Virus record (IMG/VR): IMGVR_UViG_3300045988_031856 | Length of the DNA: 41,956 nt | Direction: 5' to 3' (one strand) | DNA from: a virus | Shown here: piece after piece, positions 1 to 41,956 of the stretch | Layout of the letters: the number at the start of each line of letters is the position of its first letter | Position numbering within the stretch: position 1 is the stretch's first letter | The notes under the pieces: generated by a model | Database searches by the model: none | Seen by the model: only the letters and a program-made list of their open reading frames with translations | Told to the model about the DNA's origin: nothing | Made by a program: the position numbers and the translations under genes

Positions 1-119
1 AAGCGCAGGACGAGGCGGCGCAGGCTTACGATAAGGTCGAAAAGCTAAAATCCTCCCTTGCCGAGAGTGAGGCCAAAACCGCAATTAACGCCAACGCTGA
101 TCCGCAGACATGGATCGAA
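1..119. repeat. Terminal overlap, identical to 41838..41956 (circular closure or terminal redundancy)
   Basis: Direct comparison: aagcgcaggacgaggcggcgcaggcttacgataaggtcg...tggatcgaa occurs at both ends. Confidence 0.95.
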
Positions 120-2006
120 GAGACCCAGCGGCAGGCGGGAATCAAAGCGCAGCTTTCCGAACAGGAAAAGATTCTCGCGGCGAAAGAGAAAGCCGCACAG
201 CGGCTTGAAGTGCAGGACGCAAAAATCGTTGACAAACTGAAACAGCAGACAGCGGAGCTGGAAGAACAGAAAAAAAGAGCCGGGGAGCTGACGCAGACAA
301 TCACCGATGCGTCCAAAGGCGCTGACATCAAGGCTGCAATGGAGGGAGCGCAGCAGTCCATCAAAAGCGGCATGAAGAATCTGCTCAAATATGGCATCGG
401 CATCCGCTCGCTGTTTGTTCTTTTCCGAAAGCTCAAGCAATACACCATTGAAGCGGTTAAAGCTTATGCCGAGAACGACCCGGAGACGAAGAAAAGCATT
501 AACGAACTGAAAGCGTCTTTGCAGGGGCTAAAGGCGTCATGGGGTGCGGCGTTCGCTCCAATTCTTACTGCGGTCATCCCGGTATTGCAGACGCTCATTG
601 GCTGGATCACAAAGGCTGTGGACGCTATCGCGGCGTTCTTTGCGGCGCTTAGTGGGAAAAGCACATTCAAGCGGGCCATAACCAACACGGGAAAGTTGAG
701 CGACAATCTATCCTCCGGCGCTGGCGCTGCAAAGGAAATGAAAAAGCAGCTCATGGGCATTGATACGCTGACCATTGCGCAGGATTCGTCCTCCGGCGGC
801 GGCGGGGGCGGTTCCGGCAGCGGGATCAAGTACGAAGATGTAGCGATCAGTGACAAGATTAAGAACAACCTCGGGATTATCAAAAACCTGTTGGAGGGGA
901 TAGCAGCGCTTGCTATCGGGCTTGCGTTCGGGAAAACTGCCGCGAGCATTGCGCTGATTCTTTTCGGCACTCTGGATTTGATTGATGCTTTTAAAAATTT
1001 CATCAACACCGGAAGCCTTACGAAAGACATGTGCGTGGAGATGTCAACCGGCTTTCTTAAAATCGGTATCGGTCTTGCCCTTCTCACCGGATCATGGATA
1101 CCGCTTGCAATCGGAGCGTTCCTTGCTCTCGGTTCATTCCTGTCCGGGTGGTGGGACGACATCACCGCGTTTTTCGACAAGATCAGCGGCATAGTCAATG
1201 GGTGGTTCGACAATGCGCTGAAAACGCTTTCCGAAAAGGGCAACGTCCTTTCGCAAATATTCATTCTGCTTTACGGCGTCGTTCAGTATTCTTTTAACAA
1301 TATCGTCGGCGCTATTCGCACGGCATTGTCACTTATAAAGGCGATCTTTGAAACTCTGGCCGCTGTTGTATACGGTTTCGCCACAGGCGATTGGTCGGCG
1401 GCACTTGACAAGATCAAGAGCGCATGGATCGACGTCTGGGCTGAAATCAAACGCTGGGGCGCTTCACTTATCAACAGTATCCTTGGCACTGTGGAAGCGT
1501 TTGTAAACGGCGTTATTACGATGTTCAATAACCTCGTCGGGGCGTTCAGCAGCGTTTTGCAATTCTTCGGTGGCGGCGGCATAAAGTGGCGTGCAAGCTC
1601 TGTATCTATCCCGCGTCTCGCCAAGGGCGGCATCGTCAAGAAGGGCACTCCGTTTATTGCCGGTGAAGATGGCTCGGAGGCCGTCATTCCGCTTGAGCGG
1701 AACACGCAGTGGGTGTCGATGGTCGCGGACGGCATCGTTGACCGTATGACGGATAAGTTCGCCGGTTTGAGCATGAAAATGCCCGCCGTTGCTATGGGCG
1801 GTGTAGTTCCGCCTAATGCGTTTCCCTCCGGGTATGGGTATGGTATATCCCCAGAGCTGGAAAGTAAGCTTGACGCGCTTCTCGACCGTTTAACGTCGCG
1901 TGGCAACGAACAAATCAAACCGAGCGACGTTTACCTTGATAAGCGGAAGGTCGGTGAGATCATGTACACCTACACCGAGGAACGGAACAGGGGGCGCGGC
2001 AAATGA
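3..2006 (+). CDS. Tail tape measure protein, C-terminal part (N-terminus at 41690..41956 across the junction)
   Basis: The frame is open from base 3 and is in frame with the ATG at 41690 through the repeat. It has a coiled-coil Q/E/K-rich N-terminus, a G-rich linker (SSSGGGGGGSGSG) and multiple hydrophobic segments. It sits after the tail chaperones. Confidence 0.85.
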   Translation, partial: AQDEAAQAYDKVEKLKSSLAESEAKTAINANADPQTWIEETQRQAGIKAQLSEQEKILAAKEKAAQRLEVQDAKIVDKLKQQTAELEEQKKRAGELTQTITDASKGADIKAAMEGAQQSIKSGMKNLLKYGIGIRSLFVLFRKLKQYTIEAVKAYAENDPETKKSINELKASLQGLKASWGAAFAPILTAVIPVLQTLIGWITKAVDAIAAFFAALSGKSTFKRAITNTGKLSDNLSSGAGAAKEMKKQLMGIDTLTIAQDSSSGGGGGGSGSGIKYEDVAISDKIKNNLGIIKNLLEGIAALAIGLAFGKTAASIALILFGTLDLIDAFKNFINTGSLTKDMCVEMSTGFLKIGIGLALLTGSWIPLAIGAFLALGSFLSGWWDDITAFFDKISGIVNGWFDNALKTLSEKGNVLSQIFILLYGVVQYSFNNIVGAIRTALSLIKAIFETLAAVVYGFATGDWSAALDKIKSAWIDVWAEIKRWGASLINSILGTVEAFVNGVITMFNNLVGAFSSVLQFFGGGGIKWRASSVSIPRLAKGGIVKKGTPFIAGEDGSEAVIPLERNTQWVSMVADGIVDRMTDKFAGLSMKMPAVAMGGVVPPNAFPSGYGYGISPELESKLDALLDRLTSRGNEQIKPSDVYLDKRKVGEIMYTYTEERNRGRGK

Positions 2007-2368
2007 AACTGATCGTCAACGGCGTTGATATGCTTCCCTATCTTGACGGCGGCGGGTACACCGTGACCAGAGAGGACGGCGACAGCTCGGACGCGGGGCG
2101 CACGATGGATTACGTGATGCACCGGGCGAGGATCGCAACAAAATTCCGCATTGATGCAACGTTTAAGCCCCTGTACACCAAAGACGCCGAGATCGTTTTG
2201 CCAGCGCTTATGCCGGAGTACGTCGAAGTAACATACACAAACCCGTGGTTAAAGGGGACGCAAGTCACGACGATGTACAACAGCACAGGAAAAGCCACGG
2301 TCGATACATCTTTCGGTGATGGGAAAGAACGCTGGAACATTGATGCGCTCGCCCTTGTGGAGAGATAG
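2003..2368 (+). CDS. Small tail protein in the distal-tail position
   Basis: ATGA overlap with the TMP stop; 121 aa. The call is based on position only. Confidence 0.5.
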   Translation: MKLIVNGVDMLPYLDGGGYTVTREDGDSSDAGRTMDYVMHRARIATKFRIDATFKPLYTKDAEIVLPALMPEYVEVTYTNPWLKGTQVTTMYNSTGKATVDTSFGDGKERWNIDALALVER

Positions 2369-2370
2369 CC

Positions 2371-3141
2371 ATGCAGAACACAAGCGCAACATACAAGGAA
2401 ATCGTCGCCGGTACGCATTGGTTCGAGACCAAACTCGTCATCGGCGACGAGTTTTATTTAATCGATGAGCACGCCGATTATATCACGTTCGGCGGGACAA
2501 GGATTTACTACGATTCCGATTCCGGCGGCTATGGCGGGAACATGCTCAAAGAGATCAAGACCACGCAGCACCTTTTCACGGACGACAAGCCGATGGTCGG
2601 GTGCTGTGTAGCGGCGGAAATTGACGTGACGATGGTAAAGCCGACGGCGACGATCAAGAGAATGTCCTCCATCAAGCCGTTTATCCGCGCGGTGAATGAA
2701 ACAAAGACAAGCGAGTGGATACCGAAAGGTATCTTTTACATCGACACGCGCTCCGACGGTGAGAGTACCGATGAGATCGTTTTCCACGGGTATGACGCGA
2801 TGTTAAAGGCCGAGAACGATTTTCCTGTGAATGGGAACATCGGCGAATGGCCCAAAACGGACATTGACGTTGTAAGCCTTATTGCTGGGCATATGGGTGT
2901 GGAGGTCGATACACGCACGTTTGATATCATGCAGCGTGGGTATCCGGTGCAGTATCCCGGAGGATACGCCATGAGGGAAATCCTTGGATACATCGCGGCG
3001 ATGTACGCGGGAAATTTCATCATGTCAGACGATGGAAAGCTCCGTCTTGTCCGGCTGAATGAGATCGGCATCGAGACACACTATCTCGTGGATACCGCCG
3101 GGTATGTCCTCACTTTCGGAGGTGACAGGATTCTTGTCTGA
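2371..3141 (+). CDS. Tail-associated protein (Tal / prophage-tail N-terminal-like)
   Basis: 256 aa, tightly packed after the previous gene. The motif REILGYIAAMYAGNFIMSDDGKLRLV resembles Firmicute phage tail-tip proteins, as recalled from memory. Confidence 0.6.
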   Translation: MQNTSATYKEIVAGTHWFETKLVIGDEFYLIDEHADYITFGGTRIYYDSDSGGYGGNMLKEIKTTQHLFTDDKPMVGCCVAAEIDVTMVKPTATIKRMSSIKPFIRAVNETKTSEWIPKGIFYIDTRSDGESTDEIVFHGYDAMLKAENDFPVNGNIGEWPKTDIDVVSLIAGHMGVEVDTRTFDIMQRGYPVQYPGGYAMREILGYIAAMYAGNFIMSDDGKLRLVRLNEIGIETHYLVDTAGYVLTFGGDRILV

Positions 3142-4303
3142 ATCGGTTTTTATCGGAAGAAGCGCAAAGGGATACACTTCAACGCCGGAGCTGCCGAAAT
3201 ACACCAAAGTCCGTATTAACGTTGACGATGATTCCTTCTATGAGGCCGGGAGTGGGGATAATGTCTTAGAGCTTGACTGCCCGTGTGGTTCTCAACAGAT
3301 GGCGAATGACATTTTAGAGAGCATCGGTGAGTTTGTCTATCGACCGTATGACACGGAATGGGCGAAGCTCGACCCTGCGGCAGAGCTTGGCGACGGCGTT
3401 ACCATCAATGGTGTTTTCTCCGGCATCTATGTTAATGAGACCAATTTCTCAACACTGATGGCGGCGCGTATCGCCGCACCGCAGGAGAACGCGGTTGACC
3501 ATGAGTACCCTTACAAATCACCGACCGACCGGAAGACCACCCGGCAGTTTGCCGAGACGCGGGCAAGCCTTAGAGTTAATGCCGCGAGCATTCAGGCGGA
3601 GGTCACGGCCAGAGAAACGAGCGAAGCGGAAATGCGTGCGGCTTTGGAACTACACGCGCAGGAGATCGCCGCTAGGGTGACACAGACCGGCGGCAATTCC
3701 TCTTCCTTTGGTTGGTCGCTGACGGCGGACGGGTTTGTTCTGGAAAGCTCCGGGCAGGAAGTGTTCAGGGCGACAAAAGACGGCGTAGACATCACCGGCA
3801 AGATAACGGCAACATCCGGGTTCATCGGCAGCAAGGACAGCGGGTTTACCATTACACAGAACGCCATATATAACAAGCTGTCGGAGCTGTACGGGACGGT
3901 GGACGGCGTGTACGTCGGCACGGACGGCATCGCTCTCGGCGGCGGTAAATTCCGCGTAAACAGCCATGGGCAACTATACGCTACGGACGGAACGTTCACC
4001 GGGAATGTGTTTGCAAATCGCATTCAAACCGGCACGCAAAATGGAGAGTATGCTGGATACATATCCGGCGGGCAGATAGGCGGCGGAACAATAACCTCTG
4101 CCAACACAAATAGTTGGATAAATACTGGTCTTGCCAACGCATACGACTTTGCGGAATTTATAACGGGAAACTTAGGAGCGTCATACGCCACTATAAATAA
4201 TCTGAAAACTGGGCTGACCTTCAAATTTAAAGATTATTTCGTTGCGTGGAAATATGCAAAACTTGGAGATGGCACATATGCGTGGATATTAGCGAGGAGT
4301 TAA
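3134..4303 (+). CDS. Tail tip or fibre-anchoring protein with a central coiled coil
   Basis: The ORF frame is open from 3059. The most likely start is the TTG at 3134, 11 nt after GGAGG (3118-3122); a GTG at 3122 is an alternative. It has a coiled-coil segment (SLRVNAASIQAEVTARETSEAEMRAALELHAQEIAARV) and a G/T-rich C-terminus. Confidence 0.6.
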   Translation: MSESVFIGRSAKGYTSTPELPKYTKVRINVDDDSFYEAGSGDNVLELDCPCGSQQMANDILESIGEFVYRPYDTEWAKLDPAAELGDGVTINGVFSGIYVNETNFSTLMAARIAAPQENAVDHEYPYKSPTDRKTTRQFAETRASLRVNAASIQAEVTARETSEAEMRAALELHAQEIAARVTQTGGNSSSFGWSLTADGFVLESSGQEVFRATKDGVDITGKITATSGFIGSKDSGFTITQNAIYNKLSELYGTVDGVYVGTDGIALGGGKFRVNSHGQLYATDGTFTGNVFANRIQTGTQNGEYAGYISGGQIGGGTITSANTNSWINTGLANAYDFAEFITGNLGASYATINNLKTGLTFKFKDYFVAWKYAKLGDGTYAWILARS

Positions 4304-4305
4304 AA

Positions 4306-4569
4306 ATGATTTTTGCAAATGACAGAGCGTTTAATTGTTCTTTTTTCGGCGTAAGCACTGCCGGGAACATGCATATTGTTATAACCGGCGCATCTGTTAT
4401 GGAGATTGCAGATTTCTTCTCTAAGAAAAGCAATCTCGAAACAATACAATACGATAATAATGGAGAAATTTACGAATATACCGGGTTTGTCAAACTTTTG
4501 GGAATAGCAATACAGGACGATGGTATACGCGTAACTCTTCGTCGGCTTTTCGCCGGGGAGGAAGAATGA
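4306..4569 (+). CDS. Hypothetical protein (tail module)
   Basis: ATG at 4306 follows GAGGAG. The long ORF start at 4246 overlaps the previous gene. Confidence 0.5.
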   Translation: MIFANDRAFNCSFFGVSTAGNMHIVITGASVMEIADFFSKKSNLETIQYDNNGEIYEYTGFVKLLGIAIQDDGIRVTLRRLFAGEEE

Positions 4570-4697
4570 ACGAGCTTAACAAAATCAAGGAGCTTCTCGG
4601 CACTCTCCGCGTCGATGGATGGGAGAATTTCGAGAAGCTCGTTTACATCAAGCTGCTTATTGAGAAATTGATGGCGGCGGAAACGAAGGAGGGCTAA
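4566..4697 (+). CDS. Small hypothetical protein, 43 aa
   Basis: ATGA overlap with the previous stop. Translation: MNELNKIKELLGTLRVDGWENFEKLVYIKLLIEKLMAAETKEG. It fills an otherwise empty gap. Confidence 0.4.
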   Translation: MNELNKIKELLGTLRVDGWENFEKLVYIKLLIEKLMAAETKEG

Positions 4698-4700
4698 TCC

Positions 4701-5873
4701 TTGGCGGACAAAACAGTAGGCGAGCTTCCGAGAGCATCAACCGTAACAACGACAGACCTGTTTGTTATGGAACAGGCAGGACAGGCAAAGTCCCTGACCG
4801 GACAGGTGCTTATCAATGACCTTGCAACGGCTCTTGACGGTCATGGCGGCATTAAGAGCATTACCCTAAACGATGACTATACCCTGACGTTTATCATGGC
4901 TGACGATACGGAGGTAAAGACGACCTCGGTACGCGGCGCGACCGGCGCAAAGGGAGACAAGGGAACGGATGGTCGGGCAATTACGAGCGTTGTGAAAATC
5001 AGCACGTCCGGCCTTGTGGACACTTACAAAATCTCGTTCTCGGACAACACAAGCACCAACTTTACCGTGACAAACGGCTCATCCATCAAGAGCATTGCCA
5101 AAACCGGAACGAGCGGCTTGACGGATACCTACACCGTTACGCTCACGGACGGAACGACCTCCACGTTCAACGTAAAGAACGGCAACGGTATTGCGTCCAT
5201 CACGCTGCAAAGCGGCACACACGCCGCCGGTACGACGGACACATACAAAATCACGTTCGACAATGGGGAGTTTACCACATTCTCCGTCTATAACGGCATG
5301 AACGGCTCCGGCTCTGTCGTGTCAGTGAACATGAAATCGCCGGACGCCTCCGGCAATGTGACGTTAACCGGCGACGATATTCATGTGAGCGCAGACGATG
5401 AAACCACGATTCCGGATGCGATCGAAGCGAAACAGGCGGCGACAAAAGATCTTGCCGCAGAAGCGACGCTTGCGGACGGAGACTTTTTCCCATTCTACGA
5501 TGTTTCCGTATCGCTGAATCGGAAAACCCCTTGGTCTAACATCGTGTCAAAAATCCGCGCGGCCTTTAAGACCACGGCGCTGCCCGTCGATTCCGGCGGC
5601 ACGGGGGCCGCAGACGCAGCAACGGCGCGGGCGAATCTTGGAGCGCTGTCCAACGCCAACGGCGCGGTAGGCACGGCGAATCTCGGCGGCAAGGTCGTTA
5701 CGGCGGATAAGATTGCAGACAAGACGGTCGGCGCGGGTCAGCTCGCCGACGACATCCCCTACACCAAGTTCGGTCTTGTAGCCGATCAGGTGCGGCATGT
5801 TTACGCCGGAACGACGGAGCCGGGCGCAGAGCTCGGCAGCGACGGGGATATTTATCTCATGTATTCGGAGTGA
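4701..5873 (+). CDS. Tail fibre protein with a collagen-like segment and three tandem beta-repeats
   Basis: TTG start after AAGGAGGG. It has G-X-Y triplets (GATGAKGDKGTDG) and three ~38-aa repeats (…TSGLxDTYKISF/TVTL…FxVxNG). The C-terminal motif LPVDSGGTGAADAATARANLGA is typical of phage fibres. Confidence 0.75.
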   Translation: MADKTVGELPRASTVTTTDLFVMEQAGQAKSLTGQVLINDLATALDGHGGIKSITLNDDYTLTFIMADDTEVKTTSVRGATGAKGDKGTDGRAITSVVKISTSGLVDTYKISFSDNTSTNFTVTNGSSIKSIAKTGTSGLTDTYTVTLTDGTTSTFNVKNGNGIASITLQSGTHAAGTTDTYKITFDNGEFTTFSVYNGMNGSGSVVSVNMKSPDASGNVTLTGDDIHVSADDETTIPDAIEAKQAATKDLAAEATLADGDFFPFYDVSVSLNRKTPWSNIVSKIRAAFKTTALPVDSGGTGAADAATARANLGALSNANGAVGTANLGGKVVTADKIADKTVGAGQLADDIPYTKFGLVADQVRHVYAGTTEPGAELGSDGDIYLMYSE

Positions 5874-5882
5874 GGTGCGGGT

Positions 5883-6386
5883 ATGGCATGGTCGCAGACC
5901 GCTCCGACGCTGCCCAGTGGCAGCGCGTGGGAGCAGGAAAAGAGCGTTTTCGGAAGGGCGAACCATTGGAGCCTTTCCGGAAAGCTGTACATTGCTCGAC
6001 TGAACGGCAGACAGTTCGCGGTTAAAGCAGAGCTTACGAGCGACAACGGCAGCTACGGGACTTATTACCCTCCGAGCAAGTGGACGCTACGATGCGATAT
6101 CGGCGGCGTCAGCGGCACGGAAGACACGTCCTTCGACGTATCAAAAGGAACGACAACATTCTATTTCGTAGGTGATGCTGGCGAGGGCGTAAATATCACC
6201 GCAAAGGTCGGCGGCGTTGGCGCCGCGGTCGCCGTTCAAACCGCAACATTCACCGCCCCCGCGCTGCTCGGCTCGACGATTTATTTTAAGGTCTCCGGCG
6301 TGTGGAAGCAGGCGACGCTGTACCGCAAGGGCGGCACTTGGAAAAATGCGCTGGCAGAATTCAAAGCAGGAGGTATATGGAAATGA
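5883..6386 (+). CDS. Hypothetical protein, possible fibre or receptor-binding accessory
   Basis: 167 aa, between the fibre and the endolysin. No motif recognised. Confidence 0.5.
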   Translation: MAWSQTAPTLPSGSAWEQEKSVFGRANHWSLSGKLYIARLNGRQFAVKAELTSDNGSYGTYYPPSKWTLRCDIGGVSGTEDTSFDVSKGTTTFYFVGDAGEGVNITAKVGGVGAAVAVQTATFTAPALLGSTIYFKVSGVWKQATLYRKGGTWKNALAEFKAGGIWK

Positions 6387-7138
6387 ACGGTATTGACGTT
6401 TCCGAGCATCAGGGCGATTTCGATTTCACGCCGTACAAGGATGGCTTTGTCATCATCCGCGGCGGCTACGGCATCCGAAATGCCGACAAATGGGCGGAGC
6501 GCAACATCGCCAAATGCGACGCGCTCGGTATCCCGTGGGGCATCTACTGGTACAGCTATGCGCTGAATGTGCAGACGGCTAAATTGGAGGCGGAGCGGTG
6601 TCTTCGCTTCCTCAATGGCCGGAAACCCCGGCTCGGCGTGTGGTTCGATATGGAGGACGCGGACGGGTACAAGCAGACGAACGGCTTCCCGTCTAACGAG
6701 ACGATCACCGCGATGTGCAAGACGTTCTGCGCGGCTATGGAAGAGGCCGGGAACAGGACCGGCGTGTACGCCAGCTTGAGCTGGTTTGATACGCACATCG
6801 GCGAGACGGGGTACGACCGCTGGATCGCCGCGTGGGGCGCGAACGACGGCGTGCATTATCCCGACCTCTCCGGGCAGTGCGTCATGCAGCAGTACCGGGG
6901 CAGCCCGCTGGATCTGGATATTTTGTATGTGCCGCTTTCGTATTTTGACGATGGCGCGGCGGGCGGAGCAGAGCCCCGCCCCTACGAAAAGGACGGGGAA
7001 TGCGTAAGCGTCTCGGCGATGGCGCAGGAGGTGCTTGACGGGAAGTGGGGCAACGGCGAGGAGCGAAAGCAGAAGCTCGGCGCGTGGTTTTACGATCTCG
7101 TGCAGGGCGAAGTAAACCATATCCTCGGAGTAAAGTAG
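6377..7138 (+). CDS. Endolysin: GH25 muramidase with a C-terminal CW_7 (Cpl-7-like) wall-binding motif
   Basis: ATG at 6377 follows AGGAGG. The N-terminus NGIDVSEHQGDFDF…GIYWYSYA…WFDMED is typical of GH25. The C-terminus VLDGKWGNGEERKQKLGAWFYDLVQGEVNHIL matches the CW_7 repeat pattern. Confidence 0.9.
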   Translation: MEMNGIDVSEHQGDFDFTPYKDGFVIIRGGYGIRNADKWAERNIAKCDALGIPWGIYWYSYALNVQTAKLEAERCLRFLNGRKPRLGVWFDMEDADGYKQTNGFPSNETITAMCKTFCAAMEEAGNRTGVYASLSWFDTHIGETGYDRWIAAWGANDGVHYPDLSGQCVMQQYRGSPLDLDILYVPLSYFDDGAAGGAEPRPYEKDGECVSVSAMAQEVLDGKWGNGEERKQKLGAWFYDLVQGEVNHILGVK

Positions 7139-7147
7139 GAGAAGAAA

Positions 7148-7534
7148 ATGGAAATCATAAAGACAATCATCACCGCGTGCGGCGGGGCTGCCGTTGCTGG
7201 CATCTTCTCGCTGATCCTCGCCAACCGTAAGAACAAAAGCGAGATCGTGAAGCGTTTGGATGCATTAGACGGTAAGCTCGTAAAGCACATCGAGGACGAC
7301 GCTGCGTGCCGCGCGGACGAGGCGCGAAGCCGCATCCTCCGCTTCGGCGATGAGGTGCGGCAGGGCGTATTACACACCGCCGAGCATTGGGCGGACGTTC
7401 TTCGGGACGTTGATCGATACGAGGACTACTGCTCCGGCCACCCGCTGTATGAGAACAACCGCGCCGCAAACACCATCCAGCATCTTAATTGCGTCTACGC
7501 GGGCCATCTAAAGAAAAACGATTTTTTGAAGTAA
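7148..7534 (+). CDS. Membrane-anchored protein of unknown function within the lysis cassette
   Basis: One N-terminal TM segment (IITACGGAAVAGIFSLILA) followed by a ~100-aa soluble domain. It lies between the endolysin and the holin. Confidence 0.6.
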   Translation: MEIIKTIITACGGAAVAGIFSLILANRKNKSEIVKRLDALDGKLVKHIEDDAACRADEARSRILRFGDEVRQGVLHTAEHWADVLRDVDRYEDYCSGHPLYENNRAANTIQHLNCVYAGHLKKNDFLK

Positions 7535-7546
7535 GGAGAATTTGCA

Positions 7547-7867
7547 ATGAACGAAATCATCACTACCTACGGCATGGAAATCATCAAGTACATCATCCTC
7601 GCCATCTGCGGCATTGCCGCGTCTTACGCCGCGAAGCTGTACGAAAAGTATGTCAACACCGATACCAAGCGCAAGGTAGCGGCAACTACCGTTGCGTACA
7701 TTGAACAGGTGTATAAGGATGTCCACGGCGACGAGAAGCTGTCCCGCGCCATGGCTGTCGCTGCCTCCATGCTCGAACAGAAGGGCATAAAAACCACGGA
7801 GGACGAGCTTAAGGTGCTGCTTGAGGCCGCCGTTAAGGAAATGAACGATAAGTTCAAAGCCACCTGA
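7547..7867 (+). CDS. Holin, LL-H family-like
   Basis: 106 aa with an N-terminal TM (IIKYIILAICGIAASYAA). The remainder (VAYIEQVYKDVHGDEKLSRAMAVAASMLEQKGI) matches the Holin_LLH pattern as recalled. Confidence 0.7.
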   Translation: MNEIITTYGMEIIKYIILAICGIAASYAAKLYEKYVNTDTKRKVAATTVAYIEQVYKDVHGDEKLSRAMAVAASMLEQKGIKTTEDELKVLLEAAVKEMNDKFKAT

Positions 7868-8004
7868 CGGCAACAAAAAATTTGTAAACCGACACTGCGG
7901 AATCATGAAAGAATCCGTAAAAACATTCTGCCGCATCAATGGCGTCGAGGCGTCTGAAAGCCTCGCAGAGACACTTTTTGAAGCATACATGGAGAGTGTA
8001 GCCA

Positions 8005-8268
8005 ATGACGACAGAGAGCATCCTACGGAGTTTAACAACGCCGGGGACAAAGAATAAGCTGCAATTCCCGCGCGAGCTGCGCGAACAGTTTGAGCGGGAC
8101 TGCGGCTTTACCGATGAGGAATTAAAAATCTTCCGCCTGCGGGCAAAGGGCATGAGCGTGTTGCAAATTTCTTTCGCCATGCAGACGGACACGGAACTAT
8201 ACGGCACAGAAAAGGTAGAGCGCCGTATACGGGCGATAAAGGACAAGATCGCCGCTGCAATCGAATGA
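8005..8268 (+). CDS. Small HTH regulator (sigma-70 region 4 / LuxR-like)
   Basis: FTDEELKIFRLRAKGMSVLQISFAMQ is a typical region-4-type HTH. GGAGAG lies 8 nt upstream of the ATG. Confidence 0.65.
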   Translation: MTTESILRSLTTPGTKNKLQFPRELREQFERDCGFTDEELKIFRLRAKGMSVLQISFAMQTDTELYGTEKVERRIRAIKDKIAAAIE

Positions 8269-8288
8269 TGGGTTTTTAACGGATTATT

Positions 8289-8321
8289 GAGGGCTAACCG
8301 ACGGGTTAGCCCTCTTTTTTT
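8289..8321 (+). terminator. Rho-independent terminator
   Basis: gagggctaacc-gacg-ggttagccctc followed by ttttttt. Confidence 0.85.
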
Positions 8322-8354
8322 ATGCGACAATGGGGGCAGAAAGGACGTGAAGCA

Positions 8355-8708
8355 ATGGAAAACTACTACCAACAGCCACAGCAGTTTTACGGCGGATACC
8401 AGAGACCGCAGCCCATGCAGCAGATTGCTCCCGGATACGTCTGTAAGCCGGTCACTAGCCGCGAAGAGGCTATTGCCACGAGCACGGACTACTTTTCTCT
8501 CGGCGTCGTTATGCCGGACATCGGGCACAGCATGATCTACCTGAAACGCTTTAATCAGCAGACGGGGGCTTCCGACTTCTTTGATTTCAAGCTCTTTACC
8601 CCGGAACAAACTCCGACTGTAGAGTACGCGACGAAAGCCGACCTTGACGCTCTGCGGGCGGAGCTGACAGCGAAAAAGCGCCGGAGGGTAGAAGACGATG
8701 ATGAATAA
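8355..8708 (+). CDS. Accessory cassette protein A (Q/P/Y-rich N-terminus, acidic/basic tail)
   Basis: ATG at 8355 (MENYYQQPQQFYGGYQRPQPMQQ…). The C-terminus is AELTAKKRRRVEDDDE. No family recognised. Confidence 0.6.
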   Translation: MENYYQQPQQFYGGYQRPQPMQQIAPGYVCKPVTSREEAIATSTDYFSLGVVMPDIGHSMIYLKRFNQQTGASDFFDFKLFTPEQTPTVEYATKADLDALRAELTAKKRRRVEDDDE

Positions 8709-8919
8709 TCCGCTTTTCAATTTGATAAGCCTCGCCCGTACCGGCGGAAACCCGATGATGCTAATACAGCAGATGGCGGGACGTGATCCGCGAGCGCAAC
8801 AGGCGTTAAAGATGGTTGAGGGCAAGACGCCCGACCAGCTCAGGCAGATGGCGGAGAACATGGCGAAGGAACGCGGAACGACCGTGGACGAAATCGCCAA
8901 AGGTCTTGGGCTTAAATAA
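8698..8919 (+). CDS. Accessory cassette protein B, small helical protein
   Basis: GGAGGG lies 9 nt upstream of the ATG; 73 aa. It overlaps protein A by 11 nt. Confidence 0.6.
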   Translation: MMNNPLFNLISLARTGGNPMMLIQQMAGRDPRAQQALKMVEGKTPDQLRQMAENMAKERGTTVDEIAKGLGLK

Positions 8920-8924
8920 ACATT

Positions 8925-9012
8925 CTCCTATCAGTTTCGGCATCTTGATTAAAAGCCGCGTCTCGAATGCAGCCGGGAGGCGCGCGCCCGGATGTAAATA
9001 AACTGATAGGAG
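8925..9012 (+). promoter_or_regulatory. Structured leader: a 13-bp perfect long-range stem enclosing ~62 nt and sequestering the SD of the next gene
   Basis: ctcctatcagttt (8925-8937) is the exact reverse complement of aaactgataggag (9000-9012). The 3' arm contains AGGAG and is followed by ttttttct and then the ATG at 9021. Inner hairpins exist (cggc…gccg, ccggg…cccgg). Confidence 0.5.
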
Positions 9013-9020
9013 TTTTTTCT

Positions 9021-9740
9021 ATGGCAGACGATTTTATGAGCGGATTCCTCGCCGGACAGGGCGACGGCAATTCCAACCGCGGCGGGATGTTCGGCGGTGA
9101 CGGTTGGTGGGCTATCATCATCTTTGCGCTGATTTTCGGTTGGGGCAACGGCGGCTATGGCTTCGGCGGCAATTCTGGCGGTGTAGTCGATGGTTATGTT
9201 CTTACCTCTGACTTTGCGAACATTGAGCGCAAGATCGACGCGGTGAACAACGGCGTTTGTGACGGCTTCTACGCGATGAACACTGGAATGCTTAACGGCT
9301 TTGCTGGTGTGACGCAGGCCGTGACGAGCGGCTTCTCCGCGGCGGAGCTCGCCCGCTGCAATCAGCAGGCGGCGCTTATGCAGCAGCTCAACGCCATGCA
9401 GATGCAGAATCAGAACTGCTGCTGCGAGAACCGGCAGGCTATCGCACAGGTTCGCTATGACATGGCGACGCAGGCGTGCGATACCCGGAACACCATCCAG
9501 AATGTTGCCCGTGACATCACGGACAACCAGAACGCCGGAACCCGTGCTATCCTCGACTTCCTCACGCAGAGCAAAATCCAGACCCTTGAGGCGGACAATC
9601 AGGCGCTGCGGCTTGCCGCTTCGCAGAGCGCACAGAACGCGACGCTCATCAATGCGCTTCGCCCGTCGCCTATCCCCTCGTACAGCGTGGCTAACCCGTA
9701 TTGCTGCAACACGAACACTTGCAGCGGCTGCGGCTACTGA
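9021..9740 (+). CDS. Accessory cassette protein C: G-rich N-terminus, one TM, Q/N-rich coiled coil, Cys-rich C-terminus
   Basis: ATG at 9021 follows AGGAG. Sequence features in order: GGMFGGDGWWAIIIFALIFGWGNGGYGFGGNSGG, a Q/N-rich region (QQAALMQQLNAMQMQNQNCCCENRQ), and the ending ANPYCCNTNTCSGCGY. Confidence 0.65.
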   Translation: MADDFMSGFLAGQGDGNSNRGGMFGGDGWWAIIIFALIFGWGNGGYGFGGNSGGVVDGYVLTSDFANIERKIDAVNNGVCDGFYAMNTGMLNGFAGVTQAVTSGFSAAELARCNQQAALMQQLNAMQMQNQNCCCENRQAIAQVRYDMATQACDTRNTIQNVARDITDNQNAGTRAILDFLTQSKIQTLEADNQALRLAASQSAQNATLINALRPSPIPSYSVANPYCCNTNTCSGCGY

Positions 9741-9788
9741 ACCAACGTTAATCGGGGCGGGAAATCCCGCCCCTGAAAGGAGTTTATA

Positions 9789-10178
9789 ATGGCTTGCAAA
9801 CCCGTTTGTCAGCTTTGCAAAAGGCTGATTCTTAGCCAAGCGATCACGTTTACCGGAGGGAATCTGGTTGTCAACCTCCCGGATGGCAACTACTCCAACG
9901 GAGAAAAATACTGTATCGTTCTGGCGCAGAGCATCCCAACGACGGCGACGATTAACGCGCCGGTCGTGTTCACCATTGGCGCGGGAACGGCGCAGTTCCC
10001 GCTGACGAATCGTTGCTGCGCTCCCGTAACTGCGTGTGGTGTGCGGACTCGGACGAAGTACAGCACGATTGTAGTCACCAGTGCCACGGGCGGCACGTTC
10101 CGAATGATCGGGAAACCGTGCTGCTCGCCGAGCAATGATCTTACCGCAATTAACGCGGAGACAGGAGCGACGACATGA
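9789..10178 (+). CDS. Accessory cassette protein D: beta-rich, T/A/G-rich protein with paired cysteines
   Basis: AAGGAG RBS. The N-terminus is MACKPVCQLCK, with CC pairs (NRCCAPVTAC, KPCCSPS). A strong hairpin (ggggcggg-aaat-cccgcccc, 9754-9773) lies upstream. Confidence 0.65.
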   Translation: MACKPVCQLCKRLILSQAITFTGGNLVVNLPDGNYSNGEKYCIVLAQSIPTTATINAPVVFTIGAGTAQFPLTNRCCAPVTACGVRTRTKYSTIVVTSATGGTFRMIGKPCCSPSNDLTAINAETGATT

Positions 10179-10729
10179 GAGCGGACAGAATCAGACGCAT
10201 CCGAGACTACCAGACGCAGAATAACCGTGACTATGAGCCGCAGGACAGATACCGTGACAGCCGAGGCCGTGAGCATTACAACAATGGTCGCTATGCCCCA
10301 CGCAATGACTACCGCGACGAATACACGGACTACTACGACGACCGCCGCCGAATTGGATTCTCCTACGAGCCGCGTATGGGAGAGAGTTACGGCGGAGAGT
10401 ATGACCGCGGCTATGCCGGAGGGTACGACCGTATGACCCGCGAAATGGCGGACGAGTGGATGCACGGCCTTGAGAACGAGGACGGCAGTAGGGGCGCGCA
10501 TTGGAGCTTTGACCAGACGTCAAATCTTCTCGAACAGAAGAAAATAGACTGTGATCCGATGGAGTTCTATGTCGCCATTAACATGCTGTACTCGGACTAC
10601 TTCAAGGTGGCAAAGAAATTCAACGTCAACAACACGGAGTTCTACGCCGACCTTGCCGAAGCGTTCCTTTGCGATAAGGACGCGGACGAAGATAAGCTCG
10701 TTCGGTATTACGAGTGTATCGTTGAGTGA
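10175..10729 (+). CDS. Accessory cassette protein E: R/D/Y-rich low-complexity N-terminus plus a conserved-looking helical C-terminal domain
   Basis: ATGA overlap with protein D. The N-terminus is RDYQTQNNRDYEPQDRYRDSRGREHYNNGRYAPRNDYRDEYTDYYDDRRR. The C-terminus is ADEWMHGLENEDGSRGAHWSFDQT…EFYVAINMLYSDYFKVAKKF. Confidence 0.65.
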   Translation: MRADRIRRIRDYQTQNNRDYEPQDRYRDSRGREHYNNGRYAPRNDYRDEYTDYYDDRRRIGFSYEPRMGESYGGEYDRGYAGGYDRMTREMADEWMHGLENEDGSRGAHWSFDQTSNLLEQKKIDCDPMEFYVAINMLYSDYFKVAKKFNVNNTEFYADLAEAFLCDKDADEDKLVRYYECIVE

Positions 10730-10738
10730 GCAAAGAAA

Positions 10739-10766
10739 AAAGGAGGGCCTTTCAGCCCTCCTTTTC
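10739..10766. terminator. Bidirectional terminator hairpin between convergent genes
   Basis: aggagggc-ctttca-gccctcct is flanked by an A-run on the left and a T-rich run on the right. It overlaps the 3' end of the minus-strand HTH gene. Confidence 0.7.
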
Positions 10767-10928
10767 CTTGTTCGCAATGTAGAATGCAATAAGCCGGACA
10801 ACGTACTTCGGCGGGTTGGAAACGCCACTCTCCCAGTTTTCGATGCTTCGCTTTGGAATGCCAAGAAGTTCGGCGAAAGCCCGCTGCGTGAGGCCGGTAG
10901 CCTCACGCAGCGCCTTAATCTCACTCAT
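10752..10928 (-). CDS. Small XRE-family HTH protein (antitoxin-like)
   Basis: The internal ATG gives MSEIKALREATGLTQRAFAELLGIPKRSIENWESGVSNPPKYVVRLIAFYI. The pattern …WE.G…P… is typical of HigA/MqsA-like XRE antitoxins. It overlaps the upstream gene by 8 nt. Confidence 0.7.
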   Translation of the reverse strand: MSEIKALREATGLTQRAFAELLGIPKRSIENWESGVSNPPKYVVRLIAFYIANKEKEG

Positions 10929-11193
10929 TGACCGCCACCTTGCCCCAGAACACCGGGCGAGGCGCGTCGCCGCCGAAGTCAAAGAGAACGGAATAGAGAT
11001 CGCCGTCGTCACCGCGGCAGATCGGGGAATAACCATCGAAAAGATCGTCGCTCAGGCTGTCGGCGTAATTCTCGCCGCGGGTGCGGCGGATGTCGTCGAG
11101 AACTTCGCGGTCGAACTGCGTCGGATCGTCCGTCCATTTGTAACCCTTGCCGGTGAGGTCAAGCTCGCGGTTGTCGATGATTTCAAATTTCAT
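10921..11193 (-). CDS. Acidic 90-aa protein of unknown function, first gene of a two-gene operon
   Basis: ATG at 11193 follows GGAAAGGA (MKFEIIDNRELDLTGKGYKWTDDPTQF…). No family recognised. Confidence 0.6.
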   Translation of the reverse strand: MKFEIIDNRELDLTGKGYKWTDDPTQFDREVLDDIRRTRGENYADSLSDDLFDGYSPICRGDDGDLYSVLFDFGGDAPRPVFWGKVAVNE

Positions 11194-11248
11194 TTTTTGA
11201 TCCTTTCCGGGGCGCTGCCCCTCTGTATTTTTCTTCCTTACGCTTATT

Positions 11249-11277
11249 ATACTACCACCAATTTGGTGATTCGTCAA
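11249..11277 (-). promoter_or_regulatory. Sigma-70-like promoter with a palindromic operator in the spacer
   Basis: The minus strand reads TTGACG-17 nt-TAGTAT(AAT). The spacer contains CACCA-AAT-TGGTG (plus-strand 11256-11268). Confidence 0.55.
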
Positions 11278-11304
11278 TAAGAAGTTTACAAAAACCACAA
11301 ATTT

Positions 11305-11338
11305 TTCAAAAGAAAACGCCGGAGATCAACCCCGGCGC
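11305..11338 (-). terminator. Rho-independent terminator downstream of the integrase gene
   Basis: The minus strand reads cgccgg-ggttgatct-ccggcg followed by ttttctttt. Confidence 0.7.
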
Positions 11339-11392
11339 TGTTCGGAATGTTTAGCTATATTATACTGTAACTGGTGTTAAAGTGCTATATAA

Positions 11393-12685
11393 CTAAACAA
11401 GATCAAAAAAGATATCACCGTTGTTTGCGATGACAATTCGGCGGATGAAGCGATTCCATGCTTCCTTTTTCCCGCTTGGCGGCAGTTTGTCGTATGCGTC
11501 GATTAATGACATGACAAGCGCTTCGTCGATGGGCTTCGGCTCTGGTGGTACGTTGAGTTTTTCCTTTAGGACAGTGTATTCCATTTCGTATTTCTCGCGG
11601 TTGATTAGATCAGCAAGGTAAAGGTCTGTCAGCTTGTCCATTTTCCGTTTGATTGCCGCCGTATCAACCGGCGGTTTTGTTTTTCCCGCTTTGAGCTTTG
11701 CGTTGTGCGCCTGTACCTCTATTGACAGTTTGGCGAGTAAATATTTTTCAAGTGTTGCCTCGTTGATTCTCTTTTTGTGGCGGCAGATGCCGACTTCATA
11801 ATTCTTACACTTGTAATAAAAGTAGTCCGTCCCTCGTTGCCGTGTTGAATGCGTCACAAGGCGTTGTCCGCATTCGGCGCACCAGACAAGGCCGGAGAAA
11901 AGCCAAGCGTGACGTGATCCGTTGTTGCGAACGCTCCTCGCCGTCAGCATCCGTTGTACAAGGGCGAAATCCTCCGGCGGTATCAGCGCGTCGCAGACCT
12001 GAATCCCGTTATTCTTTCCGATGTACCGTTCATTGCCCAGCGCGTTCTTGATGTGATGATTTCCGCGCATAATTCCAAACTCGGAAACGAGCATCTTCTT
12101 GACGTGGTTAACGCTTCCCGTGGCGATGTAATCTTCAAACATTCGCCTCGCAATGTGCGCCGTTTCCTCGTCGATGCAAAGGCGGCTCTCGACGGCCTTT
12201 AACCCGATGGGCGTTTTACCCGCCGGGCAGAGACCAAGCTCCCGCTTATGCTGCATGATCCGTTTAACGCGCTCTGACGTTCTGTCTGCCTCGTCCTGTG
12301 CGACGGACAGCATGATGTTGACCTTTAACCGACCTGCGGCGGTGGCGGTCTCGTAGTCTTCATATGTCGCTTGCCAGACAACACCGCGCGCGTCAAGAAC
12401 CTCCTGCGCCTTGTAAAACTCGCTGATGTTGCGGAACCACCGGTCGAGCTTTGTGAACGCCACGAGATCGATTTTCTCCGCTTCCACGTCAGACAGAAGC
12501 CGCTGCAATTCAGGCCGCTTTGACACGCTTTTCCTGCCGCTTACCCCGGCGTCGACGTAATAATCAACGACCTTGTGCTTGTTTTCCTCCGCCCATCTTT
12601 TTAGGCTGTCCTTCTGGTCATCGACGGAAAGGCCGTGAACGGCTTGTTCTTCCGTGGAGACGCGGACATAAAGTGCAACTCTCAT
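11393..12685 (-). CDS. int: Large serine recombinase (integrase)
   Basis: The N-terminus MRVALYVRVSTEEQ… is a resolvase catalytic domain with a Ser nucleophile. It also has a recombinase domain, a zinc ribbon (CAECGQRL…YYKCKNY) and a C-terminal coiled coil; 430 aa. Confidence 0.9.
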   Translation of the reverse strand: MRVALYVRVSTEEQAVHGLSVDDQKDSLKRWAEENKHKVVDYYVDAGVSGRKSVSKRPELQRLLSDVEAEKIDLVAFTKLDRWFRNISEFYKAQEVLDARGVVWQATYEDYETATAAGRLKVNIMLSVAQDEADRTSERVKRIMQHKRELGLCPAGKTPIGLKAVESRLCIDEETAHIARRMFEDYIATGSVNHVKKMLVSEFGIMRGNHHIKNALGNERYIGKNNGIQVCDALIPPEDFALVQRMLTARSVRNNGSRHAWLFSGLVWCAECGQRLVTHSTRQRGTDYFYYKCKNYEVGICRHKKRINEATLEKYLLAKLSIEVQAHNAKLKAGKTKPPVDTAAIKRKMDKLTDLYLADLINREKYEMEYTVLKEKLNVPPEPKPIDEALVMSLIDAYDKLPPSGKKEAWNRFIRRIVIANNGDIFFDLV

Positions 12686-13242
12686 TTCTTTTTCCCCTTG
12701 TGAATGCTTTTGAAGGCGTAAATGATGGTTGCGACGGAGGCGTTCAGTATCAGGGCGAGGACGCCAGCAAAAATGCTTGTCCCAGCCGAGCGGAAAATAC
12801 CGGCGGTCTCTACCTGGATGTCAAATATGACGTACCATACAACGGCGCACAAAAGAATACTGCATACGCCTATGAGCATATAAATTGTCCTTGTGTGGGT
12901 TTCCCCCTGCTTTCTCAGCCCTGCGTTCATTTCTTGCAGATGCTTTACTTCGCCGGATAACCGCACGTTCTCCAATTCCAGATCATGGACATGCTGTGTG
13001 TCCGGCGGTTCATCCAGACCGACAAGCTCATTCAGCGATAGATTCAATACCTTACAAGTGGCAGCGGCATAAAAAAGGAGCGGGTGCTTGACCCGCCCTG
13101 CATTTGTGTCGCAGATGTTGTTATAGGGAACGCCGGACAGGTCGGACAACTCTTGCAGGGTGAAGCCGCTTGCATTTTTCGCCTTGCGAATTTTGGTGGG
13201 ATAATCGTCTAAGTAAGGCTGTAGGTCTGTGAGCGCGGACAC
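12682..13242 (-). CDS. Membrane-anchored XRE-type HTH protein, translationally coupled to the integrase
   Basis: The probable start is GTG at 13242, after GGAGATGGAG. It has an HTH (FTLQELSDLSGVPYNNICDTNAGRVKHP), a coiled coil (HDLELENVRLSGEVKHLQEMNAGL) and two C-terminal TM helices. Its stop overlaps the int ATG by 4 nt. Confidence 0.65.
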   Translation of the reverse strand: MSALTDLQPYLDDYPTKIRKAKNASGFTLQELSDLSGVPYNNICDTNAGRVKHPLLFYAAATCKVLNLSLNELVGLDEPPDTQHVHDLELENVRLSGEVKHLQEMNAGLRKQGETHTRTIYMLIGVCSILLCAVVWYVIFDIQVETAGIFRSAGTSIFAGVLALILNASVATIIYAFKSIHKGKKK

Positions 13243-13434
13243 TTTTTCTCCATCTCCATTCAGTTGTTGGATTTCCCGGCAGTTTTGGGAACGGTTCTTG
13301 AATCTTCCTCCTGATTTGTGATTTACAACATGGACTTTATGGGCAAGAGCGGGTACGCTTGAGATGTGGCAGACGTGTCGGTTTACCACCTTACCCGAAG
13401 CCCCGGCAGAGGTTGCCGCCAACGCCGGGGCAAC

Positions 13435-13875
13435 TTATTTAAGCCCTACCTGTGATTTCGCAACTACCGTACCGCCTTGAAATGTAACGTTCGCGTTTGA
13501 GCCTATTGAACCGTTCCCGCGCCAGACGTACATTTCCGTTTTCAGCTCGTCTCCGAACATATCGACGGAGGTAGAGAGTTCGCCGTCTGTCCCCACGATC
13601 TCAACAACCTCGTCGTATGTCATTCCGGTTTCGATACGCTCAAATTCAGACATTGAAATTGTAGTGTCCGGCTTCGCCGTTGCGTTCGGAGACGATGCCG
13701 TATAATCGCCGAACGATCCAGCCAACGTCCCAATTCCGGAAATCAAAATAATAATTCCAAGAACTATCTGCCACCACTTACGACCGCGCCGCGCTCCGCA
13801 ATTAGGACATACCTTTGCGTTCTTTGCGATTTCTGCGCCGCAGCACTTGCATACTACCATTTTCCCATTTTTCAT
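13435..13875 (-). CDS. Zinc-ribbon / TM / DUF3862-like extracellular domain protein
   Basis: It has a zinc ribbon (CKCCGAEIAKNAKVCPNCGA) and a TM (WWQIVLGIIILISGIGTLAG). The C-terminal part (SMSEFERIETGMTYDEVVEIVG…YVWRGNG…FQGGTVVAKSQVGL) matches DUF3862 as recalled. Confidence 0.75.
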   Translation of the reverse strand: MKNGKMVVCKCCGAEIAKNAKVCPNCGARRGRKWWQIVLGIIILISGIGTLAGSFGDYTASSPNATAKPDTTISMSEFERIETGMTYDEVVEIVGTDGELSTSVDMFGDELKTEMYVWRGNGSIGSNANVTFQGGTVVAKSQVGLK

Positions 13876-14053
13876 AGTGCTATTCCTTTCCCTTTAATTT
13901 TTGCTGTGGATATGTTTAGAATAACTATTTTCATCGATAGAATCAAGGCGAAATTTGTCGAAAGGCAATAAAATAAGGAGGAAGAAGTGGAAGAAGAGCG
14001 GAAGGAGCTTGTGGAAATGATCTGTCAGATGACAGAGGAACAGTTTGCAGAGT

Positions 14054-14353
14054 TCACAAGGAGAGTACTGCTCCTGCTATCTGACGAAGAGCTGGAATTT
14101 TATCATCAGACAACGCATATACAAGGCCAAGCATTTCGGCTTTCTCCGGAGAAATCTCTTGGCCATCCATCTCAAGGAGAAAATCTGTTGATACTTTAAA
14201 ATGCTGAGCAAACATAATTACATATTTTGAATTAGGCGACGAACCTTTTCTCCAAGCAGTTGGCTTTGATGTGCTAATTCCGAGTTCTTTACATACGGCT
14301 GTAATGTTTGTGTTGTTGGCTTTACAAAGACTTTCGAGAACATCAATAAACAT
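14054..14353 (-). CDS. Repressor-like small HTH protein
   Basis: The pattern LCKANNTNITAVCKELGISTSKPTAWRKGSSPNSKYVIMFAQHFKVSTDFLL is typical of phage XRE repressors. The ATG at 14353 follows GAGGTG; an in-frame GTG at 14362 is an alternative start. Confidence 0.7.
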   Translation of the reverse strand: MFIDVLESLCKANNTNITAVCKELGISTSKPTAWRKGSSPNSKYVIMFAQHFKVSTDFLLEMDGQEISPEKAEMLGLVYALSDDKIPALRQIAGAVLSL

Positions 14354-14365
14354 AAAGGACACCTC

Positions 14366-14394
14366 TTGGCAAACTCCGAAATCGGAGCTATAAT
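14366..14394 (+). promoter_or_regulatory. Strong sigma-70 promoter P1 (rightward) with the palindrome TCCGA-AA-TCGGA in its spacer
   Basis: TTGGCA (14366-14371), a 17-nt spacer aactccgaaatcggagc, then TATAAT (14389-14394). Confidence 0.7.
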
Positions 14395-14447
14395 GGACTT
14401 ACAAAAACACTGTGCGTCCGAATGGGCGCTGGGAATGGTTAAAGCCT

Positions 14448-14579
14448 TTACCGCTTCGACAGCGTATAGCAGCAGATCGCGTTTGTCACGAAGTACGCTA
14501 TGCTGTCCAGAACGTAGCCGTTAGCAATTAGGCGCTTTGCTTCGGCGGCATTGTACGTTGTAACAGTCTTTATGCACAT
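14448..14579 (-). CDS. Micro-protein A, 43 aa (paralog of 14678..14815)
   Basis: GGGAGG lies 5 nt upstream of the ATG. Translation: MCIKTVTTYNAAEAKRLIANGYVLDSIAYFVTNAICCYTLSKR. About 50% of residues are identical to the neighbouring micro-ORF. Confidence 0.5.
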   Translation of the reverse strand: MCIKTVTTYNAAEAKRLIANGYVLDSIAYFVTNAICCYTLSKR

Positions 14580-14617
14580 CACCGCCTCCCGGAAGGACGC
14601 AAAGTGTTAAAAAACAG

Positions 14618-14641
14618 GTCGGCTTGAAATACTGCATCCCC
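14618..14641. repeat. Left arm of a 24-bp inverted repeat (23/24 match to 14820..14843)
   Basis: gtcggcttgaaatactgcatcccc compared with the reverse complement of ggggacgcagtatttcaagccgac. Confidence 0.9.
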
Positions 14642-14677
14642 GAAGTTTGCGGGGGATATAAAAGCGCTTGGATTAGG

Positions 14678-14815
14678 TTACTTAGATAGGATGATGCTTA
14701 TCCCGTCGCCGTTGACGAAATAAGCGACACTATCCAGCTTCCAGCCTTTGGCGATGAGCGAGATCGCCTCGGCAAACGAATCTGTATAGAATCTCTTGAT
14801 TTTCCCACCTCCCAT
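14678..14815 (-). CDS. Micro-protein B, 45 aa (paralog of 14448..14579)
   Basis: Translation: MGGGKIKRFYTDSFAEAISLIAKGWKLDSVAYFVNGDGISIILSK. The motif shared with micro-protein A is AEA..LIA.G..LDS.AYFV……LSK. The SD is weak, and the start lies 4 nt from the right IR arm. Confidence 0.4.
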   Translation of the reverse strand: MGGGKIKRFYTDSFAEAISLIAKGWKLDSVAYFVNGDGISIILSK

Positions 14816-14819
14816 CCGA

Positions 14820-14843
14820 GGGGACGCAGTATTTCAAGCCGAC
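14820..14843. repeat. Right arm of the 24-bp inverted repeat
   Basis: See the left arm at 14618..14641. Confidence 0.9.
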
Positions 14844-14865
14844 GAAATAAAAGGAGGATACGACG

Positions 14866-14997
14866 ATGAAAACGGCGAAAACGCCGGGAAGAAAAAACGG
14901 GTATGCAATCGTCGGCAAAGACTGCGGAAGGGACAAAAACGGCATATTCCGCTGCGTATGCGGAAAATGCGAACGTCAAAAAAAGAAAGGGGTTTAA
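14866..14997 (+). CDS. Small basic Cys-containing protein, 43 aa
   Basis: AAGGAGG lies 7 nt upstream of the ATG. Translation: MKTAKTPGRKNGYAIVGKDCGRDKNGIFRCVCGKCERQKKKGV. Confidence 0.5.
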   Translation: MKTAKTPGRKNGYAIVGKDCGRDKNGIFRCVCGKCERQKKKGV

Positions 14998-14999
14998 AA

Positions 15000-15248
15000 A
15001 TGGCACTTCCCAAATTTATGTTTGTATCCACGGGATACGAAAGCTTTTTCGTGATCGACGGGGTAATGTTCGGCGGCGGGCTGGAACGCCTGTCGCTCGA
15101 CGTGGACGGCGGCGACGTGCATCTCAAGTGCATGGAGGTTAACCCGGCGCACTCGTTCCCCATTACGGCGGACGAAAAGGAAATCCGGCTCAAAATCGAG
15201 GAATACGCGCGGATGACTGAGGAACGCGCCCATAAAGGGAAATCATAA
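15000..15248 (+). CDS. Hypothetical protein, 82 aa
   Basis: The ATG is 3 nt after the previous stop (MALPKFMFVSTGYESFFVIDGVMFGGG…). This is the C-terminal part of the longer track ORF 14796..15248. Confidence 0.5.
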   Translation: MALPKFMFVSTGYESFFVIDGVMFGGGLERLSLDVDGGDVHLKCMEVNPAHSFPITADEKEIRLKIEEYARMTEERAHKGKS

Positions 15249-15551
15249 AAGCGACGACAGAACGCTTATTCCGCGGTCGATCCACTTCTCTATGGTTTCC
15301 GTGTCGCAGTTTTCAAAAAAGATGATCGCCTTGTCGGTAAGATCAAAATCGCCATCAACAATGAACACTTTTAAATATCCAGCATGTTTCAGCTCTGCGC
15401 GGATTGTCTCAAAATCGGGATAGTCCGCGTATTCTTTTGCGAGGAAACGAACGGCTAACTGCTTGCTCATTCCGTCTTTCCTGCGCTTGGAATACGTTTC
15501 CCAAATCTGCTTTAATGCTTTGCGGGATTCTTTTGTAATGTCGTTTTCCAT
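15243..15551 (-). CDS. Hypothetical protein, 102 aa (lysogeny-side accessory)
   Basis: AAGGGGA RBS and a plausible globular composition. It is convergent with 15000..15248. Confidence 0.6.
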   Translation of the reverse strand: MENDITKESRKALKQIWETYSKRRKDGMSKQLAVRFLAKEYADYPDFETIRAELKHAGYLKVFIVDGDFDLTDKAIIFFENCDTETIEKWIDRGISVLSSLL

Positions 15552-15568
15552 AGTATTATCCCCTTTGT

Positions 15569-15602
15569 GCAGCTCCGCTAATTGCGGGGCTGCTTTTTGT
15601 TT
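15569..15602 (+). terminator. Rho-independent terminator for rightward transcripts from P1
   Basis: gcagctccgc-taatt-gcggggctgc (10-bp stem) followed by tttttgttt. Confidence 0.7.
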
Positions 15603-15638
15603 AATACGCCAAAAACTCTAAAATCGGAATTTTACCCA

Positions 15639-15667
15639 TTGATTAAATCCGAAATTAGAGCTATACT
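15639..15667 (+). promoter_or_regulatory. Early rightward promoter P2 (PR-like) sharing its spacer/operator sequence with P1
   Basis: TTGATT, a 17-nt spacer aaatccgaaattagagc, then TATACT. The spacer matches the P1 spacer at 14/17 positions. Confidence 0.65.
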
Positions 15668-15752
15668 GCTAATTGTAAAATCCATTGCACGAAAAAGGCA
15701 ACAAAAAACCAAGCCTTAACGGAAAGGATTTCCGAAAAAGCTGCAAAACCGT

Positions 15753-15778
15753 ATTGTGATTGCTGGCACTTTCACAAT
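15753..15778. promoter_or_regulatory. Palindromic operator-like site ATTGTGA-N12-TCACAAT
   Basis: Perfect 7-bp arms, located in the 5' leader of the cro-like gene. A ctttttg-ccg-caaaaag hairpin follows. Confidence 0.5.
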
Positions 15779-15832
15779 AATCTTTTTGCCGCAAAAAGTC
15801 AATGTTTTTTACAAAACGCACACAAGGGGGTG

Positions 15833-16018
15833 ATGGAAATTTACGAGCTTTTCCGCGGTAAGATCGCCGAGCAGAAGAAACTGCGGCGGCTTACCAATGG
15901 CGACATTGCCAAGATGACGGGATACTCCGTCAGCACGATCAACGCATTCATGGCTGGCAGACGTGAGAATGACAAGATTGCCAACGCGATTGCAAAGGTG
16001 CTCGATATCGAGCGATAA
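15833..16018 (+). CDS. Cro-like XRE HTH protein
   Basis: LRRLTNGDIAKMTGYSVSTINAFMAGRR. It is the first gene of the rightward early operon. A GTG at 15830 is an alternative start. Confidence 0.7.
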   Translation: MEIYELFRGKIAEQKKLRRLTNGDIAKMTGYSVSTINAFMAGRRENDKIANAIAKVLDIER

Positions 16019-16056
16019 CCACCGCCCGATAGGGCGGCAGAAAGGAAGAACGATCA

Positions 16057-16269
16057 ATGAAAGGCATTAAATTCGAGAAAGACCAGATTCAGGCAGTATA
16101 CGACGAGGTAGCCCGCCGGATGCAGCAGTTTTATACCGACGAATACACCGAGCGTGAAGCGGAAGAAGAACACCGCGCGATGCGGCAGGGCGTGTATTCC
16201 GTCCTGTCCTCGCTGGCGATCAACTGGCCGGAAGTCCGTTACTGGATAGACGAGATCGAGGCCAAATGA
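16057..16269 (+). CDS. Hypothetical early protein
   Basis: 70-aa ORF with a GAAAGGAAG RBS. Confidence 0.55.
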   Translation: MKGIKFEKDQIQAVYDEVARRMQQFYTDEYTEREAEEEHRAMRQGVYSVLSSLAINWPEVRYWIDEIEAK

Positions 16270-16442
16270 AGCTCACCGGTTGGGCGTGGGATCACGCAAG
16301 GGCAGTTGCCGACCGCAATGAGAACCGTTTCGAGACCCGCGGCGAACTTGAGCAATATCTATTAACCGCGCATTGGATACCCTGCGAGGTGGGCCAAATG
16401 ATGGCCTACCTCGACCGGAACAGAAAGGAGGCGAAAGCATGA
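16266..16442 (+). CDS. Hypothetical early protein, 58 aa
   Basis: ATGA overlap with the previous gene; reading starts MKLTGWAWDHARAVADRNENRFETRGELEQYLL…. Confidence 0.45.
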   Translation: MKLTGWAWDHARAVADRNENRFETRGELEQYLLTAHWIPCEVGQMMAYLDRNRKEAKA

Positions 16443-16582
16443 GCGAAAAGGAAAAACAGGCTGCAAAGGAAGTCATCGACAGTTTGAAACAAATCCCGCC
16501 GGACGGCGCGGATTATGTCCGCGGCTATTTGCAGGGAAGACTTGACGGCATCAAAGCCGAGAAGAAGGAGGATAAGGAATGA
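16439..16582 (+). CDS. Hypothetical early protein, 47 aa
   Basis: ATGA overlap and a GGAGG RBS; reading starts MSEKEKQAAKEVIDSLKQIPPDGADYVRGYLQGRLDG…. Confidence 0.45.
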   Translation: MSEKEKQAAKEVIDSLKQIPPDGADYVRGYLQGRLDGIKAEKKEDKE

Positions 16583-16713
16583 AACAGACGATCACCATGG
16601 AAGAGGCCGAGCGCTTTGAGCGTATCATCTGGGCGCTCGTCGAGAAGTATTTCGGCGTGACCGTCACGCCGCTGGATTTGCCCGATGATCTCGGCTACGA
16701 CACGAAGAAATAA
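16579..16713 (+). CDS. Hypothetical early protein, 44 aa
   Basis: ATGA overlap and an AAGGAGGA RBS; reading starts MKQTITMEEAERFERIIWALVEKYFGVTV…. Confidence 0.45.
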   Translation: MKQTITMEEAERFERIIWALVEKYFGVTVTPLDLPDDLGYDTKK

Positions 16714-16737
16714 GCCAACAAAAAGGAGATAACAGGA

Positions 16738-17376
16738 ATGGCAACCAAAACAACCAACGAACAGGTAATCACGATCCCCGCGCTGGACATCCGCACCGCA
16801 ACGGTGAAGATCGTCGGCGATAGTCCGCTCATCATGCATAAGTGGTCGGAGAAGGCAAAAAAGGAAATTCTCGACAAGCAGATGAAAAAAGCGAAGAGCA
16901 AAGGCCACGACGCGAAAGACCCGTTCGCCGACTTCATTTCCTCTATGTACTGGCTCGACGGTGAGCCGGAAAACAAGACCCCGGAGGGCTTTGCCGCAGC
17001 GCTGGAGGATGGAGCGCGGTTCGGCTTCCCGTCAACGGCGGTCAAGGCCGCGGCGGTCGCTGCGGCGTACCGCGCCGGAATTACAAAGAACATGGTTTCC
17101 ATGAACGGCGCGTTTCATATCCTCGGCGAGTTTGTGGAGATCCACGGCGAGCCGGTCATGCGTGAGGACATGGTAAAAATCGCAATGGGAACGGCAGATA
17201 TCCGCTATCGCGGCGAGTTCCCGGAATGGTGGTCGTCGTTCACGGTTCGCTATAACGCCGCTGTCCTTTCTCTCGAGCAGCTCATCAACATGATCAATAT
17301 GGGCGGCTTCGCTTGTGGTCTCGGCGAATGGCGAGCCGAGAGGGGCGGCACGTTCGGCGCGTTCCACGTCGAGTAA
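16738..17376 (+). CDS. Conserved-looking early protein of unknown function, 212 aa
   Basis: AAAGGAG RBS. The C-terminus is G-rich (GGFACGLGEWRAERGGTFGAFHV). It lies immediately upstream of the iteron-like array. Confidence 0.7.
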   Translation: MATKTTNEQVITIPALDIRTATVKIVGDSPLIMHKWSEKAKKEILDKQMKKAKSKGHDAKDPFADFISSMYWLDGEPENKTPEGFAAALEDGARFGFPSTAVKAAAVAAAYRAGITKNMVSMNGAFHILGEFVEIHGEPVMREDMVKIAMGTADIRYRGEFPEWWSSFTVRYNAAVLSLEQLINMINMGGFACGLGEWRAERGGTFGAFHVE

Positions 17377-17380
17377 ACGC

Positions 17381-17708
17381 GGCAGGCGAGGCATGTTGTC
17401 GTAGGCCGTGGCGGGCTATGGCGGGGAGTGGTTTGGCAGGCGAGGCTTGGCAGCGTGAGGCCGGGCGCGATCGGGTTAGTCAAGGTCTGGCAGGCTAGGC
17501 AAGTCCCGGTACGGTGGGTTCAGGCGCGGCATGACATGGCTTGGCAGGCAAGGCGTGTCTGGTTGAGCTCCGGCAAGGTTCCGCATGGCAAGGCGGGGCA
17601 GGCAAGGCAAGGTATGTTCAGATGGGGTACGTTCTGGTCAGGCAAGGCAGGCGAGGCAAGGCAAGCCTTTGTTTGGCACGGCCTGTTAAGCCACGGTTAG
17701 GCAGGCAA
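17381..17708. repeat. Phased iteron-like array: seven copies of GGCAGGC(R/T)AGGC spaced 54 bp apart
   Basis: The core starts at 17381, 17435, 17489, 17543, 17597, 17646 and 17700, giving spacings of 54, 54, 54, 54, 49 and 54. The sequence between cores is degenerate. Extra half-sites (ggcaagg, ggcgcggc) lie in between. Confidence 0.8.
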
Positions 17709-17727
17709 TTTTGAAAGGAGAAACAAC

Positions 17728-18177
17728 ATGGTCTATCAATGGAAAATCCCGGTCGCGCCGGTATCGGCGCAGACCGCCGGTGAAGAGCTCGAGCGGCTTT
17801 ACCGGAAGCACGGCAAGCTCGACCCGGCGGACGTTGTAGAGGAAAGCCGCGACGCCTCCGCACCCCTGCACGGCTGCTTTGAGTGGAACGACGCCATAGC
17901 CGCCGAGAAGTACCGCGTACACCAAGCCGGTGACATCATCCGCGCTCTTGTGATTTCCGAGGATAAAGGAGAAGAGCCGCGCGACACCCGCGCCTTTGTC
18001 CACGTCCGTAGCGATTACCACCCGATCAGCGTTGTCGTAGACGATGCCGCGATGCTGGCCGAGCTGCTCGCAAGCGCCGAAAAGGAAATGACGGCGTTTC
18101 AGCGGAAGTACGAAACCTTGCAGGAGCTTTCCCCGGTCATGGACGCGATCCGCGCCTACCAGCAGAAAACCGCATGA
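17728..18177 (+). CDS. Hypothetical early protein, 149 aa
   Basis: AAAGGAGAA RBS; contains the motif PLHGCFEWNDAIAAEKYRVHQAGDIIRAL. Confidence 0.65.
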   Translation: MVYQWKIPVAPVSAQTAGEELERLYRKHGKLDPADVVEESRDASAPLHGCFEWNDAIAAEKYRVHQAGDIIRALVISEDKGEEPRDTRAFVHVRSDYHPISVVVDDAAMLAELLASAEKEMTAFQRKYETLQELSPVMDAIRAYQQKTA

Positions 18178-18362
18178 TCGCCCCTTGCAAGGGATGTTCC
18201 GCTCGCTTCGTCGGCTGCCACGCATCCTGCCCCCGGTACGCGGAATTTAAGGCCGGATGCAATGCCCGGCGAGAGGAACGGACAAAGCAGCACCCGATTG
18301 CCGATTACACGATCGACATCAAAAAGAGAGTACAAAAGGCGGCGCACCGCCGCAGAAAGTAG
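18174..18362 (+). CDS. Small Cys-rich protein
   Basis: ATGA overlap; reading starts MIAPCKGCSARFVGCHASCPRYAEF…. Confidence 0.55.
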   Translation: MIAPCKGCSARFVGCHASCPRYAEFKAGCNARREERTKQHPIADYTIDIKKRVQKAAHRRRK

Positions 18363-18373
18363 GGAAAACAACC

Positions 18374-18586
18374 ATGACAAAACGAAAGGCGACGTTCGCC
18401 ACCACCGCGATCATGACGCTTCTGGCGGCTGTGATCTTCTTCGTCTGGAAATTTGGAAACGGCATCGGCTTCGCCGTCATCGAGGGCATCTTCGCCGTCT
18501 ACGGATTTTACAGTATGGCCGATGACTGCTGGCGCTGGCTTCAAATACAGGACACAGCGATCATGCAGAGAGGAGGACGGCATTGA
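18374..18586 (+). CDS. Small membrane protein (2 TM)
   Basis: The internal ATG at 18374 gives MTKRKATFATTAIMTLLAAVIFFVWKFGNGIGFAVIEGIFAVYGFY…. Confidence 0.55.
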   Translation: MTKRKATFATTAIMTLLAAVIFFVWKFGNGIGFAVIEGIFAVYGFYSMADDCWRWLQIQDTAIMQRGGRH

Positions 18587-18784
18587 ACGACACACGTTAT
18601 ACGGCCATCGCCGCCGCCCTCCGGGTCGATGCAGACGTTTCTGGAAACCCTCGTTCTCGCGTGGCTCGCACAAAGCGAAAGCGCCGCCGGTGGAGATGAC
18701 ACCGACGACGCTCTCAAATGAAAAAAACAACTATTACTCGCATGATACTACAAATCTTAAATAATGTCAATGGAGGCAAAATGA

Positions 18785-19276
18785 ATGACACTCTACGAAA
18801 TCGACAAGAGCATTGAGGCTCTCGTAAATGCGGTTGATCCCGATACGGGCGAGATCACGGTTGACAATGATGCGCTGGACGCTCTGCTGATGGAGCGAGA
18901 CGCAAAGGTTGAGAACATCGCCTGTTGCATCAAGAACCTTACCGCCGACGCAAAGGCCATCAAAGAAGAGGAAACGGCTCTTTCCGCCCGCCGCAAGACA
19001 ACCGAGAAGAAAGTCGAACGACTGAAAGACTATCTTACATACGCCTTGCAGGGCGAGAAGTTCCAGACTGCAAAATGCGCCGTTTCGTTCCGCAAGTCCT
19101 CCGCAGTCGAAGTTGATGACTGCTTTGTTGAGTGGGCGCAGACCTCCGGCAACGAAGACCTCCTTCGTTATAAACTGCCGGAGGTGGACAAGACCGCCAT
19201 CAAAGCGCGGCTAACATCTGGCGAGGAAATCCCCTGCGCCCGTTTCGTACAGAACATGTCCATTGCGATTAAATGA
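18785..19276 (+). CDS. Siphovirus Gp157-like protein
   Basis: The pattern YEIDKSIEAL…DPDTGEI…ENIACCIKNLTADAKAIKEEETALSARRKTTEKKVERLKDYL…FRKS.AVEV matches Sipho_Gp157 as recalled. Confidence 0.7.
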   Translation: MTLYEIDKSIEALVNAVDPDTGEITVDNDALDALLMERDAKVENIACCIKNLTADAKAIKEEETALSARRKTTEKKVERLKDYLTYALQGEKFQTAKCAVSFRKSSAVEVDDCFVEWAQTSGNEDLLRYKLPEVDKTAIKARLTSGEEIPCARFVQNMSIAIK

Positions 19277-19290
19277 AAGGAGCTTGAATA

Positions 19291-19563
19291 ATGGAAGAAC
19301 GCAAAGTCAACATCATGCTCAACGCCACCGCCGAGCTGAACCGAAAGGAAACGGACGACATTTACATCCCCATCCGCTCGAGTGAGTACCGGAAACTGAT
19401 TTCCGGCTATTACGAAATGGAAAAGAAACTCGAAGCGGAAAAAGACGATGCCACGCGCTGGGGTTCTGAAGCCTACCGCAGCGGTCTGAAAATCAAGGCG
19501 CTAGAATCCGAGCTTGCCGATCTCCGGCAGAAGCTCGCGGAGGTTAAGGAGGCGGCGGAATGA
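19291..19563 (+). CDS. Coiled-coil hypothetical protein
   Basis: 90 aa and heptad-rich; ATGA overlap into the erf gene. Confidence 0.55.
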   Translation: MEERKVNIMLNATAELNRKETDDIYIPIRSSEYRKLISGYYEMEKKLEAEKDDATRWGSEAYRSGLKIKALESELADLRQKLAEVKEAAE

Positions 19564-20204
19564 GCGCATTGAACATCTACCAGCGAATGGCGGCGATCAC
19601 CGCCGAGTTGCAAACCGTCGCAAAGAACCTGAACGTTGAGACCGGCAAGGGCAAGGGCTACAAGGCCGTCTCCGAGCGTGACGTGATCGACGCGGTAAAG
19701 CCGCTCGAAGCCAAACACGGCGTTTATTCCTATCCAGCCTCCCGCCGTGTTCTTGAATCTGCGGCGCTTGAATCCGAGAACGAGTATAACGGCAGGGTCA
19801 CGAAAAAGACCACGTTCTTTGAGCGCATCGAGACCGTGTACCGCTTCGTGAACACGGACGATTCTACCGACTTCATCGAGACCACGACGTTTGCCGAGGG
19901 CATCGATTCGCAGGACAAGGGCAGCGGTAAGGCGATGACCTACGCCGACAAGTACGCACTAATGAAAGCCTATAAGATCAGCACCGGCGACGATCCCGAC
20001 CAGACCGCGAGCGAGGATGTCAATTACACTCGCAAGGCTACGCCCGCTCCAATGTGCGCTGATTGCGGCAAGCACGTTTATCCGGTCAAGAAACGCGACG
20101 GCACAATGTGGAGCGTGTCCGATATGGCGGAATATTCCCGCCGCCGCTTCGACCGCTGCCTCTGTGCCGACTGCATGAAGAAGGCCGAGAAGAATGAAAG
20201 TTGA
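19560..20204 (+). CDS. erf: ERF-family single-strand annealing recombinase with a C-terminal zinc ribbon
   Basis: IYQRMAAITAEL…KGYKAVSERDVIDAVKPL…GKAMTYADKYALMKAY is an ERF signature. The C-terminus is CADCGKH…CLCADC. Confidence 0.8.
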   Translation: MSALNIYQRMAAITAELQTVAKNLNVETGKGKGYKAVSERDVIDAVKPLEAKHGVYSYPASRRVLESAALESENEYNGRVTKKTTFFERIETVYRFVNTDDSTDFIETTTFAEGIDSQDKGSGKAMTYADKYALMKAYKISTGDDPDQTASEDVNYTRKATPAPMCADCGKHVYPVKKRDGTMWSVSDMAEYSRRRFDRCLCADCMKKAEKNES

Positions 20205-20709
20205 TTCCGCCGTCTGGGAGGGCGGCTTCCTGAAGCTACATACCGCTGACGTGGACGCGAGGCACTTTGCCTATGCGTTCACGCCGGGGGAATACGAGAT
20301 CAATGTGAAGAAATCCCTCCGCAGTCTCGACGCGAACGCTTATGCGTGGACATTGATCGACAAGCTCGCCAAAGCAACCGGCGTTCCTGCGTCCGAAGTC
20401 TACCGCCGCGCCGTCCGCGACGTTGGCGGTAACATGAAGATCGTCTGCATCCAGTCAGAGGCGGCGGAAGAGCTGCGGCAAGTCTGGGCATCAAACGGCC
20501 TCGGCTGGCAGTCCGATGTCACGGCGTCAAAAATTCCCGACTGCGTGAATGTGATCCTCTATTACGGCTCCTCGGTTTTTTCCAGTTCGACCATGAGCCG
20601 CCTTATAGACAATCTGATACAGGACGCGAAAGCCGTTGGTATCGAGACCATGCCGCCGGACAAAATCGCCGCCCTGCTGGGGAAATGGGAGGCGAGGAAG
20701 AAAAAATGA
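20194..20709 (+). CDS. Hypothetical protein downstream of erf
   Basis: 171-aa ORF overlapping erf by 11 nt. Confidence 0.6.
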   Translation: MKVDSAVWEGGFLKLHTADVDARHFAYAFTPGEYEINVKKSLRSLDANAYAWTLIDKLAKATGVPASEVYRRAVRDVGGNMKIVCIQSEAAEELRQVWASNGLGWQSDVTASKIPDCVNVILYYGSSVFSSSTMSRLIDNLIQDAKAVGIETMPPDKIAALLGKWEARKKK

Positions 20710-21473
20710 AAATCGAGCTCTTCAACGACAACTTCCAGAATTTCAAGAAGTACAACATACCGAAAGCGCAGCTTGTGATCGCGGACATCCCGTACAACCT
20801 CGGTGCGAACGCTTACGCCTCCAATCCGATGTGGTACGTCGGTGGCGACAACAAGAATGGCGCGAGCAAGAAAGCTGGAAAAGCGTTCTTTAATTCGGAC
20901 GGCAACTTTAACATTGCCGAGTATTTTCACTTCTGCAACCGGCTCTTGAAAAAAGAGCCGAAGGAACGCGGCAAAGCCCCGGCAATGATCGTTTTCTGCG
21001 CATTTGAGCAAATCCCAACGGTCGTGCAGTACGGACAGAAATACGGATTTCAACATTCCTATCCACTTGTATTTATTAAAAACTATTCCGCGCAAGTCCT
21101 CAAGGCCAACATGAAGATCGTAGGCGCTACGGAATACGCCGTTGTCCTCTACCGGGACAAACTCCCGAAATTCAACAACGGCGGAAAGATGATCTTCAAC
21201 TGGTTCGAGTGGCGACGGGACGGAAAGCAATACCCGAAGATTCACCCGACGCAGAAGCCCGTGAACCTATTAAAGCGGCTCATTGAGATCTTTACCGACC
21301 CCGGCGACGTTGTGATCGACCCGGTAGCGGGAAGCGGCGCGACCCTTCGGGCTTGCATGGAAACAGGACGTAGCGGGTACGGCTTTGAGATCATGCGGGA
21401 TATGTGCCGCAAGGCGCAGGAACAGATGCTCACCGTAGAGCCAGACGGCCAGATGACGATGGAGGGAATATGA
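20706..21473 (+). CDS. Orphan DNA methyltransferase (N6-A/N4-C, beta-class motif order)
   Basis: IADIPYNLG (a DPPY-type motif IV) lies near the N-terminus. HPTQKPVNLLKRLIEIFTDPGDVVIDPVAGSGAT (motif I) lies near the C-terminus. No restriction partner is present. Confidence 0.85.
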   Translation: MKIELFNDNFQNFKKYNIPKAQLVIADIPYNLGANAYASNPMWYVGGDNKNGASKKAGKAFFNSDGNFNIAEYFHFCNRLLKKEPKERGKAPAMIVFCAFEQIPTVVQYGQKYGFQHSYPLVFIKNYSAQVLKANMKIVGATEYAVVLYRDKLPKFNNGGKMIFNWFEWRRDGKQYPKIHPTQKPVNLLKRLIEIFTDPGDVVIDPVAGSGATLRACMETGRSGYGFEIMRDMCRKAQEQMLTVEPDGQMTMEGI

Positions 21474-21802
21474 AGCGGATATCTTCCAAGCGCGCTAAGG
21501 CGTGCGCGATTCCCAAGGCCGTCAAAGAGCGCGTTTGGGAACGCGACCATCATTGCTGCGTTTACTGCAAATCGATCTATGCCTTCCCCGAAGCCCACTA
21601 TATCCCCCGTTCCCGCGGGGGATTGGGTATCGAGGAAAACGTACTGACACTCTGCCGCCTCTGTCACGACGCCTTTGACAACGGCACGGCGACGATGCGG
21701 CAGGAGATCGGGCACTACTGCCGGGACTATCTCAAAGCCCATTACCGATGCTGGGACGAACAAAAGTTAATCTACCGAAAGGATGATCCAAGATGGCAAT
21801 GA
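21470..21802 (+). CDS. HNH endonuclease
   Basis: The sequence CCVYC…HYIPRSRGGLGIEENVLTLCRLCHDAFDNG carries the HNH motif with flanking Cys pairs. Confidence 0.8.
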   Translation: MKRISSKRAKACAIPKAVKERVWERDHHCCVYCKSIYAFPEAHYIPRSRGGLGIEENVLTLCRLCHDAFDNGTATMRQEIGHYCRDYLKAHYRCWDEQKLIYRKDDPRWQ

Positions 21803-22176
21803 ACACATGCGTCCTCATGGGACGCCTTACACGAGACCCGGAGAAGCGTTACACGGCGAACAACACGCCGGTCGCGTCGTTTGCGATCGCCGTTGACCGC
21901 TTCAAGGAGGGCACGGACTTCTTCGACATTACCGCATGGCGTGAGACCGGCGAGTTTGTATCCAAGTGGTTTTCCAAGGGCGACATGATCTGCGTCCGCG
22001 GTCGCATCCAGAACCGCGATTGGACGGATAAAAACGGCAACGCCCGCCGGTCAACGGAGATCGTCGCGGATGAGGTCAGCTTCTGCGGCGGCAAAAAGGA
22101 CAAGCCCGACCAGAAGGAAGCCTACGAGCGCGCACAGCTCGAGCCGGTTGAGGATGACGGACGGCTTCCGTTTTAA
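21793..22176 (+). CDS. ssb: Single-stranded DNA-binding protein
   Basis: OB-fold pattern NTCVLMGRLTRDPEKRYT…FFDITAWRE…RIQNRDWTDKNGNARRSTEIVADEV, with an acidic tail ending DDGRLPF. Confidence 0.9.
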   Translation: MAMNTCVLMGRLTRDPEKRYTANNTPVASFAIAVDRFKEGTDFFDITAWRETGEFVSKWFSKGDMICVRGRIQNRDWTDKNGNARRSTEIVADEVSFCGGKKDKPDQKEAYERAQLEPVEDDGRLPF

Positions 22177-22188
22177 CGGAGGCGCACA

Positions 22189-22788
22189 ATGGCATTAGAG
22201 AGCTTCAATGCCTATCACAGCTACCTCGACACCATGGAAGCGCTGAATGACGCGGAGTGCGGGAGACTGTTCAGGGCGCTGCTGGAATACAGCGCGACCG
22301 GCGCAGCTCCGGAACTCCGCGGTAATGAACGCTTTGTCTTCCCCGGCATGAGGTCGCAGATCGATAGGGACATTGAGAAATACAACGCCAAATGCGCGCG
22401 AAACCGCGAGAACGGAGAAAAGGGTGGGGGGCATTCGCCACCGAACGCCCCCGAACGCCCCCGAACGCCCCCCAAGGACAAGGACAAGGACAAAGACAAG
22501 GACAAAGACAAGGACATATCTTTCCCACCTAACGGTGTGAAAGAGAATGCGCGCGCGCACCACCCCACCGTGGAAGAGGTTGCTGCCTACTGCCGGGAGC
22601 GCGGAAACCGCGTTGACGCCGAACGCTTTGTTGACTTCTACGCCTCCAAGGGCTGGAAAGTGGGCAATCAGCCCATGAAAGACTGGAAAGCCTGCGTCCG
22701 AACATGGGAAAGGCGGGAGGACAAACCCAAACAAACCGGTCGCTTTGCGACACCAGACTATGACGCAATGGAGGACTTGCCATGCTGA
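22189..22788 (+). CDS. Replication initiation/organiser protein (DnaD-like C-terminal region) with a low-complexity linker
   Basis: The N-terminus is LLEYSATGAAPELRGNERFVFPGMRSQIDRD. The linker is PPNAPERPRTPPKDKDKDKDKDKDKD. The C-terminus is TVEEVAAYCRERGNRVDAERFVDFYASKGWKVGNQPMKDWKACVRTWE. Confidence 0.7.
   Translation: MALESFNAYHSYLDTMEALNDAECGRLFRALLEYSATGAAPELRGNERFVFPGMRSQIDRDIEKYNAKCARNRENGEKGGGHSPPNAPERPRTPPKDKDKDKDKDKDKDISFPPNGVKENARAHHPTVEEVAAYCRERGNRVDAERFVDFYASKGWKVGNQPMKDWKACVRTWERREDKPKQTGRFATPDYDAMEDLPC
22441..22515 (+). repeat. Tandem repeats inside the replication gene: (ccgaacgccc)x3, then (aaggac/aaagac)x7
   Basis: Three perfect 10-bp units lie at 22441-22470. Seven hexamer units lie at 22474-22515. 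Confidence 0.9.
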
Positions 22789-23585
22789 CAGAAGACATTA
22801 TCGGCAGCATTGCCGAACGCGCGAAACGAAACAACCCCGCCATGCCGGAGGATTACATCGCCTCCGACGGCTTTCTCCATTGCGGCAAATGCGGCGAGCA
22901 GAAAGAATGCGCCATTGACGCCGGAGGAAAAGAGATCATCGTCCGCTGCCTCTGCCGGTGCGGAGCGGAGGCGCGGAAGCAGACCGCCGAGGACGCTTTC
23001 AGGAAGCTCAACGAGGAACGCCGTGCAGATTGGCTGTGCGGATACGAGGGCATGACCTTTGACAATTCCACGGGTAACCCGTCCATGTTCTTCGCCGAGA
23101 AGTTCATCCACCGTTGGACGGATATTTTGGAAAACGGCCTGTCGTTCACGCTCTCCGGCGCTGTCGGATGCGGCAAGACCTACGCTGCGGCGAGCATTGC
23201 CAACGAGCTTTTAGACCGTGGGTATCGCGTCTGGATGGTCTCAACGGTCAATCTGCTTGACCGGATGTTTGACGAGGCCGACATCATCCGCAACCGGCTG
23301 GCGACGTTTGAGCTTGTGGTGCTGGACGATTTCGGCGCAGAACGAAACACGGAATACGCCGCCGAAAAGATGTTTCAGATCATCGACGACCGCATGAGAT
23401 CGCGCCTGCCTACGATCATCACGACGAACATAGACATCACCCAGCCGACGGACAATCTGACATATCAGCGCATTTTCTCCCGCCTGAACGGGGAAGCGCC
23501 GCAGTTCCGCTGCAAGGGCGGTGATCTGCGAGCCGACAGGGGAAGAGAAAAACGGCAGTTTGCCAATGAAATTTTGAAATCCTAA
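22782..23585 (+). CDS. DnaC/IstB-like AAA+ helicase loader with an N-terminal zinc ribbon
   Basis: Walker A is LSGAVGCGKTY and Walker B is LVVLDDFG, with TIITTN downstream. The N-terminus is HCGKCGEQ…CLCRC. Confidence 0.85.
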   Translation: MLTEDIIGSIAERAKRNNPAMPEDYIASDGFLHCGKCGEQKECAIDAGGKEIIVRCLCRCGAEARKQTAEDAFRKLNEERRADWLCGYEGMTFDNSTGNPSMFFAEKFIHRWTDILENGLSFTLSGAVGCGKTYAAASIANELLDRGYRVWMVSTVNLLDRMFDEADIIRNRLATFELVVLDDFGAERNTEYAAEKMFQIIDDRMRSRLPTIITTNIDITQPTDNLTYQRIFSRLNGEAPQFRCKGGDLRADRGREKRQFANEILKS

Positions 23586-23611
23586 AAATTTTTTGAAAGA
23601 AGGAAAACAAC

Positions 23612-23911
23612 ATGAAAGAAACAAACATCGGAAAGTACGTTATCGTCCGCGGAGACCGCTCCGGCGTGTTCGCGGGAAACCTCGCCGCCAGAGATGGGCG
23701 GGAAGTCCAGCTCACCGAATGCCGACGCATCTGGTATTGGAATGGGGCAGCAAGCATTTCCCAGCTTGCCATTGACGGCACGCGCAAGCCACAAGAATGC
23801 AAGTTCCCGGCGCCGGTGGAGGAAATCACAATCCTTGACGCTATTGAGATCATCCCCTGCACGGAGAAGGCCGAAGCGAGCATCAAGGCGGTGTACGAAT
23901 GGAAGTGCTGA
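23612..23911 (+). CDS. Hypothetical protein, 99 aa
   Basis: GAAGGAAAA RBS; contains the motif RRIWYWNGAASISQLA. Confidence 0.6.
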   Translation: MKETNIGKYVIVRGDRSGVFAGNLAARDGREVQLTECRRIWYWNGAASISQLAIDGTRKPQECKFPAPVEEITILDAIEIIPCTEKAEASIKAVYEWKC

Positions 23912-24645
23912 CGCGGGAGGCGTTCCTCCATACGGATTATTTCGAAGGCAACGGTTGTGGGTCAGGTTCTGGTTCAGGTTCTCCTTTTGGATCGGGGTTT
24001 GGATCATGTTCTGAATATGGCGCTGTTTCTGGTTTGGGGCGTGGATATGGCTCGGGCGCCGGCTCCATCTCCGGCCACGGATGCGGCTGTGGTTACGTCT
24101 CCAGCTCTGGCTGTGACGACGGCTCCGGTTGCGGTCATGATTCTGGCGATGGAATAAAATCTTTTAACGGTCAGTCGGTCGATATGATCGACGGCGTACC
24201 GACGATTCTCACGCGCATCATCGGCAACGTTGCCAAGGGCTTTATCGTTGGCCCCGATTTTTTGCTTGCCCCGACCTTTGTGTGTAAGCAGGGCAACACA
24301 TTTGCCCACGGCGAGACGTTGCACAAGGCGCGGGAAGCGCTGCTCGAAAAGCTGTTTGACGATATGCCGACGGATGAGCGCATCGCAGCGTTCTGCAAAG
24401 AGTTCAAGCCCGGCGTAAAGCGCCCGGCCATGGAATTTTTCTCGTGGCACCACCGGCTGACCGGAAGCTGCGAGCAGGGGCGGAGAGAGTTCGCCAAGCA
24501 GCATGACATTGACATCGACCGCGATGAGCTGACGCCCGAAGAGTTCTTCGCTCTGACGCGCGATTCCTACGGCAGCGGAATCATCCGACAGACGGAAGAG
24601 GCATTTGCCGCCAGAAACGGTGAGATCGTAGAGGCGGAAGAATGA
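23899..24645 (+). CDS. Protein with a G/S/C-rich repetitive N-terminus and a globular C-terminal domain
   Basis: The N-terminus is NGCGSGSGSGSPFGSGFGSCSEYGAVSGLGRGYGSGAGSISGHGCGCGYVSSSGCDDGSGCGHDSGDG. The rest is a ~160-aa non-repetitive domain. Confidence 0.65.
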   Translation: MEVLTREAFLHTDYFEGNGCGSGSGSGSPFGSGFGSCSEYGAVSGLGRGYGSGAGSISGHGCGCGYVSSSGCDDGSGCGHDSGDGIKSFNGQSVDMIDGVPTILTRIIGNVAKGFIVGPDFLLAPTFVCKQGNTFAHGETLHKAREALLEKLFDDMPTDERIAAFCKEFKPGVKRPAMEFFSWHHRLTGSCEQGRREFAKQHDIDIDRDELTPEEFFALTRDSYGSGIIRQTEEAFAARNGEIVEAEE

Positions 24646-25076
24646 TCTACGTCGGTATAGACCCCGGCAAGAACGGCGGACTTGCAATTCTGCAATGGGA
24701 GGAAGTCCAGACGTTCCGGTATGACAGAGACACCTACCGCTGCGTCCTCTCCGACCTGCGCGGAGAAAAGGCGGTGTGCTGCTTGGAGCACGTCAGCGCC
24801 ATGCCTGGGCAGGGAGTGACCTCTATGTTCCACTTAGGCGAGGGCTTCGGCTGGATACAGTGGACGTTGGAAGCGTTCGGCGTTCCCTATGAGCTCGTCC
24901 GCCCGCAGAAGTGGAAGAAGGAATTTTCCGTCACGGCGGACAAGAACACGTCCATAGAGGTCTGCAAGCGGCTCTTCTCCGGTGTGAATTTGATCCCGCC
25001 GGGCTGCCGCAAGGAGCATGACGGAATGGCGGAATCTTTACTTATGGCACTCTACGCCAAGCGGAGGCTCGGATGA
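24642..25076 (+). CDS. RuvC-like Holliday junction resolvase
   Basis: MIYVGIDPGKNGG…EHVSAMPGQGVTSMFHLGEGFG…RPQKWKK…KEHDGMAESLLMALYA follows the phage RuvC-family pattern. Confidence 0.8.
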   Translation: MIYVGIDPGKNGGLAILQWEEVQTFRYDRDTYRCVLSDLRGEKAVCCLEHVSAMPGQGVTSMFHLGEGFGWIQWTLEAFGVPYELVRPQKWKKEFSVTADKNTSIEVCKRLFSGVNLIPPGCRKEHDGMAESLLMALYAKRRLG

Positions 25077-25711
25077 AACGAATTGACCTGACCGGGCAGC
25101 GCTTCGGACGCCTGACGGTCATACGATACGACCACTCCGAGCACGACGGGGCGCACTGGCTCTGCAAATGCGATTGCGGAAAAGAAAAGGTTGCCGCCGG
25201 GTATTCCCTGCGGAGCGGAAATACAAAATCCTGCGGCTGTCTGAACTCCGACGCTTCGCGGGCAAAGCTCGAAAAAGCAAGGGAAGCTCTGAAAGCAAGA
25301 CCGAGAAAAGACCTGACAGGTCAGCGGTTCGGGCGGCTCGTCGTTCTCGGCCTTGCCGACGTGCCAGACAGGAAGGGCTTTATTTTCTGGCGCGTCCGCT
25401 GCGACTGCGGAACGGAAAAAATCATCATGCAGAACAACATCATTTACGGGCAAACGCGATCCTGCGGCTGTCTCGCAAACGAAGTGAGAGCGGCCAGAGC
25501 TGAACACATGAGGCAGAGCAGAAAGTCGAAAAAAGAACCTGTGAAAGTCAAGAAACCAAAAACCGAGAAAACCCCCGCCCGTAAAGCTTACCATACAAGG
25601 ACTGCCGCAGAGTTTTTCCGCTTCTCCAAAGCGCACGGATGCAGCGTGTGCGCGGATAGGAAGGACTGCGACTTGTCGTTCTGCAAATATGAAAAGGAGA
25701 TGACATCGTGA
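25073..25711 (+). CDS. DNA-binding-type protein with two tandem Zn-Cys modules
   Basis: The module is duplicated: DLTGQRFGRLTVI…W.CKCDCG…SG.TKSCGC and DLTGQRFGRLVVL…WRVRCDCG…GQTRSCGC. Confidence 0.7.
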   Translation: MKRIDLTGQRFGRLTVIRYDHSEHDGAHWLCKCDCGKEKVAAGYSLRSGNTKSCGCLNSDASRAKLEKAREALKARPRKDLTGQRFGRLVVLGLADVPDRKGFIFWRVRCDCGTEKIIMQNNIIYGQTRSCGCLANEVRAARAEHMRQSRKSKKEPVKVKKPKTEKTPARKAYHTRTAAEFFRFSKAHGCSVCADRKDCDLSFCKYEKEMTS

Positions 25712-25863
25712 ACGAAAAACAGGAAAAGAAACGCCGGTACAATCTGCGCCTTGAGTACATCGCGCATTTCAACAAGTGGCTGGACAGCGAGCCGCCCCGG
25801 TGGCGCTTTATCCGCTGGCGCAAATGGAAGAAAAGCCGGCCAGTATGGGAGGACGCGGCATGA
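25708..25863 (+). CDS. Small basic protein, 51 aa
   Basis: GTG start 7 nt after AAGGAGA, overlapping the previous stop (GTGA). Confidence 0.4.
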   Translation: MNEKQEKKRRYNLRLEYIAHFNKWLDSEPPRWRFIRWRKWKKSRPVWEDAA

Positions 25864-26186
25864 CCTGCGAAGCAGCAAAACGAATCCTTCACCCGGGCAC
25901 TACGCGGGAAGCCCTTGCCGAGATCGGGTTCAAAGGCAAGGAGAAACTGCAGGATGCGGTAGACGAGGCTTGCCTTATGGCGTGTGAGGCGCTGGACAAG
26001 CAGATTCCGAAAAAGCCGACCAGCGGCGTTGACAGGACATGGGGAACGCCTACGAAAGAAGCCATTTGTCCCGCATGTGATTACGCCCTTAGGCATTGGG
26101 AATTTATCGGCGGCGGTAAGAAAATCACATACTGCGAGCACTGCGGACAGGCTATCACTTGGGAGGGCTGGGAATGGACAGATTGA
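25860..26186 (+). CDS. Zinc-ribbon protein, 108 aa
   Basis: ATGA overlap; contains ICPACDY…YCEHCGQ. Confidence 0.55.
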   Translation: MTCEAAKRILHPGTTREALAEIGFKGKEKLQDAVDEACLMACEALDKQIPKKPTSGVDRTWGTPTKEAICPACDYALRHWEFIGGGKKITYCEHCGQAITWEGWEWTD

Positions 26187-26386
26187 AACCTTGCCCGTTC
26201 TGCGGCGGCAGACCGGAATTTATTAAATCATTCTACGGTTGGATGTCTCTCGACGAAAACGGGAAAGAAATCTTTGGCGATAATGGAATGATTCGATGCA
26301 CGCAGTGCGGCATTAGAACGCGAGAAACAAAAGAATGTGACGTTATCGAAGCATGGAACAGGAGGGCTGACAATGGAGGAGCTTAA
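26174..26386 (+). CDS. Lar-family (restriction alleviation)-like zinc-ribbon protein
   Basis: MDRLKPCPFCGG…RCTQCG…AWNRR follows the Lar/anti_R_Lar pattern LKPCPFCG…C..CG…AWN.R. Confidence 0.65.
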   Translation: MDRLKPCPFCGGRPEFIKSFYGWMSLDENGKEIFGDNGMIRCTQCGIRTRETKECDVIEAWNRRADNGGA

Positions 26387-26570
26387 ACCTTGCCCGTTCT
26401 GCGGGAAACCCGTGTCAATTGTCTACAACTCGCTTGACAGGGTGTTCAAAGTTTATCACACATACGGCGATGACGAATACAACTGCTGCATCATCGACCC
26501 GATACTGATTGATGCAGTGTCACTCAAAGATGCGTCTGATGCATGGAATAGGAGGGTTGACAATGGCTGA
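26373..26570 (+). CDS. Lar-family-like protein, degenerate second paralog
   Basis: MEELKPCPFCGKP…ASDAWNRRVDNG. The second Cys pair is missing. The start is embedded in the repeated junction. Confidence 0.6.
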   Translation: MEELKPCPFCGKPVSIVYNSLDRVFKVYHTYGDDEYNCCIIDPILIDAVSLKDASDAWNRRVDNG

Positions 26571-26793
26571 ATACACGAAAGTTAAAACAGCACGGACGGT
26601 CATCTGCGAATTATGCAACGAGCTCTACCCAGACGATCCTTGTGAACCGGCAGACTGTGACTGGCTGCGGATGCTCGAAGAGGACGCGCTTTCCTGCGAC
26701 AACTGCAAATGGCTCGGCAAGCGTTACCAGAAGTGCTCCTGCTGCCTGAGAAATCACGGTATTAAAGACAACTATGAGGGGAAAACGCCATGA
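26563..26793 (+). CDS. Small Cys-rich protein, 76 aa
   Basis: The start lies in the repeated GACAATGG junction. There are nine Cys (ICELCN…CEPADC…CDNCKW…CSCC). Confidence 0.55.
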   Translation: MAEYTKVKTARTVICELCNELYPDDPCEPADCDWLRMLEEDALSCDNCKWLGKRYQKCSCCLRNHGIKDNYEGKTP

Positions 26794-26957
26794 CACACAA
26801 AGACTTTTCAACGATTCAGCGCATGTTAGGTTTCATCGAGGGAGCTATATTTGACCACGACAAAAGCGTAAACTGCGGCATTCTCGACGCTATTGAAGTT
26901 ATCGATGCAATTCTTGAAAAAGAAGTGCGAACGGACGGAGGCGATGACAATGGCTAA
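26790..26957 (+). CDS. Small hypothetical protein, 55 aa
   Basis: ATGA overlap; ends …DDNG, as the Lar-like genes do. Confidence 0.4.
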   Translation: MTHKDFSTIQRMLGFIEGAIFDHDKSVNCGILDAIEVIDAILEKEVRTDGGDDNG

Positions 26958-27276
26958 ATACATGAGCAAAAAAGATGTTGTTTTCTATATTCGCAAAGAA
27001 GTTGAAGAAGCACAGAGCGCTTTTGAAGAGCTGGGCGGTGAAAGCGGAATAATTGCCGAAGCCTTTGAAGATTTGGCAAACGAGCTTGAAGATTTCCCCG
27101 CCACCGACGTTGCGCCTGTACGGCATGGAAAGTGGGTGCATTCTCGCTATGAAAACTGCTCAGAGCAGTTTGAAATGGTAAAGTGCTCGTGCTGCGGGCG
27201 TGAAGCTTATGCTATGGCGTTTTATGTGCGCGACGGGAATTACTGCCCAAACTGCGGAGCAAAGATGGACGGATGA
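26950..27276 (+). CDS. Zinc-ribbon protein (HGKWV…CPNCGAKM family)
   Basis: The start lies in a GACAATGG junction. The C-terminus is RHGKWVHS…CSCCG…YCPNCGAKMDG. Confidence 0.6.
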   Translation: MAKYMSKKDVVFYIRKEVEEAQSAFEELGGESGIIAEAFEDLANELEDFPATDVAPVRHGKWVHSRYENCSEQFEMVKCSCCGREAYAMAFYVRDGNYCPNCGAKMDG

Positions 27277-27295
27277 AGAGTGGAGGGTGAAGAAA

Positions 27296-27592
27296 ATGAT
27301 TGATATCCACCAGACAATCAAGGCAGGGGCAGAAAGTATTTGCCCAAGCTGCGATCATTACCCCGTTTGTCGAGCGGTTGATAATCAACCTTGTGCAGAG
27401 TGCAACCAATATGCGCCAGTTGCACAGCACGGGAAATGGGTGTCGCTTGTCGTAAAACGGGAAGATTGGAAGGGCGTTTTGCATGATTTCTATCAGCCAT
27501 ATAGTTGCTCAATTTGTCTTGCGCCAAACACATTTATGGGAGAAAGCGCGTTCTGTCCCCATTGCGGTGCAAAAATGATAAAGGAGAAATAA
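27296..27592 (+). CDS. Zinc-ribbon protein, paralog of 26950..27276
   Basis: GGAGGGTGAAGAAA precedes the ATG. Contains QHGKWVSL…CSICL…FCPHCGAKM. Confidence 0.6.
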   Translation: MIDIHQTIKAGAESICPSCDHYPVCRAVDNQPCAECNQYAPVAQHGKWVSLVVKREDWKGVLHDFYQPYSCSICLAPNTFMGESAFCPHCGAKMIKEK

Positions 27593-27594
27593 AA

Positions 27595-27801
27595 ATGTTT
27601 GGTCTTATCTCAAAAAAGAAGCTACAGGAAATTCTAGAATTTCTTTACAAAAACAACGACACCGAAAAAACAATCGGAGAAACCGTCGAGGAGCGCGTAA
27701 GGGATTTTTATTTCCGCTGTGGCGTTGCCAATGCAGTTAATTATGTCGGCAACAAACTCAATATAGATCGCAGTTGGCTGGGGAGGGGAAGTGCGGAATG
27801 A
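27595..27801 (+). CDS. Hypothetical protein, 68 aa
   Basis: ATG 3 nt after the previous stop; AAGGAGAAA RBS. Confidence 0.5.
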   Translation: MFGLISKKKLQEILEFLYKNNDTEKTIGETVEERVRDFYFRCGVANAVNYVGNKLNIDRSWLGRGSAE

Positions 27802-27899
27802 ACGACTGCGAATCCTGCATCCACTACCCGCCGAGCGCTGCGGACGGAAAGCCCTGCTGCTTCTGCGAAACGACAGACCCGCTGCTGAATTGCTCTTAG
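27798..27899 (+). CDS. Tiny Cys-rich ORF, 33 aa
   Basis: ATGA overlap. Translation: MNDCESCIHYPPSAADGKPCCFCETTDPLLNCS. Confidence 0.3.
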   Translation: MNDCESCIHYPPSAADGKPCCFCETTDPLLNCS

Positions 27900-27906
27900 A
27901 GAAAGG

Positions 27907-28224
27907 ATGATGACATCGATGTATGAAGAAAAAATCGTATGGCACGAGATCACCGTGCGCCCGTTGACAGAGGAAGAAAAAGCCGAGTACGCCGAGAGCG
28001 GGTACGCTGACTACGAAATCCCGGAATATATATTTTCCTGCGAAATGCCGAAGGACGGGCAGGACATCCTTATTGCTACAAGCTGGGGCGTTTCGCAAGA
28101 CTTGTGCATGATCGATTGCGATGAGTGCAACAATCTGTTCGAGCTTGAAACACGCGGTGATTGGGACGGCGTGAAAGCATGGGCGGACATGCCGAAGTAT
28201 AAAGGCGGTGACAGCGATGCATAA
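27907..28224 (+). CDS. Hypothetical protein, 105 aa (DUF551-like tail motif)
   Basis: GAAAGGA RBS. The C-terminus GDWDGVKAWADMPKY is reminiscent of DUF551 proteins. Confidence 0.5.
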   Translation: MMTSMYEEKIVWHEITVRPLTEEEKAEYAESGYADYEIPEYIFSCEMPKDGQDILIATSWGVSQDLCMIDCDECNNLFELETRGDWDGVKAWADMPKYKGGDSDA

Positions 28225-28281
28225 ACCATGCTACGGCAAATGCCCCCGCTGCGTGTGGCGGTTGAATGGGGGGTGTAGTGA

Positions 28282-28545
28282 ATGGCAAGGCTGATCGATG
28301 GTGATCGCTTGTTCGATATCATAGAAGGCAATGTGCCTGCTCCATACGAAGATTCAAGAGAGGCAAAAGAAGAGTGCCTAAGCATAATTTCAGAGGCGCT
28401 TACGGTTGACGCCGTCCCCATCCCAAAGCTTATCGAGCTCCGGGACCGGCTCAACGAGGACTGCCTCATCACAATGCGCGGACTACATGATCTCAATATG
28501 CTGATCGCCAAATACGAAGGAGGGAAAGACCATGCGCTTGATTAA
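28282..28545 (+). CDS. Hypothetical protein, 87 aa
   Basis: The ORF starts MARLIDGDRL…. Confidence 0.5.
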   Translation: MARLIDGDRLFDIIEGNVPAPYEDSREAKEECLSIISEALTVDAVPIPKLIELRDRLNEDCLITMRGLHDLNMLIAKYEGGKDHALD

Positions 28546-28813
28546 CGCAGAAAGCCCGCAGAACAGAATATACGTTTCCGATCTCGTAATCGAGGAAATG
28601 AAAAAGATTCCGACGGTCGATATTGACCGCCCCACCCGCAGCCAGTTTAAGCGCATGGCGGTGCAGCTTGGGTATGAGCTGGTCGTGCATTGCAAGGACT
28701 GTAAACACCGAGACCCAGAAGACAAGCGGTGCGATTGTGGCTGTTGGCATACCCCGTTTACGACAGACGATAATGATTTTTGCCGCTACGGAGAAAGGAG
28801 AACCGATGAGTAA
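28532..28813 (+). CDS. Cys-rich hypothetical protein, 93 aa
   Basis: MRLINAE…VVHCKDCKHRDPEDKRCDCGCWH…DFCRYGERR, a pattern common in Firmicute phages. Confidence 0.55.
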   Translation: MRLINAESPQNRIYVSDLVIEEMKKIPTVDIDRPTRSQFKRMAVQLGYELVVHCKDCKHRDPEDKRCDCGCWHTPFTTDDNDFCRYGERRTDE

Positions 28814-29375
28814 AGCAGTAATGATAAGCATCCGACCCCGCTGGTGTGAGTTAATCGCAAATGGCGAAAAGACCATGGAGGTTCGGAAGACGCGACCGAA
28901 GCTGGAAACTCCGTTCAAGTGCTATATCTACTGCACGAAGCCGCGATTTGAACACGAGGATTTCTTCGCGCTGGTGGGAAAGCAAGGCTTTTATGGCGGC
29001 GGGAAAGTTATTGGCGAGTTTGTGTGCGACCAAATTGCTCAACTTGTACCGAGCTTCAGAGAACCGGCGGAATACCGAATCGTGGACGATAGGGGCTGGG
29101 CATATCCAATCGAACTGATGCTCGAAGAGGCGTGTGTAACGGCAGAGTTGCTTTTCGTTTATTTGGGCGGAGAGAATGGGGCCGTTTGGAACATCTCTAA
29201 TCTGAAAATCTACGACAAACCGAGAGAGATATCTGAGTTCAAAAAGCACAACTGTGATTGCTACTTCGACAATTTCGGCATGGCAGCTCCGAAGTGTTCA
29301 GAATGTACGAAGTGCAATCTAATGAGACCGCCGCAGAGCTGGAACTATGTGGAGGAGATACGCGATGAGCAGTAA
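28806..29375 (+). CDS. ASCH-domain protein with a C-terminal Cys cluster
   Basis: ATG at 28806 follows GGAGAA. The ASCH-like N-terminus is KAVMISIRPRWCELIANGEKTMEVRKTRP. The C-terminus is CDCY…CSECTKC. Confidence 0.65.
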   Translation: MSKAVMISIRPRWCELIANGEKTMEVRKTRPKLETPFKCYIYCTKPRFEHEDFFALVGKQGFYGGGKVIGEFVCDQIAQLVPSFREPAEYRIVDDRGWAYPIELMLEEACVTAELLFVYLGGENGAVWNISNLKIYDKPREISEFKKHNCDCYFDNFGMAAPKCSECTKCNLMRPPQSWNYVEEIRDEQ

Positions 29376-29595
29376 ATCCAAGCGCAAGCCGAAAGACGTA
29401 TCCATGCACAAGGCCGTGTCCATCGCCATGACGATCTTCGTCTGGGCGTGGATGTCCTGCTTCAATCCTACGCAGGAGGACGTGAACCGCATGTCGGGCG
29501 AGGTGCGCAACATCCGGGAGAGCGTCGGAAGCGGCAATCTCAACGTTTGGATGGTCAGAGACGCCATAAAGGACGAGTTTGGTTGGGAAATATAA
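29365..29595 (+). CDS. Hypothetical protein, 76 aa
   Basis: The internal ATG follows GAGGAG; reading starts MSSKSKRKPKDVSMHKAV…. Confidence 0.5.
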   Translation: MSSKSKRKPKDVSMHKAVSIAMTIFVWAWMSCFNPTQEDVNRMSGEVRNIRESVGSGNLNVWMVRDAIKDEFGWEI

Positions 29596-29658
29596 ACAGA
29601 CCCGCCGCAAATAAAAACGCGGCACAGCGTGTTTAACATTAAATGACGAGGTGAGAAA

Positions 29659-30105
29659 GTGAACGAACTCTGGAAAATGAAATGCAAGGCCGACCTCTTC
29701 AACCTACGGAAAAACGAGGCGGCGATCCTGTCCATACCGGAAGAGATCGATATGGAGCGCGACCGCATGACATCCATCAAGAGCGCATCCACGGGGACGG
29801 CCCCGGTGCAGGGCGGCGGCACATCGTACGAGGAACGCATGAACAACAGCATTTGCCTGATTGATTTGCTTTCCGACAATCTCCGCATTGCAGAATCGGA
29901 GGTGCGGCTGACGAAGAAAGCCATTGCCACGCTGACAGACGAGGAACAGCGAATCCTTGAAGTGTTGTACATCGACAGACAGAAGAGAGGCGCGGAACGG
30001 CTGTGCCAAGAGCTTGCCATAGCCGAGGAAGCGACGGTATGGAAGCGAGCAATGCGGGCGCTGGAAAACTACTGCGCCGCCCGGTACAGCTCTGCGGCAA
30101 TCTGA
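29659..30105 (+). CDS. Late-gene transcriptional regulator (RinA/DUF1492-like, sigma region-4 HTH)
   Basis: GTG start after GAGGTGAGAAA. The pattern is …IKSASTGTAPVQGGG…LTDEEQRILEVLYID…RAMRALE. It sits directly upstream of the packaging module. Confidence 0.65.
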   Translation: MNELWKMKCKADLFNLRKNEAAILSIPEEIDMERDRMTSIKSASTGTAPVQGGGTSYEERMNNSICLIDLLSDNLRIAESEVRLTKKAIATLTDEEQRILEVLYIDRQKRGAERLCQELAIAEEATVWKRAMRALENYCAARYSSAAI

Positions 30106-30140
30106 TGGAAGTTCCGAGACAGTAACTTTTCAAAAATCCG

Positions 30141-30149
30141 TGGTATAAT
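30141..30149 (+). promoter_or_regulatory. Extended -10 element (TGgTATAAT), candidate late promoter
   Basis: tggtataat at 30141-30149. No good -35 is present. Confidence 0.45.
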
Positions 30150-30159
30150 AGTAACATCC

Positions 30160-30216
30160 AAAGCCACGCAGAGACGCCGGACGATCACTGAGCGCCAAAG
30201 CGTGGCTTTTTATTTT
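30160..30216 (+). terminator. Leader hairpin with a T-tract (terminator/attenuator-like)
   Basis: aaagccacgc (30160-30169) pairs with gcgtggcttt (30200-30209) across a 30-nt loop, followed by ttatttt. Confidence 0.45.
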
Positions 30217-30267
30217 GGGCGAAGCCGAGAGGCGGGAAAGCCGTACGCAGCGGAGGGGGCGGCGGAG

Positions 30268-31287
30268 ATGGAAGTAATCACACTGCGGCTGGACGAGATA
30301 AAGCCGTATGCCAACAACACGAAAGAGCATCCGCAAGAGCAGATCGACGAGATCAAGGAATCCATCGCTCGGTATGGGATGAACGACCCTATCGCCGTAT
30401 GGGGAAAAGCTAACACAATTGTAGAGGGGCACGGGAGATTTGAAGCCCTGCGGCAGATGGGGATAAAGGAAGCTCCGTGCATACGGCTCGACCATCTGAC
30501 GGACAAGCAGCGCCGGGAGTACACCATCGCGCACAACAAGACAACGATGGACAGCGGATTTGATAAGGATATGTTGTTTTTGGAGCTTCCCGACCTCGAT
30601 CTCGGCTTTCTTGGTTATGTAGACGAGCCGGAAGAAGAGGACGACGGATATTACGGCGACGAGCGCGAAAAGACATACAGCAAAATGAACCTCCGCGATT
30701 ATGACGCGGAACGCGCCGCCGGTAAATGGGATATGCCGATATTGAAAGCAACAGACCATATACCAGAAGATTTGATCTCATTCAACTATATGCTCACAAG
30801 CAAGGAATACGGCAAGGGCATACATTTCTATATCGACGATTACCAATTTGAAAGAGTGTGGACAACGCCGGACAAGTACATTGATAAGCTCGGTATGTTC
30901 GATTGCGTTCTTACACCGGACTTTTCGCTTTATCTGGATATGCCGCTTGCGATGCAGATATGGAACGTGTACCGCTCCCGGTTGATCGGGCAGATCATGC
31001 AGGACGCTGGCATAGCAGTTATTCCAACGTTGCAATGGGCAGATGAACGGAGCTTCGATTTCTGCTTTGACGGCATAGAGCCGGACGGTGTAATTTCCGT
31101 TAGCACGATAGGCGTCAAGCGTGATAAAAACGCCGGTAGTATATGGTTTGCTGGTATGGACGAAGCAATAAAGAGGTTAAGACCGTCGCACGTCGTGTGT
31201 TACGGCGGCGATATTGGATATAAATTCCCGTGTAGTGTGAGTTACATTGCGAACCATAACACGGAGAGATTCGGAGGGAAAAGCTGA
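30268..31287 (+). CDS. ParB-like nuclease N-terminal domain fused to a DUF4417 domain
   Basis: ATG at 30268 follows GGAGGGGG. The ParB-N-like N-terminus is LDEIKPYANNTKEHPQEQIDEIKESIARYGMNDPIAV…VEGHGRFEAL. The C-terminus DYQFERVWTTPDKY…LTPDFSLY…IPTLQW resembles DUF4417. Confidence 0.75.
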   Translation: MEVITLRLDEIKPYANNTKEHPQEQIDEIKESIARYGMNDPIAVWGKANTIVEGHGRFEALRQMGIKEAPCIRLDHLTDKQRREYTIAHNKTTMDSGFDKDMLFLELPDLDLGFLGYVDEPEEEDDGYYGDEREKTYSKMNLRDYDAERAAGKWDMPILKATDHIPEDLISFNYMLTSKEYGKGIHFYIDDYQFERVWTTPDKYIDKLGMFDCVLTPDFSLYLDMPLAMQIWNVYRSRLIGQIMQDAGIAVIPTLQWADERSFDFCFDGIEPDGVISVSTIGVKRDKNAGSIWFAGMDEAIKRLRPSHVVCYGGDIGYKFPCSVSYIANHNTERFGGKS

Positions 31288-31793
31288 TGGGCGGACGTGG
31301 AGCAAGCAGCGGCGTATCAAAAGGTGCGCCAAGCCTTGATAACAACCTTATACGCAGGGCGAACGCCGCAAGTTTCGCAGTAGACGCCGGAGACGCAACA
31401 AAGCGAGAATACACGCGGAATGTTGAGACAATAAAAGGGCTTGGGTTTGACGATACCGAAACAAAAGCAGCGTATAAAGAGCTTCACCGTCTTACAACCG
31501 AACAGCTTAGGGCAGAATCGCAGAGTGTTAGCCCTTATACTTCTGGTGTAGCGCGATTCAATCGCACACAAGTGCAGAAAAACGCGCAGAAAGCCGTTGA
31601 CAAACGTGCGGCTGTCAATTCTTACATGAACGGCTTGAAAGACAAGGCAAAAAAAGCACAGAAGCAGAAAGAAACAAATACGCTTTCCTCGGCGCTCAAA
31701 AGCGCGATGAGCAGCGGAAAGCTCGAAGTAACAGTGAACGGCAAGACGTATTACCGCACGCGTAAAAACTCCGCAACATGGAGAGTTAGATAA
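31287..31793 (+). CDS. Hypothetical protein with an MGGRGASSG N-terminus
   Basis: 168 aa; ATG overlaps the previous stop. Confidence 0.6.
   Translation: MGGRGASSGVSKGAPSLDNNLIRRANAASFAVDAGDATKREYTRNVETIKGLGFDDTETKAAYKELHRLTTEQLRAESQSVSPYTSGVARFNRTQVQKNAQKAVDKRAAVNSYMNGLKDKAKKAQKQKETNTLSSALKSAMSSGKLEVTVNGKTYYRTRKNSATWRVR

Positions 31794-41956: not shown

Follow-up and report, generated by a model that had tools for sequence, protein, structure and literature searches.

A conserved, enzyme-free accessory operon of gut tailed phages encodes a cysteine-rich protein predicted to form a membrane-anchored rod

Results

Gene content and boundaries of the cassette

The window analysed here is the whole viral record IMGVR_UViG_3300045988_031856 (41,956 nucleotides), in which the cassette is carried by the complete circular genome, of about 41.8 kb, of a temperate phage. 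The ORF list and independent gene calls agree with the initial annotation on five co-directional plus-strand genes between two strong hairpins, and Pfam-type matches of the neighbouring genes confirmed that they follow an endolysin and a holin and precede an integrase. The features discussed below are the following.

6302-7138, upstream of the cassette: GH25+CW_7 endolysin
7547-7867, upstream of the cassette: Phage_holin_6_1 holin
8005-8268, plus strand: gene R, 87 aa, sigma-70 region-4 / LuxR(GerE)-type HTH protein
8289-8321, plus strand: upstream terminator, an 11-pair stem (8289-8314) with 7 G-C pairs and a 4-nt loop, then TTTTTTT (8315-8321)
8323-8331, plus strand: predicted extended -10 promoter, TG-c-GACAAT, directly 3' of the T-run and 8 nt ahead of the ribosome-binding site
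8355-8708, plus strand: gene A, 117 aa (ORF open from 8322)
8698-8919, plus strand: gene B, 73 aa, overlapping A by 11 nt
8920-9020, plus strand: structured B-C leader (elements P1, P2 and P3)
9021-9740, plus strand: gene C, 239 aa (ORF open from 8967; real start at 9021 behind TAGGAG)
9102-9146, plus strand: Gly/Trp-flanked hydrophobic segment of C (aa 28-42)
9210-9659, plus strand: single long helix of C in the AlphaFold2 model (aa 64-213)
9417-9425, plus strand: invariant CCC motif within the long helix of C (aa 133-135)
9754-9773, plus strand: GC-rich C-D hairpin, GGGGCGGG-aaat-CCCGCCCC, read directly from the sequence
9789-10178, plus strand: gene D, 129 aa, type D1
10175-10729, plus strand: gene E, 184 aa, type E1, overlapping D through ATGA
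Within E, plus strand: disordered, R/D/Y-rich N-terminal half (about aa 1-85)
10415-10714, plus strand: helical DUF7841 domain of E (aa 81-180; Pfam 7.6e-30, 103.9 bits against a cutoff of 25.2)
10740-10769: closing terminator, apparently bidirectional, with its stem at 10740-10763, an A-run before it and a T-rich tail after it
11393-12685, minus strand, downstream of the cassette: serine integrase

The five cassette genes are real genes and not chance ORFs. The same five were called independently in the assembly collection, whose index lists the identical C protein in 85 blocks, and relatives are numerous (more than 7,900 at 90% identity for C, more than 2,000 for D). Gene A most likely starts at 8355 rather than at 8322, because of its AAAGGA ribosome-binding site and because the independent calls also give a protein of 117 aa; the ATG at 8322 falls within the promoter-like motif. 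The genes had been described as tightly coupled, which holds for the overlapping pairs A-B and D-E but not for B-C and C-D, where gaps of 101 nt and 48 nt, both structured, separate the genes. The composition of the cassette is not deviant (55.9% GC versus 53.3% for the genome). Among close relatives of this phage the operon is constant while the adjacent slot varies and holds anti-restriction cargo (ArdC-N/MPTase-PolyVal).

Transcription and translation signals

The description of the cassette as terminator-bounded was borne out on both sides. The upstream hairpin with its T-run is a predicted intrinsic terminator insulating the cassette from the late/lysis operon, and an analogous hairpin and T-run precede the first module gene at many other loci. 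It had been proposed that no room was left for a promoter and that expression needed read-through. We found instead the TG-n-GACAAT motif immediately behind the T-run, with a predicted transcript start near 8338-8340. The order hairpin, T-run, TGn, -10 recurs 5' of the first module gene at about 20-25 divergent loci, and (A)TG(C)(G/A)A(T/A/C)AAT or another -10-like hexamer lies 2-7 nt past the T-run in about 18 of 24 non-redundant hairpin-bearing loci. The promoter looks sigma-A-like, not sigma-K- or sigma-E-like. At the other end, the closing hairpin (-28.6 kcal/mol, z = -6.17; none of 200 shuffles folds as well) is common to the cassette and a convergent minus-strand HTH gene, and looks bidirectional because it is flanked by A and T runs.

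The B-C leader of the window folds at -39.5 kcal/mol (z = -3.95), a stability reached by none of 200 shuffles, and matched no Rfam family. In P1, nucleotides 8925-8937 pair with 9000-9012 and bury the Shine-Dalgarno sequence of C (AGGAG, 9008-9012); P2 is a hairpin (8938-8958) with the conserved loop CTTGATTAAAA, and P3 is a GC-rich hairpin (8973-8991) followed by TGTAAATAAA. Across 13 loci, P1 comprises 11 pairs, of which 5 show compensatory double changes, and the P2 stems covary around the conserved loop. In modules of the other type the B-C element is shorter, a perfect GC-rich palindrome with AGATAAA or TAAATAAA behind it. The C-D gap holds a hairpin of at least -12 kcal/mol strength in 75 of 84 non-redundant loci, 32 of these with a T-rich tail, which the window copy lacks; it is likely to act as an attenuator or 3' stabiliser raising the output of C relative to D and E. 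From the sequestering leader with its 5 compensatory pairs and the hairpin after C (75/84 loci), C is predicted to be the abundant core or major subunit under tight control. The operon as a whole looks autonomous, with its own terminators and promoter and a leader-gated C.

Protein C, the invariant core

C is present in all 91 loci that we examined and matches phrog_16490 at 6e-42. Its family (1,773 clusters at 50% identity) is confined to proteins of 120-333 aa, without fusions, and some copies of the gene host a group I intron and HNH insertion. The layout consists of an acidic Gly-rich N-tail, a Trp-flanked hydrophobic segment, a long helix, and a Pro-rich then Cys-rich tail; the window protein has 10 cysteines and ends in ANPYCCNTNTCSGCGY. 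An AlphaFold2 model computed on a diverse alignment (n = 77 sequences) has a pLDDT of 73, with disordered ends and one helix (residues 64-213) that exceeds 85 for residues 100-215. The predicted helix spans about 150 residues, or about 22 nm, and with a hydrophobic periodicity of 3.65 residues is predicted to be coiled-coil-forming. Foldseek and sequence searches with C returned nothing from the PDB.

The hydrophobic segment is short, about 13 residues between Trp belts, and has no flanking positive charges (mean K+R of 0.5 before and 0.8 after it), so that membrane insertion and orientation of C are uncertain. The N-tail is short and acidic (on average 2.8 acidic versus about 0.5 basic residues), and the C proteins of Bacteroides phages and of vir335 carry charged N-terminal extensions of 50-80 residues.

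Partner proteins and linked genes

The compositional features reported earlier (a Q/P/Y-rich N-terminus of A, the Gly/Trp hydrophobic segment of C, CC doublets in D, an R/D/Y-rich N-terminus of E) were all recovered. In A, the disordered Q/P/Y-rich N-terminus is followed by a small beta-rich conserved domain, an amphipathic helix and an acidic tail. The family, found in 82/91 loci, corresponds to phrog_21718 (2.7e-4 for the window copy, 5.5e-36 for the Dulem 33 copy) and has no sequence match in Pfam or the PDB. B, a small helical M/Q/N-rich protein, occurs in 79/91 loci, always between A and C, with sub-threshold Pfam matches only (HRDC at 0.022).

The D slot is filled in 88 of the 91 loci. 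In the window it holds D1, a Cys-rich, beta-rich protein with 9 cysteines including two CC doublets; C3, C7, C10 and C42 are invariant in the D1 alignment. Its AlphaFold2 model is all-beta but of low confidence (pLDDT 49.5), and Foldseek on it was uninformative. In 55/91 loci the slot is taken by the unrelated protein D2 (hhalign probability 0.4% versus D1), with which D1 is predicted to be functionally interchangeable. Of 30 D2 proteins, two give matches to BclA_C that span the domain completely, at about 1e-7 and short of Pfam's cutoff; D1 has no detectable similarity to D2 or BclA_C. The E slot is occupied by E1, E2 or E3 in 89/91 loci. Residues 1-80 of the window E contain 22% R, 16% Y and 14% D, and its DUF7841 domain also occurs in 16 crAss-like records; in the E1 protein of cr52_1 the domain order is inverted, so that the disordered part forms the C-terminus. 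Other modules carry E2, E3 or E4, also with R/G/Y-rich disordered stretches, and RGG/RGY-like stretches are found in E-slot proteins. No signal peptide was detected in A, B, D or E.

A gene of the R family lies 5' of A or X in 54/91 loci, including loci with the module in another genome region. Family members match Sigma70_r4 (3.9e-6), GerE (7.8e-6) and PHROG sigma-factor families; the window copy had no Pfam match at E<0.01. X, missing from the window and from 40/91 loci, has a papain/transglutaminase-like Cys...His...Asp signature, its Cys/His motif being reminiscent of C39 peptidases, and matched no Pfam peptidase family and no solved structure.

The five window proteins match no characterised virion, lysis or replication family, in agreement with the initial annotation, and no characterised defence or toxin family either. 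PADLOC returned no match for the cassette, no protein of any module variant matched an enzyme family, no sequence match to a solved structure was obtained for the module, and the window proteins yielded no nucleic-acid-binding domain and no coat or exosporium family.

Distribution of the module

Far from being restricted to this genome, homologues of A-E co-occur massively: the colinear string (R)-[X]-A-B-C-D-E-[E4] was found in all 91 loci, at differing genome positions, and C on at least 594 IMG/VR contigs. Carriers are Clostridia siphophage-like genomes (many of the hosts being Clostridia, C. perfringens included), crAss-like phages, a 74 kb Bacteroides phage and, possibly, a Methanomassiliicoccales virus. 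Some contigs are binned to non-spore-forming Oscillospiraceae such as Subdoligranulum. In crAss-like phages C and E1 are direct neighbours, and C is also found in a cultured Bacteroides uniformis phage; a C profile restricted to Firmicutes-type loci retrieves crAss-like and Bacteroides phage proteins at E of about 1e-32 to 1e-34.

In most phages the module lies behind lysis genes, and the nearest large upstream ORF is an endolysin in about half of the 91 loci. The classical cargo position assigned earlier to the cassette is supported: across the loci an endolysin is usually found upstream and a Tyr/Ser integrase or host gene often downstream. The lysins and integrases that flank the module belong to many unrelated types. 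Other positions occur: between portal and major capsid genes (Dulem 35, Bajarodcaudo 2), after the receptor-binding protein (Dulem 36), after the integrase (Dulem 39), and beside recombination or replication genes (CPD1, C3_41T2LP). In cr116_1, genes annotated as holin and L,D-carboxypeptidase precede the module by 1-2 kb. In cr52_1 the E1-C string is directly 3' of a gene annotated LysB/FtsL-like in the record; LysB of P2 is a spanin. The cr52_1 C gene contains in-frame TAG codons, as do the surrounding late genes, and in crAss-like phages recoded TAG marks late structural and lysis genes (bioRxiv 10.1101/2021.08.26.457843). Depositors have labelled homologues 'spike protein/glycoprotein' or 'outer capsid protein/viral fiber'.

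Discussion

We interpret the cassette as a representative of an enzyme-free accessory operon that is conserved and mobile among gut tailed phages. The operon is carried by thousands of gut phages, crAss-like ones included, and is not the idiosyncratic cargo of one phage; its products are predicted to build a membrane-anchored, Cys-rich rod-and-cap assembly. The observations to be interpreted are the conservation, the gene order, the regulatory anatomy and the predicted shape of C.

We tentatively propose, as a possibility to which we give less than even probability, that the cassette encodes a structural assembly that is anchored in the membrane, is linked to lysis, forms late and acts at the cell envelope. 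The operon would form its own transcription unit, the upstream terminator stopping read-through from the lysis genes and the extended -10 promoter firing immediately downstream. Translation of C would be gated by the leader base-paired to its ribosome-binding site, and the hairpin 3' of C would lower the output of D and E before the closing terminator ends the unit. C might then oligomerise into rods anchored in the cytoplasmic membrane and cross-linked or metal-bridged via cysteines, with CCC as a ring position and a Pro/Cys-rich tip; D would cap the rods, and A, B and E, which are rich in disorder, would serve as adaptor or matrix partners. Such an assembly would form late in the lytic cycle, alongside the lysis genes, and would take part in egress or in controlling lysis, or else form a barrier at the envelope.

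The link to late and lysis genes in unrelated lineages (endolysin neighbours, cr52_1, cr116_1) argues for this proposal, as does the fact that the module is not tied to one virion type or envelope type. The lysis linkage is confounded, because the site behind the lysis genes is a generic cargo site of temperate Firmicutes phages, which weighs against it. Late timing is suggested by module position and by stop-codon recoding in a single crAss-like genome; the location of the CPD1 and C3_41T2LP modules beside recombination/replication genes speaks against it, and early expression could follow there. Moreover, if the C rod is extracytoplasmic, A, B, D and E, without signal peptides, would not meet it before lysis. 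Monoderm hosts are not known to need envelope disruption beyond holin and endolysin.

An unlikely but serious alternative is that a membrane-anchored C array blocks DNA entry or adsorption of other phages, excluding superinfection or protecting the lysogen as an envelope barrier; the operon would run on its own constitutive promoter in lysogens and be expressed early in virulent phages. Known exclusion proteins are often single-pass membrane proteins, and the autonomous unit, whose sigma-A-type extended -10 promoter would need no late activator, suits this role. So do the position beside the integrase or prophage end, the usual site of exclusion and defence cargo, the anti-restriction genes in the adjacent slot of close relatives, and the occurrence in temperate and virulent phages, next to early-type genes in CPD1 and C3_41T2LP. 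However, PADLOC gave no match, a set of 5-7 co-conserved structural proteins is far more elaborate than known exclusion systems, the recoded stop codons of the cr52_1 C gene are of late type, and conservation is far above that of typical, fast-turning-over defence cargo.

We also consider rather unlikely a cytoplasmic, membrane-tethered scaffold or condensate that acts at the membrane, in the manner of phi29 p16.7 and p1, as an organiser of phage DNA replication or of assembly. C would be N-out/C-in, and disordered Q/N-, R/G/Y- and M/Q-rich regions of A, B, D and E would bring these proteins to the C rod. All partners would then share the cytoplasm, as their lack of signal peptides implies; the acidic short N-tail of C fits N-tail translocation, the RGG/RGY-like stretches of E-slot proteins and the DNA-binding HTH of R suit such a scaffold, and in several virulent phages the module sits next to genes for replication or recombination. 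Yet searches of the window proteins revealed no nucleic-acid-binding domain, the charged N-extensions of the Bacteroides phage and vir335 proteins are unlikely to be translocated and suggest N-in/C-out, and so many conserved cysteines would be unusual in a purely cytoplasmic rod unless they bind metal.

More doubtful is an accessory virion structure, with C as a coiled-coil fibre on the particle, D as its knob and A, B and E as assembly factors. A long rod with a variable tip, the distant likeness of D2 to the trimeric C1q-like BclA_C knob, the depositors' labels and the modules placed between portal and major capsid genes (two phages) or after a receptor-binding protein (one phage) would fit, and intron and HNH insertions, as in gene C, often sit in conserved, highly expressed phage genes. 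Against this, the module is found in siphophage-like and crAss-like phages and in larger ones of 74-83 kb, whose virion architectures are unrelated, an unusual range for a virion attachment. In most genomes it follows the lysis genes and has a terminator, a promoter and a regulator of its own; C has a hydrophobic membrane-like segment, its partners are disordered, and no solved structure was matched by sequence.

The initial annotation had suggested lysogenic-conversion cargo building a spore-coat/exosporium-like or other host surface layer, which we now regard as improbable. It had in its favour the coat-like composition (Cys-rich, Gly/Tyr-rich, R/D/Y-rich), the two BclA_C-like D2 proteins, the GerE/LuxR HTH class of R, the signature in X and the many Clostridia carriers. 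The presence of C in crAss-like and other Bacteroides phages, and of E1 in crAss-like ones, whose hosts do not sporulate, argues against a spore-specific role, as do the Subdoligranulum-type contigs; none of the window proteins could be assigned to a coat or exosporium family, A, B, D and E carry no secretion signal, the promoter is not of sporulation type, and 'GerE' is merely Pfam's label for the LuxR-type HTH family. Finally, a toxin/immunity or bacteriocin-like module, in which X would cut a Cys-rich precursor (C or D) after Gly-Gly, could draw on the Gly-Gly motifs and Cys-rich C-terminus of C, the C39-like motif of X and a sequestered ribosome-binding site, frequent for toxic membrane proteins, but is highly improbable given the many loci lacking X, the failure of X to match a peptidase family or solved structure, the absence of a transporter, maturase or immunity-like gene, the lack of PADLOC, Pfam or NCBIfam support, and a C that is modelled as a conserved 240-residue rod and not as a peptide precursor.

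Comparison with known systems

C resembles class I viral fusion glycoproteins and coiled-coil fibres in its Gly-rich aromatic hydrophobic N-segment, very long helix and Cys cluster, a likeness that is compositional and architectural only, as Foldseek and PDB sequence searches return nothing. Such proteins gave homologues their 'viral fiber' and 'spike protein/glycoprotein' labels. With BclA and the exosporium the module shares a rod-plus-globular-head logic and, through D2, the BclA_C matches, and with the spore-coat proteins ExsY/CotY (Cys-rich) and CotG its composition; unlike BclA, it has no collagen-like stalk and its window D1 shows no detectable similarity to BclA_C, and unlike coat systems it also occurs in phages of non-sporulating hosts.

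The phi29 proteins p16.7 and p1 are small, non-enzymatic and self-associating, p16.7 having a coiled coil behind an N-terminal membrane anchor, an arrangement that C recalls. In contrast to them, C has no sequence similarity and no detected DNA-binding domain, is twice as long and is Cys-rich, and the module usually adjoins lysis genes instead of lying in an early operon. Spanins (lambda Rz/Rz1, P2 LysB/LysC, T1 gp11) are approached by C in its N-terminal hydrophobic anchor, conserved cysteines, Pro-rich C-terminus, a long helix of coiled-coil type that at about 22 nm would span periplasm or wall, and a location beside lysis genes, adjoining the LysB-like-annotated gene in cr52_1. C differs from them in having neither sequence similarity, nor a lipoprotein partner or lipobox; most module hosts are monoderm Clostridia with no outer membrane to fuse, and the four or more extra partner proteins have no spanin counterpart.

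Phage morons, of which lambda lom and bor are examples, are autonomous promoter-gene-terminator units, and prophages of Staphylococcus and Streptococcus carry toxin genes downstream of their lysis modules. Like morons, the cassette is an insulated unit with its own promoter-like element and terminators, lies between lysis genes and the integrase/attachment site, and varies in genome position among phages. Unlike morons, its GC content is not deviant and the operon stays constant while the neighbouring slot varies; it comprises 5-7 co-conserved genes instead of one or two, and is conserved over thousands of phages, virulent crAss-like ones included.

Organization and surroundings of the operon

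The window was found to be a circularly assembled complete phage genome of ~41.8 kb, its first 100 nt being repeated at 41838 (1-119 versus 41838-41956), with a GC content of 53.3%. All five ORFs and both hairpins of the initial annotation are present, and so are the odd compositions that it reported. Two starts were corrected on the basis of the sequence and of independent gene calls on identical contigs: A begins at 8355, behind an AAAGGA ribosome-binding site, and the core gene C at 9021. Tail genes, an endolysin and a holin lie upstream of the cassette and a serine integrase downstream:

6302-7138, GH25+CW_7 endolysin
7148-7534, 128-aa protein with an N-terminal transmembrane segment (phrog_37604, unknown function), between endolysin and holin
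7547-7867, Phage_holin_6_1 holin
10752-11036, minus strand, HTH_3 gene, weakly MqsA antitoxin-like (3.7e-4)
10921-11298, minus strand, 125-aa ORF with no family match, upstream of the HTH_3 gene and overlapping it
11393-12685, minus strand, serine integrase

The 128-aa protein may be a further component of the lysis cassette, and the HTH_3 gene and the overlapping ORF could form a toxin-antitoxin-like pair. The endolysin type, together with the Oscillospiraceae/Clostridia hosts of related phages, indicates a monoderm host. In contigs encoding an identical C protein the operon itself is constant and the slot between E and the integrase is variable. In three of these contigs (L096, L097 and L099) the region downstream of E (~4900-6150) carries ArdC-N and MPTase-PolyVal genes instead of the two minus-strand genes of the window, and one of the three also has a TacA-like gene in this slot. 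Such replacement among identical-C contigs marks the slot as a probable variable hot spot for anti-defence cargo.

A conserved module with an invariant core and exchangeable partners

We compared 91 module-carrying loci, drawn from phage records encoding C-like proteins, from GTDB genomes (80 loci, mostly Oscillospiraceae or Clostridia bins, including the isolates Anaerotruncus colihominis, Agathobaculum desmolans and Muriventricola aceti) and from cultured C. perfringens phages. Protein families were counted with profile HMMs iterated over all ORFs of these loci. The gene order is constant and on one strand, (R)-[X]-A-B-C-D-E-[E4], where R is an HTH gene, X an extra gene and the numbered D and E families are alternative proteins of a slot. 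The cassette is a conserved, mobile and enzyme-free operon, predicted to be separately regulated.

Occurrence of the module families in the 91 loci
C: 91/91, invariant core
A: 82/91
B: 79/91
D1: 33/91, type in the window
D2: 55/91, alternative type
E1 (DUF7841): 20/91, type in the window
E2: 65/91
E3: 4/91
E4: 32/91
R (HTH gene): 54/91, at 8005-8268 in the window
X: 51/91, absent from the window

The D types and the E types share their slots and occur in mixed combinations. Profile-profile comparison showed no similarity between D1 and D2 or among E1-E4 (hhalign probability <4%), which gave no backing to D1 as a diverged D2 or to kinship of E1-E4. A further small gene of ~45-70 aa often stands between R and X or A (upstream of X in L036, L045 and L077, upstream of A in L041 and L042; for example MYERLLACGF.E.MA.DIL...PD..EL..YV).

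The C family comprises 1,773 clusters at 50% identity, all of 120-333 aa, with no domain fusion among the best 150 of the C representatives, and was found on at least 594 IMG/VR contigs. A C profile restricted to Firmicutes-type loci (Z set to 1e6 for E-values) matched proteins of the crAss-like phages cr52_1 (1e-34) and cr116_1 (5e-32), of the Bacteroides uniformis phage C3_41T2LP (5e-32) and of a Methanomassiliicoccales-assigned virus (3e-7). The C-family protein of Caudoviricetes sp. vir335 (L092, 3503-4426), whose host is given as Methanomassiliicoccales, scored 36 bits with this profile; it is phrog_16490 in the record's own annotation and has two CCC motifs, without the Pro/Cys tail. In cr52_1, a DUF7841 protein is encoded directly upstream of the C homologue. 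Cultured carriers of the module are the C. perfringens phages CPD1, XP41-N3 and 17DYC, phage C3_41T2LP, and a chromosomal locus, presumably a prophage, of A. colihominis DSM 17241. Only one match came from the plasmid collection, which lists a Vescimonas fastidiosa replicon of 861 kb.

The core protein and its partners

C (239 aa) matches phrog_16490 over residues 16-231 (6e-42). An AlphaFold2 model based on a diverse 77-sequence alignment (pLDDT 73) shows it as a predicted anchored coiled-coil-type rod rich in conserved cysteines. In this model a disordered, acidic, Gly-rich tail (residues 1-28) is followed by a short hydrophobic helix (30-39) with Trp and Gly on both sides, a Gly-rich linker and one unbroken helix of ~22 nm (64-213; pLDDT >85 for 100-215), and the protein ends in a disordered tail that is first Pro-rich, then Cys-rich. 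The hydrophobic periodicity of the long helix is 3.65 residues, which is hendecad-like. Invariant or nearly so are the GW...G anchor motif, CCC at 133-135, SQ..Q and a P.P.P.Y..NP tail motif, and most C sequences have a GCGC-type Cys-rich terminus. The charges flanking the hydrophobic segment do not fix its topology; the longer charged N-terminal extensions of the homologues from Bacteroides phages and the archaeal virus hint at an N-in/C-out orientation. We had suspected a B-like segment fused to the N-terminus of the Bacteroides-phage C proteins, which found no support. Foldseek with the single-helix C model returned no hit in the PDB. A search for interfaces revealed weak and uniform co-variation of the D type with particular C regions (ratios 1.06-1.20).

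Insertions were observed in and around gene C. In Bajarodcaudo virus 2 (L007, 6425-6662) the gene is split within the codons of the Gly/Trp hydrophobic segment, and L081 (~7590-7880) has a related insertion at the same site; these insertions measure ~240-420 nt. The L007 insertion aligns with the full length of the group I intron model RF00028, at a score under the gathering threshold (26.9 bits, E = 8e-5). A gene for a 207-aa HNH-like endonuclease lies between B and C in CPD1 (L010, 4618-5241), and in several other loci the C-D gap is enlarged by insertions of ~1 kb. Homing elements seem to target the module.

In protein A, a Y/P/Q-rich tail leads into a small beta domain, which is conserved and is followed by a helix and an acidic terminus. 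D1 has four invariant cysteines (C3, C7, C10 and C42); its AlphaFold2 model is all-beta and unusable at a pLDDT of 49.5, and Foldseek hits obtained with it are noise (TM-score ~0.2). Residues 81-180 of E match Pfam DUF7841 (PF25223) with 103.9 bits against a gathering cutoff of 25.2, and all E-slot proteins combine disordered R/G/Y- or R/D/Y-rich stretches with helical domains. The sequences of A-E contain no signal peptide or lipobox. The sole enzyme-like member of the module is X (~129 aa, phrog_3754, ~7,000 relatives; for example L013, 6774-7163), with an invariant D-C...H-V-V...D-x-W-x-S pattern (Cys...His...Asp) that resembles a papain/NlpC/C39/transglutaminase-like catalytic signature; it matches no Pfam or PDB entry and no peptidase family.

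Searches of Pfam, NCBIfam, PHROGs and PADLOC with the five proteins and the module variants returned only DUF7841 and unknown-function PHROGs. Family scans gave no enzyme match for module proteins, PADLOC no hit to a known or candidate defence model for the eight proteins tested, and PDB sequence and profile searches with C, D1, E, X, D2 and A nothing significant. No paper naming these families was found in the full-text literature on DUF7841/PF25223 and the PHROG identifiers, and the literature on crAss annotations and on the cultured carrier phages held nothing on function.

Control elements of the operon

Upstream of A, a hairpin ends in seven T (8289-8321, T-run at 8315-8321). Directly behind the T-run stands TG-c-GACAAT (8323-8331), which resembles a sigma-A extended -10 element and is followed by the ribosome-binding site and the ATG at 8355. 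Ahead of the first module gene, whether X or A, the arrangement recurs in many divergent loci, and a motif equivalent to that of the window stands in ~18 of 24 non-redundant loci. Given this recurrence of hairpin, T-run and TGn/-10-like hexamer, the cassette is most likely driven by its own predicted extended -10 promoter, so that expression by read-through or antitermination, as first proposed, would not be needed.

The 101-nt spacer between B and C folds with an energy of -39.5 kcal/mol (z = -3.95). Its closing stem P1 pairs CTCCTATCAGTTT with AAACTGATAGGAG, burying the Shine-Dalgarno sequence of C; across 13 loci it comprises 11 pairs, with compensatory double changes in 5. The inner hairpin P2 has covarying stems of 3-5 bp and a conserved loop, CTTGAtaAAAA. 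An Rfam scan of 8920-9020 gave no match at E<=1. We rejected a -35 role for the P2-loop TTGATT, since 44 nt separate it from the closest -10-like element. Modules of the D2/E2 type have a shorter leader instead, in which an A-rich box comes after a perfect palindrome rich in GC. We regard the leader sequestering the ribosome-binding site of C as a candidate new regulatory RNA. Further downstream, 75 of 84 non-redundant loci have a strong hairpin in the C-D gap, with a T-rich tail in 32 of these 75, which implies that C would be produced in excess of D and E. The hairpin downstream of E (-28.6 kcal/mol, z = -6.2), a bidirectional terminator, ends the unit.

Genome position and timing of expression

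In most temperate Clostridia phages the module lies behind the lysis genes and ahead of a tyrosine or serine integrase or of host DNA, and the preceding endolysins are of at least seven unrelated types. Other positions were also found: in Dulem 35 and Bajarodcaudo 2 it separates the portal or minor-capsid genes from those of the scaffold and the major capsid protein, in Dulem 36 it stands behind the receptor-binding protein, in Dulem 39 behind an integrase, and in CPD1 and C3_41T2LP next to recombination or replication genes.

In cr52_1 (L008, 47-7926) TAG is used as a sense codon. Two in-frame TAG codons occur in the C homologue, seven in the LysB/FtsL-like flanking gene and seven in the downstream gp25, with none in the DUF7841 gene or gp24. 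Borges et al. (bioRxiv 10.1101/2021.08.26.457843) report that in crAss-like phages recoded stops are a mark of late genes for structure and lysis. Together with the lysis genes that lie next to the module in unrelated lineages, this recoding favours expression of the module late in infection, although the location next to recombination genes in CPD1 and C3_41T2LP leaves this timing insecure.

Possible modes of action

The most economical mechanism would be a rod-and-cap structure that assembles itself, is anchored in the membrane, has disordered proteins as adaptors, is made late in infection and acts at the envelope; we propose it tentatively, as a possibility that falls short of being probable. 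A more far-reaching view, which we consider unlikely, is that the operon encodes a supramolecular apparatus not recognised before, which gut phages infecting Clostridia, Bacteroidota and perhaps methanogenic archaea would share. It would be a membrane-anchored array of ~22 nm coiled-coil rods (C) with beta-sandwich caps (D) and a matrix of disordered proteins (A, B and E), its many cysteines would lock it by oxidation or metal binding, and the core subunit would be translated under the control of a new cis-regulatory RNA. Such an apparatus would add to egress or lysis control a new step that is independent of the host envelope, or would serve as a protective matrix resembling keratin.

Among the alternatives, superinfection exclusion comes first and appears rather improbable, followed by a cytoplasmic membrane-tethered scaffold, for which we see little likelihood. 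An accessory virion fibre is quite unlikely: the spread of the module over unrelated virion types, its usual place behind the lysis genes and its own control elements all weaken this reading. A spore or cell-surface conversion layer, suggested at first, is very unlikely, as no coat family occurs among the window proteins and, above all, homologues are found in Bacteroidota phages, crAss-like ones included. The least credible is a bacteriocin or toxin module, of which the toxin version was also suggested initially, since the 91 loci lack a transporter or maturase and X fits no peptidase family.

The module matters by its scale: the core protein alone falls into ~1,770 clusters at 50% identity, and its carriers include crAss-like phages, which are among the most abundant phages of the human gut. 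An enzyme-less phage module of five to seven genes that is conserved, mobile and separately regulated is unusual; its makeup implies a structural or physical mechanism for which present accounts of phage life cycles or lysogenic conversion have no place. The module is testable in cultured systems (C. perfringens phages, C3_41T2LP and A. colihominis DSM 17241).

Comparison with known systems

As a predicted transcription unit, the cassette follows the pattern of morons, except for its ordinary base composition. It shares with morons the terminators that isolate it on both sides (8289-8321 and the downstream hairpin) and the changing genome position and backbone; its GC content (55.9% versus 53.3% for the genome) lacks the deviation typical of morons. 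The predicted hydrophobic segment and 150-residue helix of C might correspond to the type II inner-membrane anchor and periplasmic coiled coil of a spanin, although the flanking charges point to no definite topology; A-E include neither an outer-membrane lipoprotein partner nor a second anchor, and the diderm host of spanins is missing for the window phage, whereas the Bacteroides-phage homologues do have one. Spore coat and exosporium systems differ in that the window proteins have no coat or exosporium match in Pfam or NCBIfam, and in that the module reaches beyond spore-forming hosts, with C and E1 present in crAss-like phages and C also in a further phage of Bacteroides. Coat and exosporium genes would be expressed under sigma-E or sigma-K; the promoter-like motif of the cassette resembles a sigma-A element. 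Two of 30 D2 members match BclA_C over the full domain at ~1e-7, below the Pfam cutoff. A class II bacteriocin or RiPP locus differs by having a precursor with a C39 peptidase/ABC transporter or a maturase, and X is absent from the window. For both spanins and BclA-type proteins a defining feature was looked for and is lacking in the cassette; phi29 p16.7 has no sequence similarity, and its DNA-binding domain was not detected. All component families are catalogued solely as of unknown function (PHROGs, DUF7841). We therefore rate the encoded system, which in architecture comes closest to morons, spanins, BclA-type rod-and-head proteins and phi29 p16.7, as a putative new kind of system.
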